A program made the translations under genes and the position numbers. Below the pieces are notes generated by a model. That model was given only the letters and a program-made list of their open reading frames with translations. It was not told the DNA's origin and did not search any database. A stretch of DNA of 61,388 nucleotides from assembly GCA_034439715.1 (NCBI GenBank), contig JAWXAY010000067.1, positions 1 through 61,388 of the forward strand, given 5' to 3'. Position 1 is the stretch's first letter. Each line of letters opens with the position of its first letter. Below are positions 1 through 61,388 of the stretch, piece after piece. This DNA comes from Pseudomonadota bacterium. Its GTDB lineage: Bacteria > Bdellovibrionota > Bdellovibrionia > Bdellovibrionales > SG-bin7.

Positions 1-136
1 AGGAGAATTTAAAATTGGAAGGTTTCACTTATTTTTTCGACGCGTTAGTGAAAAAATTAAACAAAGTTAGAAACTTATTTTGTGAAAATGGCCCTTAAAC
101 CTCACCCGGTATACCCAACAAAGGGTATCAGTTTAA

Positions 137-769
137 TTAGCTATTTGAATGTCCCATCCACATAACTTTCAACGGTGTGTTCTTAATATTTAAATTACAC
201 CAGCTCATGGATGCCAACTGATGAGCTATGTCTTCAGGAGTCAGAATATGGTCGACATGATCAATCTCAATAGCATTAATGGGCATAGACTTAGATTTCG
301 CTGAGGCGGGCTCTTGTGCCATCGTTACACCACCAGCTTTTTCTTTTAAAACTTTAATTCCCTCCGATCCGTCAGAACCTTCTCCTGATAGAATAATCCC
401 AATGGATCCCAGAGCGCGGTCTTCTGCCAAAGAAAAAAGAAAATGGTCGATTGAATTATTGCCTCCTGTTTCGGGGCGCGGCACCAAATAAAGGTGTCCC
501 TCTCGAATTTCCATAAGTTTATTTGGAGGTAAAACGTATACGTGATTGGCAAGTAGTCCTATGCCATCGGTAACCTGAATGACCTGCATTTTTGTGGAAC
601 GGCTCAGAATTTCCGGAAGAAAGCTTTTTGAATCGCGTAAAATATGAGATAGCAAAACAAAGGCCATTCCTGTATTAGTTGGCAGGTTTTCGACAAGCTT
701 TTGAAAGGCAGCAAGGCCTCCCTTCGAAGCTCCGATAGCCACCACTCTTATGTTTTTTGCTTTTTCCAT
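137..769 (-). CDS. Stand-alone CheB-type methylesterase domain protein (no REC domain)
   Basis: GASKGG (Ser), LSH (His) and ILSGEGSDG (Asp) motifs plus AQEPASA...SMP; overlaps the end of the upstream hybrid gene. Confidence 0.9.
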   Translation of the reverse strand: MEKAKNIRVVAIGASKGGLAAFQKLVENLPTNTGMAFVLLSHILRDSKSFLPEILSRSTKMQVIQVTDGIGLLANHVYVLPPNKLMEIREGHLYLVPRPETGGNNSIDHFLFSLAEDRALGSIGIILSGEGSDGSEGIKVLKEKAGGVTMAQEPASAKSKSMPINAIEIDHVDHILTPEDIAHQLASMSWCNLNIKNTPLKVMWMGHSNS

Positions 770-3700
770 AAATTAGTTTTGCCCTCTGTAACCTTTAAAA
801 TCGCTATTCCCAATTCATTGGCTTCAACTGGTTTTGCGACATGGGCTTGAAATCCCGCCAAAAGTGCCTTTTTAGAATCCTCAGCAGTGGCGTAAGCACT
901 TAAGGCCAAGGCAGGAATATTGCACCAGGGTTTATCATTTAAACTTCGAATCTTACCTATCAATGCATAACCATCCTCACCGGGCATGGCGATGTCACTA
1001 ATCAGTATATCAGGTTTAAAATCTGGCAATTTTGCCAGTGCGTCTCCGGCTGACTCCACTGTCATCACATCAGCGCCAAAGGATTTCAGATATATACTTA
1101 TCGCCTCGCGCGTGCTTTGGTCGTCATCGACAAAAAGTATTCGCATTTTATCAAGCTTCGGCTGGCCTTTGATATCGTTACTAACAAGTTGCCTTACTTC
1201 AGGTCTTTTTACAGATCCATTGAGAGCCTGAGTGCGGACTATAGCAGACTTATCGCTGACAATAAGCGGGAAAACAACAGTGAATATCGCCCCCTCCCCT
1301 ACACTAGCATTTTCAACTTTAATAGTTCCATTGTGGAGCTCAACCAAACTATGAACGATGGAAAGTCCAAGCCCAAGCCCGCCGTGCACTCTAGTCGATT
1401 CACTGTCCACTTGGCTGAATCGATTAAATATATGCGGAATCGATTTCTCGGGAATTCCTTTTCCTTGGTCAGCTACAATAATTTGGGCCAATCGTTTGGT
1501 TTGGTCCCCGACAAATTCTAAGCGTACTTGAATGATGCCGCTCTGAGGAGAAAATTTGATGGCATTAGTCAAGAGGTTCCAAATAATCTGTTGAATGCGA
1601 ATGGGATCGGCGTAAACCACCGCTGACTCAGAACTTAATAAGGTTTCAATTTGAATAGATTTTTTCTCAGCTAAGGCACGAACCGAATCAAGAGCCGCGC
1701 GAATTACCGAATTAAGGTCGACTTCTTTTATCTCAAGTGCCAGTTTACCCAAGATGATACGCGAAACATCAAGCAGGTCATCAATGAGTTGATTTTGAGT
1801 TTTGGCACTTTGCTCTATCACTAAAGCCCCTTGCTTGGCTTTTTCAAAATCTACTTTTCCCTGACTAATCAACTGTGCCCAAGTAAGAATCGGCGAAAGA
1901 GGGGTCCGCAGTTCATGTGAAACAGTTGCCAGAAACACATCTTTGGCCCGGTTGGCCTTTTCAGCGTCTTCGCGAGCCGTTTTCTCTCGAGAGAGAATTT
2001 CTTTCATTTCTTTTTCGTAATGCCTTTGTTCCGTTACATCTAAAAAACTGACAAGGACAGCCGCTCGTTCCGAACCAGTCCAATGAATTTTTCCTCCGGA
2101 GAGAAGAATTTTACGAAGGCCAGAAATAGGTAACTCGCAATCCACTTCAATGTCGGCGAAAGATTTATTTTCTTCTACAGCTTGAGAGAACAACAGGCGC
2201 ATACCTTGTAAATTATCTCCACTGATATTCAGAGCAGCAAAAATATCCTGACCAACTGTCTGTTTGAATAGCTGAAAGTATTTGTAAAAAGACTGGTTCG
2301 CAGATTGAAATTGAAACTCATCATTCACGACGGCCAGAGGAAGGGGAACGGACTCAGCGACCGATGTAATATAGTCATGTGTTTCTTTGGCTCTTATTTC
2401 ATTTTTTTTGAGTGCATCAATATCTAATACCGTTATGACAGCGCCATCAATTTTGTTATCCACTCTCCTAAAAGGACGCACCTCTACCTGCCACCAACGG
2501 CTTTCGACATCCTGGACTTCGATTTTCTTTGGGCTCAAGGTCTCTACGACTTCTGTCACCATGACTTCTAGATTTATATCAAAATTGGATTTAATATCGT
2601 TGATGGGCCGGCCAATATCCGTGGTAATCAGATTGAAGGCACTTTTGGCCTTCGGCGAAAACCGACGAATACTAAGATCGCCCCCGACTATCAGGACAGG
2701 GTTTTCTACGCTGGCAAGTAAATTGTTGAGGTCGCTGCTGAGTGCCGACAGATCGGCATTCCGGATCTGCAACTCATCGTTAACTGTGACAAGCTCCTCA
2801 TTGGTTGACTGGAGCTCTTCCTTGGATGTCTCGATTTCTTCGTTGGCACTCATAAACTCTTCATTGGTGCTCTGCAATTCCTCATTGGCAGAGGTTAGCT
2901 CTTCTTGATTGGCTTCGTACTGCTCAATAAGTGCCTGTTGATAAGCTTTGATTTCTGAAAGTTCATTTTCAAGTTTCACCATCTTTATATGTTTGGCATC
3001 CGGAGTGGACTTCTGAGTGTTTTTGGCCTGGGTTTTTTTAGCTTTAACTTGTTGGACACTACGTACTTTTTTGGAGGTAGAAGTCTCCTTAAAGAGAACT
3101 AAAAATGTGCGGTCCTGGGGTTCGGCGAGAGGATTGGTCGGGAGTATTTCGATATCCACTCCTATTTGTTGGCCTTCGGCTTCAAAATGTACTCCCTGTT
3201 CTACAACCGCAGTATTTTCTTTTTTAACGGCGTTAATTGTGGCGCGAATGCTAGCCAATAACTCAGGTCGGGCCATCTTTAAAAGGTTAAGGCTTGGTTG
3301 TCCCGTAGCCGGCTCAAGAAATGGTGCCGTTCGACCACGAAACTGTAAGATTTCTAAATCAGCATTGATGATGACGCTGGGAGGGGCAAAAATTGACAGA
3401 GTAATTCTATCGGCATCCTTCTGAAAGTCGCTCTGAATCCGAGCTAAAGTTGGCGGCTCTTTTGTCACGCCCTTGAGTCCTCGTACGCGCTTGATTAGAG
3501 CATGAAATGCCATTGGAGTTGCTACGTTTACCTTAGAATAAACCTTGTGTGACTTTTCTACCAGGGTAAATAGTTTAGAAAACTCCCCTGGATTTTCAGC
3601 CTTTCCTAGCCACAAATACCCTCGTGGATTAAGTGCGTAGTGAAAAGTGGGAATAACCTGCTTTTGTAAGACACTCCCAAAATAAATCAAAACATTACGA

Positions 3701-4986
3701 CAAGAAATAAGATCTAGTCTGGCAAAAGGAGGATCACTGGTTACATCATGCTTCGAGAAAAGACACTGATCGCGAACCGACTTATTTATTCTATAACCAT
3801 CTTCGAGTCTGTCAAAAAATCGATCAAGTCGTTCTTTTGATACGTTTTGAGAAATGCTCTCGGGGTATTGACCAACACGACCTTTTTGGATGACCGGTTC
3901 GCTAATGTCAGTTGCAAAAATCTGAATTGGATTTTGCTTTTCTAAATCTCCCAAAAATTCAATTAAGGAAATGGCGATTGAATACACTTCTTCGCCCGTT
4001 GAACAGCCGGGCACCCATACCCGAATGGTCTCACCTGCAGGTTTGCTCTGCAAGAGAGCCGGAAAGATATTTTCTTTTAGCGCTATAAAGGATTCAGGAT
4101 CCCGAAAAAAATCCGTCACATTGATAAGGATATCATTGTAAAGTTCTGTCACCTCTTCCTTATAATTTTCGAGGTATTTGGCATAGTCCTGTAAATTTTT
4201 TGATCTATTTACTGACATTCGCCGCTGGATTCGCCGATTTAAAGTAGTCTGCTTGTAATCTGTAAAATCAATTTTTGTATGCTTTCGAAGTACTGCGTAG
4301 ATCGTGTGGAGAGGGTCGCTAGGAAGCAAATGTTCTGGCTGTTGTTCTGGCTGTTGTTCTGGCTGTTGTTCTGGCTGATTGGGATGAGTTTTTCTTCTTA
4401 CCAGAGCTCTAGCGATTTCAATTGGTGGCAGAACGAAATCTACGGCTCCAGCCGCGATGGCATTTTTAGGCATGTCCTGATATTTGGCTGATTCTGGTTG
4501 CTGGGCGTAAGTGATTCCACCCTCAGCCTTAATAGCCCGTAAGCCCGCTGATCCATCCGAACCAGTTCCCGAGAGAATAATGCCAATTGTCCTGCCTTTC
4601 TCTGACTGGGCAAGTGACTTTAAAAATATATTAATACTCTTATTTTGAACAGGTCCCTCAGAGCGTTTTGAAAGGTTTAAAACTCCTTTGTGGATTTCCA
4701 TATTGTGGTTTGGGGGAATAATGTAAACCTGATTGGGTTTAACTATTGTGCCATCCCGAGCTTCTTCAATTACTAACTTGGTGGATCGAGAGATAATTTC
4801 GACCGCCATGCTGGGATGGTTGGGATCTAAGTGCTGCACGAGCACAAATGCCATGCCTATATCAACAGGCATAGGGGACAAGAGGCCAATAATAGCTTCC
4901 AGTCCCCCCGCCGAGGCACCGACTCCTACGATCGGAAAACGAGAATTTTTTTGAGTCCTTTTGAGGGATTTCTTTTTTTTTGCCAT
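748..4986 (-). CDS. CheB/CheR fusion with coiled coil, PAS, histidine kinase and C-terminal REC domain
   Basis: N-terminal GASAGG/VQHLDP/GSDG; CheR VTDFFRD, WVPGCSTGEE, DLISCRNVLIYF; NEELQSTNEE coiled coil; SHELRTPL H-box, NAIKF, GGLGLGLSI; REC ILISDIAMPGEDG and KP. Confidence 0.95.
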   Translation of the reverse strand: MAKKKKSLKRTQKNSRFPIVGVGASAGGLEAIIGLLSPMPVDIGMAFVLVQHLDPNHPSMAVEIISRSTKLVIEEARDGTIVKPNQVYIIPPNHNMEIHKGVLNLSKRSEGPVQNKSINIFLKSLAQSEKGRTIGIILSGTGSDGSAGLRAIKAEGGITYAQQPESAKYQDMPKNAIAAGAVDFVLPPIEIARALVRRKTHPNQPEQQPEQQPEQQPEHLLPSDPLHTIYAVLRKHTKIDFTDYKQTTLNRRIQRRMSVNRSKNLQDYAKYLENYKEEVTELYNDILINVTDFFRDPESFIALKENIFPALLQSKPAGETIRVWVPGCSTGEEVYSIAISLIEFLGDLEKQNPIQIFATDISEPVIQKGRVGQYPESISQNVSKERLDRFFDRLEDGYRINKSVRDQCLFSKHDVTSDPPFARLDLISCRNVLIYFGSVLQKQVIPTFHYALNPRGYLWLGKAENPGEFSKLFTLVEKSHKVYSKVNVATPMAFHALIKRVRGLKGVTKEPPTLARIQSDFQKDADRITLSIFAPPSVIINADLEILQFRGRTAPFLEPATGQPSLNLLKMARPELLASIRATINAVKKENTAVVEQGVHFEAEGQQIGVDIEILPTNPLAEPQDRTFLVLFKETSTSKKVRSVQQVKAKKTQAKNTQKSTPDAKHIKMVKLENELSEIKAYQQALIEQYEANQEELTSANEELQSTNEEFMSANEEIETSKEELQSTNEELVTVNDELQIRNADLSALSSDLNNLLASVENPVLIVGGDLSIRRFSPKAKSAFNLITTDIGRPINDIKSNFDINLEVMVTEVVETLSPKKIEVQDVESRWWQVEVRPFRRVDNKIDGAVITVLDIDALKKNEIRAKETHDYITSVAESVPLPLAVVNDEFQFQSANQSFYKYFQLFKQTVGQDIFAALNISGDNLQGMRLLFSQAVEENKSFADIEVDCELPISGLRKILLSGGKIHWTGSERAAVLVSFLDVTEQRHYEKEMKEILSREKTAREDAEKANRAKDVFLATVSHELRTPLSPILTWAQLISQGKVDFEKAKQGALVIEQSAKTQNQLIDDLLDVSRIILGKLALEIKEVDLNSVIRAALDSVRALAEKKSIQIETLLSSESAVVYADPIRIQQIIWNLLTNAIKFSPQSGIIQVRLEFVGDQTKRLAQIIVADQGKGIPEKSIPHIFNRFSQVDSESTRVHGGLGLGLSIVHSLVELHNGTIKVENASVGEGAIFTVVFPLIVSDKSAIVRTQALNGSVKRPEVRQLVSNDIKGQPKLDKMRILFVDDDQSTREAISIYLKSFGADVMTVESAGDALAKLPDFKPDILISDIAMPGEDGYALIGKIRSLNDKPWCNIPALALSAYATAEDSKKALLAGFQAHVAKPVEANELGIAILKVTEGKTNLWKKQKT
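4331..4377. repeat. 12-bp tandem repeat (GTTCTGGCTGTT, ~3.8 copies) encoding (QPEQ)n in the CheB-CheR linker
   Basis: Perfect repeat read directly; protein reads NQPEQQPEQQPEQQPEH. Confidence 0.95.
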
Positions 4987-4992
4987 TAGCTA

Positions 4993-5460
4993 TTAGTGGT
5001 GAAAGGGAGGATGGTCTCCCAGGTCTATAAAACGATGAACGGCTTCCAAAAAATTTTCAGTGTCAATGGGTTTACGAATAAATCCTGCGGCTTTACTCTT
5101 GGGAACAGTGTCCATAGCAGAAACAAATACAATGGGAACGTCTTTGACAATTTCAGGTTTTTTCTCTTCAAGTATTGTTAAAAAATCAGATCCCGTCATA
5201 CCATCCATCTGCATATCAAGAAGTATCAAACAGGGCTTGGCTATTTGTGAGAGAACATCCAAAGCTTCAATCCCGCTTTGTGCTGTAAATACTTCAAAAC
5301 CATGGGACTCAAGTATGATTTTATGAACTTCTAACGTATCCACGCTGTCATCAATAATAAATACTGATCGCTTCTGCGATAAAATATCTTTACGACTGTG
5401 AGGATAAATTTCTTGAGTTATTTCCATCTGACAAATGGCACCATAAGCAAAAAATAACAC
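4993..5460 (-). CDS. Single-domain response regulator (REC); true start possibly ~5427
   Basis: FIIDD, LILLDMQMDGMTG, FVSA, IRKP. Confidence 0.9.
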   Translation of the reverse strand: MLFFAYGAICQMEITQEIYPHSRKDILSQKRSVFIIDDSVDTLEVHKIILESHGFEVFTAQSGIEALDVLSQIAKPCLILLDMQMDGMTGSDFLTILEEKKPEIVKDVPIVFVSAMDTVPKSKAAGFIRKPIDTENFLEAVHRFIDLGDHPPFHH

Positions 5461-5568
5461 AATGTCGAGGAATATAAACTTGACTAAGGAATAACCTTTC
5501 AGCTAATGCGCCTTAAATCAACAGAACTCACTTTTTTACAGTTAATTGAGGGGGCAAAATGCCCTGTG

Positions 5569-6330
5569 CTACTTTGGTTTTCCATGCGCAGATCCCAAAA
5601 GCAATGCGCGCTCTTTAAGGCCAAAAATTTTAATGAATTTCATAAAGGTTTTATTACTAAGGTCCACGGAGTTAGCAACATACAAGTCGGTTTCAGCAAT
5701 TATTTTCTCCGTGTTTAAAGGGGTGCTTGAGTCCAAAAGATCCTTTAAGTTTTTGGGATTTTGCAGCCAACGCTGAATCATGGCCCTGTCGACCTCAAGA
5801 TGAAACTGTAGTCCATAGACTTTTTCTCCATAACGAAAGGCCTGTCCTTCGCAAACTTTGGACCGAGCCAAATGTTCAGAAGATTTTGGAATATCAAAGG
5901 TGTCACCATGTACCTGAAATATTTTTTCTGTCGGTCTAAAATGCTCAAAGAGTGGATCCTTAGCTCCATTTGCTGTGAGCTCCACATCACACCAACCCAC
6001 TTCTTTTTCATGACTTTTTTTGACATCAGCACCTAATACGTGCGCCAAAAGCTGTGCTCCCAGACATATTCCTAAAATGGGAATGTTCTTTTTTAAAGCG
6101 CTTTCGATCAACTGAAGTTCCACTTTGATATGGGTGTAATGTTCGGCTTCGTAGACCCCCATGGAACCACCTAAAATAATCAGTCCATTATATTTTTCGA
6201 GTGATGGCTTTACGTCGGGGTGGCGCTCATAATTTACGTAGCGCACTCTAAAACCTTGCTGTTTCAGCAATGGATTGAGAGTGCCCAATATTTCATGCGC
6301 CACATGTTGAAAAACAATTACTTTTCGCAC
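5569..6330 (-). CDS. Type 1 glutamine amidotransferase (GMP synthase-like)
   Basis: GICLGAQ nucleophile Cys, HGDTF, GLQFHLE His/Glu. Confidence 0.9.
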   Translation of the reverse strand: MRKVIVFQHVAHEILGTLNPLLKQQGFRVRYVNYERHPDVKPSLEKYNGLIILGGSMGVYEAEHYTHIKVELQLIESALKKNIPILGICLGAQLLAHVLGADVKKSHEKEVGWCDVELTANGAKDPLFEHFRPTEKIFQVHGDTFDIPKSSEHLARSKVCEGQAFRYGEKVYGLQFHLEVDRAMIQRWLQNPKNLKDLLDSSTPLNTEKIIAETDLYVANSVDLSNKTFMKFIKIFGLKERALLLGSAHGKPK

Positions 6331-6365
6331 GCGATTACTTCACTTATATTTCACCTATATGTCAG

Positions 6366-7610
6366 CTACTCAACCTCTGTGTAATCAAGGTCCTTGGCAA
6401 AAGTTTCTTTAAGATTCAACAACGCTATATAAGCAATCGCCACACAAACAAGTCCAATAACCAAAGCACTATTTAAAACTGAGAAGCCATAAGTCGACGC
6501 GAGCGATTTAAAGGCGCTGGTAATTAATACCACTGATCCACGCACAAAATTAGGTACAGTTGTTGTCACTGTCGCTCTGATATTTGTGCCAAACTGTTCG
6601 CTTGCTACCGTTACAAAAATAGCCCAATAGCCAATGGCGAAGCCAAGCAGGCCACACACCCAATAAAAATGTGACAGGGTAACAGTTCCCATAAAAATAT
6701 AGTAAAAGACAAAGGCCAAAGTCATAGAGATAAATACAAAAATCACTTTTTTGCGATTTTTAAATAACTGACTCAATAAGCCGCTCGCCAAATCCCCCAA
6801 CGCAAGTCCGATATAGCAATACATGACAGCATATCCAGCCGAAACGCCTTCAATGCCCATGGCGAGAGACAACTCGGGTGAAAAACTAACCAGCACACCA
6901 ATCACAAACCAAATCGGCACGCCTATAAGGATACAATTTAAGTACTTTTTGAATCGCGACCAAGAACTAAACAACATCAAAAAATTTCCCCGCTTGGTTT
7001 TAGAGCCTTGCAAGGATTGATACATTCCTGAATCATAGATGCCAATTCTTAAGCCCAATAATAAAAATCCTAAGACTCCGCCCACGATATACGCGGTCGT
7101 CCAAGAAAATCTATTACCAATTTGTGCCGCCACAATCGCCCCACATATGCCCACACTGGCAACTATCGTCGTGCCGTACCCCCGAGATTCTTTAGACATG
7201 ATTTCGCTCACCAAGGTAATCGCAGCCCCCAGTTCGCCAGCCAATCCAATTCCCGCGATAAAACGCCAAATGCCATACCAAAAAACAGTGTCCACGTAGG
7301 CATTGGCTATATTAGCTGCGGAGTACAAAAAAATGGAGCCAAAGAGTACAGACACGCGACCCCTCTTATCACCTAAGACTCCCCATAATACCCCGCCAAT
7401 AAGCATCCCCGTCATTTGCATGTTGAGCAAAAAAAGTCCTTCGTTCATAAGTTCTGCTTGAGGTACACCTAAACTCCTTAGACTAGAGGTTCTGACGACG
7501 CTAAAAAGTATAAGGTCATAAATGTCGACAAAGTAACCAAGCGCCGCTACCAGAACGGTCATAATGATATTTTTGTTTTTATTTTTGTGGGTATTTTTAG
7601 GGGTGGACAT
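6366..7610 (-). CDS. MFS transporter
   Basis: 12 hydrophobic segments, GVLGDKRGR motif A, RFIAGIGLAGE. Confidence 0.92.
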   Translation of the reverse strand: MSTPKNTHKNKNKNIIMTVLVAALGYFVDIYDLILFSVVRTSSLRSLGVPQAELMNEGLFLLNMQMTGMLIGGVLWGVLGDKRGRVSVLFGSIFLYSAANIANAYVDTVFWYGIWRFIAGIGLAGELGAAITLVSEIMSKESRGYGTTIVASVGICGAIVAAQIGNRFSWTTAYIVGGVLGFLLLGLRIGIYDSGMYQSLQGSKTKRGNFLMLFSSWSRFKKYLNCILIGVPIWFVIGVLVSFSPELSLAMGIEGVSAGYAVMYCYIGLALGDLASGLLSQLFKNRKKVIFVFISMTLAFVFYYIFMGTVTLSHFYWVCGLLGFAIGYWAIFVTVASEQFGTNIRATVTTTVPNFVRGSVVLITSAFKSLASTYGFSVLNSALVIGLVCVAIAYIALLNLKETFAKDLDYTEVE

Positions 7611-7654
7611 AAAGGTAACTTTACATCATTTTTTTTTCAAAGTAAGGTATTTTA

Positions 7655-8299
7655 ATGCTTCATCAGTTAATTAAGTATTGGTTTGAAATCGTTGAGTCCG
7701 GAGGATACTGGGGCGTTTTTATTCTGATGGCCCTTGAAAGTTCGATTGTTCCAGTCCCCTCAGAAATTGTGATGCCACCGGCTGCCTACTGGGCATCCCA
7801 AGGAAAACTAAATTTTAATCTTGTGGTTTTAGCCGGAACACTTGGCAGCTATTTTGGCTCTGCCGTTAGTTATTGGGGGGCTCACTGGCTAGGTCGTCCC
7901 CTGTTACACAAATATGGCAAATACATTTTGATACCTGAAGATAAACTCATCATGGCTGAGAACCTAGTAAGAAAATATGGGGTTCCGGGTGTTTTTATCT
8001 CTCGGCTTTTGCCAGTAATTAGGCATTTGATTTCGATGCCCGCGGGTGTTTTTAGAATGCCTTTCTTTAAATTTAGCGTGGTAACCACGCTGGGGGCCGG
8101 GATTTGGTGTTATATATTAGCTTGGTTTGGTCAAGTGACACTAGGAAACTCTCCCCAACTATTAGACTCGCCTGAAGAAATGATTTTCGTGATGAAATCC
8201 AAGCTCAGCTGGTTTGTTCTGTTCGTGGCGATTTTAGCATTGCTGTATGCGGGACTCTTATTTTTCCAAAAAAAGTTTTTAGCAAAAAGAAAAGTTTGA
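7655..8299 (+). CDS. DedA family membrane protein
   Basis: LMALESSIVPVPSE and SRLLPVIRHLISMPAG. Confidence 0.92.
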   Translation: MLHQLIKYWFEIVESGGYWGVFILMALESSIVPVPSEIVMPPAAYWASQGKLNFNLVVLAGTLGSYFGSAVSYWGAHWLGRPLLHKYGKYILIPEDKLIMAENLVRKYGVPGVFISRLLPVIRHLISMPAGVFRMPFFKFSVVTTLGAGIWCYILAWFGQVTLGNSPQLLDSPEEMIFVMKSKLSWFVLFVAILALLYAGLLFFQKKFLAKRKV

Positions 8300-8313
8300 A
8301 CTTGCTCTAATCC

Positions 8314-9687
8314 ATGGGCATAGTACCGATAATTGAAATGAATACCGAACAACCTTCAGAGCCAAAACTAGAACCTATTGAAGAAATTCCTTTTCTGCAG
8401 TCGTTATTGGAATCGTGGCCTACCCTAACTCTCGAACAACGTCTTGAAAATTTTCAAAAACTATCTCGCGAAGACGCAGAAGAGGTTTTTCTTAACCTCG
8501 GTGCCGCTGATCAGTACGATCTAATTTTGAGTATGCTCCCGGCCACTAAAAGGTCATGGGTTAGACTTCTCGCGCCTGACGATGCCGCCGATCTCATTCA
8601 GCAGTTTTCTCCGGAAGATCGCATTGGCATTTTGGCATTATTAGATGATGCCACTCGACACGAAGTCACCGCCCTATTGGCATATGCCGAAGACGATGCG
8701 GGTGGCTTGATGAACTCCCGCTTTATCAGGCTTCGTCCCGAAGCTTCTGTTGACGTGGCACTTAGATATATTCGTGCTCAAACACGTAGCTCCATTGAAG
8801 CCACTCACTATGCTTATGTCCTTGCCCCCGACCAGAAACTACTCGGAGCACTGTCTTTTAGGGATTTATTGCTGGCTCCTCCCGATAAACTTGTCAGCGA
8901 AATCATGGAGTCTGAAGTCGTCACTATGCCTGAGGATATGCATCAAGAAGAAGTGAGTCGGCGCTTCGCACAAACCGGTTTTGCAGCTATTCCTGTCGTC
9001 GATAGCGAATTTCGCATGAAGGGTATCGTCACAATCGATGACGTCGTTGAAATTGTGCACGAAGAAGCCACTGAAGACATCCACAAAATCGGAGGTAGCG
9101 TCGCTCTCGGTGCGCCCTATCTTGATGTCAGTTTTGGCCATATGATTAAACAAAGGGCTTTTTGGCTAACCGTTTTATTTATAGGCGAAATGTTTACAGC
9201 GACCGCAATGTCTCATTACGAAAAAGACATTCAACGAGCAGTCGTCTTAGCTTTTTTTATTCCCTTGATTATCAGTAGTGGCGGCAACACAGGTTCCCAG
9301 GCCGCCTCAATCATTATTCGTGCCCTGGCATTACGCCAGTTGCGACTAAGTGATTGGTGGCGCGTTCTTAGGAGAGAGATATTTTCTGGCCTGACACTCG
9401 GTGCCTTCTTAGGGGCTATCGGACTTTTTCGAATAGTTTTTTGGCCAAACCGAATTGAAGCTTACGGGGAACATTATATGTTGATTGGCGCAACGGTTTC
9501 TATCAGTCTCGTAGGCGTGGTCCTATGGGGAGCCATCGCCGGCTCGATGCTGCCCTTCATACTGAGCCGATTTAAACTTGACCCTGCTACGGCCTCAACT
9601 CCACTAGTGGCAACGCTCGTCGACGTTACTGGTTTAGTTATCTATTTTTCATTGGCAAATCTTATTTTAAGTGGCACAATTCTTTAA
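8314..9687 (+). CDS. mgtE: Magnesium transporter MgtE
   Basis: MgtE N domain, CBS pair, EEATEDI, SGGNTGSQ, DPATASTPLVATLVDVTG. Confidence 0.95.
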   Translation: MGIVPIIEMNTEQPSEPKLEPIEEIPFLQSLLESWPTLTLEQRLENFQKLSREDAEEVFLNLGAADQYDLILSMLPATKRSWVRLLAPDDAADLIQQFSPEDRIGILALLDDATRHEVTALLAYAEDDAGGLMNSRFIRLRPEASVDVALRYIRAQTRSSIEATHYAYVLAPDQKLLGALSFRDLLLAPPDKLVSEIMESEVVTMPEDMHQEEVSRRFAQTGFAAIPVVDSEFRMKGIVTIDDVVEIVHEEATEDIHKIGGSVALGAPYLDVSFGHMIKQRAFWLTVLFIGEMFTATAMSHYEKDIQRAVVLAFFIPLIISSGGNTGSQAASIIIRALALRQLRLSDWWRVLRREIFSGLTLGAFLGAIGLFRIVFWPNRIEAYGEHYMLIGATVSISLVGVVLWGAIAGSMLPFILSRFKLDPATASTPLVATLVDVTGLVIYFSLANLILSGTIL

Positions 9688-10755
9688 ATGACCAATGACA
9701 ACGTCAGCGTAAAAAATGAAATCGGTCTTAATGGCATAGAGTTTATCGAGTTTACCTCGCCTCAACCCGACGCCTTACACAAGTTATTTTCAAATTTTGG
9801 TTTTTCAAAATTAGCTGTTCATTCCGCAAAAAAGGTTGATTACTACAACCAAAATGACATTCATTTATTATTAAATCGTGAGCCCAATAGTTTTGCAGAT
9901 ACTTTCTGCAAGACCCATGGACCCTCAATTTGTTCCATGGGTTGGCGAGTGCAAAATGCCGCTGAGGCTCTTAAGCTCGCTGTCTCCAGAGGAGCGACAA
10001 TCGCCAAGAAAGTGGACTACCCCCTTCCGGCGATAGTGGGGATTGGCGAAAGTCTCATTTACTTTATTGAGGACACAAAAAAAACCAGTCAAGATATCAG
10101 TCACAATAACATTCGCTATGAAAAATTGGGGTTCAAAAAACTAGAAGAACCAACTCTCGTTACTGAAAAGCGTTTTTTGGCAATAGATCATCTAACCAAT
10201 AATGTCCCCCAAGGCACCATGGAAAAGTGGGCAAAATTTTATAAAGAAATATTTGGCTTTACCGAAGTTCGCTATTTTGACATTAAGGGAGCTAAGACGG
10301 GACTTCAATCTTATGCCCTGCGCTCCCCTTGCGGAAAATTTTGCATCCCCATTAATGAAGGTACTGAGAAAAAATCTCAGATCAACGAATATCTCGATGA
10401 GTATAAGGGGCCTGGCATCCAGCATTTGGCCTTTTTGACTGATGATATTTTAGTTTCTCTGAAGCGTCTTGAGGGCACTGGCATTGAAACTCTAGATATA
10501 GATGACGAATATTATGAGTCTGTTTTTGACCGAGTTCCAAACGTGACCGAAGACAAAAAAGTAATACAAAAGTACAAAGTGTTAGTCGATGGGGATGAAG
10601 AAGGCTACTTACTACAAATTTTTACTAAAAACATTGTCGGCCCTATTTTTATAGAAATCATTCAACGTAAAAACCATCACTCCTTTGGTGAGGGCAATTT
10701 TGGTGCGCTCTTTCGCTCCATTGAACGCGATCAACAAAAACGCGGATATTTGTAA
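9688..10755 (+). CDS. hppD: 4-hydroxyphenylpyruvate dioxygenase
   Basis: IDHLTNNV, GPGIQHLA, LLQIFT, FIEIIQR, FGEGNFGALF.SIE. Confidence 0.96.
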   Translation: MTNDNVSVKNEIGLNGIEFIEFTSPQPDALHKLFSNFGFSKLAVHSAKKVDYYNQNDIHLLLNREPNSFADTFCKTHGPSICSMGWRVQNAAEALKLAVSRGATIAKKVDYPLPAIVGIGESLIYFIEDTKKTSQDISHNNIRYEKLGFKKLEEPTLVTEKRFLAIDHLTNNVPQGTMEKWAKFYKEIFGFTEVRYFDIKGAKTGLQSYALRSPCGKFCIPINEGTEKKSQINEYLDEYKGPGIQHLAFLTDDILVSLKRLEGTGIETLDIDDEYYESVFDRVPNVTEDKKVIQKYKVLVDGDEEGYLLQIFTKNIVGPIFIEIIQRKNHHSFGEGNFGALFRSIERDQQKRGYL

Positions 10756-10758
10756 ATA

Positions 10759-11394
10759 GTGATTGCTCACTTTATCTTTTTTTTTCTAACTCAATCTTCG
10801 GCGCAAGAAATCTTTAGCCAAATTGAACGACTAGCAGCCAATCACGAACAGGTTATTGTTGCCACGCAAAAAAAAAGCGGATTTGTTTCTCTCTATCAAA
10901 AGATCAACGGAAAATTTAGAAAAACTTGGGGCCCCGTACCTGCCGTTTTTGGCAAAAATGGCATTGCCAAAGAAAATGCGAAAGTCGAAGGAGATGGTAA
11001 GACTCCGTCGGGAATATTTGAGATTGAGGGAGCCTTTGGATATCATGCCAACGCCACCACAAAATTGAATTACCGGACTGCTGGCAGTAACGATAAGTGG
11101 ATCGACGACGTGGAATCTTCGGACTACAATAACTGGGTGCATGGCGATACGACCGCCAAATCCTTTGAAAAATTAAAACGTGATGATAATTTGTATGAGC
11201 ACGCTTTCATTACAAGTTATAATCGAACTCCAGTAATCAAGGGCAAAGGCAGTGCTATTTTCGTTCATGTATGGCGAGGCCCTAACTCCACGACTGCCGG
11301 TTGTGTGGCGATAGCTAAAGAAAACATGCTTTATCTTTTAGACCAACTGGACCGCTCTCGAAAACCAGCAATACTTATTTCAAAAGATCTTTGA
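10759..11394 (+). CDS. L,D-transpeptidase (YkuD family), exported
   Basis: KVEGDGKTPSG and GSAIFVHVWRGPNSTTAGCVA with catalytic His/Cys. Confidence 0.88.
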   Translation: MIAHFIFFFLTQSSAQEIFSQIERLAANHEQVIVATQKKSGFVSLYQKINGKFRKTWGPVPAVFGKNGIAKENAKVEGDGKTPSGIFEIEGAFGYHANATTKLNYRTAGSNDKWIDDVESSDYNNWVHGDTTAKSFEKLKRDDNLYEHAFITSYNRTPVIKGKGSAIFVHVWRGPNSTTAGCVAIAKENMLYLLDQLDRSRKPAILISKDL

Positions 11395-12624
11395 ATAAAC
11401 TTTTTGTAATCGCTCTTTGAGAGTCTCGGGCGTATAGGACTTACCAAGAAATTCGTCGACCCCTTCTTTAATGGCGTTGGTTTGATTAGCTTCTTCGCCA
11501 TCAGCAGAAATCATAAGTATTGGTATGTCCTTCAAAAAAATATCAGAGCGACAATGCTTGGTAAGTGCAATGCCGTCCATTTTGGGCATATGCCAGTCAG
11601 TAATCATGATATCGTAGGGCTTCGCATCGTGAAAACTCTGTTTAAGTTCGACAAGGGCTACCTCACCGTCTTTCGCACAGAAAAAATTACTATACCCGAG
11701 GGCCTTTAAGGCCTTCACATGAATCTTAAGCATAGATTCAAAGTCATCGACGATCATAAAGCGCGTATCAATGGGGGGCGATATCTCCTGCTGAGCACTA
11801 CGATAGGCACGCGAAATTTTCTTTTTAAGCTCTGTAATCTCGTAAGGCTTAATCAAATACTCTGATATTCCTGCCGCGACGGCTTGATTGAGGTTCACCT
11901 CGCGATTTTCCGCAGTGGCCAGTAAAAAAGGAATTTTTGCCAATATTCTATTTTGCTTACACTTCTCGAATAGCTCTAACCCCGACATATTGGGCATATT
12001 CCAATCAGTGATAACGAAATCAATCTTATGCTGACGACCCTTAATGGTAAGATCCAAGTACTCTAAAGCCTCTTTACCACTCAAATACGAATGCAAATTA
12101 AGAAAACCCAAAGAATTTAACATTTTCGTAAGCGTCAAAATAGTCCATTTAGAATCATCAACAATTAAAATATTACTATTTTTTGAAAACGTCTTTGTGT
12201 CCCGCAATAAGTTGGCAACTCTCGCCATTTTTTCTTTAAGTTGTACTCGAGAAAAGGGCTTTAAAAGATAATCAAAGGCACCTGCTGTGATGGCTTTTTG
12301 AATATTCTCCAAAGTGTTTTCGGCGGTTACGAATAGAAAAGGTGTGTGTTGTAACGCCGGAATGGTTTTACACCTTTCTATAAGTTCAATGCCCGACATC
12401 TCTGGCATTTGCCAGTCAGTGATGACCAAACTAAATGGTTGGCGCTGCGCCACCGCTTGCTCAAGCATCAAAAACCCCGACATGCCTGTGACCGCGAGTT
12501 CAATTTTGTCAAAGCCAAGCTCACCTAGCAGTTTTTGAATTATGGCGCACATGGTGTGCATATCATCTATGATCAAAATTCGGGCGTGACGACTAAACAC
12601 CGAGGTCTTCTCTTTCGGTCTCAA
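11380..12624 (-). CDS. Protein of three tandem CheY-like REC domains
   Basis: Three DD...TDW.MP.M.G...K units (TDWQMP, TDWNMP, TDWHMP). Confidence 0.9.
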   Translation of the reverse strand: MRPKEKTSVFSRHARILIIDDMHTMCAIIQKLLGELGFDKIELAVTGMSGFLMLEQAVAQRQPFSLVITDWQMPEMSGIELIERCKTIPALQHTPFLFVTAENTLENIQKAITAGAFDYLLKPFSRVQLKEKMARVANLLRDTKTFSKNSNILIVDDSKWTILTLTKMLNSLGFLNLHSYLSGKEALEYLDLTIKGRQHKIDFVITDWNMPNMSGLELFEKCKQNRILAKIPFLLATAENREVNLNQAVAAGISEYLIKPYEITELKKKISRAYRSAQQEISPPIDTRFMIVDDFESMLKIHVKALKALGYSNFFCAKDGEVALVELKQSFHDAKPYDIMITDWHMPKMDGIALTKHCRSDIFLKDIPILMISADGEEANQTNAIKEGVDEFLGKSYTPETLKERLQKVYSKIF

Positions 12625-12751
12625 GTACAGGCGCTAAATCTATTTTAGTAATTTCGGGTCTCATTAATACTTCCTATCACAACCATGTTACTTATCTATT
12701 TTTGTTAATTCAAGCACTGGAGTAATCTCACTCCATAGAAAAGGAGGGTCT

Positions 12752-13258
12752 ATGAAATACCCAAAAAAATTATTGTCCCTAGTTAGTTTAGTTGGACTTC
12801 TGTCGCCTAATACTGGATTTGCTCAAAATGGAGATTTCGAGTCCAAGACTCGAGTTATTAGTAATGTCGTTAGCCCTATGACAATTCAGGTGACCCCTGA
12901 CTTGGTAAAGTGTTCAGATCGTGGCTATTCCAATCTGCAACTCAAATTGAGCGTCCCCAATCTCGGGGTATTGACACATTTTCATCATGCAAATATTGGT
13001 GAAATCTACCCATGTATCACGGCCGGGCGATGTCAGAAAGGCCGCATGCCTGAGGATTTGCTAAAGGCTGATGAACCTAATGTAGAGGCGAACATTAGAG
13101 TAGATCTTAAAGAGACTTACCATATCGATCACACGAATAAAAAATGTTCAAGGAGTCTTGAAGAGATAGTATCTACAAAAATTCGCGGTTTTGACTTCAG
13201 TCATAATCGCGATGCAGGCCTAGGAGACTTTCCCTACGAACTTTGCACGAAACTTTAA
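12752..13258 (+). CDS. Secreted Cys-containing hypothetical protein
   Basis: AAGGAGG RBS, signal peptide ending GFA, 5 Cys in the mature part. Confidence 0.75.
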   Translation: MKYPKKLLSLVSLVGLLSPNTGFAQNGDFESKTRVISNVVSPMTIQVTPDLVKCSDRGYSNLQLKLSVPNLGVLTHFHHANIGEIYPCITAGRCQKGRMPEDLLKADEPNVEANIRVDLKETYHIDHTNKKCSRSLEEIVSTKIRGFDFSHNRDAGLGDFPYELCTKL

Positions 13259-14100
13259 TGCCAACGTTTTTTGTCATACCAAAACATGCTCTTAAGCCTT
13301 TCAACCGGCTTAAAGCCAACACCTTGGTAGACGCTGAGGGCATGGTAATCGAGGTCGGCAACAATAACAAGTTCTTGCAGATTCCCCTCAGCTAGCGCTT
13401 GCCTCGATACCTCATAAAGAAGTGTGCTACAAACCCCTTGACGTCTAAAAAAGGGGTTTGTTTCTACAGATTGAAAGCGCCCAATACCGTCAGAAAAATA
13501 AAGGCCGAGGTCACCGGCTAATTGGCCGTCAATATAAGCCCCATACCAATTGCCAATCTTGGCTTGAGCCATTTCTCGGTAGGCGTTAAATTGAGTTTCT
13601 TTAAAATGAAAATACTCGTCAGTAGCAAACTCAGGTTTCTTACTCATCACTTGATTCTCAACGACTTTATCCCATTCGCGATTTGTTACAATCGGCCTAA
13701 CGACTACTTCAGTATTAAATTTTCGCGGACGTTCAATCTCTTTGGTGGCGAGTACCACCGACTCTTCTACAATAAATTCATTTTTTATAAACTCACTTAG
13801 ATCGCTCTCGGTTCCCGCAGGACAATCCCAACAAAAAGTCATATGAGAAATTTCTTTGTTTTCCCCAAATTCCATTTTGAACAATTCAGTCCATTTGACG
13901 AAACTGCCATTTTGCGGCGGCGCCGAAAACAAAAGGTAATTACCATAAAAAAATCGGGGATTTTTTGGCGTCTCTACTTTAATATATTCTTGTCGATCCG
14001 TTACTTTACCTGCGAACTGAGAAAAAATAAGGTCTGTTCTAAACGCTATTGATTTAATGTCCATATATTTAATATTCTCAATTTCTGATTTTTGAGTCAA
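13255..14100 (-). CDS. GNAT family N-acetyltransferase (C-terminal GNAT domain)
   Basis: VETNPFFRRQGVCSTL motif A; ALSVYQGVGF. Confidence 0.85.
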   Translation of the reverse strand: MTQKSEIENIKYMDIKSIAFRTDLIFSQFAGKVTDRQEYIKVETPKNPRFFYGNYLLFSAPPQNGSFVKWTELFKMEFGENKEISHMTFCWDCPAGTESDLSEFIKNEFIVEESVVLATKEIERPRKFNTEVVVRPIVTNREWDKVVENQVMSKKPEFATDEYFHFKETQFNAYREMAQAKIGNWYGAYIDGQLAGDLGLYFSDGIGRFQSVETNPFFRRQGVCSTLLYEVSRQALAEGNLQELVIVADLDYHALSVYQGVGFKPVERLKSMFWYDKKRWH

Positions 14101-14165
14101 TATTCTTAAAGGTTAAATTTAAATCCCAATTGATTTACTAAAGTACTTTAGTGTAGCCTAGGCCT

Positions 14166-14735
14166 ATGAGATTAATTTTGCGTGAGCTGAACACTAATGA
14201 CGAGGTCGCCTTTTTAAGGGGCGTCCAGGCTTGGCCGCCAGCGGATCGCGCTTGGCATTCCTTTGAATGGACAGAGGATGGAAACTTTACAAAACATCTT
14301 GAAATTCTTGAAAATAATCGCCTGGGAAAAGGTATTCCCGACGGCTGGGTGCCGTCCACAATGCTCTATGGTTTTGTCGCCGAAGAAATTATTGGAAGGC
14401 TTCACGTTCGACACAGACTAACGCCATCACTTGAAATTCGCGGCGGGCATATTGGCTATGCCGTGGCCCCGCCTTATCGTAGAAAGGGATATGCCTGTGA
14501 AATGCTACGCCAGGCGCTCCCTCTGTGTGAAAGTCTAGGTCTCAACAATATTCTCATAACATGCGACGAAGAAAATGTTGGGTCTCACCGCGTAATCGAA
14601 AAAAATGGCGGAGTACTAAAAGATAAAGTGTTTGACGATGTGGACCAGCTAATGATTAGAAAATATTTACTTGATGCCGGCGCCAGTCGTTACTCGGGGC
14701 AGGCCGTAACTCAGGTGCGCCGATGCAAGCACTAA
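14166..14735 (+). CDS. GNAT family N-acetyltransferase
   Basis: GGHIGYAVAPPYRRKGYA and ITCDEENVGSHRVIEKNGG. Confidence 0.9.
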   Translation: MRLILRELNTNDEVAFLRGVQAWPPADRAWHSFEWTEDGNFTKHLEILENNRLGKGIPDGWVPSTMLYGFVAEEIIGRLHVRHRLTPSLEIRGGHIGYAVAPPYRRKGYACEMLRQALPLCESLGLNNILITCDEENVGSHRVIEKNGGVLKDKVFDDVDQLMIRKYLLDAGASRYSGQAVTQVRRCKH

Positions 14736-16358
14736 CTAATGCGACTTAGCTTTTTTTTCTAAGTAATGGTCCCAATCTCCGTTGTAGATATTAATGTGTT
14801 GCTTGTCTAATTCAAATACGCGGGTGGTAATTTCACGTAAAAAATGTCGGTCATGGCTTACAATCATTACAGTGCCAGGAAAATCTTTAATGGCACTCAA
14901 TAAAAATTCTCGAGAATTGATATCTAAATGGTTGGTGGGTTCATCCAATACTAAAAGATTTACCGGTTTTGCCAAAATCTTTGCCAACACTACGCGGCTT
15001 TTTTCGCCACCAGATAAAATCCGCACTTTTTTGTCTGAATCATCACCTGAAAATCGAAAAGCGCCTAAAAGAGTTTTCACATAACCTAAAGTCGCAGTAG
15101 GCACAACGCTGTGAACTTCTTCTAGAATTGTCATGTTAGGATTCAAAACGTCCAAAGAGTTTTGACTAAAATAACCCACTATTACACTAGCTCCGATGTT
15201 GTAGGTGCCCTCACTGGGCTCCGTTTGGCCAGTCACAACCTTCATAAAGGTGGACTTACCCGCTCCATTAACACCCACGACAGCAACTCGGTCGAGTCGC
15301 TTGACCAAGGCATTAGAATTTCTAAAAACAACCTTTTCTTTTCCTTCTGTCGTCTTCCAAGTCTTACCAAGGTTCTCTACCTTTACGACCTCATCTCCAC
15401 CCCGGGGAGGAGTCGGCCAGGTAAAGCTCATTGTTCGTTCTTCAGTGGGAATCTCAATTATGTCGATTTTTTCAAGTTTTTTTACTCGAGACTGCACTTG
15501 TGCCGCATGCGAAGCTCTTGCTGCAAAGCGAGCGATAAATTCGTGTTCCTTAGCCAGCATGTCCTCTTGCCGCTTAGCGGAAGCTACGAGCTGGTCTAAA
15601 CGCACTTGCTTTTCTTTCTCATAATAATCGTAGTTACCAGAATAAACTGTAATTTTTTGATGGGCCACTTCGACTATTTTAATAACTAAGCGATTCATAA
15701 AATCCCGATCGTGGCTTGTCATAAGAATCGATCCCTTAAAACTAACTAACCACTCCTCAAGCCAAACAATGGATTCTAAATCTAAGTGATTCGTCGGCTC
15801 GTCCATCAACAAAACATCAGGCTGTAAAAGAAGAATCTTAGAAAGAGCTATTCGCATCTTCCATCCCCCGCTAAAACTTTCTGTCGGCCGATGAAAGTCA
15901 TCAGGGCCGATACCCAGACCTGTGAGAATTTCAGCAGCACGAGACTCAAGGTCATAACCACCAAGGCGCTCAAACTCTGTTTGCAAATCGCCGTACTCTT
16001 CTAGAATTTTGGCCATGACGTCATCAGCTAAGGGCTCAGAAAGTTTCGCTTCGATTTCAACCAGACGCTTTTGCACGAGTGGCACGCGCGAATTTGCGGC
16101 CTTAACTTCTTCGAGGGCCGAGCGCCCCTTCATTTCTTCAATACTTTGAGAAAAATAACCGACAGTGATTCGCTCAGGTTTTGAGACTGTGCCTTCGTCA
16201 ACACTCTCCTCGCCCATGATGATGCGAAAGACCGTGGTTTTACCGGCACCATTGGGCCCCACAAGGCCGATTTTTTCGCCCGCATTAATTTGGAAAGTTC
16301 CATTTTGAAATAGAACCTTATTGGCATGGCGTTTGGCTATATTAGAGATATGAATCAT
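14736..16358 (-). CDS. ABC-F family ATPase (ribosome-associated, YheS/YbiT/Uup-like)
   Basis: Two ABC domains (GPNGAGKT, FSGGWKMR, DEPTNHLD; GVNGAGKS, LSGGEK, DEPTNHLD), no transmembrane segments. Confidence 0.95.
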   Translation of the reverse strand: MIHISNIAKRHANKVLFQNGTFQINAGEKIGLVGPNGAGKTTVFRIIMGEESVDEGTVSKPERITVGYFSQSIEEMKGRSALEEVKAANSRVPLVQKRLVEIEAKLSEPLADDVMAKILEEYGDLQTEFERLGGYDLESRAAEILTGLGIGPDDFHRPTESFSGGWKMRIALSKILLLQPDVLLMDEPTNHLDLESIVWLEEWLVSFKGSILMTSHDRDFMNRLVIKIVEVAHQKITVYSGNYDYYEKEKQVRLDQLVASAKRQEDMLAKEHEFIARFAARASHAAQVQSRVKKLEKIDIIEIPTEERTMSFTWPTPPRGGDEVVKVENLGKTWKTTEGKEKVVFRNSNALVKRLDRVAVVGVNGAGKSTFMKVVTGQTEPSEGTYNIGASVIVGYFSQNSLDVLNPNMTILEEVHSVVPTATLGYVKTLLGAFRFSGDDSDKKVRILSGGEKSRVVLAKILAKPVNLLVLDEPTNHLDINSREFLLSAIKDFPGTVMIVSHDRHFLREITTRVFELDKQHINIYNGDWDHYLEKKAKSH

Positions 16359-16466
16359 AGGCGACTGATTCTCTTATACCCTAAATTGATTTGCAAGGCT
16401 CTAAAAAAATTTCATGAATTCAATCACTTGTGGACAATGTCTGGTCAGAAAGCCTAATTGTTTTAA

Positions 16467-17249
16467 ATGCTTACTAAATTCACTTCAACCATTCTGTTCG
16501 CTTTAGTTTTTGCGGCCGAGTGCAAAGCCGGCGAGGCAACGGTGAGCGATGTCGTGCGCGACATCAACAGCATCTTCGAAGCAATGGGACCCAAGAAAGT
16601 GGGCACACCCGAGATGGATGGTTCGCTTATAAATCAAGGCTGCGACCTACCGTTTTTGTTCTACTTGAAGCATCATTTTAAAACTCATTCAGAAATAACA
16701 AATCTCGATGAAATGCTTAATTCAGAACTTGAAACTCTAAACTCCTTTGTTCGCGATTATACGGATCCCATCAATGTTGAGATGGTCGTTCAAGATTTTA
16801 CTAAAGAACTACTCCAAAAACTTATTGAGGCCCCCCACACACAGCCAATAGACATTTTGTTTGAGTCGCTTAGAAAAATCTGGCCCGAAGCCAGCAGCGA
16901 GGCTTTTACATTTGGTAAGCAGAGCACAAATTACGTTAGCGGTGAATATCTGGTGATTGAACTTTCAACTGAGCTCACCATCTCTGCGGTAGAAATGTGG
17001 ACTCACAGCTGGACTGTCGACTTTAGGATTAAAGAAAATCAAAGCTATGAGTTAGATAAAGTGCAAATCAAGTCGATCACCAAAAGACAAGACCTGCACG
17101 CTGATGTTGCGCGCTGGATTGATTATGATTCAAAGCTCATTGAAGCTAAGGGCGAGCCCTTACTGGCTGTTCCTGATGTGGGATTACGCTTAACTCTTGA
17201 GGAGCGAAAAAAACAGCTCACTCATGTCCTCAAGAATTGTACTAATTAA
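16467..17249 (+). CDS. Secreted hypothetical protein
   Basis: 260-aa ORF with signal peptide; no motif recognised. Confidence 0.65.
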   Translation: MLTKFTSTILFALVFAAECKAGEATVSDVVRDINSIFEAMGPKKVGTPEMDGSLINQGCDLPFLFYLKHHFKTHSEITNLDEMLNSELETLNSFVRDYTDPINVEMVVQDFTKELLQKLIEAPHTQPIDILFESLRKIWPEASSEAFTFGKQSTNYVSGEYLVIELSTELTISAVEMWTHSWTVDFRIKENQSYELDKVQIKSITKRQDLHADVARWIDYDSKLIEAKGEPLLAVPDVGLRLTLEERKKQLTHVLKNCTN

Positions 17250-17784
17250 GTGCCTGCTCAATTTTGGCAATAAGCACTTTATCTTCGGGCTCTATTTTGG
17301 ACCCAAAACGAGCCACTACTTCGCCCTTTCGGTTAATCAAAAATTTCTCAAAATTCCACGCGACATCTTTACTGTCAGAGCTGTTCGCCAACAAAAACTT
17401 ATATAGAGGATGCTGGGCTTCACCCTTTACATCGGCCTTTTTTAATAGTGGAAAGGTCACTCCATATCTGACTTTGCAGAATTCCTTAATCTCACCTTCT
17501 GCTGCTGGCTCCTGTTGACCGAACTGATTGCAAGGCATACCCAAAACCACAAGGCCCTCTTTTTTATATTTTTTAGAAAGTGCTTCAAGCCCTTTATATT
17601 GGGGAGTGTACCCGCACTTTGAGGCCGTATTGACAATTAAAATAGCCTGATTTTTAAATTCAGAAAGCTTTAACGCCTTTCCTTCTATTGTGTTTACTTC
17701 GATATCATATAAACCATTTACCTCTTTAGCTCCACCCACTGCAACCCCCAATAAAAAAAAACTAATTATGAATTTATAAATCAC
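17242..17784 (-). CDS. Glutathione peroxidase (Cys-type), with signal peptide
   Basis: IVNTASKCGYT, LGMPCNQFG.QEP, WNFEKFL. Confidence 0.95.
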   Translation of the reverse strand: MIYKFIISFFLLGVAVGGAKEVNGLYDIEVNTIEGKALKLSEFKNQAILIVNTASKCGYTPQYKGLEALSKKYKKEGLVVLGMPCNQFGQQEPAAEGEIKEFCKVRYGVTFPLLKKADVKGEAQHPLYKFLLANSSDSKDVAWNFEKFLINRKGEVVARFGSKIEPEDKVLIAKIEQALN

Positions 17785-17812
17785 TTTAATTTCTCCCGTT
17801 TACAAGTAAATA

Positions 17813-18214
17813 TTAAATCCCCAATCGCTTACCGTCAACCTTCGAAAACCGAAGACCTAATAACAACCATCCTAAAATAAATGCCAGGCCGCCTAATGGC
17901 GTGATCATACCTAATTTATTTATTTCAAAGAGGGAAACCCCATAGAGACTGCCCGAAAACAATAATATACCGGCGCAAAATAAATTTCCTACTTGCTGAA
18001 GATTAGCTGTCGGCAACTGCTCACAGGCCCAGGCAACAAACAAGATGCCAAAAGCATGGTACATTTGATAGCGCACAGCTGTTTCGAACACAGTCAATGC
18101 GGCGGGATCGAGAATGGCCTTGAGTGCATGCGCAGCAAACGCCCCCGCAACTATTCCCAGTGCCGCAAAAACCGATCCGAGAACAACAAACTTAGAACTT
18201 TGGGGGTTTTTCAT
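17813..18214 (-). CDS. DUF423 (YgdD/TMEM256-like) membrane protein
   Basis: GAFAAH, TAVRYQMYH, FSGSLY, ITPLGG. Confidence 0.9.
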   Translation of the reverse strand: MKNPQSSKFVVLGSVFAALGIVAGAFAAHALKAILDPAALTVFETAVRYQMYHAFGILFVAWACEQLPTANLQQVGNLFCAGILLFSGSLYGVSLFEINKLGMITPLGGLAFILGWLLLGLRFSKVDGKRLGI

Positions 18215-18265
18215 AGGACCGTTTGAGTTCGTTGAGCATTGTAATATTTAGACATTTGGCTCCAG

Positions 18266-18291
18266 CAAAAAAGGCGGCATTTAACGGCCGC
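18266..18291 (-). terminator. Intrinsic terminator after the His/Met-rich gene
   Basis: Minus strand GGCGGC-cgttaaat-GCCGCC-TTTTTT. Confidence 0.7.
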
Positions 18292-18333
18292 CCTTTAAAG
18301 ACTAAACTATCAATTAAAAATTTATTCTGCAGT

Positions 18334-18594
18334 CTATTGATCAGCTGGTTTTTCGGCAGAGGGATCAGTGTGGCCAGAGTGTTCGCCTTTTTTCATTTTT
18401 TCGTCACAAGCTTTTCTTGCGGCCTCAGTTTCTAACTTACTGCAGTCCATATGGCCCTTGTGTTCCATTTTTTTCATCTTTTCCATCTTTTCCATCTTTT
18501 TACCCGGTTTTTTTCCGTCTTCATGATGGTCAGAAAAAGCACTGGGACCCATTAATAACACCGCCGCAGCAGTTGTAATGATTAGATTTTTCAT
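18334..18594 (-). CDS. Small secreted His/Met/Lys-rich protein
   Basis: AAGGAG RBS, signal peptide, DHHED, KKMEKMEKMKKMEH, 2 Cys, own terminator. Confidence 0.8.
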   Translation of the reverse strand: MKNLIITTAAAVLLMGPSAFSDHHEDGKKPGKKMEKMEKMKKMEHKGHMDCSKLETEAARKACDEKMKKGEHSGHTDPSAEKPADQ

Positions 18595-18651
18595 TTGATT
18601 TCTCCTTTGTTAATAATAAAAATAATATTCCGTTGGGTTAAACAACCTAGT

Positions 18652-18897
18652 TTAATCTTTAGTTTTTAATCGATCATCGTTTTCGACGATAAATTTTTTG
18701 ATATCTTCGGTGATCGACAACAGCTTATTCCACTGCTCTTTATAAAGAGTCACTGGAAAGCGGCCCATGCCATATATCGAGAGCGCACCTTTTTCGCTTA
18801 CTTTCATCGAAAGCGTACCCGGACGTTTTGCTTTTTTTAGGGACTCATTCTCGGTGCGAAGTCGCTCAAGCTCTTCCTTCATGTTTTGTTCAGACAT
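18652..18897 (-). CDS. Small conserved hypothetical protein (N-terminal coiled coil)
   Basis: KVSEKGALSIYGMGRFPVTLYKEQW motif; GAGG RBS. Confidence 0.8.
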   Translation of the reverse strand: MSEQNMKEELERLRTENESLKKAKRPGTLSMKVSEKGALSIYGMGRFPVTLYKEQWNKLLSITEDIKKFIVENDDRLKTKD

Positions 18898-18960
18898 ATA
18901 TTAAATCCTCGGTGGGGTTGTTATTCCCATCGATTATTGACCAAATTCCGAGGGAGTCAA

Positions 18961-18982
18961 TTCGTAAATTTTCGTAAATTTT
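18961..18982. repeat. 10-bp tandem direct repeat TTCGTAAATT x2
   Basis: Read directly; lies ~110-125 bp upstream of a sigma54-type promoter. Confidence 0.7.
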
Positions 18983-19085
18983 ACTGGGAACTGAAACATT
19001 TTTTGGCACAGACGCGATTAAAAGCATATTTTAGGCCCTATTAACAAATATAGGAGGTTATATCGAATCCATTTAGCCAAAAAAA

Positions 19086-19102
19086 TAGGCACGCCACTTG
19101 CT
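19086..19102 (+). promoter_or_regulatory. Sigma54 (-24/-12) promoter
   Basis: TAGGCACGCCACTTGCT, GG-N10-GC spacing, near consensus. Confidence 0.75.
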
Positions 19103-19118
19103 CTGGTTACAACTCACT

Positions 19119-19682
19119 ATGAAAACAAAACTAAAAATTATTGCAAAATTAGTTGTTCTACTACCAATCCTTGTCCTGCAAATAGGTTGCAGCAAAAAGA
19201 AAAACGGTGGTGGAGGTGCGGTAGCTAATACCGGTTACTATATGAATAACGGCCAATGCTATACTAGTAATGGTCAACCCGTCAGCATCAACCACTGTCC
19301 AAATAACGGCGGACTGGGTGGATACGGTAACAACGGTGGCAATAACGGGTACTATATGAATAATGGACGTTGCTTTTCAGTGCAAAATCAAGAAGTTGCC
19401 ATGACTTATTGTCAAAATACAACGGGTGGCACTAATGGTGGTTTCGGCGGATACGGCGGTTTTGGTGGCGGTGGCGGCGGTGGTTTCGGCGGTTACGGTG
19501 GCTTTGGTGGCGGCGGCGGTTTCGGCGGATACGGTGGCTTTGGTGGTGGCGGCACCTCTCAATGTGTGGGTTTTTACTATCTTACCACGGGCTATGGATT
19601 TGAATCTGTCTATTGCAGTGGCTACAGCTGCAGTGGTTATATGCTAACCAATGCTTACGGGCAGTCGATATTTTGTCAGTAA
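19119..19682 (+). CDS. Gly/Asn/Tyr-rich, Cys-containing lipoprotein
   Basis: ATG 19119, lipobox QIGC, two GYYMNNG.C modules, three GGFGGYGGFGGG repeats, Cys-rich C-terminus. Confidence 0.8.
   Translation: MKTKLKIIAKLVVLLPILVLQIGCSKKKNGGGGAVANTGYYMNNGQCYTSNGQPVSINHCPNNGGLGGYGNNGGNNGYYMNNGRCFSVQNQEVAMTYCQNTTGGTNGGFGGYGGFGGGGGGGFGGYGGFGGGGGFGGYGGFGGGGTSQCVGFYYLTTGYGFESVYCSGYSCSGYMLTNAYGQSIFCQ
19437..19552 (+). repeat. Imperfect coding repeat, GGFGGYGGFGGG(G) x3
   Basis: Three similar ggtttcggcggatacggtggctttggtggc units. Confidence 0.85.
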
Positions 19683-19772
19683 TTTCTAAATTGAGGGCCT
19701 AAAGTTATTCTGGACAACTCACCTCACTCAATCTACCTTGCCGGAGCCTAAAACTCTTTCAAGGAGACCCTG

Positions 19773-20603
19773 ATGGACCCCGTCGAACAATTTTTTAACA
19801 ACGCTAAGTATCTCAATAAATATATTGGCGTCGCTGTAGTTATTTTTATTCTCTTGATACTCGCCTCTAGTGGCACATTTATCATCCCACCTGGTCACCG
19901 AGGAGTATTGGTGACAATGGGTAAGGTCTCGCCGGTCTTCGCACCAGAAGGGTTTGGTTTTAAGAGTCCGTTTATTACCAGTGTGCTCCCAATTTCAATA
20001 AGACAACAAACTAAAACGGCCCAGGCAGATTGCTACTCATCTGATCTTCAGCAGATTAATATAGAACTAAGGGTGCTCTACCGAATTCCTGAAAACATGA
20101 TAGTAAAAACTTTTCAAGACTATTCGGGAGATCCCTTTGATAGTTTGATTTCACCCCGAGTTGCTGAAGCACTTAAAGAGGTTACGGCTCTGCAAAGTGC
20201 CGAACAAATTGTAAAGAAACGTGAAGAAATCAAAGCAAAAGCCCTCGCGGCGGCCAAACTAAAAGTCGGCGACCTTTTGGTTATCGAAGACATTGTCATT
20301 CAAAATGTCTCTCTATCAAAAGAACTTGAGACCGCCATTGAAGCCAAGATGGTGCAAGAGCAAGAAGCGGCCAAGGCTAAGTTCATTCAGCAGAAGGCAG
20401 AGATTGAAGCCAACACGGCTATTATTCGTGCCAAAGGCGAAGCTGAAGCGATTCGTGTCAGGGGTCGTGCCCTTCAAGATAGTCCTGGGCTCGTGCAACT
20501 TCAGATCGTTGAAAAATGGAATGGTATCTCACCACTGGTAGTTGGCGGCGGAAGCGGCGGCGGAGCGAACGTCCTAATGCCCATCAACGTGCTTACAAAA
20601 TAA
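19773..20603 (+). CDS. Prohibitin/SPFH (band 7) family protein
   Basis: N-terminal TM, IPPGHRGV, AIEAKMVQEQEA, AKGEAEAI, EKWNG. Confidence 0.9.
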   Translation: MDPVEQFFNNAKYLNKYIGVAVVIFILLILASSGTFIIPPGHRGVLVTMGKVSPVFAPEGFGFKSPFITSVLPISIRQQTKTAQADCYSSDLQQINIELRVLYRIPENMIVKTFQDYSGDPFDSLISPRVAEALKEVTALQSAEQIVKKREEIKAKALAAAKLKVGDLLVIEDIVIQNVSLSKELETAIEAKMVQEQEAAKAKFIQQKAEIEANTAIIRAKGEAEAIRVRGRALQDSPGLVQLQIVEKWNGISPLVVGGGSGGGANVLMPINVLTK

Positions 20604-20604
20604 A

Positions 20605-20796
20605 ATGGGTTTGAGGTCGCGGGGCCTTTTGAAGCTCCTTTTTTTCTTAGCCATTATTTTTCTTTTAATTCGCCTTTTTCCCCTGGTAGCGCGCCTCACC
20701 GAGTCCGCAGCCATGGGCATTCGGGAATTTTGGTGGGTAGTCCTAATCTTTGCTTTAGCGGGCTTATTCGCCTGGGTGATAAAAAAGCGAACCTAA
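20605..20796 (+). CDS. Small two-TM membrane protein, probably co-transcribed with the SPFH gene
   Basis: Starts 1 nt after the SPFH stop; two hydrophobic helices. Confidence 0.65.
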   Translation: MGLRSRGLLKLLFFLAIIFLLIRLFPLVARLTESAAMGIREFWWVVLIFALAGLFAWVIKKRT

Positions 20797-20807
20797 TTAC
20801 ACCATTA

Positions 20808-20825
20808 TTGGCCTAACTCCTGCAT
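20808..20825 (+). promoter_or_regulatory. Possible sigma54 promoter
   Basis: TTGGCCTAACTCCTGCAT, GG-N10-GC. Confidence 0.45.
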
Positions 20826-20837
20826 TCAATATATACG

Positions 20838-22025
20838 ATGTCTATTCATAGTATTAAAATGCGTTTTAGGCGCCTTTCATTGGTGATTGTGGCGACAGTT
20901 GTTTCGCAATTTTGGTCACTCCAATGTGTTCAAGCCAATTCCTGTGCTCAAAATTTTGCCCAAGAAAAAATCAAAGAAACTGTAATTGAAGAGAGTTGGC
21001 GCGATTCCGGTGGCTCGCTTTTTCGGAGTTTGCGAGGCAATGCCCGACATTACTGGGCATGGGTTCGCTCCTTACCGAGTGAGTTAATTCCCCTTCAATT
21101 GTGGGCCGAAGGAATAATTGTAGGCGATCCCCACCTTCGTAATTTTTCCGATGTTCTCATAAACGGAAAGAGGAAATTTCGAGTCATCGACTTTGATGAT
21201 AACGGCCATGGGCCCTTTCTTTTTGATTTTGCAAAATTTGTTTCGACCGCGCGCTCCCAACGTCTCGGCCTCACGACCCATGATCTTTTTGATAAGTATC
21301 AAAAGGGGCTGAACGAAGAAAAACAAAGTAAACCTGATTTTTTAGAAGAAGCCTTGGATATTTCAGAAAAATCTGAAAAAAAACAACATAAGAAATTTCT
21401 CAAAAGAATGACAGATGGGAACACACTTGTGATTGGTAAAAAAAAGGACTTGATTCCTATAGAAGACAGCCCGCCAGACATTATAGAAATGTATCGTGAA
21501 GCCGGACCACACTTCGAAATTGCACTTAAAGATTTTGAAATTTTGGATAAAGCGGTGAATTTAAAAAAAACAGGGGGTGAATTGCGTCCCCGATTTTGGT
21601 ACTTAGTAGAAAACAAGAATGGGAAAGGCAAAAAACAGATATTCGAATTTAAACAGGTTGGAGAGCCCGCGATTTCGGCTCTGTCTCAGCAGGCGAGCTT
21701 TATAGACCGCTTTGAGGCAGCCCAAGATATCTATTGGGAGGGCGAACGCGATCCTAAATATCGAGCGATCTCCGTAGGGAAGCAAAATTACTTCATGCGG
21801 CCTGGATTTAAGGGAACTTTTGACCTCACCAATTTGACAACTGAAAATCACAAGGAAAAGGCCCGAAAAATGCTCCTCTATATCGCCTACCACATGGGGA
21901 GAATGGTGGCGCGGCAAGATTCGGCTTCAGGTTTCATTGATGCTTTGAACGAAAACCCTCACAAAGGGCGCGAAATCATCAACACCCTAGCTAATGAATA
22001 TCTGCAATTTGCTAGAGAACAGTAA
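20838..22025 (+). CDS. DUF2252-like kinase-fold protein with signal peptide
   Basis: FRSLRG, GDPHLRNF, VIDFDD, FEFKQ; hydrophobic N-terminus ending VQA-NSC. Confidence 0.75.
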   Translation: MSIHSIKMRFRRLSLVIVATVVSQFWSLQCVQANSCAQNFAQEKIKETVIEESWRDSGGSLFRSLRGNARHYWAWVRSLPSELIPLQLWAEGIIVGDPHLRNFSDVLINGKRKFRVIDFDDNGHGPFLFDFAKFVSTARSQRLGLTTHDLFDKYQKGLNEEKQSKPDFLEEALDISEKSEKKQHKKFLKRMTDGNTLVIGKKKDLIPIEDSPPDIIEMYREAGPHFEIALKDFEILDKAVNLKKTGGELRPRFWYLVENKNGKGKKQIFEFKQVGEPAISALSQQASFIDRFEAAQDIYWEGERDPKYRAISVGKQNYFMRPGFKGTFDLTNLTTENHKEKARKMLLYIAYHMGRMVARQDSASGFIDALNENPHKGREIINTLANEYLQFAREQ

Positions 22026-22056
22026 CTTCAGCAATGAAGCAACTCACATAAACTTT

Positions 22057-22947
22057 TTATTTATTAGATGTTACCGTAAATTTACTCAGCGGAAAGCCAA
22101 ACGATTGGCCTTTTGAAACCAGGGGGTGTTTTTCTACAAAACTTTTGAGAGCAATTTCGAGTTCTCGTTTTTGCTCAACTGGCAACATTCCGGTCAAATA
22201 CATATCTTTTGTAATCTGCCAAACATTTTCTGGAGAACCCTCAATCTGAAGTTCAATATCCTCGCGCTCAATTTTTTGAGAAAACTCCAACTGTTTACTG
22301 AACAACGTTTTTAATCCATCTTCAGTGTTAACCCGGCCATCGCTCCAGTTGGCCTCTCTAACTTTAGGAAAACGGGAATCTATAAACTCAAAAATAAAAC
22401 CCTGAACCTCTCCCCAAAATACCTGGCGGGACCTTGGATTGCCAGTCACAGCAGAAAATACGCCGCCGGGTTTCAATACACGAGAGATTTCTTTAACGAC
22501 CGATTCAATGGGTCTCATCAGCACGAAGGCCATATGACAGAGAATGACATCTTGAGAAGCATCTTCGACAGGTAAACTTTGCGCCTTCGCATTTATAAAT
22601 GAAACTAGAGGCTCCCGGTAACTCGCCCTAGCGATTTCTAATTCGGCGTCAGAAATATCAATGCCGAGAACCTGACTTCCGCTAGCTAGCTGGGGTAGAA
22701 AATAACCTATAAGATGTCCATCGCCGCAGCCGAGATCTAAAACTCGCAATTCTTGGTCCGCAAGTTTGCCAATCGTGTCGGCAAGTACCTCGTAGGAATT
22801 GAGACCAGCCCTAGTTTGAAAGCCCGCAAAGGCATTCGGGGTCATACTAGGCACCAGCCGATGGACACTGATTAAGTGATTGCTCCACTCGTCGTCACTC
22901 GGCGTTTCGCCATTAAAAATTTTTCGAGCGCACTCTGAAATAAGCAT
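22057..22947 (-). CDS. Class I SAM-dependent methyltransferase
   Basis: VLDLGCGDG, GIDISDAEL, RVLKPGG. Confidence 0.9.
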   Translation of the reverse strand: MLISECARKIFNGETPSDDEWSNHLISVHRLVPSMTPNAFAGFQTRAGLNSYEVLADTIGKLADQELRVLDLGCGDGHLIGYFLPQLASGSQVLGIDISDAELEIARASYREPLVSFINAKAQSLPVEDASQDVILCHMAFVLMRPIESVVKEISRVLKPGGVFSAVTGNPRSRQVFWGEVQGFIFEFIDSRFPKVREANWSDGRVNTEDGLKTLFSKQLEFSQKIEREDIELQIEGSPENVWQITKDMYLTGMLPVEQKRELEIALKSFVEKHPLVSKGQSFGFPLSKFTVTSNK

Positions 22948-22963
22948 TCGAACCCAGCTAAAC

Positions 22964-23413
22964 CTATCTGTTACCCATGTGGTCGAAAGTTTTTGGGCAG
23001 TAGGTGTTCACTACGTCTTTCAAAGCCGATGAGTAGGGACCGACACGGTCTTTTCTTGGAGTGCCGCAGGCGCCTGTAGAAAAAAGAACTGCGGCACCAA
23101 AACGAATATGGGTAACTGGTGCATCACAAAGACCATTTTCCTTTTCTTCGACTTTTTCCTTCAAGGCATTTTTTAAAGCCACATGAATACCATCTGAGAG
23201 ACTAATCTTTTTTTCTTCTTTCAATTCAAAGGCGGTTTCACCTGAGCCGTAGGTTTTTGTCACCACTACGCGGTCAGAATACACTTCACAAACCTCAAGT
23301 CGGACCCATTCTGGAGGGGTAAATCCTCCCCCACTATATTTTGCAAGAAGGGGCTCTGCTTCAGCAAAGGCTGTAGCACCGGCGAGTACAAACAAAAAAA
23401 CTAATGCTTTCAT
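22964..23413 (-). CDS. Secreted hypothetical protein, 4 Cys
   Basis: AGGAG RBS, signal peptide ending AFA. Confidence 0.75.
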   Translation of the reverse strand: MKALVFLFVLAGATAFAEAEPLLAKYSGGGFTPPEWVRLEVCEVYSDRVVVTKTYGSGETAFELKEEKKISLSDGIHVALKNALKEKVEEKENGLCDAPVTHIRFGAAVLFSTGACGTPRKDRVGPYSSALKDVVNTYCPKTFDHMGNR

Positions 23414-23621
23414 AAGTGTCTCCTATTTTTTTGGACCCAAACCAAGGGAATCGGCCCATGGATAACACCATGGATATCGGCTTGGCAATGGTCAAATCTC
23501 TTAGGGCGTGGCACGCCTTAAGAGTAACCGTCCAAAAACTAGACAGTCGTAAACTTTTGGGGCGACAGGATTTGTCGCTAGTGGCATTTGACTCTGTCAG
23601 TTTAAAATTAAGGCCTCCTGG

Positions 23622-23638
23622 CAGGCCCACGCCTTGCT
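23622..23638 (+). promoter_or_regulatory. Sigma54-type promoter for a putative sRNA
   Basis: CAGGCCCACGCCTTGCT, GG-N10-GC with TTGCT; predicted start ~23649-23650. Confidence 0.6.
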
Positions 23639-23649
23639 ATATATACAAG

Positions 23650-23727
23650 TAAGTGATTGCGTCACACCTCCCCCCAGGTGGCAATTACCCCTTAAAGCCT
23701 CGCTCCCCCCAGCGAGGCTTTTTTTTT
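23650..23727 (+). ncRNA. Putative small RNA with two poly-C-loop hairpins
   Basis: Hairpin 1 GTGATTGC-gtca-CACCT[CCCCCC]AGGTG-GCAATTAC; hairpin 2 AAAGCCTCGCT[CCCCCC]AGCGAGGCTTT followed by a T run; upstream sigma54 box; no credible + strand CDS ends here. Confidence 0.65.
23694..23727 (+). terminator. Intrinsic terminator
   Basis: Perfect 11-bp stem, C6 loop, T9 tail. Confidence 0.9.
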
Positions 23728-23765
23728 GCCTTTTTTTTGTTACATGGGATGAGCAAATATTCGAC

Positions 23766-23793
23766 TTGAAATAGCCGCGCACATCTGTATATT
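23766..23793 (+). promoter_or_regulatory. Possible sigma70 promoter of the sdh operon
   Basis: TTGAAA-N16-TATATT. Confidence 0.45.
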
Positions 23794-23833
23794 TTAAGAA
23801 TTCAGCGAACCCAATAAGCGCGAGGCAAATGTC

Positions 23834-24646
23834 ATGGCATCTACCAATATCTCCCTTAAAATGTCAGGACGACCAGCATTTGCAGAAACCTCCCGCCAGG
23901 ATTTTTGGTGGCTCCAATCCGTACTGGTGTTTTTGGGGTTATCGACCTTCGTGGTTTATTCAACCTGGGCCGCATTCCAGGGCGACCACTACTCATTTGG
24001 TTCCTATCTCTCACCCTTCTATTCACCTGAATTATTCGGCAGCTCTCCTCACAGCTGGTTTGGCCCAAAACCTGGTTGGTGGCCCATTTGGCTACCTTTT
24101 TCGCCAGCACTATTAATTTTGTGGGCGCCGGGTGGGTTTCGTTTCACCTGTTATTATTACCGAGGAGCCTATTACAAGGCTTTCTGGGCGGATCCTCCTG
24201 CATGTGCTGTCGGCGAGCCTCGTAAGTCATATTTAGGCGAACGCTCATTTCCTCTCATAATGCAGAATGTGCACCGCTATTTTCTTTACCTTGCTTTAAT
24301 TTTTATCGGACTACTGGCACACGATGTCTGGAAGGCCATGTGGTTTGTTAATTCGGCGACTGGCGCCACACAATTTGGAATTGGCGTGGGTACCCTGATT
24401 TTAGCACTGAATGTTTTTTTATTGTCGAGTTACACCTTGGGCTGCCATTCCCTCAGACATTTAGTCGGCGGAATTTATGATCAGCTAGCGGGCCGACCCA
24501 CACGCCTTAAAATTTATAACTGCGTCACTTGCCTCAATCAAAAGCATATGCTCTTTGCATGGTTGAGTCTTGTTATGGTTGGCTTTTCAGACTTGTATGT
24601 GCGTCTTTGTTCGATGGGTATTTGGCAGGACTGGAGAATTTTCTAG
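23834..24646 (+). CDS. Succinate dehydrogenase membrane anchor, mycobacterial Sdh1 (Rv0249c)-type
   Basis: YLSPFYSP, FRFTCYYYRGAYY, PPACAV, QNVHRYF, YTLGCHSLRH, HMLFAW; directly upstream of sdhA/B. Confidence 0.85.
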   Translation: MASTNISLKMSGRPAFAETSRQDFWWLQSVLVFLGLSTFVVYSTWAAFQGDHYSFGSYLSPFYSPELFGSSPHSWFGPKPGWWPIWLPFSPALLILWAPGGFRFTCYYYRGAYYKAFWADPPACAVGEPRKSYLGERSFPLIMQNVHRYFLYLALIFIGLLAHDVWKAMWFVNSATGATQFGIGVGTLILALNVFLLSSYTLGCHSLRHLVGGIYDQLAGRPTRLKIYNCVTCLNQKHMLFAWLSLVMVGFSDLYVRLCSMGIWQDWRIF

Positions 24647-26469
24647 TGGCACACTCCTACGATTCACATACGCACGATGTTTTAGTAATTGGTGCCGGTG
24701 GCGCTGGTCTTAGAGCCGCTATTGAAGCCTCAGCGAGTGGCCTGTCAGTTGGCCTGGTGTGCAAATCTTTGTTAGGTAAAGCTCACACTGTAATGGCAGA
24801 GGGCGGAGTTGCTGCAGCCATGGGTAATGTGGATGATCGCGACAGTTGGCGCGTACACTTTGCCGATACCATGCGCGGGGGACAATACCTTAATAACTGG
24901 AGTATGGCAGAGTTTCACGCCAAAGAAGCGCCTGAACGCGTGCACGAGCTCGAATCGTGGGGCGCGGTGTTTGATCGCACTCCTGACGGCCGAATTTTGC
25001 AGCGTAACTTCGGCGGTCATCGCTATCCCCGTTTAGCTCACGTTGGCGATCGTACGGGACTTGAAATGATTCGAACTCTTCAAGACCACGGGATTCACCA
25101 AGGCATTGACGTCTACATGGAGCATACTGTTGTGACACTCCTCAAAGATGGCGAAAAAATCGCAGGTGCTTTTGGTTACGACCGTGAGCGCGGGCGCTTT
25201 CGTGTTTTTCGCGCCAAGGCTGTGGTAATGGCGACAGGTGGAATTGGTCGAGCCTTTCGTATCAGCAGCAACAGTTGGGAATACACTGGTGACGGTCACG
25301 GGCTCGCGTACGAAGCAGGTGCGCCCCTAATTGATATGGAATTTGTTCAGTTTCACCCAACGGGCATGGTTTGGCCGCCGAGTGTGCGCGGCATTCTGGT
25401 GACAGAAGGTGTGCGCGGTGAGGGTGGCGTGCTTCGCAACAAAGACGGAAAGCGTTTTATGTTTGATGACATTCCGTCGTTATATAAAAACCAAACTGCG
25501 GATAGTGAAGAAGAGGGTTGGCGTTACACTCAAGGTGATAAAGAGGCACGTCGTCCTCCCGAACTTCTGACCCGCGATCACGTCGCTCGTTGCATAAACC
25601 GCGAGGTAAAAGCGGGGCGCGGTAGTCCGCACGGGGGCGTCTTTTTAGACATTGCTTGGATTAAAGAAAAACTTCCCAAATCCGCTGAGCATATTAAACG
25701 TAAATTGCCGAGCATGTACCACCAATTCAAACAACTTGCCGATCTTGACATCACGCAAGTGCCAATGGAAGTCGGCCCCACCACTCATTATATGATGGGC
25801 GGAATTATGGTCGACGGTGAATCTCAAATGTCGGCTGTACCGGGACTCTTTGCAGCGGGTGAATGCGCCGGGGGTTTGCATGGAGCTAACCGTTTGGGTG
25901 GCAACTCACTTTCTGACCTCTTAGTATTCGGAAAACGCGCTGGTGAATTTGCAGCTAAATATGCCAGAGACGTGCAGCCAGCCAAGGTAGACGACTCACA
26001 GATTGAAGCAGCAGCGAAAAACGCACTTATGCCTTTGGAGCGCGAAGCCAAAACTGGCGACGAAGGCCCATTCAAAATACAACATGAGTTACAAGATAAA
26101 ATGCAAGATTTAGTTGGCATCGTAAGAACTGAATCCGAAATGAAGCAGGCTCTAGTTGAAATCAAAACGCTAAAAGCAAAAGCCGCCACTACTGCAGCAC
26201 GAGGTAACCGCGAGTACAATGGAAGCTGGCACACAGCTTTAGATTTAAATAATTTGCTCACAGTGTCCGAAGCTATTACCCGGGCGGCGATTGAGCGCAA
26301 AGAAAGTCGCGGGGCCCATTTTCGTGAAGACTACCCCAATAAGGACGAAGCATTTGGCCAGTTTAATTTGATTATCAAAAAATCATCTGGCGGCGATATG
26401 CAGGTCGTCCGACAACCACTTAAAGAAATGCGCGCGGACCTTAAACAAATCATTGAGGAGATGAAGTAA
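24646..26469 (+). CDS. sdhA: Succinate dehydrogenase/fumarate reductase flavoprotein subunit (GTG start 24646)
   Basis: GAGGAG, KAHTVMAEGG (covalent FAD His), QFHPT, TEGVRGEGG, HYMMGG, HGANRLGGNSL, ESRGAH; GGAG RBS at 24633. Confidence 0.95.
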   Translation: MAHSYDSHTHDVLVIGAGGAGLRAAIEASASGLSVGLVCKSLLGKAHTVMAEGGVAAAMGNVDDRDSWRVHFADTMRGGQYLNNWSMAEFHAKEAPERVHELESWGAVFDRTPDGRILQRNFGGHRYPRLAHVGDRTGLEMIRTLQDHGIHQGIDVYMEHTVVTLLKDGEKIAGAFGYDRERGRFRVFRAKAVVMATGGIGRAFRISSNSWEYTGDGHGLAYEAGAPLIDMEFVQFHPTGMVWPPSVRGILVTEGVRGEGGVLRNKDGKRFMFDDIPSLYKNQTADSEEEGWRYTQGDKEARRPPELLTRDHVARCINREVKAGRGSPHGGVFLDIAWIKEKLPKSAEHIKRKLPSMYHQFKQLADLDITQVPMEVGPTTHYMMGGIMVDGESQMSAVPGLFAAGECAGGLHGANRLGGNSLSDLLVFGKRAGEFAAKYARDVQPAKVDDSQIEAAAKNALMPLEREAKTGDEGPFKIQHELQDKMQDLVGIVRTESEMKQALVEIKTLKAKAATTAARGNREYNGSWHTALDLNNLLTVSEAITRAAIERKESRGAHFREDYPNKDEAFGQFNLIIKKSSGGDMQVVRQPLKEMRADLKQIIEEMK

Positions 26470-27221
26470 TGTCCAAAACTGCGACCTTTCGAATCTGGCG
26501 GGGCGATAAAAGTGGCGGCAAGCTCGAGGACATGACCACACCTATTAGTGAAGGCATGGTAGTGCTTGATGCCATTCACCAAATTCAGGCCGACCAAGCC
26601 AATGACTTAGCTGTGCGCTGGAATTGCAAGGCAGGTAAATGTGGCTCCTGTTCAGCAGAGATCAACGGCGTGCCAAAGTTAATGTGCATGACCCGCCTCA
26701 ATGAATTGAATCTTGAAAAGCCCGTCACTGTAGAGCCTATGCGAGCTTTTCCTATCGTTCGAGATCTAGTGACAGACGTTTCGTGGAATTACCGGGTAAA
26801 GAAAAAAATTAAAAAGTTCAAGCCGCGTCCACCAGATGCCACTGACGGCTCCTGGCGAATGCAACAAAAAGATATTGATCGTGTTCAAGAATTTCGAAAA
26901 TGCATCGAATGTTTTTTATGTCAGGATGTTTGCCACGTATTGCGGGACCACTCTATGCACGAAGAATTCATCGGCCCAAGATACTTAGTTTACACAGCAG
27001 CGCTTGAAATGCATCCGCTTGATACAGAAAATCGCCTACCTGAACTAAAACAATCCCAGGGTGTGGGCCTTTGCAACATTACTAAATGTTGCACCAAAGT
27101 TTGTCCTGAGAATATTACCATCACCGACAATGCGATCATTCCTCTCAAGGAACGCGTCGTTGACGAATATTATGATCCCATTGCGAAGTTAATCAAAAAA
27201 ATCATCGGGCCACGAATTTAG
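26469..27221 (+). CDS. sdhB: Succinate dehydrogenase iron-sulfur subunit
   Basis: CKAGKCGSC...C, CIECFLCQDVC, CNITKCCTKVCP. Confidence 0.95.
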   Translation: MSKTATFRIWRGDKSGGKLEDMTTPISEGMVVLDAIHQIQADQANDLAVRWNCKAGKCGSCSAEINGVPKLMCMTRLNELNLEKPVTVEPMRAFPIVRDLVTDVSWNYRVKKKIKKFKPRPPDATDGSWRMQQKDIDRVQEFRKCIECFLCQDVCHVLRDHSMHEEFIGPRYLVYTAALEMHPLDTENRLPELKQSQGVGLCNITKCCTKVCPENITITDNAIIPLKERVVDEYYDPIAKLIKKIIGPRI

Positions 27222-27290
27222 CGACCTAGTTTGTGTAGAGAGGGCTGACTCATCGAAACCATCATTAGACAAAACCAAATCATACAAGAA

Positions 27291-27875
27291 TTGAAAGATG
27301 GAAATAAAAGATTTCTGGCTGGAGCCTCACTTCAAACGTCTCACTTGTCGTTAATAAAACTTAAAGAATTTGCAATGTCTGGTCAACTTCCAAAAGCGAT
27401 TGTTTTGTGCTGTTCTGATTCCCGCGCTCCAGTTGAAATGATTTTTGACCAAGATATCGGCGATTTGTTTGTCATCCGTGTGGCCGGAAATATTGTGGCC
27501 CCGTCTCTTGTGGGCAGCGTGGAATTTGCCGCCAGCACTTATGGAACAAGTATTGTTTTGGTTATGGGACATACTCAATGTGGAGCGGTCACTGCCACTT
27601 TAAATCATATCGAAAACCCTCAGGCATTATCTAGCGAAAATATTCACGATATTATCAGCCGTATTAAGCCACACGTCTACCCGGTCGCACAAATGCGTCA
27701 ACTAACCCACGAAGAAAAATTAGTTCGCGCCGTCGAAGCCAACGTGCTGGCGTCCGTCGATCATCTATCGAACTCCAGTCGTTTAATTGAAGAACTTGCC
27801 CATAATGGTAAAATGAAAATTCTGGGCGCTGTATTGGATTTGCCTACAGGTCGAGTGGATTTTCTTAAGATATAA
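27291..27875 (+). CDS. Beta-class carbonic anhydrase (start uncertain)
   Basis: CSDSR, RVAGN, MGHTQCG zinc ligands. Confidence 0.93.
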   Translation: MKDGNKRFLAGASLQTSHLSLIKLKEFAMSGQLPKAIVLCCSDSRAPVEMIFDQDIGDLFVIRVAGNIVAPSLVGSVEFAASTYGTSIVLVMGHTQCGAVTATLNHIENPQALSSENIHDIISRIKPHVYPVAQMRQLTHEEKLVRAVEANVLASVDHLSNSSRLIEELAHNGKMKILGAVLDLPTGRVDFLKI

Positions 27876-27957
27876 ACCAAAATAGAGTGAAAAAGATTCC
27901 CAAACGTTGCGAAAAAAATAGGTAGATGGTATATCCGAGATCCTATTAGGGGGTTTC

Positions 27958-28344
27958 ATGAATTTAAATATTTGGATTCTAATTGGGCTTATTCTAACGT
28001 CACCTATAGCGATGGCTTCTAACGATGTTTTTGCCAACTGTGCCGAATTTACAGAAGTCGATAGAGCTCGGCAGAATCCTTCAATGTATAAAGCGTCTGA
28101 CGTTGTCATGGGTTGCTTTGACCCTTACACGGAACACTCCTTCCATATCAGTTTAGAAAGAAAAGATTTTTTGGGACCCACTAATGTTTATATTCCCGGC
28201 TACGTTCTCCACGTCCACGTTTTAACACTTTCTAAAGTGCAAGGGCAGGCCATCGCCGACGCTTTTGATTTTTCGGTAAATCAAAAGCGTTCAGGAAGAT
28301 TGTTGGGTTATCCGTTTGAACTGGCTGTTTCGCTCCCGAAGTAA
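27958..28344 (+). CDS. Secreted hypothetical protein
   Basis: AGGGGG RBS, signal peptide ending AMA, 2 Cys. Confidence 0.7.
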   Translation: MNLNIWILIGLILTSPIAMASNDVFANCAEFTEVDRARQNPSMYKASDVVMGCFDPYTEHSFHISLERKDFLGPTNVYIPGYVLHVHVLTLSKVQGQAIADAFDFSVNQKRSGRLLGYPFELAVSLPK

Positions 28345-28378
28345 TCAATAAAAATATTTAAGCGCAAATTCTTGCTTA

Positions 28379-28819
28379 TCACGGAGCTATTGATCGCTCC
28401 CAATCGTGGATTTTACCCGGGGTCGGGCGAAAGCTCGGATGGGGTTGAATTCGTTTGATCTTCAAGAGTGCTTTGAGTCTTTGCGGATTGCGAGCCTTTA
28501 GTTTTTTGAAAAGATGCTGACCTTCAAACTGCAATTGCCCACGGGTTACGGGAATTTTGGCGACTCGTGAAGACTTTTTTAAGATTTTAGTAGCGTCGAA
28601 TTTATAGCCCCGTCGGGTCGCTTCTTCGGCCACTGCGGAAAGGTAGTAGCCAAGCGAGGCTAACGGATCCGACGTTTCGCGAAATCGATTCAGTTGTGGA
28701 TGGTTCTTGTAGCCTCGAGTTGCACCAGAGAGAACTTTTTGCGCAAGAAGACTTTCTCGCCAAAGCGCGACTAGCCCCTGAGGATCGAGATATTTTGGGT
28801 GAAGCGACCAAAGGCGCAT
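28379..28819 (-). CDS. Pyrimidine dimer DNA glycosylase / T4 endonuclease V-like protein
   Basis: MRLWSLHPKYLD..GLVALWRE.LLAQ.VL.G.TRGY.NHPQL family signature. Confidence 0.85.
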   Translation of the reverse strand: MRLWSLHPKYLDPQGLVALWRESLLAQKVLSGATRGYKNHPQLNRFRETSDPLASLGYYLSAVAEEATRRGYKFDATKILKKSSRVAKIPVTRGQLQFEGQHLFKKLKARNPQRLKALLKIKRIQPHPSFRPTPGKIHDWERSIAP

Positions 28820-28879
28820 TCAGTTTATGTAGCACATCTGATTTTAGTTCTACACAAAAATTGGCGTTCCATCATAGCC

Positions 28880-29803
28880 TTATTGGTCAAATCTATGATC
28901 ACAGTCTTTGCATCGCGCGGCGGCTTCTTCCGTCCAATAGACATGGGTGACAGTGCTCGAGCCGTCGCGATTGCGTTTTTGATAAAGAGCGTTGCGGCCC
29001 CGGCTGCGCTCGCGCACAAACTCCCCCCAAGTATTTGGATCATCACTCACATCACTCACGTCATTTTGTGAAGCAACGGCGGTCGCCATCGGTGCAACGG
29101 TCGTGGTGGTGTCTTGATGGTTGTATATGAGAGCGAGCTGCTCAAAATCGTGCGCATTGGGACGTGTACTCACGGAATTTGTGGCGTTGGCTCCGGTATT
29201 TGAAAAGTAATCCATGCATGAATTTTGAGAGCTTCCATCCTCTGACTGGTGATCTAGTCCAAAGGTATGGGCAATTTCTTGGCAAACAACATGGAGCTTT
29301 TCGTTCGGATTATTGTATTTGGCGGTTACAAAATAAGTGTCATTCATTTTGGCGGAGCCCTGAGTAATATGCTCACCATTAACGATATTGATCGACGCCA
29401 AACCCAGCCAACCATTGTTGCCATATTTGCCGTTGCACACCTGCGTGGTTCCCGAAACCATCGCGCAGCGCTTGTTGGAAGAGCCCGCAGCCGCGGCCAA
29501 CAAAAGCGGAGTGGATGTTGCGCCAAAAATTTCCGGGCTGTTCCAGTCACCGATGGTTTGGGAAAGATGCGTTCTCCAATCTGTCGTCGTCAGATTATTG
29601 CCAACCTTTAAAGTGAAGGGATTCGTACCGCGCGCCCAGTGATAACCCGACCAACTGTGGCTCGCTGGATCCCGCCCTGCGGGCTTCGCGACGTTCGCTT
29701 GCTGGGCCGCCGACTCTATCTCCATAGAACTGCAACCCATCAGAGCCATAATAATTACTGTGAATGTGAAATAAAAATGAATTGAAGTCGCCCGCATAAT
29801 CAC
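28880..29803 (-). CDS. Lipoprotein with matrixin-like metallopeptidase domain (variant QExxH motif)
   Basis: Lipobox LMGC, RDPAS, GWLGLA, CQEIAHTFGLDH, SCMDY Met-turn. Confidence 0.75.
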   Translation of the reverse strand: MIMRATSIHFYFTFTVIIMALMGCSSMEIESAAQQANVAKPAGRDPASHSWSGYHWARGTNPFTLKVGNNLTTTDWRTHLSQTIGDWNSPEIFGATSTPLLLAAAAGSSNKRCAMVSGTTQVCNGKYGNNGWLGLASINIVNGEHITQGSAKMNDTYFVTAKYNNPNEKLHVVCQEIAHTFGLDHQSEDGSSQNSCMDYFSNTGANATNSVSTRPNAHDFEQLALIYNHQDTTTTVAPMATAVASQNDVSDVSDDPNTWGEFVRERSRGRNALYQKRNRDGSSTVTHVYWTEEAAARCKDCDHRFDQ

Positions 29804-29910
29804 CTCGTATTTTAATTTAATAGCGTAAGCGAATATTAATACGGCGGGAAATGGAATCGAGTTTTCAAGACCTTAATCTTCATATCTGGACTTTCAAATG
29901 GGTGTGCCCT

Positions 29911-29940
29911 CCACTGAGTTCTTAGCTTAGAACTCAGCGG
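29911..29940. terminator. Inverted repeat downstream of the cupin gene
   Basis: CTGAGTTCT-tagctt-AGAACTCAG; no clear U tract. Confidence 0.4.
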
Positions 29941-29951
29941 CCTGTGATTCG

Positions 29952-30383
29952 TTATTTTTTCTCGAGCACTACATCCCATTTTCCACGAACATCGGTGAAG
30001 AGGATGCATTCTGCTCCAGCGGCGCAAGTTGTCGCGTGAGGCTGCTTGTTCTTAAATGAGAAATAGGAACCTGCGGTTAAGCGTTGTTCTTGCCCGTCAA
30101 TTGTCAAGATCAGGGTGCCCGCCACAACAGTGACGAAATGATCAGAGGAGTGATGGTGCAACGGCGCTGAAAAGCCAGGGGCAAACTTCATATAAGCATG
30201 ATGTGCTCCCTTTTCTGAATTGCCCTCAATAGTAGAAGTTTGCACTCCCGCAAAACCGGGGACTTCTGACCATTTAATATCTTTCGCATTGATAAAAACT
30301 GCATTCGTTGGGTTTTTTGTAGCGGCGAATGCGGGTACTGACAAAATGCCGAGGAGAATTGCGATCGTGGTAATCTGTTTCAT
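29952..30383 (-). CDS. Secreted cupin (DUF4437-like)
   Basis: Signal peptide; APLHHHSSD, VVAG, GSYF, PHAT.C. Confidence 0.8.
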   Translation of the reverse strand: MKQITTIAILLGILSVPAFAATKNPTNAVFINAKDIKWSEVPGFAGVQTSTIEGNSEKGAHHAYMKFAPGFSAPLHHHSSDHFVTVVAGTLILTIDGQEQRLTAGSYFSFKNKQPHATTCAAGAECILFTDVRGKWDVVLEKK

Positions 30384-30511
30384 AGTTTTATCCTTTCAAG
30401 ATTGTTAATTGAGTCAATCTTAGGGTTTTCTATAAATATTGGAACTAAAAAATATGACGCCACGCGGGGATTACAGAATCGAGCGATCACGGTTCAATCG
30501 ACGTGCAGAAA

Positions 30512-33133
30512 TTAAAGTCCCAACTGCCAAGTGTCGTTGAAGTAAACATAACTACCGGATTGATTATGCCCACCGCCGAAAATAATCATTCTCTGGTTGG
30601 TGGGATCAAAAACGGCCCCATGCCAGAACCGTGCGGTCGGCTGTGTCCCGGGAATGGAAAGCTGAACCCAATTGGGCGTGCCTGATAAATTCATTGCCCA
30701 AACATCGTTGTATAAACCGTACCCACTAACTCCACCGAACACAATTAGTCTATTGTTGACCGAATCGGTGACTAATGAAGAATAAACTCTAACTGGAGGA
30801 TTTGCAGGCGTGGCAAGCTCTGTCCATTCGGGAGTGCCAGAAAGCTTTAGTTGCCAAGTGTAGTAAGAATTGGGAGTAAAGACATACATCTTTTGGTGGA
30901 CACTATCAAAGGCCAATCTAAATGCTTGGCTACCTGGGGGAAGTGTTCCCGTGGGCAAAATCTCAGTCCACACAGGTGGTCCAGAAAGATTCAAAGCCCA
31001 AACATCATTGAAATTACTGAATCCGCCGGCACCGCCAAATATAATCATTCTTTGGTTAACGCTATCGTAAACTGCGCCGCTCTCACGCCGAGCGGCGGGC
31101 GCTGATAGGCCCGATGGCAAAATTTGTGTCCAAGTAGGAGTGCCGCTTAAACTGAGTGCCCAGACGTCATTTTGATCACCCCCAGCATTGCCGCCGAAAA
31201 CTATCATTCTGTTGTTGGCGCTATCGTAAATGGCGGTGTGAGTATAGCGTACCGCGGGTGGTGTGCCCACGGGTGTAATTGCAGTCCACGTAGGATTAGC
31301 TCCTAAACTGAGCGCCCAAACATCGTTTTTCATGGTGGGGCCGAAGCCCCCGAACAAGATCATTCGCTGATTCGCGCTATCAAAGATCGTGGTATGACCC
31401 ATGCGTACAGAAGGCGGCGTGGCCGAAGAAATTTGGGTCCACATGTATTGAAGAGTGGTGGCATTGGCCACGTTTGAGTAGCCGCTATAGCCGGCGACAT
31501 TGGAGGCTCTTACTCTGTAGTAATAAATTGACGCCACAAAAAGCTGTTGGCTCTTGTAAGTCGTGACGTTTGCGCTGACCGAGGCAATTTCCGAAAAATT
31601 AATTCCATCGGCGCTTTTTTCAATCTTAAAGCCGGCTTCGTCGACCGCAAGGTCCGTCCAGCTGAGGTCGATCACGGTCGCTGCCGCTGGGGTTGCAATT
31701 AAATTCTGCGGAGCTGTTGGAAGGTCCGTCACGACGACTCCGGCTGCATTGGGTGCCGAAAAAATCAAACTGGCCGCATTTGTCGCGACGTCCGCAATAT
31801 TTCCACCATTAAAATCTAGGTTCGAGTCCACCGCGATTCCGTTCGGATCGGAGTCGCCGGATTGGACTGTATATCTAAACTGAATAGTGTTTGTCCCTGT
31901 TCCAGAAATATAACCCGCGAATCTCGTGGTCGCGCCGACGGTCAAAGTCAGTCGTGGAATTCCACTCACATTGACCAATTCATTGAATGTCAGAGCGAAG
32001 TTTAAGTTTTGCCCGGCCGTAAAGGTACCGTTGGCGGGAGCTGTTGCCGACTGCACGCTGGGCGCCAAAGTGTCAATGAGAACAGCCGCAGTATTCAACG
32101 GCAAAAAAGCCAAGTCCGCAGAGTTACCGGCGGAATCATTAACACTTCCGCCGTTCAATTGCGCGCCCCCCACCAATATGCCGTCGCTGTCATTGGTCGC
32201 GGCTTGAACACTGTAACGGAATATCAAAGTCGGCGTTCCTGAACCTGAAAGATAGGTGGCGTATTTTGCGACACCGCCAATGTTTATGATAATTCGCGGA
32301 CTGCCATTGGCTATTACAGATTCAGTAAAATTGGCCGTGAAATCCAGATTTGTAGCTTGCTTGTAGCTTCCGTTGGAGGGTGCCGTAAGTGAGGTGATCG
32401 AAGGCACAGTTGCATCGCCGGTTGTGGTGACATCAAATATGGCGCCTACGCCTTGAATCGTCACTGTGGCTTGTCGAGTGGTGTTTTCTGTTCCGCTGGC
32501 AGTTAGCCGAACTGAAATGGCGTTTCCGGCTTGAACCGGAGCCGAGGTTCCAACAACATTACCGTTCACCAAAATTACGGGCGTACCCGTGCCGGATACG
32601 GTCGCTGTAAGTATTCCCTCAAAACCCGACAAAGTGGCTTGTGCGGAAGTCACAATTGCAGATAGCGACTGGCCCGTCGCGGGAGCAAAAGAAAATGCGG
32701 CCGGCGTAAAATCCCCAGTCGCGACAGAGAACACTGCGTTTTGAATTCCGACACTGACGGTGGCTTGATAAGTTGAATTTTCATTCGCACTCGAAGTAAG
32801 GCGTACGCGAAGTGTATCGCCGGTTGTTACTGTCTCAGAACCAGAAACTAATAAGCCGTTTTTATAGAGCTCAGGGGAACCGTCCCCAGTCACTGAAATC
32901 GCGCTAGGCGAGGTGCAATCAGCAAGCGTGACCGTGTATGAATCTACGGCTGTAGAAAGCTCCACAGCGTGTTGAGAGGTAAAAAAAACTGCGCCACAAC
33001 CACTCTCAACCTTGGCGACAACGGTTGCGCCCCCGGAGTCACTTCCGCCACTACAATTTTGAAATGCAATTAAGGCAGCTCCGGCTGCGAATGACAAAAG
33101 AAGAATGCTCCGGGCTTTGAATTTCACGTTCAT
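30512..33133 (-). CDS. Large modular surface lipoprotein: Ig-like repeats, FN3 and Kelch beta-propeller (ATG 33133)
   Basis: FQNC lipobox; two V..G....VRLT.S repeats; two TAP.NG...PR....G...A.Y.SG.GT....FRY.VQ...D..GI repeats; FN3 (LSWTD, YYYRVRASN); about six R..H...D..N.RMI.FGG...NDVW blades. Confidence 0.85.
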   Translation of the reverse strand: MNVKFKARSILLLSFAAGAALIAFQNCSGGSDSGGATVVAKVESGCGAVFFTSQHAVELSTAVDSYTVTLADCTSPSAISVTGDGSPELYKNGLLVSGSETVTTGDTLRVRLTSSANENSTYQATVSVGIQNAVFSVATGDFTPAAFSFAPATGQSLSAIVTSAQATLSGFEGILTATVSGTGTPVILVNGNVVGTSAPVQAGNAISVRLTASGTENTTRQATVTIQGVGAIFDVTTTGDATVPSITSLTAPSNGSYKQATNLDFTANFTESVIANGSPRIIINIGGVAKYATYLSGSGTPTLIFRYSVQAATNDSDGILVGGAQLNGGSVNDSAGNSADLAFLPLNTAAVLIDTLAPSVQSATAPANGTFTAGQNLNFALTFNELVNVSGIPRLTLTVGATTRFAGYISGTGTNTIQFRYTVQSGDSDPNGIAVDSNLDFNGGNIADVATNAASLIFSAPNAAGVVVTDLPTAPQNLIATPAAATVIDLSWTDLAVDEAGFKIEKSADGINFSEIASVSANVTTYKSQQLFVASIYYYRVRASNVAGYSGYSNVANATTLQYMWTQISSATPPSVRMGHTTIFDSANQRMILFGGFGPTMKNDVWALSLGANPTWTAITPVGTPPAVRYTHTAIYDSANNRMIVFGGNAGGDQNDVWALSLSGTPTWTQILPSGLSAPAARRESGAVYDSVNQRMIIFGGAGGFSNFNDVWALNLSGPPVWTEILPTGTLPPGSQAFRLAFDSVHQKMYVFTPNSYYTWQLKLSGTPEWTELATPANPPVRVYSSLVTDSVNNRLIVFGGVSGYGLYNDVWAMNLSGTPNWVQLSIPGTQPTARFWHGAVFDPTNQRMIIFGGGHNQSGSYVYFNDTWQLGL

Positions 33134-33140
33134 CAGGGTT

Positions 33141-33164
33141 GTATCGGAAGTTTCGAGGCTTTTA
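33141..33164 (-). promoter_or_regulatory. Possible sigma28 (FliA)-type promoter
   Basis: Minus strand TAAAAG-N10-TCCGATAC, 7 nt before ATG 33133; -35 spacing non-canonical. Confidence 0.4.
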
Positions 33165-33336
33165 TAAAGCAGTATCAAAATGAGATGAAATGGCCACAAA
33201 AAATTGGCGCCCCATATCGTCTCTAATATATCAGTAGCTTAGCAGCCTCTTGAAGCAGATTGCTGCACTGACCATGGAAGGCGACCAAAATGAACAGACG
33301 CCCTGTTACCAAATAACACCTACGAAACATTCAATA

Positions 33337-34248
33337 TTAGCTTTTAGAACCCATAAACTCTGTCGGAGATTTTCCAAAACGTTGACGAAAAGCCTTACTG
33401 AAGGCGCTAAAATTAGTGTAACCTACAAGAACTGCAACATCTCCGACCGTGTAGTCTTGCTTCTTCAGAAGATTAGCAGCTTCATCAAGACGACGTTTTT
33501 TAATGTACTCATAAGGCGTGGATTTTAACTGCCGTTTAAAAAGTCGAAGTAATGTCGACTTACTCATCTTTGCCGCCTTCGCAATCATTTCTAAATCAAT
33601 ATCTTCAAATAAATTGCTTTCAATAAAACGAAGCGCAATATGACCTAGCTCTTCTTCATAGGCTTCAGAACTAATTTGGTTTTCATGATTTTTTTTCTTT
33701 TCTCCAAAAATAATATGCGCAACCTCATTAAGAATTTGTTTTTCGAGAAAAAATGTACAGCCCGGAGTAGAATGTCGATTGAGAACTCTCTCAAAAAAGT
33801 ACCGATTAAGAACTTCATCCAACCAGGTCGACTTTTTAAATAAAATAAGATCTGTTTCAAGCGTCTTTCGGTCATTTAAAGCCAAGCCATTATCTTTAAT
33901 GAGTTCATTGAAATACTCACTATTTGGGAACAAGGCTAAGGTATCGTAAATTGAACTTCGAGCCTGATCGTTATGCTCGACTCCCTTAGGGACCCAAAGT
34001 ATTTTAGTGCTGTCAATTTTGTAGATTTTTTTGTTGCGAAGATCTTGAACTGTCATAACACAAGGTCCTCTTGGACAAACCAGCATATGATTTTCATGAT
34101 CGTGAAAATCTTTTTCAAATCCAATCCCGCGTTCGTAGGCCAAGGCCATTGGCGACTCGAAATCGAGTATTTGTTTCAAAAGAGTTCCAAGAGGTGGCTT
34201 CTCAAAGCCTCGTTGTTTTGAGCTCATAAGATGTGACGATTTTAACAC
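33337..34248 (-). CDS. AraC family transcriptional regulator with N-terminal cupin
   Basis: FHDH...WVPKGVEH; C-terminal double HTH (IAKAAKMSKSTLLRLFK; VAVLVGYTNFSAFSKAFRQRFGKSP). Confidence 0.93.
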   Translation of the reverse strand: MLKSSHLMSSKQRGFEKPPLGTLLKQILDFESPMALAYERGIGFEKDFHDHENHMLVCPRGPCVMTVQDLRNKKIYKIDSTKILWVPKGVEHNDQARSSIYDTLALFPNSEYFNELIKDNGLALNDRKTLETDLILFKKSTWLDEVLNRYFFERVLNRHSTPGCTFFLEKQILNEVAHIIFGEKKKNHENQISSEAYEEELGHIALRFIESNLFEDIDLEMIAKAAKMSKSTLLRLFKRQLKSTPYEYIKKRRLDEAANLLKKQDYTVGDVAVLVGYTNFSAFSKAFRQRFGKSPTEFMGSKS

Positions 34249-34356
34249 AATGTCCGATGTTTCAGCAACAGCAATAGTCTTTCCGCCAGGTTATAAGGAT
34301 CTCACTCGACAGAGGTCGTAATAACATTTAACTAAAAAAACCTTAAGGAGGTATTC

Positions 34357-34932
34357 ATGAAATCAAAAGTCTTAGTTCTTACACTGGTGAGCATTTTTCA
34401 AATTGCAGCATGGGCTGAAAACTACCAAACGGCACTCGTCTGTGACGATGGAGCCGCAGTTGTCGATGTCGATCTGTCAGAACGTAAAAATATTCAATTA
34501 GTCATTCGCAATCCCAAAATTGTTCAGTTTCTTTACGAAAGTGGGATTTTTGATCGAAGTCTTGTGCCGCTAAACTGTAAGCAACAAGGAAATCAGTTAA
34601 AATGCGATCCTCCAAGCGAAATCATCATTCGTGGTCGAAACCACATTGTAAAAGGAAGCCAGCAAGATCCTGGAAACCTGCCAGGCTATCCGTTTTACCT
34701 TGGCGTTTTTAATAAAGAGCAAATTTCAAGTGTAGATGCTGGAGACGGTTTAGGCAGTCGCCCGACTCTAAGATTCCAACGCGATGGCAAAGGTTTAAGA
34801 GTTGCTGGATATGGCTTTAGACAAGGTCATTGCGAAGGGTTTGTTTCTCCTTCAACAGGTGGATGTCAAGGTCGTGTAGTCCCGGGCTTTGAGTTTGAAA
34901 TCGCTAATTGGTATTTTCAGTCTTGCCAATAA
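34357..34932 (+). CDS. Secreted hypothetical protein, paralogue 1 of 3
   Basis: AAGGAGG RBS, signal peptide, YQTALVCDDGA...QLVI...NWYFQSCQ*. Confidence 0.85.
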   Translation: MKSKVLVLTLVSIFQIAAWAENYQTALVCDDGAAVVDVDLSERKNIQLVIRNPKIVQFLYESGIFDRSLVPLNCKQQGNQLKCDPPSEIIIRGRNHIVKGSQQDPGNLPGYPFYLGVFNKEQISSVDAGDGLGSRPTLRFQRDGKGLRVAGYGFRQGHCEGFVSPSTGGCQGRVVPGFEFEIANWYFQSCQ

Positions 34933-35033
34933 TTCAGGTGACACGAAAATCTGGTGGGGAGACTCACCGGGTTTCAAACCCTACATGAATCGCTCAAATG
35001 ACGGTTCAAATAAACATCAACATAGGAGTAAAT

Positions 35034-35585
35034 ATGAATTTTCGAAGTTTTAGCTTATCAGTAGTTAGGTTATCGGTAGCGTCGGCTCTCTTGGCGTCTT
35101 TTACGGCAAAGGCTGGTACCCGTTATGAAAAGGTAGTGGCTTGTAATGTGAACGGACAATCCCTCTTGATCGAAAAAGTTGTGAGAGACGGAGACGCTGG
35201 TGCCTCGACCTTTCAAATGGTCTTACAAGGTTCAGGAATCGCGGGTGACCATGGCTACCTACGTGAGCTTGAAGCACGCTCTCTTGACGGTCTTGATCGT
35301 AACCATTTTAGGGCGCGAAATTTGTTTTCTTTTGGAGACAAATTTATCGTAAATTTAAGTCGTGAGGTTACTAATGGCGAAGGCAATTTTGCCCTTCGCC
35401 CCTCAGTGCGAATGGAAGAAACAGGTTCCTTCGAATCTCAAGTCAGGCCTGTTATTAGACTTGGAGTTTATACTTCGGGACCTATTAACGGAGTATTGCG
35501 TGTTCAGTTCTTTCGACATGAAGACAGAAACTTTAATGTGCCCAGCATTTACCTTGGCGACTATGTCTTTAAAAATTGTCAGTAA
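35034..35585 (+). CDS. Secreted hypothetical protein, paralogue 2 of 3 (ATG 35034)
   Basis: AGGAG RBS, signal peptide, YEKVVACNVNGQ...QMVL...DYVFKNCQ*. Confidence 0.85.
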   Translation: MNFRSFSLSVVRLSVASALLASFTAKAGTRYEKVVACNVNGQSLLIEKVVRDGDAGASTFQMVLQGSGIAGDHGYLRELEARSLDGLDRNHFRARNLFSFGDKFIVNLSREVTNGEGNFALRPSVRMEETGSFESQVRPVIRLGVYTSGPINGVLRVQFFRHEDRNFNVPSIYLGDYVFKNCQ

Positions 35586-35596
35586 TGAAAAACCCG

Positions 35597-35625
35597 GTCC
35601 TCGTGACTTCCACTAGGACTTTTTT
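35597..35625 (+). terminator. Terminator-like hairpin between paralogues 2 and 3
   Basis: GTCCT-c-GTG-acttcc-CAC-t-AGGAC followed by T6. Confidence 0.5.
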
Positions 35626-35680
35626 TGTAGGTACGAAGTGAGTTAATCATTTTTGAGTTAAAACTAACGAAGGAGGAAAT

Positions 35681-36100
35681 ATGGAAATGCTAAAACAAGT
35701 TAAAAACACATTAATTATTTTTATATTAATGGCAGCGGGAATGTCTGGTGGTACCCGGGCTAGTGAAACTCAGCGATACAAGCTACTATTCCGCTGTGAA
35801 GATGGCGCAGTCGTTTTTGATCGGGTAGATGGAGGTTCAAGTCCATACCAACTCGTGATACACGGTAGGAATCGAATCGCGCATTTTAATCGGAACGCCG
35901 GTACGGGTGGGCGCACGTACAGTAATGGTGAGACTTATGTCCTTCCGATTCTAAAACTTGAGCATGGCTCGAGCCGACCCACAGAATTCTTTAATCATAA
36001 TTGGGTAGATCGATTCGGTGAGATGATCACTGTGAATACTCTCATAAACAACGAGGGTGGTACGCTAATATACAATTACCGATTTAATGGTTGCCGCTAA
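35681..36100 (+). CDS. Secreted hypothetical protein, paralogue 3 of 3
   Basis: AAGGAGG RBS, signal peptide, YKLLFRCEDGA...QLVI...NYRFNGCR*. Confidence 0.85.
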   Translation: MEMLKQVKNTLIIFILMAAGMSGGTRASETQRYKLLFRCEDGAVVFDRVDGGSSPYQLVIHGRNRIAHFNRNAGTGGRTYSNGETYVLPILKLEHGSSRPTEFFNHNWVDRFGEMITVNTLINNEGGTLIYNYRFNGCR

Positions 36101-36592
36101 TGATCGTTAATCAAATGATTTATTCAGTTCCAATCAAACTATCCAAACGGATTTGGTTGGAGCGCGGGACTCGAAATGATAGTTTTCATCTAATTTACGC
36201 GCCCGAATTGTTTCTCCAGGCGTACCATATCGCGATTTTCGGGAGGTGTTTTTCAATTCGCTAGCGAATGTTTGAGTCATCGGGATCATCAGAGCAAACA
36301 AATTCTCTTCCCTTTGCATTCTTTAATGCCAAGTAATTTGCCCGCTTATTAAAAAAGAGTTCGTATTCCGAAAGACTACCGAGAACATCGGTACCACCTT
36401 TTTTTGTGGCTATTAGTTCACCCGATGGTTTTTCTTTATCCGAACGGAAAATTTGAAAAGACATCTGAACTTCGAAAAATTGAAAAACGAGCCGCTAAAT
36501 TTCGTAAGCATGGCTAAAGCCCAGCCTTGTCTGCCTTGTCCAAATCGGACAAGGTTTTTGCTCGCAAATATTTGAAGTTACAGAGAGAAGAT

Positions 36593-36668
36593 TGGCGTCC
36601 CCACCGGGATTCGAACCCGGGTCCATACCGTGAAAGGGTATTGTCCTAGGCCTCTAGACGATAGGGAC
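36593..36668 (-). tRNA. tRNA-Glu (anticodon TTC)
   Basis: GTCCCTA/TGGGGAC acceptor stem, ATACC-CT-TTC-AC-GGTAT arm, TTCGAAT T-loop, encoded CCA. Confidence 0.97.
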
Positions 36669-36714
36669 GCACAAGAAAATACAGTAGCAAAAATACTTAA
36701 ATTTTGTAAAAAAA

Positions 36715-36790
36715 TGGTGAGCCGGCTTGGACTCGAACCAAGGACCCCATCCTTAAAAGGGATGTGCTCTACCAACTGAGCTACCGGCCC
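36715..36790 (-). tRNA. tRNA-Lys (anticodon TTT)
   Basis: GGGCCGG/CCGGCTC stem, CATCC-CT-TTT-AA-GGATG arm, TTCGAGT, encoded CCA. Confidence 0.97.
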
Positions 36791-36816
36791 CCAAAGATTT
36801 ACAAAATTAACGACCG

Positions 36817-36845
36817 ATTTTTAAAGGATTCCCGCATTATGTCAA
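36817..36845 (-). promoter_or_regulatory. Sigma70 promoter for the tRNA pair
   Basis: TTGACA-N16-TAAAAAT followed by a GC-rich discriminator. Confidence 0.5.
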
Positions 36846-36871
36846 CCTTATTGCTGATGAGATTTCACTAC

Positions 36872-39110
<2,239 letters not shown>

Positions 39111-39117
<7 letters not shown>

Positions 39118-40286
39118 AACTGCTCTTTCGCCTTCGAGAGCGCCTGGTTCATTTGGGTTTCGGTAAATTCATCGGGCCGCAACTCCAAAAATGTTTCAAA
39201 GAGTTTTTCAAGACAATAAAGCATGTCAATATTTTCGATATAACCCATGTGTCCAATACGAAGAATCTTGCCAGCCAAATGTTCCTGGCCACCGGACAAA
39301 AATATATGATGGTTTTTTTCTAATTTCTGCATCACTAATTCACTCAACAGGCCATTCGGCATATTAAAAGCAGTAAGCGAGGGACTAGGCACTCGAGAGA
39401 AGAGCTTCAAGCCAAATTCCCGTAGGGCCAATTTGGTTGCATTGGCTTTTGACGCCACCGCCTTGAAATGCAGATCCAGACCTTTATTTAGTAGAACATC
39501 TAGGGCCACATCTAAGGCTCGAACAAGCGATACTGATGAGCTAAAATGATTCCGACCCTTATCATTATTTTTTTGTTCTTCTTTGAGGTCCCAGTAAAAC
39601 TTAGGGAGTTTAGAAGCAGAAGCTTTTTGCTGAGCTTTTTCAGAAAGACTTATCATTGAAAGGCCAGCCGGTAACATCAGAGCTTTTTGTGATCCGGCTA
39701 CTAAAACGTCAATGCCCCACTCATCCATTGGCAGCGGAAAGGCCCCCACACTCGAAATTCCATCAACCATAAGTAACGACTCAAAGTTTTGGCAGATTTT
39801 CCCGTACTCTTTTATTGGATGAAGAACGGCCGTGCTGCTTTCACATGCTTGGGTAAGAACAGCGGCATATTTTTTAGATTTCAATTTTTTCTCGAGGTCA
39901 TTAGGAGAACCCACGTCACCCCAGGAGACATTTATGCGATCCACATTTAAACCAAAATTTTGCGCCATATCGGCCCAACGTTCGCCAAACTTTCCAGAAA
40001 CAATTGAAAGGACATTTTCACCTGAGGATAAGGTATTGACTAAGGCTGACTCCATAGATCCACTGCCGGTGGATGCGTGTAAATACACATGATTTTTGGT
40101 CGCAAACAAAGTTTTTAGTTTTGACAGCACCGCTGATAAACAGGCTTTGAATTCCAAACTCAAATGATGGACCATGGGCCGACTCAGCGCCTTTAAAACG
40201 TCGGGATGGCATGACACCGGCCCGGGTGTTAATAAATGCGTGCGTTCTTTAACTATTTTTAGTTCATGCGAACTTAAGACAGACAA
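39111..40286 (-). CDS. Class V PLP aminotransferase (serine-pyruvate/alanine-glyoxylate type); likely TTG start 40286
   Basis: LLTPGP, GSGSME, VDGISS, GSQKALMLPAG, LRIGHMG; GGAGG RBS 5 nt before the TTG. Confidence 0.92.
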
Positions 40287-40360
40287 ACTATCCTCCCCAT
40301 CTGTCATAAAAAATATTGGTAGAAACTTCAACCAAGTAAGATGTAGATTTCCTTGATTAT

Positions 40361-40954
40361 GTGAAGCGGCATCGCTATTTTGAATCGGTGGTAAAAACCT
40401 TAAGGTTAATATTAATAACTGCCCCTTTTCTAAGCTCATGCGCTTATCATTTGGCATCCTCCAAACGCCAAATTCCTGGTGGCTACGACCGAATTCATGT
40501 TTCTATATTTGACAACGTAACCAGTGAGCCAGGGATAGAAGTCTCTTTTACCAATGCCATGGTCAAAGAAGTGCAACGCTCAAAAATTGCAAAAGTAACC
40601 CCTAAAAATGATTCCCAGATTACTTTAGAAGGTACTATTCGATCACTCAAATTTGAGCGCAGCCAGATGGCTTCAAAAAGCGCCATTCAGACTTTACCCG
40701 ACAGAACGGTATTAACTACAGAGTATCGAATATTAATCGAGACTGTTGTCAGCGCGCGCCGCAATCTCGACCAAAAGGTTTTGTGGACGGGATCCATTCG
40801 TGGAGAAAAATCCTACAGCGCCCCCAAGGTAGGATCGGCCGGAATAAACTCAGTCGATCCCATTTACAACCACTCGGCTCGACACCAAACCATCGCTCTT
40901 ATGGCAAACGACATGATGTCTGAGGCCATCGACCGTATGACGGAGAATTTTTAA
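40361..40954 (+). CDS. lptE: LPS assembly lipoprotein LptE
   Basis: Lipobox LSSCAYHL, FDNVT.EPG.E, position directly before holA. Confidence 0.8.
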   Translation: MKRHRYFESVVKTLRLILITAPFLSSCAYHLASSKRQIPGGYDRIHVSIFDNVTSEPGIEVSFTNAMVKEVQRSKIAKVTPKNDSQITLEGTIRSLKFERSQMASKSAIQTLPDRTVLTTEYRILIETVVSARRNLDQKVLWTGSIRGEKSYSAPKVGSAGINSVDPIYNHSARHQTIALMANDMMSEAIDRMTENF

Positions 40955-40955
40955 A

Positions 40956-41975
40956 GTGGCTGCTAGCTCAACGAATGATTTTTACCAGCGCCTTGAAAAG
41001 GAAGCCCGCGGTGGCACTTTTTGGCTTTTCGGTGCGGAGTTGTATTTAATCCAAGATGGCATTGAAAGAATCTGCCAAAAGCTATTTGGCACGCCTCATC
41101 CCACTTTAAGTGAAAACCTCAACTACGAAATTTACTATGGAAGCGAGTGTGACTCGGACCATGTGAGAGAAGCCATTACCTCACTACCTTTTTTTTCAGA
41201 CTTTAAACTTGTCGTGGTAAAAGAATGCGAACGGTTTCGCGATAAGGATTTTGAAATATTGAGCGAGGCTATTGCGCATAAAGACCCTTCGGTGACACTC
41301 GTTCTCATCTCAGACCAAGTTGATAAGCGCACTAAATCCTATAAAAAAATTGAAAAACTCTGTCAGGCTGTCGAGTTTCGCCCTCCCTACGAACGAGATT
41401 TACCGCAATGGGTACAGTATTTGGCCCAACAACAGAAACTACAGATCGGTTCCCGCGAGGCTTTGCTACTCCTGTCAACGGTGGGCTCTGATCTGATGAT
41501 GATCAATAACGAGGTCAAAAAAATTAGCTTAGGATTGGGTGGTCGTACACAACTTGAAGAAGCAGATATTTTAAAGTTTTCCTTTCGTGGAAAAGATGAA
41601 AATGTTTTTGCATTGAGCGATCATTTGGCGACTCGCTCAACCACTCAAGCTCTCGCTTTGTTAAAAAAGCTTTTAGAACAGGGGCTAAACTCTGTCGCTA
41701 TTATTAGTCTGATTGCCCGCCATTTCAGAATTTTATTAACAATTACTGAGGGAAAGCGTCTTGGCTTAGAACACAAAGCGCTCATGGAGCGACTGGCACT
41801 ACCCCCTTTCTTTTTTAAAAAATATTGGGAGCAAAGTCAAAAATGGGATCAGTCCTCATTGGCCGGAATACTGTTGCAGCTAGCGAACACAGATAAAAGT
41901 CTTAAATCCTCTCCTCTCTCACCGTCTTTAGTCCTTGAACATTTCATATTATCATTGTCTCACGTTAAGTCGTAA
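40956..41975 (+). CDS. holA: DNA polymerase III delta subunit
   Basis: LFGAELYL, SLPFFSD.KLVVVK, NEVKK, NVFAL; lptE-holA-rpsT context. Confidence 0.9.
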   Translation: MAASSTNDFYQRLEKEARGGTFWLFGAELYLIQDGIERICQKLFGTPHPTLSENLNYEIYYGSECDSDHVREAITSLPFFSDFKLVVVKECERFRDKDFEILSEAIAHKDPSVTLVLISDQVDKRTKSYKKIEKLCQAVEFRPPYERDLPQWVQYLAQQQKLQIGSREALLLLSTVGSDLMMINNEVKKISLGLGGRTQLEEADILKFSFRGKDENVFALSDHLATRSTTQALALLKKLLEQGLNSVAIISLIARHFRILLTITEGKRLGLEHKALMERLALPPFFFKKYWEQSQKWDQSSLAGILLQLANTDKSLKSSPLSPSLVLEHFILSLSHVKS

Positions 41976-41987
41976 TCACGCCGATAG
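41965..41987 (+). promoter_or_regulatory. Possible sigma28-type promoter for the PilZ gene
   Basis: TTAAG-N10-GCCGATAG. Confidence 0.45.
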
Positions 41988-42006
41988 AGCAACATGAGAA
42001 CTTACC

Positions 42007-42441
42007 GTGACTAATCCAGACGTTAAGCGTTTACCGCGAAGGTTGTATCAAAGACCCGTGGGAATTCTTTCAGAGTCGGGCTATTGTGTTAACGACATCG
42101 TGGAGATTAGCGAAGGTGGCATAATGGCTAGGTCATCCGCACAGCAATATCCCGTTGACTCATCCGTATTGTTAAATTTTTATTTGCCCGAAGGTGGAAT
42201 GATTATCATTCGAGCCGAAGCTCGGTGGACTAAAAACGTCTTCGATCTGCCGGGAACTTTTATCGGCTTTCAATTTAATAAGGTTACCTTTCAACATCGA
42301 CGTCTCATCAGAGCGTATGTTGCCGAAAAGCGCCCCGATGAACTTGATTTTGAAAAATACAAAATGTCGGCTCCTGATCAACCCATTTTAGAAACTAAAC
42401 TGGATAGCCGTGCCACACGCCGAGAAGCAGTGCGAAAGTGA
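42007..42441 (+). CDS. PilZ domain protein
   Basis: RLPRR (RxxxR), EISEGG (D/NxSxxG-like), RW...IGFQF. Confidence 0.8.
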   Translation: MTNPDVKRLPRRLYQRPVGILSESGYCVNDIVEISEGGIMARSSAQQYPVDSSVLLNFYLPEGGMIIIRAEARWTKNVFDLPGTFIGFQFNKVTFQHRRLIRAYVAEKRPDELDFEKYKMSAPDQPILETKLDSRATRREAVRK

Positions 42442-42641
42442 ATAACGCCACTTTTGCTAGCTTTCATGGCTTTGGACATAAAAGCTTTAAGTACTTCTTT
42501 TGCTTCATCAACTTTTTTATCTCCAACAGCCGAACGAACCTTTCTCTCTACTGTTCTTAAGGCGCTCTCGATTCCGGTATTACGCTTGTTACGACGTACT
42601 GACTGTCTTGCTCTTTTTTCTGCTGACTTATGAGTTGCCAT
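42378..42641 (-). CDS. rpsT: 30S ribosomal protein S20
   Basis: MATHKSAEKRARQ...GVIH..TASRRVARL; GGAGG RBS. Confidence 0.96.
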   Translation of the reverse strand: MATHKSAEKRARQSVRRNKRNTGIESALRTVERKVRSAVGDKKVDEAKEVLKAFMSKAMKASKSGVIHFRTASRRVARLSSLVSKMG

Positions 42642-42706
42642 TTGAAATCCTCCCAATTAGGCTCTAAAGACCAAGTCAAATACCATAGTTGGAGTGGTCA
42701 CGCAAC

Positions 42707-44299
42707 ATGAGAAACAGCGATTCTCCCAACATTGTAAAAAGCGCCTTTTTTATGGCTATCGGTACTCTGGCCAGCCGAGTGTTGGGTCTTGTTCGTGATT
42801 TAGCATTTGCTGCCTACTTTCCTAAAATTATTACCGATGCCTGGGTGGTCGGCTTTAGACTTCCCAACCTTTTTCGTCGAATTTTGGGTGAGGGCTCGAT
42901 GTCCTCAAGCTTTATTCCGGTTTTTGTAGGTCTCCAAAGCGATGGATCTCCTCACTCGGAAAAAAAATCCCAAGAACTCGTCTCTAGTGTCGCCACATTT
43001 TTGCTTTTAGTCGTAACGGTTTTAACGGGTGTTTGCATTTATTGGATGGACCCTATTGTTGGATTTTTGGTAAGTGGCCCTGGGTACTCTTCGATTGAAG
43101 GTAAAATAGAGCTGACTGTGGTCATGGCCCGAATCATGTTTCCATTTATTGCACTCATGAGTTTCTACGCGCTTTTCATGGCTATTCTTAATAGCTTTAA
43201 GAAATTCACACTGGCGGCCTTTGCCCCGTGTCTGCTGAATATCGCTCTCATTATTGGCGCTATCTCTCCCTGGGGAGATCTTAATACTAAGGCCTACGTA
43301 CAATCATGGGCCGTATTGGTCGGCGGCTTGCTACAGATGGGAATTCTTATTCCATCGATCAAAAAATATGGGCTACTCCCAAAACTAAATTTTAATTTTT
43401 CTTCGCAAGAGATGCGAGATGTATTTAGAGGAATGGTGCCCTCAATGCTTGGCATGAGTATCGTGCCGCTCACGGGCCTCGTAAGCACTTATTATGCGAG
43501 CTTTTTGGCGCAAGGCACACATTCGTATTTTTACTATGCTGACCGTGTGATGGAGCTTCCGCTCTCTTTGTTTGCGGTCAGTCTTGGTACGGCGCTATTG
43601 CCAACTCTGACTCAGCTCTGGTCCAGTGGTCATAAAGATAAAATGTTAGAACTTTCAAGCTATCATCTCAAACTTATATTTTTCGTGAGCATTCCCAGCT
43701 CCGTCGGAGTCTATTTTTTAGCTCAGCCCATCACGCAAGTACTGTTTGAGCGTGGACAATTTAAATCAGCTGATACCGAAGTCTTGGCGGCCGTCTTGCG
43801 TGCAAGCGCCTTTTTAGTGTTGGCCGCCAGTGGAGTTAGAATTCTCGCACCGTGCTTTTATGCAGTTAAAAACACGTGGCTGCCAGCACTTAGTTCGCTA
43901 CTCGCCCTTTGTGTTCATGTATTTCTTGCACCGCTCTTCATGAAGGAATATGGCATTGTTGGACTTGCCCTTTCGTCTGTCTCCGCTGCCTTTGCAAATT
44001 TCCTAATGCTCTATTTGGCCCATTTATTTATGATTGGCTCACTAAAATCTCGAGAGCTCTTAGCATCAGTTTTAAAATATTCTGTGTGCGCCGCCGGAAT
44101 GGCCTATGCCATTTCGATTTGCCTGCCGTTTTATAACCAATATGGCCTTTTTTTACTGTCTCGAATAGTTTTGTTGAGTGCCATTATTGCATTGGCTTCA
44201 GTCGTTTATTTTATGCTGGCCAATTTATTTAAAATTCAAGAGGCTAAAGTCGTTTACAGCCTGGTTTTTCAAAAACTTAAAAGGCGCCTCGGTCGGTGA
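42707..44299 (+). CDS. murJ: Lipid II flippase MurJ
   Basis: SRVLGLVRD, FRLPNLFRRILGEG, YADRVMELPL, LFERGQF. Confidence 0.96.
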   Translation: MRNSDSPNIVKSAFFMAIGTLASRVLGLVRDLAFAAYFPKIITDAWVVGFRLPNLFRRILGEGSMSSSFIPVFVGLQSDGSPHSEKKSQELVSSVATFLLLVVTVLTGVCIYWMDPIVGFLVSGPGYSSIEGKIELTVVMARIMFPFIALMSFYALFMAILNSFKKFTLAAFAPCLLNIALIIGAISPWGDLNTKAYVQSWAVLVGGLLQMGILIPSIKKYGLLPKLNFNFSSQEMRDVFRGMVPSMLGMSIVPLTGLVSTYYASFLAQGTHSYFYYADRVMELPLSLFAVSLGTALLPTLTQLWSSGHKDKMLELSSYHLKLIFFVSIPSSVGVYFLAQPITQVLFERGQFKSADTEVLAAVLRASAFLVLAASGVRILAPCFYAVKNTWLPALSSLLALCVHVFLAPLFMKEYGIVGLALSSVSAAFANFLMLYLAHLFMIGSLKSRELLASVLKYSVCAAGMAYAISICLPFYNQYGLFLLSRIVLLSAIIALASVVYFMLANLFKIQEAKVVYSLVFQKLKRRLGR

Positions 44300-44508
44300 G
44301 CCCCTGACATACGTCAGTGGCAAAAGAGACCTACTCCAAAATGAATACAGCTCAATGCTGCTCGCCACAAAAAAAAGAACGAGAGCAAAGGCAAAAAACC
44401 AACGCCCCCCCAAACTTAGCTGTCAGGCTACTCGGTGACCCCTCAACGACCACTCTCAAACAAGTACTATTATAGGTTCACTTGTTTTAGATAGGGCGAT
44501 TAAGGTCC

Positions 44509-45009
44509 ATGGCCATGACACCATTAACTCCTAAAGAAATTCGGTTGGCATACGCGCACTGGTCACGAGATTACCTACATGAGAAGGCCGACCAGCAAAT
44601 TGAGGCCTTTCTTGATGAAAAAATCCAGTGTGATACTTTGCCATTAGGTTGGCTCGAAAAGGCACGCAAGGCCTTGTTTTTATCTACGGGAAGAATGGCT
44701 AATAGACTGGAAATTTCTAGAGCTGCCTACAGGAAGTTTGAAAAAAATGAGGAGCTGGGCACGATATCGCTAAATTCACTCAAGAGATGCGTTGAGGCTA
44801 TGAACTGCGAACTAGTTTATGCCATTAGGCCTAGGGAGCGAGTGCCATTTTCACAGGTTATTTGGGAAAAAATTTTGAAAGGCTCAGCAAAGCAAATAGA
44901 GATACGAAAAAGCACTGAGCTCAGGAAAAGTTTTACTCTAGCCGCTATCGCCAGAGATAATATATTCAATGCAAAGTTCCGTAAACAACAGCAGTGGTCA
45001 CAATCCTAA
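44509..45009 (+). CDS. XRE-HTH protein resembling mobile mystery protein A
   Basis: GWLEKARKAL.LS...A.RL.IS......EKNE..GTISL.SL....EAMNCELVYAI.P. Confidence 0.75.
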   Translation: MAMTPLTPKEIRLAYAHWSRDYLHEKADQQIEAFLDEKIQCDTLPLGWLEKARKALFLSTGRMANRLEISRAAYRKFEKNEELGTISLNSLKRCVEAMNCELVYAIRPRERVPFSQVIWEKILKGSAKQIEIRKSTELRKSFTLAAIARDNIFNAKFRKQQQWSQS

Positions 45010-45017
45010 GGAAAAAT

Positions 45018-45839
45018 TTATCTGCGTTTAACCTGTTGCCAATATTTTTCTAGCTCTGTGGTAGAATAATTGGTTAGCTTTTTGCCGTTTTTTTCTGCCA
45101 TTTTTTTCATTTTGAAAAAGCGTTTCTCAAATTTGCGATTGGCATCTCTCAAAATTTGCTCGGGCTCTGATTTAAGATGTCGAGCTAGTTGGGCCAGAGA
45201 AAACAATAAATCTCCCAACTCCTCTTTGACATGGGACAATTTCATTTTTGATTTTTTTTGATTTTTTTTATGTTTTCGCTTTAGGCCCAGCGCCTCTTTA
45301 AGTTCTATAAATTCTTCTTCCACTTTTTCAAAAACATGGAGCGCATTGTTCCAATCAAAATTGAGTTTATTGGTTTTGTCGCCCATTTTTCCTGATCGTT
45401 GCAAGGCTGGTAAATGCACCGGAATAGAAAATCTATCTCTGTACCTAGCGCTTTTTTCTTGCGATTTAATTTCTTCCCAATTTTTAAGAACTTCCGTGGA
45501 GTCCTTAACTTTGACTTCGGCAAATACATGAGGATGGCGACGTACGAGCTTAGAGCAAATGCCCTCAATCACATCACTAATACTGAATTTATTTTCTTGT
45601 TGCGCAATGTGAGCATGTAAAATTACTTGCAATAGGACATCGCCTAATTCTTCTTTAATCTTTTCGGGATCCCCTTCTTCAATGGCCTCGGCAAGCTCAT
45701 AGGCCTCCTCTAAAGCATAAGGGGCCAGCGTCTCTGGCGTTTGTTCTTTGTCCCAGGGACAGCCCTCAGGACCACGTAACGCCTTTACCACATTTAATAG
45801 CGCGTCAAACTCACGCAAATTCTTTGGGGGTTTTTCCAT
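45018..45839 (-). CDS. mazG: Nucleoside triphosphate pyrophosphohydrolase MazG
   Basis: GCPWDKEQT, EEAYEL, EELGDVLLQ, RRHPHVF, second EELGDLLF. Confidence 0.95.
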   Translation of the reverse strand: MEKPPKNLREFDALLNVVKALRGPEGCPWDKEQTPETLAPYALEEAYELAEAIEEGDPEKIKEELGDVLLQVILHAHIAQQENKFSISDVIEGICSKLVRRHPHVFAEVKVKDSTEVLKNWEEIKSQEKSARYRDRFSIPVHLPALQRSGKMGDKTNKLNFDWNNALHVFEKVEEEFIELKEALGLKRKHKKNQKKSKMKLSHVKEELGDLLFSLAQLARHLKSEPEQILRDANRKFEKRFFKMKKMAEKNGKKLTNYSTTELEKYWQQVKRR

Positions 45840-45980
45840 CTGATGGTCCAGTCGTAACCAAAATGCAATGCATTATCAAAGGATTTCTACCTTCTTCCAG
45901 AAAAGGACCTAAATATTTTAGATTCTTTGGGATTTAGCGATTAAATGTCGATATCTAATGGGGTATAAGAAAAACAACAG

Positions 45981-48410
45981 ATGAATAATCCGATCAAGCC
46001 CAAAAAAAAACAGCCACCAACACGTACCAATTGGGTCGATCCTTCGCAAAAGTTTTTGGAGTGGGTTGATTCTTTTAATTTTGAAAAAACCTATTTTGGT
46101 AAAATTGGCAATTTTTTAGAACAGCGCTTAAATATTCGCAAAATTTCACTCATTTTTATTGGCTGCCTAATTCTCTCCTATACTGTCTTTTTTTCTTTTA
46201 ACACAATTTATTCTGGTCGAGTAGGAGAGATTGCTCGCCGTGATATCAAGTCACCAATTAGCGTTGAAGTGGTCGATGACATCGCCACTGAAAGCAAACG
46301 CCTAGCCTCAGAACAATCTGTCCCCCCCGTTTTTGACTATGATTTGGATGTGTTTAGCCTCATTTCAAATAACGTTTACAATGCCTTTCAGGCCATGCGT
46401 ACTCACGCGGAGCAGGTAAAAGCCGCTAAAAAAAGTAGCGAGTTTGTTGCTGAAATGCTGAAGCTTAAACCTGAGTTTGAAAAAATATTGGAACTTGAAA
46501 TACCCAACAGAGAATTTGAATGGCTAGCTTCGAATCGATTTAATTTGGATTTAGAAGACCTCATAGTTCGCATCATAGAAAAGTGGTGTGAGTATCGAAT
46601 TATGGATTCCCCACAAAAAATACTTCGGCCTGAACAGGATAAAATAGTCATAAAGCTCGTAAAAAAAGGTCTCAAAGAAAATGACGAATACCCCACAAGC
46701 ATGGATACCATATTTGATCTCACATCTCGTGAGCGCTTTAGCATTGAGGGAATTTCTGGGATTTACCGCTACCCTTCGCACGAACACACTTTAATAAAGC
46801 AGTTTTCCTACTCCCTACTCCGTCCTAACTTGACGCTCAATAAACAAGAAACCAGCGAACGCAGAGTCAAAGCACGTGATGCTGTTTCGCCATTCATGAT
46901 TTCGATTAAAAAAAATCAGGTTCTAGTGGCGGAGGGCTCAATCATTGAACCCATGCAAATTGCAATAATCGAGAAAATAAATAACTATAACTCAGAACAA
47001 CGAAAAGATTTTGTCGCTTTAAATTTGGCCCTGCTCTTAACTACCCTTATCCTCGCTAGTCTCTCCTATACGAGGCGTTTTACTGTCAATAAGGTTCGCA
47101 TTCAGCCGAAAGAAGTGGTCGCAATTTCTATTGTCACAATTCTAATGGTAACCATTTGTAAGTTATTCTGGTTCATGACAGATGGTTCAACGAACGCTCT
47201 CTTGGGGATTGACATCCCGAACGCCGCCTTTATGTATTTGGCACCCATTGCTGCAGGACCCATGCTAATAAGTTTACTCGTGACCTATGGTGAAATTCTT
47301 TGGCTATTCACTCTCTTCCTTTCGGTCGCCTTGAGCTATCTCGTAGACAGCTCTTTTCAATTTTTGATTTATAGTCTCATCACAGGAATAGTGGCAGCAC
47401 GAGGTACTTTTAAATGTAGTCAAAGGAACGATATCTACTGGGCCGGATTACGCACGGGAATTGTCGGGGCTCTCATTGCGGCCTTTTTGACCTATGCCAC
47501 TAGCGTGACTGAAACAAAATCCGTCACGGACGTTCAGTGGATAGTGCTTGGGGGATTTTTATCAGGAATATTTTCTGCCATGATAAGCATGATGCTTATC
47601 CCGTTGCTTGAAACTGCGCTGGGTTTTACCACGGATGTAAAGCTAATGGAGCTTAGTAATCTCAATCATCCACTTCTTAAAGAAATGGTCGTTAAAGCCC
47701 CAGGTACCTATCATCATTCACTCGTCGTCGGTAGTATGGTCGAGGCAGCAAGTGAAAAAATTGGCGCCAACCCCCTACTCGCGAAAGTAATGGCCTACTA
47801 TCATGATATTGGCAAGATTGCTCATTCTAGTTATTTTATTGAAAATCAAAGAGTGGGTGTGAATCCCCATGATCACATTTCGCCTTTTATGAGTAAAACT
47901 GTACTCATCTCGCACGTGAAAGATGGTGTGGAACTTGGCATCCAGTATCGCCTGGGCGCCCCGATTATCGACGGCATATTGCAACATCACGGAAATACCT
48001 TGATCGCTTATTTTTATAATAAAGCAATCGAATCGCTGGATGAAGATCAAGAAGAAATCCCCGAAGCTGAATTTCGTTACCCTGGTCCCAAACCTCAATT
48101 TAAAGAAGCCGCTCTTATCATGTTAGCTGACAGCATTGAGGCTGCAGCCAGATCTCTCGATGAACCGACACCTGTTCGTCTACAAAATATTGTAAAAAAT
48201 ATTATTCAAAGAAAATTTATGGAAGGTCAACTTGAGGAGTGCAATCTGACTCTCAAAGATCTCTCAACAATAGAACAGAGTTTTATTCGTACACTGTTAG
48301 GAATTCATCACCAAAGAATTGATTATCCCAAAAGCGCCGGCGGTGGAGCTTCTTTAGCTCCCGAAAAACTTCTTCGCTTTCCGGGCGCCAAAGGTCCCGG
48401 CACGGCATGA
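45981..48410 (+). CDS. 7TM-HD (HDIG) membrane phosphohydrolase, PgpH/YqfF-like
   Basis: Extracellular domain, 7 TM, APGTYHHS, YHDIGK, HHG, LADSIEAA; upstream of ybeY. Confidence 0.92.
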   Translation: MNNPIKPKKKQPPTRTNWVDPSQKFLEWVDSFNFEKTYFGKIGNFLEQRLNIRKISLIFIGCLILSYTVFFSFNTIYSGRVGEIARRDIKSPISVEVVDDIATESKRLASEQSVPPVFDYDLDVFSLISNNVYNAFQAMRTHAEQVKAAKKSSEFVAEMLKLKPEFEKILELEIPNREFEWLASNRFNLDLEDLIVRIIEKWCEYRIMDSPQKILRPEQDKIVIKLVKKGLKENDEYPTSMDTIFDLTSRERFSIEGISGIYRYPSHEHTLIKQFSYSLLRPNLTLNKQETSERRVKARDAVSPFMISIKKNQVLVAEGSIIEPMQIAIIEKINNYNSEQRKDFVALNLALLLTTLILASLSYTRRFTVNKVRIQPKEVVAISIVTILMVTICKLFWFMTDGSTNALLGIDIPNAAFMYLAPIAAGPMLISLLVTYGEILWLFTLFLSVALSYLVDSSFQFLIYSLITGIVAARGTFKCSQRNDIYWAGLRTGIVGALIAAFLTYATSVTETKSVTDVQWIVLGGFLSGIFSAMISMMLIPLLETALGFTTDVKLMELSNLNHPLLKEMVVKAPGTYHHSLVVGSMVEAASEKIGANPLLAKVMAYYHDIGKIAHSSYFIENQRVGVNPHDHISPFMSKTVLISHVKDGVELGIQYRLGAPIIDGILQHHGNTLIAYFYNKAIESLDEDQEEIPEAEFRYPGPKPQFKEAALIMLADSIEAAARSLDEPTPVRLQNIVKNIIQRKFMEGQLEECNLTLKDLSTIEQSFIRTLLGIHHQRIDYPKSAGGGASLAPEKLLRFPGAKGPGTA

Positions 48411-48826
48411 GGCTCAGCCTCATCAATAAGACCAAATCGAAAATGAACTTAAACTTTATCCGACGCTGGGTAAAAAGAGTCGAAAAGGAAATACCTAAAA
48501 TTAAAAAATTTGAATTGACGATCGCCATTGTGGGATCGGACATGATCACTCGTCTCAATAAAACTTATAGAAAAAAAAACAAAGTAACTGACATTTTAAG
48601 CTTTGAATCTACTCTCCCCGATCATCTGGGAGAATTGGCCATATGCCTACAAAAGGTAAGGTCTCAAGCAAAACTCAATAAACATTCTGTTCAGGTAGAA
48701 CTTAATTACCTCATCCTTCATGGCATTCTTCACCTTTTGGGGTACAATCACGAAAAAGGTGGGCACGAAGCCAAAAAAATGTTTAAAATCCAGGACGGTA
48801 TCTTTAACCGCTTGTATCCCTCTTAA
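48407..48826 (+). CDS. ybeY: rRNA maturation endoribonuclease YbeY
   Basis: TDILSF, HGILHLLGYNH. Confidence 0.95.
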   Translation: MRLSLINKTKSKMNLNFIRRWVKRVEKEIPKIKKFELTIAIVGSDMITRLNKTYRKKNKVTDILSFESTLPDHLGELAICLQKVRSQAKLNKHSVQVELNYLILHGILHLLGYNHEKGGHEAKKMFKIQDGIFNRLYPS

Positions 48827-48845
48827 TAAACTGTTAAAAATTCTT

Positions 48846-49971
48846 ATGAGCTTAAGCACCGAACTCAGTGATATTCGCAACATGCTAATAGACCTCAAAC
48901 AAAGATCGAAAGATCTGAGGAGGTATCTTTGACCTCCCTACAAAAGAAACGCGTCTAGAAGAGCTCGCTGCCGCAAGCCTTCAACCCGAAGTGTGGCAAG
49001 ATCAAAAACGATTTCAAAAGATAAGCAAAGAGAAAAGCGATCTCGAGAAAATTATTTCTTCTTGGCGTGAGCTGGATGTAGGAGTTGATGATAACTTGTC
49101 TCTACTAGATATGATTCAAGAAGAAAATGATGAGAAAAGTTTTGAAGATGTAAAGGCCGAAGCATTTGTCCTTCAAAAAAAAGTGCACAACCTCGAAGTA
49201 CAGAAGCTCCTCAGCGGTGAGTTAGATGCCAACTCAACTTTTTTGACAATTAACTCCGGCGCCGGCGGCACTGAGGCTTGCGACTGGGCCAGCATGCTAC
49301 TTCGCATGTACACAAAGTACTGCAACCATAAGGGGTATAAATCTGAGATTCTAGAGATGAGCGAAGGTGAAGGGGCTGGTATTAAATCGGCGACGCTTCT
49401 TATTACAGGGCTATATGCTTATGGACATTTGAAGGCTGAGAATGGCGTGCATCGACTCGTGCGCATCAGTCCTTTTGATAGTAATGCCCGCCGCCACACC
49501 AGTTTTGCCTCTGTCTTTGCATGGGCTGAGGTGGACGATGAAATCAAAATTGAAATTAAAACCGACGACATTAAAGTTGATACTTACCGCGCCAGTGGCG
49601 CCGGCGGACAACATGTGAATAAAACAGACTCTGCCATTCGCATGACTCATATGCCCACTGGGATTATTGTTCAATGCCAAAGTCAGCGCTCACAACACGC
49701 CAATCGCGATACCGCCATGAAAATGCTAAAAGCCGCGCTATATGAGCGCGAAGTAAAGGAACGCAATAGATTAAAAGAAGAACAGGAGTCCACTAAAAAA
49801 GCCAATGAGTGGGGCAGCCAAATTCGCTCCTATGTCTTTCAGCCCTATCAAATGGTCAAAGATCACCGAACCTTGCAAGAGACGAGTCAAATTGAATCGG
49901 TCATGGACGGAGATATTGAATTGTTTATTGAGGCCTTTTTAAAAATGCATATAACATCGAAAGTCACTTGA
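48846..49971 (+). CDS. prfB: Peptide chain release factor 2, with programmed +1 frameshift
   Basis: ATG 48846, 28 codons to CTT TGA C; +1 frame continues DLPTKETRL...; SPF and GGQ motifs. Confidence 0.97.
48918..48933 (+). promoter_or_regulatory. RF2 autoregulatory frameshift site
   Basis: AGGAGG-tat-CTT-TGA-C (internal SD, 3-nt spacer, slippery codon, UGA). Confidence 0.95.
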
Positions 49972-49972
49972 T

Positions 49973-51199
49973 ATGCTTTCGCTTTGGATGAGTGTCAGAC
50001 TTTTAGGAATTAAAAAAACTTTCGGTGATTTAACTACAATGCTCGCCATTTTTGGCCTCTGCTTAGGTGTGGGGTGTTTGGTCGTTGCGATGAGTGTCTT
50101 CAGCGGATTTGAGACAACACTTAAAAATGCCATAATAGATGTTGCCGGCCACATTGTACTTATTAAAAAGGGAAGCGATATAAAAACCTACGAGGACTTG
50201 TATTCTGATATCCATAAAAAATTTCCTGAAGTTAAGAATTACTCTCCCTTCGTGTCGCTCGAAGCCGTCGCTGCTTACGGCGGTAAGATTTCTGGAGTTA
50301 GAATTGAAGGACTTGATCCATTAACTTATGAACGCGTGTTAAAAATTAAAAAACGAACAATTCGAGGTGAGTTCCTACTCGAGGATAGGAATAATGTACG
50401 GCCGGTCATGATCGGCAAGGGGCTGGCGCGCACCCTGAATGTCGATGTGGGAGAATTTATTAAACTCATTTTGCCAAACCCCTCTAAAACACATAGCAAA
50501 AAATTTTCGCCAAAACTAAAAAAGTATAAAGTGGTTGGGATTTTGGATTTAGGTAAACACGAATATAATGAACGCATTGTCGTTTCAAGCCTCAAAGAAA
50601 CTCAAGAACTTTCGGGAACGGGAAACAACGTAACGGGATTGAGATTACAACTGAAAAATGCCAATGATGCACCCAATTTAGCCAATAGAATTTTAGAATA
50701 TTTAGGGGGATATCCCTATTGGACAAGAACTTGGTATGAAATAAATCAGAATCTTTTGAGCGCACTGGCGATTGAAAAAATAGTTATTTTCTTGGTAGTT
50801 TTAGTGATGGTAATAGCAGCGGCATTTAATGTTGCCAGCACACTATATGTCAAAGTCATCAATCGCTATTCTGACATCGCCTTATTAAAGGCTATAGGTG
50901 CCCCTCGCAGGTTTGTTATTCGGGTATTCGCCTGGCAGGGTTTGGTTTTGGGCTTTATCGGCGGCACATGTGGTCTTTTTTTGGGATTTCTTCTGGCCAA
51001 AGGTTTTCAATGGTTAGAAAATAAGTGGATGCTTTTACCTCCAGATGTCTATAAAGTCGAAGGCCTTGTTCCTGAATTTCGTATGACCGATTTGTCGGCG
51101 ATTTTTTTGGCGACCTTTTTAGTTTGCTTTTTAGCTACGCTACTTCCGGCCCTAAGAGGCTCGAATCTAAATCCTACGGAAGGTTTGAGGTATGAATAA
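49973..51199 (+). CDS. Lipoprotein-releasing ABC transporter permease (LolC/E/F family)
   Basis: VAMSVFSGFE, periplasmic domain, AAAFNV, IALLKAIGA, P.EGLRYE. Confidence 0.92.
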   Translation: MLSLWMSVRLLGIKKTFGDLTTMLAIFGLCLGVGCLVVAMSVFSGFETTLKNAIIDVAGHIVLIKKGSDIKTYEDLYSDIHKKFPEVKNYSPFVSLEAVAAYGGKISGVRIEGLDPLTYERVLKIKKRTIRGEFLLEDRNNVRPVMIGKGLARTLNVDVGEFIKLILPNPSKTHSKKFSPKLKKYKVVGILDLGKHEYNERIVVSSLKETQELSGTGNNVTGLRLQLKNANDAPNLANRILEYLGGYPYWTRTWYEINQNLLSALAIEKIVIFLVVLVMVIAAAFNVASTLYVKVINRYSDIALLKAIGAPRRFVIRVFAWQGLVLGFIGGTCGLFLGFLLAKGFQWLENKWMLLPPDVYKVEGLVPEFRMTDLSAIFLATFLVCFLATLLPALRGSNLNPTEGLRYE

Positions 51200-51875
51200 A
51201 TCGATTCCTGCTCTCCTAAAAACAGAAAAACTATGTAAGGCCTACAGCCAACCAGCAGGTTCTCTGCAGGTGTTAAAAAACATAGACCTCCAATTATTTA
51301 AAGGTGATGCCGTTGGAATCGTGGGCTCTTCGGGAGCCGGTAAAAGCACGCTGCTTCATCTCTTGGGGGCCCTTGACCGACCTACCACTGGCAATATTTT
51401 TTTTAATGATAAGAACCTTCAAGATTTCTCGGACGAAGAATTGGCAAAGTTGAGAAACGAAAAAATGGGTTTCGTATTTCAGTTTCATCACCTTTTGGGC
51501 GAATTCACAGCACTTGAGAATGTCATGATGCCCTGTTTGATTGGAGGACTGTCGCGTCGCGAAGCCAAACAGAAAGCCGAAGAACTTTTATTTTCCTTAG
51601 GCCTAACAAGTCGTTTAACTCATTACCCATCTGAATTGAGTGGCGGAGAACAGCAACGCGTGGCAATTGCCAGAGCCTTGGTTAGAAAACCAGAGGTTTT
51701 GCTGGCTGATGAACCAACCGGCAACCTTGACACTCAAAACGGAAAAATCATAGAAGATTTGTTTTTTAATCTTAAAGTACGCCTTGGAATTACCCTAATT
51801 GTCGTAACCCATAATCTACAGTTTGCGTCTCGGTTTACAAAAGTCATTCGACTAAAAGATGGGGCAATGGTTTAA
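51192..51875 (+). CDS. lolD: Lipoprotein-releasing ABC transporter ATPase
   Basis: [39 protein letters not shown]. Confidence 0.93.
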
Positions 51876-52297
51876 TCATTATCGGTCAAAAAAATCTCGG
51901 CTGAAGTTTTAAAGGAATTGTCACCCGAAACTAGGGTAAATTCGATAATAAATCGTCGTGTACCATCAGCCGCTGAATTTTCTACTGAGGCAATGGGTAA
52001 TTCAAACGAATTCAAACCCGGACCCAATTCGATTTGGCCTTTTTGGGGCGATATATCGGCAAGGTTCGCTTGACCCTGTGGAATAATTTCCCAAGTGAAG
52101 TAATAGGTACGAGAAAGTTCAAACTTTGGCTTAATCACTACGACTTCAGATCCGCCTTCGACAAAAGTAATTTCCTCAACATCAATCAATTCGCTTGTGA
52201 AGTAAGGACGACTAGGCAACAAGGACACATCAAACTCATTGCCACCACAATTTTGGAAGACAACTATCAATACTAGTGGAACAAGCAGTAACCTCAA
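51872..52297 (-). CDS. Lipoprotein with Calx-beta-like domain
   Basis: FQNC lipobox; G.I...PG......I......DG.R.F.I...TDND pattern. Confidence 0.65.
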   Translation of the reverse strand: MRLLLVPLVLIVVFQNCGGNEFDVSLLPSRPYFTSELIDVEEITFVEGGSEVVVIKPKFELSRTYYFTWEIIPQGQANLADISPQKGQIELGPGLNSFELPIASVENSAADGTRRFIIEFTLVSGDNSFKTSAEIFLTDND

Positions 52298-52373
52298 ATC
52301 TGTCCTCCTAATATTCCATTATAATGCAGACTGCTTCAGACTTATAATTTTTCTGGATTTTTCTCATTATGAG

Positions 52374-53384
52374 TCATCTTAATCGTGTAAGATCATTTAT
52401 ATTAAGAAGTTGATGGAGCTGAGATTCGCCAGACTCGCTGAGGATCTGTAACTCAAGTGTCGCCTTTTCCCAGTCAATATTGATAAAACCAAAGTTTGGG
52501 CCGTAGTAAATCGAGCCTACTCTAAATGTGTCAGGTTCATCCTCACCTTTTCTTGGCCTAGTTTGGGTGAGTCCACTGGAAGTTACTTCATAAACAGGAT
52601 ATTTGACGCCCTCTGAAATTTTCATAATAGATGCCTTATGACGATCTCCACTGAGCAAAATCACGCCACTAGCATTTGTTTTGTTGATGAGCTCAATCAT
52701 CTTTTTTCTTTCATGCGGAAAATTATTCCAACTTTCAAATTGATGTTGGGTCGGTAGTATTTGTAATCCTGAAGCTATAATTCTAATATTTGCCGGCTCT
52801 TTGAGCTTTTCCTCAAGCCATTGCCACTGTGCCTCGCCTAACATTGAAGTCTTCGGGTCATTATTGGGCACATATCTTTTAATCGGGTTCAAGTCGTATG
52901 ATTTTTGTGGTTGGCTGCGAAAAGTGCGGGTGTCTAAAAGTAGGAGTTGAACTTTCTTGGTTTTAGGACCAAAAGTGACGGCGTCATAAATTCCGTCGCG
53001 ACCCCAACGAACAGAGTTCTTTGGCACCTTAAAAAAATCTAAAAATAATTCTTTAGACTCCTTTTTAAAAGGAAATTCGGCTCCAGAATCTGAGGTTCCA
53101 TAGTCGTTATCGTCCCAAATAGCATAAATGGGAACACTTTTTCGAAAATCCGAAAAAGTGGATTTGGAATCTAATTTACTATAGGCCATTTTCTTCTCGG
53201 AGATACTTTTTGCATAAATATTATCTCCCAACAGAATAAAAAAGTCAGGCTTCTTTTTGCTGATTACTTGCCAAAATACTTGAGGATCGTCTTGATGCAT
53301 ACAAGAGCCAAATCCTATTTTTGAAACCACTTCGGAAGGTGAGCCAAAAGCTATTGCTAATATTAAGGCTAAGAACAAACTCAA
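52374..53384 (-). CDS. phoD: PhoD-family alkaline phosphatase
   Basis: FGSC, LGDNIY, WDDNDYG, LDTR, MLGEAQW, LSGDRH. Confidence 0.9.
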   Translation of the reverse strand: MSLFLALILAIAFGSPSEVVSKIGFGSCMHQDDPQVFWQVISKKKPDFFILLGDNIYAKSISEKKMAYSKLDSKSTFSDFRKSVPIYAIWDDNDYGTSDSGAEFPFKKESKELFLDFFKVPKNSVRWGRDGIYDAVTFGPKTKKVQLLLLDTRTFRSQPQKSYDLNPIKRYVPNNDPKTSMLGEAQWQWLEEKLKEPANIRIIASGLQILPTQHQFESWNNFPHERKKMIELINKTNASGVILLSGDRHKASIMKISEGVKYPVYEVTSSGLTQTRPRKGEDEPDTFRVGSIYYGPNFGFINIDWEKATLELQILSESGESQLHQLLNINDLTRLR

Positions 53385-53385
53385 G

Positions 53386-54162
53386 TTAGATTGCCTTTTT
53401 GACTTTTAAGGCTGCTTCAAAATCTAGATAGGTTTCTAAAATATTTTTAATATTTTCAAAAACGAGGGGTTTGCATACATAGGCATCCATCCCGGCAGCA
53501 AAACATTTCTCCTTATCGCCCCGCTTGGCATTCGCAGTCACGGCGACTATGGGCGTAGTTCTTTTAGCTTCTGACATTTCTCGAATTCGCAAAGTGGCCT
53601 GTAGACCGTCCATACCTGGCATCATAATATCCATTAGGATCAGAGAGTAGTCATTTTTTTCTACTGCCTCAACGGCCTCGCGACCGTTTTTTACCCAATG
53701 GCAGGTAAGACCCATTCGGTTCAACATGCCTTTGACGATTTCACCCACCATCTCATTATCCTCAGCTATAAGTATGGGCACATCTGGACTTCTTTTTTTT
53801 GGGGGTGAGGTGAGACTCTTCTTTAAATCGGCATTGCTGTTTAAAAAAAGACTTTCTTGAAGAAACTGATGAAGGTGTAGTCCCGATTTAAAAATCAGCT
53901 GAAATGCCTCTCTAATTTCTTTATTTTCGCTATCAGATTTATAGAGCTCACTAAGGCCTATGATTCCTTGCAAACGAGTCAGGGGACTATGAGAATTCTC
54001 AACCAAGAAAGTTTTTTGTACTTGCTCTAGATCTTTCAGAAACCCAGGATGGGGCAACCGGTATTTTTTATTTCTAAGATATAAAACAGTGTAAATAGCC
54101 GCAGAGCAAATGACGCCAGCTACAATACCAATCATTAACAGTATCATTGGTTCAAAAATCAT
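53386..54162 (-). CDS. Membrane-anchored response regulator with degenerate HisKA-like segment
   Basis: N-terminal TM; SHSPLTRLQGIIGLSEL; REC AEDN, MDIMMPGMDG, AVTA, KP. Confidence 0.85.
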   Translation of the reverse strand: MIFEPMILLMIGIVAGVICSAAIYTVLYLRNKKYRLPHPGFLKDLEQVQKTFLVENSHSPLTRLQGIIGLSELYKSDSENKEIREAFQLIFKSGLHLHQFLQESLFLNSNADLKKSLTSPPKKRSPDVPILIAEDNEMVGEIVKGMLNRMGLTCHWVKNGREAVEAVEKNDYSLILMDIMMPGMDGLQATLRIREMSEAKRTTPIVAVTANAKRGDKEKCFAAGMDAYVCKPLVFENIKNILETYLDFEAALKVKKAI

Positions 54163-54169
54163 CAATATT

Positions 54170-54197
54170 CTATCGGACTAAATTCCTGCAAAGTTTA
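54170..54197 (-). promoter_or_regulatory. Sigma28 (FliA)-type promoter
   Basis: Minus strand TAAA-N16-TCCGATAG, 7 nt before ATG 54162. Confidence 0.55.
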
Positions 54198-54690
54198 ATG
54201 AGTTTACAATATGGCCGACGGGCGAGTTATAGGTTAAATCTGATACACTTAGCTTAACGCTGTCGTCTCTATCCGTCCTCGTCTCTAGCAAGTGAACCAG
54301 CGCTCGTAATAAATCTTCATGGGTAATAATGCCAATGATATTCTCGTTTTTAGTCACTAGAAAAGCAGAAATTTTTTCGATCACCATTCTTCGGGCCACA
54401 TCACTGAGTTTGGCATCGCTTGGTACGGATTCTACTGGAGTCGTCATATAATCTTTAACATTTGCCGCCACATCAAACCTTGCCTTAGGAATCCGATCAT
54501 CACTTTGGACCCAGATGGCCCTTTGAAAATCTCGATCTGAGATAATACCAACTACCTCACCATCATCGTTAATAACTGGCAGATGTCTGATGTGGGCTCT
54601 TCCCATTTTTTGATAAGCAGAGTCTAACGTTTCGCTCCATAGGGCCGTGATCAAATCCTTTGACGTATAATTCTTAACGCTATTTTTCAT
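54178..54690 (-). CDS. CBS domain pair protein (ATG 54690)
   Basis: IRHLPV...VGIISDRD; MTTPV...IGIITHEDLL. Confidence 0.9.
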   Translation of the reverse strand: MKNSVKNYTSKDLITALWSETLDSAYQKMGRAHIRHLPVINDDGEVVGIISDRDFQRAIWVQSDDRIPKARFDVAANVKDYMTTPVESVPSDAKLSDVARRMVIEKISAFLVTKNENIIGIITHEDLLRALVHLLETRTDRDDSVKLSVSDLTYNSPVGHIVNSLNFAGI

Positions 54691-54880
54691 AAATCCCCCA
54701 TGCCTCAACTGATGTAGCAAGTTTCATGCTGAACTCGTGGGAGTGCACAGGAGCATTGGCACGCGCATCGGGGCAAATCTCCCCTGCAGAAGGTCGAGTC
54801 CGGTATGCATAGCACCAACATAAAAGTTACAATAAAAGAGTGATTTTACGTTCGATCTTAATCTACATGCTTATATTTCA

Positions 54881-55078
54881 GTGTCATCCGACCATACCAA
54901 GCGACAAACTAATCGAGTCATTGTCAATCTTGAGGCCAACGCAGGCTTCAAAAGAGGGGAATTCAAAATTTCGGACTTAAGAGAGCAGCTACGTAAAGAA
55001 TCCTACAACGGAAATCTCGAGGAAGTCATCGCCATTCACGGCATGCCCCCCGTCAAAATCGAGCGGATATTTCCGTAA
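54881..55078 (+). CDS. Possible small hypothetical protein
   Basis: 65-aa ORF filling an intergenic gap; no RBS or motif. Confidence 0.35.
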   Translation: MSSDHTKRQTNRVIVNLEANAGFKRGEFKISDLREQLRKESYNGNLEEVIAIHGMPPVKIERIFP

Positions 55079-55096
55079 CCAAACTAAGCGCAAACT

Positions 55097-56107
55097 TTAA
55101 TTTAACGTAAAACCTTTGGGGCTTGGCGGAAGTTTTGGCTGCGTTTGTTTTGGAAAATCTCCCGTTAAGCTTGTTAAAAAAGCTACGATGTCCTTAACTT
55201 CATTTGCCGGCAAGCTCTTGTTTAACTGAGTTTTAGCCATCACCTTCACTGCCTCTTCCAAGGTTTTAACTTTGCCATTATGAAAGTAGGGACTAGTCAA
55301 AGCAATGTTTCGCCATGTCGATACGCGCCACATGTGCTTGTCACCATCGCTTTTAGTAACCGAGTGCCTTCCAGTGTCAGAAACTAAATCGTATTTTTTG
55401 TCGTACTCAGTTCCCGGAAAGGTAGGAAACTTCATATAGTAGCCAGTTCCTAGTGCTAATTCTGGACCCGCAAAATTATTACCGCTATGACAAGAAACAC
55501 AACCATGTGATTTCACTAACTCGAGGCCGCGAAGTGCCTGTGGACCTAAAGCATCTTTCTTTCCAGCCATAAATTTATCATAGGGGCTGTTCACTGCAAT
55601 CAATGTTCGCTCATAAGTAGCAATAGCTTTAGCGACATTGTCTATAGTAACTGAATTTTCTCCAAATACATTATTGAACTGCTCTACGTACCCAGGAATT
55701 TGCTTAAGTCGAGCTACAACGACATTATGATCTGGCATTGCCATTTCAACCGGATTAGTCATGGGTCCCTTGGCCTGCTCCTCTAAAGTTGCAGCGCGAC
55801 CATCCCAGAATTGCACCGAGTAATAAGCAGCATTCCAAACCGTCGGGGAATTTCTTCCCCCTTTTTTGCCCGTGACACCGGTACTCACAGCTGTCGCATC
55901 ATCGCCACCTTTAAAAACATTGTGGCAGGAGTTACATGAAATGTTTCCATTTTTAGAAAGTCTTCCGTCAAAATAAAGTTGTTTTCCTAACTGGATTTTT
56001 GTTTCTGTCATCAGGTTATCTGTGGGAATTAATTGTTTGGGGATTTCGACAGACGCGTTCAGATGTGCAGCTGTAAACAGTGATGCAAGAATAAGAATTA
56101 GTTTCAT
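55097..56107 (-). CDS. Di-heme cytochrome c peroxidase
   Basis: Signal peptide; CNSCH and CVSCH; LG..LYFD.RLS, RNSPTV.N, QFWDGRA..LEEQA.GP. Confidence 0.95.
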   Translation of the reverse strand: MKLILILASLFTAAHLNASVEIPKQLIPTDNLMTETKIQLGKQLYFDGRLSKNGNISCNSCHNVFKGGDDATAVSTGVTGKKGGRNSPTVWNAAYYSVQFWDGRAATLEEQAKGPMTNPVEMAMPDHNVVVARLKQIPGYVEQFNNVFGENSVTIDNVAKAIATYERTLIAVNSPYDKFMAGKKDALGPQALRGLELVKSHGCVSCHSGNNFAGPELALGTGYYMKFPTFPGTEYDKKYDLVSDTGRHSVTKSDGDKHMWRVSTWRNIALTSPYFHNGKVKTLEEAVKVMAKTQLNKSLPANEVKDIVAFLTSLTGDFPKQTQPKLPPSPKGFTLN

Positions 56108-56133
56108 AATTTTTTTCTCCTTGAATAAAAAAA

Positions 56134-56163
56134 AGATTAGCGGTGTTTATGCTAAGTTGTCAA
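56134..56163 (-). promoter_or_regulatory. Sigma70 promoter of the peroxidase gene
   Basis: TTGACA-N18-TAATCT. Confidence 0.5.
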
Positions 56164-56268
56164 GATCATTGCCAATCCTTAACTATTCGCCAGTTTTTGG
56201 CCTCAAATTCGCATTCTACAGATGGGAACCCGGTAAACACGGTTTATCTTACAGAGGGCTTTGATATT

Positions 56269-57141
56269 ATGTATAGGTTATTGACAGTACTAACAATTTT
56301 CGTCTCGGCACAGGCCTTTGCTAAAGACGAAATTATTAGGAAATCAAAAAAAAAGATCGTTCCCGCACCTTTATCTTATCAATGGCCCAATGGCATTTCG
56401 GCCGAGTATACGCCCCAAACTAAACACATGAAGGACTCAAGCCTATTTTACTATTTTGATTTTAACTATCATCCCTCATACACACATCATTTTCGTTGGT
56501 TTCAACGGGTTTCTCACATTCTCACTGCCGAACAAGGCAAAGATAATTCTGGCGAAGTAATGATTCTAAACCCACGCCTCAATTACTATTATAATTTTCA
56601 AGAACCCATAGATAAATCGTATCATTTGGCGCTGAGACTTGGCTCAGAGCTTGGCACGTCACCCGTGGCCAAAGCAGATGGCATCAACGCCAATTCTGTG
56701 ATTCGCTTAGAGTTTGATAAGCGATTTAGCATGGTCACCGCTAGCTTGCGACCTTATGTCGGATATTGGTCAACTCAATACTCAACCAATCACCTTGGCG
56801 AGCCACTCCCCATGTTTACTGTGGGTCACAATTTTTATGTTACAACCCGCCTCACACCTAAATTATCTTGGAATATTGAACTCGATACTGCATTTTTTAT
56901 TTTTCAGCCCGACGATGTGCAGGAGGGGCAAAACTCTGCGCCACCGTCCGCACTCCCTCTAGAAACAACTAAGACTTCACTTTATTTTGGATCAGAAATT
57001 GGTTACATGTTGCTTAAAAACCTGCAAGTGCGGGTCGGTTACTACCAGTTTGACAAATTTATGTCAGATGGAAAATTCGAATTAGAACTACTTAGCAGCA
57101 ATACGACGCGCTACCTAGTCGGCCTCGACTACTCATTTTAA
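56269..57141 (+). CDS. Putative outer-membrane beta-barrel protein (ATG 56269)
   Basis: Signal peptide ending AFA, aromatic-rich amphipathic strands, C-terminal GLDYSF beta-signal. Confidence 0.7.
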   Translation: MYRLLTVLTIFVSAQAFAKDEIIRKSKKKIVPAPLSYQWPNGISAEYTPQTKHMKDSSLFYYFDFNYHPSYTHHFRWFQRVSHILTAEQGKDNSGEVMILNPRLNYYYNFQEPIDKSYHLALRLGSELGTSPVAKADGINANSVIRLEFDKRFSMVTASLRPYVGYWSTQYSTNHLGEPLPMFTVGHNFYVTTRLTPKLSWNIELDTAFFIFQPDDVQEGQNSAPPSALPLETTKTSLYFGSEIGYMLLKNLQVRVGYYQFDKFMSDGKFELELLSSNTTRYLVGLDYSF

Positions 57142-57206
57142 ATCTGTTTGTAATTTCAGCAAATGAATTTCTTTTTGCGCTGTTTTTGGGCGCATGAAAA
57201 AAGCTC

Positions 57207-57236
57207 TTGCACCTCTGCGAATTAGGAAGTTATCTT
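57207..57236 (+). promoter_or_regulatory. Possible sigma70 promoter of the porin-like gene
   Basis: TTGCAC-N18-TATCTT. Confidence 0.45.
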
Positions 57237-57280
57237 ACACGGCTTTCAATTTTTTTTAAAAAAACAACAGTGAGGTGTAA

Positions 57281-58381
57281 ATGAAAAAAATAATTTTGAT
57301 TTTTCTTGCAGTAATGATGACTGAGTCGGCCATCGCATCAAAAGCGAGACTTATGGCTCTGGGCCAGGACTCAGAGGGATCCTTTATAGTTCGTGATAAC
57401 CGAAATATATTTCTAAATCCAGCGCAAATAGTGACGCTTAATAATTCCTTTAACTTTGAGATGGGTGATATCAACACTGGTGTAGATCCAAATGCTGAGG
57501 GCGGCATGATATACGATCTTAACAACGGTCGGATTGGCTTGCAATTGGGGCGACGCAGTTACGTTTTCGATCAGATTGTGCTGGCTGAGGCAGGCCCAAC
57601 TATAGGCGATCTGCTCACTCCAAACAACACCATTGATGTTATCTATGGTTCTAATAAAAATAGTCCTTGGGGAATCGGCGTGCACTATGGATCGGCTTCA
57701 AGCAATGCGCTTAACAGTGGTTTTCCTCGTAGGGAGTCGAGTGAACTTCAGGTCTACGGCGGTATTTTGAGAGAGAAGCTAGAGGTCTATGGGCAACTTG
57801 GCCTTAACGCTGAAGCTGAAGAAAAGGCCAGCGCCACAGCTGAAGATAAATACAAAGGTGGAGTTTATATAAAGGGTGGAGTCAGTTTTCAGATTGATGA
57901 TGTAGCAAAAGTATTTGGGTCTTTGACAAAATTTGATTATGACGTGACTGACGATACAGGTACTAAAACTGAAGTGAATGCTTTGGTCATCGAAGTGAGC
58001 TACGCCAGAATCCACAAACCCAAAAATGATCTTATGTTTTTTTATGGGGGCGGACTTTTGCAAAAAACGGGTGATTCAGAAACGGCAGGTACAAATGTTG
58101 ATGATGAAGAATTAAGTATTCCTGTGTTTGTAGGGCTTGAGGGCTCCGCCACAACTTGGATGGATCTACGAGCATCTGTCAGTCAAAGGGTTTTGTTAAA
58201 TCATGTGGAGAATACGGCACTCGATAATGATCACAGTCCCAACACAACCACAGTAGGTGCTGGCGCAACTTTAAAATTTACGAATTTTTTAGTTGATGCG
58301 ACTTTAGCTGGAGCATCTACTAATGGCGATATCGACGGCAATCAGCTTTTTGCCAACGCCTCAATTCTTTATAATTTTTGA
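57281..58381 (+). CDS. Porin-like major outer-membrane protein, PopA/Bd0427-like
   Basis: Mature N-terminus SKARLMALG, P.AEGG, LGRRS, IPVFVGLEG, C-terminal YNF; GAGGTG RBS; similarity to Bd0427 is from memory, not an alignment. Confidence 0.75.
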   Translation: MKKIILIFLAVMMTESAIASKARLMALGQDSEGSFIVRDNRNIFLNPAQIVTLNNSFNFEMGDINTGVDPNAEGGMIYDLNNGRIGLQLGRRSYVFDQIVLAEAGPTIGDLLTPNNTIDVIYGSNKNSPWGIGVHYGSASSNALNSGFPRRESSELQVYGGILREKLEVYGQLGLNAEAEEKASATAEDKYKGGVYIKGGVSFQIDDVAKVFGSLTKFDYDVTDDTGTKTEVNALVIEVSYARIHKPKNDLMFFYGGGLLQKTGDSETAGTNVDDEELSIPVFVGLEGSATTWMDLRASVSQRVLLNHVENTALDNDHSPNTTTVGAGATLKFTNFLVDATLAGASTNGDIDGNQLFANASILYNF

Positions 58382-58392
58382 TCTAAGGCAGC

Positions 58393-58421
58393 AAAGCTCA
58401 AGGTAATGAACCTTGAGCTTT
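58393..58421. terminator. Bidirectional terminator hairpin between convergent genes
   Basis: AAAGCTCAAGGT-aatga-ACCTTGAGCTTT perfect 12-bp stem. Confidence 0.8.
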
Positions 58422-59676
58422 AGAGCTGACCGGCTCTTTCTAACCACTTTGATGGAACGGCTCCACTTTTAATCGCTTGATTCAAAATAGTTTTCGCTTG
58501 TGGTCGTTGGTTTAAATTAACTAAAAGTACGCAGTGCCAGTATGTAATCTGATCCCAATTGCTAATAGGTAGTGCTCTTGCGCCTTCAGGCGGACGGCTT
58601 CCAACAACATAAATCTGATGAAGCAAAGTGAAAACCTTGAGCAGTTCAGATTCTTCTGTAGTTGACCATTTACCAGTTTCTTCGTGAACGTCTACGGCGG
58701 TGACAAAATGAAACAACATCTCCACAAAGGTTTCGTCCCTTAGCATTCGAGAACTATGCGCGAACAGCAAAGGCTGATTAGACTTACATTCACTGAGACC
58801 ACATAGGTATTTATAAAAACTTTGATAGGCTATAAGATACTCTCGACTGCCCGTCAGTTTTTGAAACCCGCCAAGTTCAAAAGGCGCCTCTACCGAACGA
58901 TCACTCTCGCAAACAGAGCGATCAAGTTCGCAAATATTAGGATGCCGGGAAATCAGCTGTAAATAACTATTATAAAAAAAACTAGCTGGCTTATTTCTAA
59001 ATATTCTTAACAAGTCACTCGCTTCAGTCCACCTTTTTGACTCTATATAAGATAAAGCCAGATATAGTTGAGTCGAATCCGTTGTCGAAAATGGCGAAAA
59101 TTTAAAGGGCAAGCTTACTTCGCCATCGGTGAATTCATTGATAATCGGAAGAGCAAATGGCTCAATATTTTTCGCCGCAGAAAGATCAGACATTCGGCTC
59201 TCAATCTGATCTCGTAGCTCCTTAGATTTCGTGGTTTTTAAGGCCTGGACCAAACTCATGTCAGCAACACTTGTTTTATTTTTCCTAAGCAATCGTTCAG
59301 CCGTTTTTATATGTTTTTGTGCTAGCATATCACGTGCTGATGTCTCTATTTCAAAAATGACAGGCAGATGTTTCTGCCAGTCTAGATCATCGTTTGTTGC
59401 CAGGTCCTGCCACAACTCGGCTTGCGATAAATAATCATTCACGGCACTAAGAGTTTGTATTATGGGTTCTAGATTGTGTTCTGCACTTACAGTTTTATTG
59501 TTAAAACCTTTAATGCGAGCAAAAAATAAATCTGGCAGCTGATGAGAGTCTTGGGGATAGTAAAGCTTTAACTCTATTTCTTGAATACTACTATCTGCAA
59601 TTTTATTTTCGGCCTGAGCCAGATGTGACTGCCACAAACCGATTGAAATAGCGAAAAAACAATAAACTTTTACCAT
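58420..59676 (-). CDS. Secreted helical (TPR-like) hypothetical protein
   Basis: Signal peptide; LYLALSYIESKRWTEA and C-terminal YWHCVLLVNLNQRPQAKTILNQAI TPR-like helices. Confidence 0.65.
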   Translation of the reverse strand: MVKVYCFFAISIGLWQSHLAQAENKIADSSIQEIELKLYYPQDSHQLPDLFFARIKGFNNKTVSAEHNLEPIIQTLSAVNDYLSQAELWQDLATNDDLDWQKHLPVIFEIETSARDMLAQKHIKTAERLLRKNKTSVADMSLVQALKTTKSKELRDQIESRMSDLSAAKNIEPFALPIINEFTDGEVSLPFKFSPFSTTDSTQLYLALSYIESKRWTEASDLLRIFRNKPASFFYNSYLQLISRHPNICELDRSVCESDRSVEAPFELGGFQKLTGSREYLIAYQSFYKYLCGLSECKSNQPLLFAHSSRMLRDETFVEMLFHFVTAVDVHEETGKWSTTEESELLKVFTLLHQIYVVGSRPPEGARALPISNWDQITYWHCVLLVNLNQRPQAKTILNQAIKSGAVPSKWLERAGQL

Positions 59677-61088
59677 AAGACGTCAACAGTAAGGTTAGTC
59701 AGAAACTCAATATCTTTGCGAGTCGAACTTTTGTTGAGATTCCATTGTACTTCGCCCTTAACAGTTGATTTTACCATCAAGCCAAGAATTTTATGGTTAA
59801 TAAACGTATAGGCAAGTCCTGCGATAAGATTTTGTTCGTTACTGCTAGTATCAGAGACGAGTGACCTTTTAACTGCATTAAGATGCTCGAAACCCGCTGA
59901 AACTGTAAGTCCATCGGTGATATGACGAATTAAAAAAGCGCTTACTCCCTCTTCGACATTTTTAAGATCTGAGCCGTTTTTCACATAATCTAAAATTAAT
60001 TCGTTATTCTCATTAATTTTTGCAATTAAACCAACGGCGCCGCCAAACTTACCTGAGTAGCTTCCCACACTTCCGTAAACCTGAACTCCTTGGATAACAG
60101 AATCTTTGGAAAAGTTTTTATTGATAAGTACCCGAAGTAAAGAAGAATCGATTTTGGCCCATTTCATATGCTTTTCATATTTATCTTGGTCCAAAGTAGC
60201 AGCGGTGGCGATAAATTCTTTGCCGCTCAAAAATGGTATGCGATCGTGAAATAAATATAAGTCATAACGAACCGAAGTATTTTCGTCAATGCGAGTGATG
60301 ATTCCGGCATCTAGGGCTAATGTACTTGCGACTTGTTCTTGTACCCAGCTGTTAGCAGCTCGGTACCTTTCTAATTCACTTTGATTGTTTCGATCCAGCG
60401 CAGGTCCGGTTTCAATTTTAAATTTTCCACCTTTTACGAAAGCTAGAATATGTCCATCTTTTATGACTTTGCTAAAACCAATTGCGAACTCTTGGTACAT
60501 GGTTTCGGTACGAATTTCTTCAACACGATGATCGAGCTCGGCCTGCTTTTGGCTGCGAATAGCTTCGGCTTGATTACTAATTTCTTGACGAAGAGCCGCT
60601 TCACCATCGGCAATCAATTTACTCCGAAGTTGATCTTTCGCTGGCCCAGCTGGTACCGGGGCGATAGCAGAGTCTACTTTTTTTACCACGAGCGGCTGCA
60701 TTTGAGCAAAAGCCGATTGTTTTTTGATAGCAATTATGTGATCCAGCTTGTGACCAAGTTCTTTTTTTGTTTTATCTTCTAAAACAAATGGAACTATCGA
60801 AAACCTAAAAGTGGCTTCGTAAATAAAATCAGGAACTTCTCCTGAGCCATTTGAAAAGTGATTTAAGACCTCATGTAAATCGGCATTTCCGAAGCCCACG
60901 CTTAAATGAGAAGCGTTGCTGTCTTGTTCATTTGTCCCATAAGTAGTGGCAGCGAAAATTCCGGCGTGGGTCACCTTTAATGGGGTTAACTTTACGTCCA
61001 CACTATTGGTGGACGACGCTTGAGCTAATGCGACTGACGCAATTATTAGGGTCACGACACTTGTTAAAGCTTGTTTTATAATAGTCAT
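59670..61088 (-). CDS. Secreted or outer-membrane hypothetical protein (beta-rich with helical insert)
   Basis: GAGG RBS, signal peptide, amphipathic C-terminal strands ending in W. Confidence 0.65.
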   Translation of the reverse strand: MTIIKQALTSVVTLIIASVALAQASSTNSVDVKLTPLKVTHAGIFAATTYGTNEQDSNASHLSVGFGNADLHEVLNHFSNGSGEVPDFIYEATFRFSIVPFVLEDKTKKELGHKLDHIIAIKKQSAFAQMQPLVVKKVDSAIAPVPAGPAKDQLRSKLIADGEAALRQEISNQAEAIRSQKQAELDHRVEEIRTETMYQEFAIGFSKVIKDGHILAFVKGGKFKIETGPALDRNNQSELERYRAANSWVQEQVASTLALDAGIITRIDENTSVRYDLYLFHDRIPFLSGKEFIATAATLDQDKYEKHMKWAKIDSSLLRVLINKNFSKDSVIQGVQVYGSVGSYSGKFGGAVGLIAKINENNELILDYVKNGSDLKNVEEGVSAFLIRHITDGLTVSAGFEHLNAVKRSLVSDTSSNEQNLIAGLAYTFINHKILGLMVKSTVKGEVQWNLNKSSTRKDIEFLTNLTVDVLW

Positions 61089-61284
61089 AAAATCCTCTCG
61101 TAAACTTATCTGCAGTTACATATGCAAGATATGCCATTTTGCCGTGAATTTAGAGTAGGAGGGAGAGGACAAAGTAAGAGTTTGAATTTACTGAGATATT
61201 CAGTTTTTATAGTTTTGCGCGCTTTCTATTTGCACTGTCGATAATATTTACGATTTGGCAATTTTCGGGTCAAATACTTTACAA

Positions 61285-61388
61285 GTGCTATTAAATAAAT
61301 TGGGGACATCGGCGGGTATTTTTGAGTATCTCGCTGTACTGACTTGGATTTTAGTACTGGTATGGGCTTCGCAGTGGAGAAAAGAGAG
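61285..61388 (+). CDS. Possible N-terminus of a membrane protein running off the window
   Basis: Open frame ...GTSAGIFEYLAVLTWILVLVWASQWRKE with one hydrophobic helix. Confidence 0.3.
   Translation, partial: MLLNKLGTSAGIFEYLAVLTWILVLVWASQWRKE

Follow-up and report, generated by a model that had tools for sequence, protein, structure and literature searches.

Locus and predicted fold

In the window, i.e. the whole stretch of 61,388 nucleotides that was analysed, a predicted small RNA of about 79 nt, here termed poly-C RNA, lies between a divergent hypothetical gene on one side and a succinate dehydrogenase-like operon on the other, which starts 105 nt past the RNA on the same strand (Table 1). 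Hairpin 1 begins with an 8-bp stem that includes one G-U pair, followed by a 4-nt bulge, a second stem of 5 bp and the C6 loop, just as an earlier sequence-only reading of this DNA had described it. The 11-bp terminator with the same C6 loop that was part of this description is also present, its hairpin occupying positions 23694-23721 and its T9 run positions 23719-23727. The reading had correctly noticed the twin C loops but overlooked a further single-stranded C tract in the linker; the window RNA carries three poly-C tracts, two in hairpin loops and one between the hairpins. In the predicted fold the six C of either loop are all unpaired, and so are three C of the linker. The minimum free energy of the fold is -31.5 kcal/mol (z -6.49), which was equalled by none of 200 shuffled sequences, and the 10-mer loop motif occurs four times in the 3.26-Mb genome, two of them in the poly-C RNA.

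An upstream plus-strand frame of 78 codons ends at 23652, but in L164, the nearest relative, it is broken by six internal stops. No gene therefore requires the terminator of the poly-C RNA, in agreement with what the sequence alone had suggested. The neighbouring operon (23834-27221) is of the PRK07803/PRK12386 type of succinate dehydrogenase/fumarate reductase and includes an unclassified 270-aa membrane subunit. To our knowledge an operon of this type is unusual for the lineage, and it may have been acquired.

Table 1. Predicted features of the poly-C RNA locus in window coordinates.
Feature	Position	Strand	Remarks
Conserved upstream control region, probable enhancer and AT-rich spacer	23529-23623	+	Copy-to-copy similarity starts here
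Degenerate GTCTCA-N3-TGAGAC palindrome	23530-23544		Four mismatches
GCGACA-N5-TGTCGC inverted repeat, second candidate activator site	23562-23578		Partly kept in L164, L041, L034 and L114
Predicted sigma-54 -24/-12 promoter, GG-N10-GC	23624-23637	+	14.8 bits with a genome-built matrix; non-canonical at -26 and -22
Predicted poly-C sRNA, ~79 nt	23649-23727	+	5′ end inferred from promoter spacing
Hairpin 1, bulged stem, C6 loop at 23670-23675	23653-23688	+	Both-side changes in 13/13 pairs; loop unpaired probability 1.00
Linker C tract	23688-23691	+	C4 in this copy and C4-C9 across the family; the first C is also the closing base of hairpin 1
Intrinsic terminator of 11 bp with U tail and C6 loop (23705-23710)	23694-23727	+	100% of cells paired; both-side change in 9/11 pairs

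Conservation and distribution of the poly-C RNA family

Family seeds were obtained by a DNA search of 61 related genomes, and a first covariance model (R1) was built from four sequences. Further copies were gathered with R1, by a search of 151 genomes of the order and by pattern scans of GTDB, metagenomes and viral contigs, which returned 62, 69 and 1 loci, respectively. Duplicates were left out, as were R1 matches below about 39 bits, most of which proved on inspection to be gene terminators; one 34-bit copy was retained on the grounds of its promoter and fold. In total 23 distinct copies were found, of which 21 were aligned (alignment A5) and two were added later.

Base pairing in A5 was found in 96% of cells, a value favoured by fitting the alignment to the covariance model, yet every copy folds alike by itself. 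Compensatory changes on both sides were detected in 22 of 24 base pairs, none of 500 shuffles scored as high, and slid controls were 38-53% paired. While the stems diverge and covary, nearly all of the 21 copies have loops of C5-C7, flanked by no more than a U. Each aligned copy (21/21) has no fewer than three C tracts of 4 nt or more, although C tracts are favoured by both the search pattern and the model. One copy (L119) has acquired a fourth C-loop hairpin. The covariance model from relatives, one of the checks that the sequence-only reading had named, bears out its proposal of an unannotated sRNA in Bdellovibrionota, which is conserved and covarying.

Every named copy belongs to the Bdellovibrionota. 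This phylum was named for 20 of the 62 GTDB loci, and the 16 best loci by R1 are all among these, from which we infer the lineage to be Bdellovibrionales. Within the order the strict family is patchy, with 8 of 151 genomes positive at 60 bits or more using a second model (R2), and it was absent from an R2 search of 123 genomes of the phylum outside the order; about 30 of several hundred candidates were scored per genome in these scans, so that some copies may have been missed. A second strict-family copy was sought in this genome (G000) and none was found. Look-alikes from other taxa reached 41-52 bits on R2 and were without promoter.

The downstream neighbour lies on the same strand in 12 of the 21 copies, is convergent in 8 and absent in 1. 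No protein family is common to the neighbours of these copies, and a loose similarity to response regulators was seen near three loci only. Similarity between copies starts at 23529 and stops at the terminator, i.e. it extends from about -130 to the terminator. L164 and the window copy are 80% identical over -117..+89 with unrelated flanks, other pairs share blocks of -129..+97, -133..+97 and -135..+88, and even copies that are 92-94% identical differ in their flanks beyond the conserved block. Open reading frames were examined on both strands of the family and none was conserved. Given the unrelated neighbours, the conserved block and the lack of a conserved ORF, the poly-C RNA is a free-standing non-coding gene, with transcription predicted from its sequence features. 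We are nearly certain that the element is a real RNA gene.

Two routes of spread were considered and rejected. Carriage by phages was not supported, since the one viral locus that matched the pattern did so at 28 bits and over the terminator alone. Recent horizontal spread was not favoured by a tree of the cassette, which splits an f10 group from f1+f5 (support 87/83) with 8 of 20 inner branches open. Paralogues of the poly-C RNA pair within genomes in this tree, and together with the split this means that inheritance accompanied by loss and relocation explains the pattern no less well.

Predicted sigma-54 promoter and upstream control region

The sequence-only reading had recognized a sigma-54 box with a transcription start near 23650. 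With GG at 23624-25 and GC at 23636-37, spaced by 10 nt, the start falls on G23649, and the spacing is kept in 16 of 21 copies when anchored on TTGC. The most constant promoter columns are A/T-11 (21 of 21), T-9 and A-8 (20 each), G-24 (19) and G-25 (16); weak columns are T-26 (8/21) and A-22 (3/21), and the GG spacing is broken in five copies. The window copy has A at -26 and C at -22, so that its -24 box is non-canonical. Its score is in the top 1e-4 of intergenic positions, though the lower quartile of the seed sites is higher (16.7 bits). The genome encodes rpoN plus 15 sigma-54 activators, and the motif TGGCAC-N5-TTGC occurs 16 times between genes and 5 times in coding DNA, a 29-fold intergenic enrichment. 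Control of the poly-C RNA by sigma-54 is therefore predicted with good confidence.

Relatives carry a strong palindromic site about 130 nt upstream that is missing from the window copy. The palindrome GTCTCA-N3-TGAGAC was found with at most two mismatches in 10 of 23 copies, 128-193 nt upstream (region searched -210..-90; shuffled rate 0.003). Across G000, 80 of its 166 sites are intergenic, even though intergenic DNA makes up just 10%. It is enriched before sigma-28-type boxes (OR 7.4) and before genes of FQNC-type lipoproteins (OR 19), without clear enrichment before sigma-54 genes (OR 1.6, p=0.25), and lies upstream of flgM in 20 of 30 genomes. It is a global motif, being also found before flagellin, fliA-like, hpf-like and pilin-like genes (names read from the sequences). 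A half-site of the palindrome is present at four places in the B. bacteriovorus attack-phase promoter table that forms part of the supplement of PMC3627812. Since the strong site is lost in the window copy, which retains the degenerate remnant, the motif gives no more than a hint that the poly-C RNA might be linked to a motility or attack programme, and this is the only hint towards the life-cycle role that the sequence-only reading had proposed. The GCGACA-N5-TGTCGC repeat is a further candidate activator site.

At 23498-23524, where relatives have the strong activator site, lies a near-perfect palindrome of 27 bp, with arms of 13 bp around a single central base pair. It includes a TGGCACG box that lacks a matching -12 element, and has one weak look-alike elsewhere in the genome.

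Comparison with known C-loop RNAs

No Rfam family reaches its cut-off for the poly-C RNA. The best match is to the cuckoo RNAs (ar14, RF02344) of Alphaproteobacteria with 35.1 bits (E 0.0003, cut-off 58.8), and 21.9 bits were obtained on one of 20 member loci. Cuckoo RNAs are described as repeating one loop motif over two to four hairpins with variable stems, and are similar to the poly-C RNA in this respect. Their loop, however, is defined by CCUCCUCCC in the description given in PMC4615179, whereas the loops found here are pure C, and an RpoH-type promoter has been reported for the cuckoo RNA RSs0680.

A likeness in architecture exists to 6C (B11, RF01066) of Actinobacteria, an RNA of about 75 nt with two hairpins whose loops each hold some six C in a row, which is reported to pair with G-rich ribosome binding sites (RBSs) without a chaperone (PMC6486639). 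The poly-C RNA scores 21.7 bits on the 6C model (cut-off 47), and the 20 member loci gave no match. The two RNAs further differ in that 6C is described as SigA/SigB-driven in Corynebacterium (PMC5014011), in that the second hairpin of the poly-C RNA is the terminator and its linker adds a third tract, and in phylum, as the 16 best-scoring named records of the poly-C RNA are all Bdellovibrionota. In RepG of Helicobacter pylori a C/U-rich terminator loop is reported to pair with an mRNA leader at a homopolymeric run of G (PMC8295292). RepG has one seed compared to three here, and its target is phase-variable; sequences were compared through the Rfam scans alone. With exposed C-rich loops on conserved stems the poly-C RNA resembles the class of base-pairing sRNAs with C-rich loops, and it differs from CsrB/RsmZ-type sponges, since its loops carry no GGA. 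A literature search, with most subscription journals outside its scope, recovered no description of the RNA, also when short sequence strings were used. C-loop sRNAs are thus a known class, to which the poly-C RNA adds a new family.

G-run ribosome binding sites as candidate targets

Gene starts were taken from a crude purpose-made gene caller. Of the 3026 genes called, 128 (4%) have GGGGG within the RBS window, compared to 7 in a control window. The 16S tail of this genome is standard. Median energies of the loop duplex, computed without loop strain, were -12.6 kcal/mol for G5 sites and -6.4 kcal/mol for GGAGG sites, and the 16S tail gave -9.9 kcal/mol on G5. Because the loops are pure poly-C, G runs are preferred over canonical GGAGG sites. 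The sequence-only reading had regarded the loops as anti-Shine-Dalgarno seeds, which holds for G-run RBSs and thus for 4% of the genes, but not for GGAGG sites with their weaker pairing. The G-rich RBSs that it had listed within the window, before 40286, 54690 and 27958, all exist, but the one before 40286 is a G4 plus AGG and thus an ordinary Shine-Dalgarno sequence.

Behind sigma-54 promoters 17 of 90 genes have a G5 RBS, compared to 109 of 2879 other genes (OR 5.9). Counting operon leaders the numbers are 17/80 for sigma-54 and 61/1264 for the rest, and a third sigma-54 set gave 14/66, resulting in a five- to sevenfold enrichment over the three sets. GGAGG is likewise enriched behind sigma-54 promoters (11/66, OR 2.5), so that strong RBSs alone may account for part of the G5 signal. 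Judging from predicted N-termini, many of the sigma-54 genes with a G5 RBS look secreted, and Pfam searches of 12 of them identified Kelch, CBS, solute-binding, YcaO and chitin-binding domains or proteins and two DUF proteins.

Comparisons between genomes did not link these sites to the presence of the RNA. The ratio of G5 to GGAGG behind sigma-54 promoters was 34:44 in a family with poly-C RNAs and 22:43 in a family without (p=0.30), it was 6:11 in three other carriers, and the genome-wide excess of G5-ATG does not follow the RNA class across families. Two individual targets were rejected. flgM, considered by analogy to the Campylobacter RNA CJnc230 as reported in PMC11187230, has a G5 RBS in none of 30 other genomes, the site being private to G000. 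pilA appeared carrier-specific at first look (3/3), but had the site in 2 of 8 further carriers, and in 7 of 30 genomes in the comparison that was also used for flgM.

Neither hfq nor proQ was found in this genome, which is 95.7% complete, while CsrA and a KhpA/B-type KH protein are encoded. We propose that an enhancer-binding activator would switch on transcription of the stand-alone poly-C RNA by sigma-54 polymerase. The ~79-nt transcript would fold into two variable stems, shown by covariation, that hold out the three poly-C tracts. Independently of Hfq and ProQ, these tracts may pair with stretches of at least five G at the RBSs of a subset of mRNAs. By analogy to 6C and RepG this pairing would block translation or hasten decay. 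The poly-C RNA might then act as a non-coding brake inside its own sigma-54 regulon, with many secreted proteins and lipoproteins as possible targets. Duplex chemistry and the precedents reported for 6C (PMC6486639) and RepG (PMC8295292) make base-pairing a fitting mechanism, with the target being a candidate only. Pairing of the poly-C tracts to G-run mRNA sites is, on this analogy, reasonably probable. The best explanation overall, towards which we lean somewhat more cautiously, is a chaperone-independent, trans-acting sigma-54 sRNA that silences G-run Shine-Dalgarno sites; that sigma-54 export genes are its main targets is a tentative and rather doubtful extension.

The repeated loops on variable stems might also be read as binding sites of a protein-sequestering RNA that titrates a poly-C-binding protein, most likely one with a KH domain. 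CsrB-type RNAs titrate CsrA in such a manner via GGA loops. The multivalent design, including the additional hairpin of L119, is what would be expected of a sponge, the KH protein of this genome is at hand as a partner, and a conserved mRNA target was looked for among flgM and pilA and not found. CsrA, however, is not the partner, since the hallmark GGA of CsrB/RsmZ-type RNAs is missing from the loops. We know of no poly-C sponge in bacteria, and the poly-C-loop RNAs so far studied act by base-pairing according to the reports cited here (PMC6486639, PMC8295292). We regard sequestration as fairly improbable.

A short sibling and other C-rich RNAs

A pattern that combines a sigma-54 box with two C5 runs downstream of it was matched in 128 of 201 genomes of the order, against 12 control matches. 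Among the matches listed, most represent an RNA of about 60 nt. Its TGGCAC promoter is of textbook type, its short leader contains a C6 tract, and the loop of its terminator is rich in C. This short sibling adjoins an amidase gene and a gene for a coiled-coil secreted protein (homologues L221-L255, L261 and L262). In g31, the largest genus of the sample, the pattern was matched by 27 of 27 genomes, and the copy of G000 (L251; C60:9369-9479, minus strand) is without leader tract. No Rfam match was obtained for 12 loci. Short and long forms begin alike, and the long form looks as though a hairpin had been added to the short one just behind its first bases. On the other hand, the two have unrelated terminator stems, and the short form scores 22 bits on R2. 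Common ancestry of the two forms is conceivable, if somewhat more doubtful than not.

The promoters of the short sibling bear on the question of which holoenzyme reads the long form. A sigma-70-family holoenzyme, alone or alongside sigma-54, might use an overlapping -10 box, as first suggested by the TA after TTGC. The T-9 and A-8 of such a box are found in nearly all copies of the poly-C RNA, most copies have TGGC at -30..-27 as a possible -35 element, and five lack the GG spacing. In the short sibling, however, the same TA comes after textbook TGGCAC promoters (T in 32 of 33, A in 31 of 33), where the last T of a -10 box is found in just 2 of 33, and TA is common after sigma-54 boxes throughout the phylum. 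We therefore downgraded this reading, and consider transcription of a genuine sRNA in this way to be quite unlikely.

For the sigma-54 poly-C RNAs as a whole, we can put forward a speculative and on balance unlikely picture, in which the Bdellovibrionales would possess an order-wide, as yet undescribed layer of such RNAs, composed of the ~60-nt core beside the amidase gene and accessory forms with added hairpins. This layer would read G-run RBSs as an address label and halt the export of lipoproteins and secreted proteins of the sigma-54 regulon at one predatory stage, under a master regulator that would also bind upstream of flgM and sigma-28 promoters.

Several other C-rich elements were encountered. 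Outside the order, families f23 and f24 have further sigma-54 poly-C RNAs. Candidates with a sigma-54 box or C-rich hairpins that fit neither form were seen at L045, L067, L109, L117 and L270 and in genomes G175, G218, G244, G241 and G274, some of them in tandem pairs 2-2.5 kb apart. A three-hairpin element with C-rich loops lies by a murA-like gene in f12 (L048, L057, L081), syntenic in three genomes and with no sigma-54 box seen. Arrays of two or three C-loop hairpins without promoter (L110, L126, L144, L092, L116, L152, L188, L202, L210) were detected in Ilumatobacteraceae, Cetobacterium and GC-rich metagenome contigs, and probably have independent origins. Loci L051, L052, L056, L070, L076 and L079 are gene terminators, mostly of f10, with frequent UUCCCCC loops after a C-rich linker, and may give rise to 3′-UTR-derived sRNAs. 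A type IV pilin, used as query, was matched 32 times in one 2.6-Mb genome (G037).

A possible cis-acting function and the comparison with Pxr

The position of the element upstream of the succinate dehydrogenase-like operon on the same strand, together with the C-loop terminators that end ordinary genes in related genomes, could point to a 5′ leader or attenuator of this operon or to an ordinary terminator. The operon, however, has its own sigma-70-like promoter at 23766-23793, the downstream gene is a different one in every copy and convergent in 8 of 21, there is no conserved leader peptide, and promoter and RNA are conserved as a single block. We therefore judge a cis-acting role to be very improbable.

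The sequence-only reading had further suggested analogy or homology to Pxr of Myxococcus xanthus (RF01812, cut-off 80 bits), an RNA that blocks development. For both RNAs a sigma-54 promoter and an enhancer are predicted, and in both the loop of a bulged first stem holds a run of C (PMC5684412, PMC5568312), some Cystobacter paralogues are described as having just two stem-loops (PMC5568312), and the host of Pxr is likewise reported to be without Hfq, with Pxr contacts near Shine-Dalgarno sites (bioRxiv 10.1101/2025.09.11.675593). Nevertheless, a distant orthologue of Pxr gating a life-cycle switch is the least credible reading and extremely improbable, since RF01812 found no match at E<=10 in G000, the window region or 20 member loci, Pxr is a processed RNA of 108 nt with three stem-loops rather than 79 nt with two and is fixed directly downstream of pxrR/nla19, beside pxrR/pxrK, whereas the poly-C RNA has no fixed neighbour and no conserved response regulator adjoins its 21 copies, and Pxr is described as originating within Cystobacterineae (PMC5684412), with the strict poly-C family not found in the 123 genomes of the phylum outside the order. 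Most likely the poly-C RNA works like 6C, RepG and possibly Pxr, but belongs to none of them.

Significance

RNA regulation in predatory bacteria is an almost unstudied field. A survey reported eight attack-phase sRNAs of 98-655 nt without assigning functions (PMC3627812). The poly-C RNA adds a family that is backed by covariation and for which promoter, seed and a class of candidate targets are defined, and one more lineage that combines poly-C loops, sigma-54 control and absence of Hfq. The short sibling, whose pattern occurs in all sampled genomes of g31, should bring the question within reach of cultured strains.
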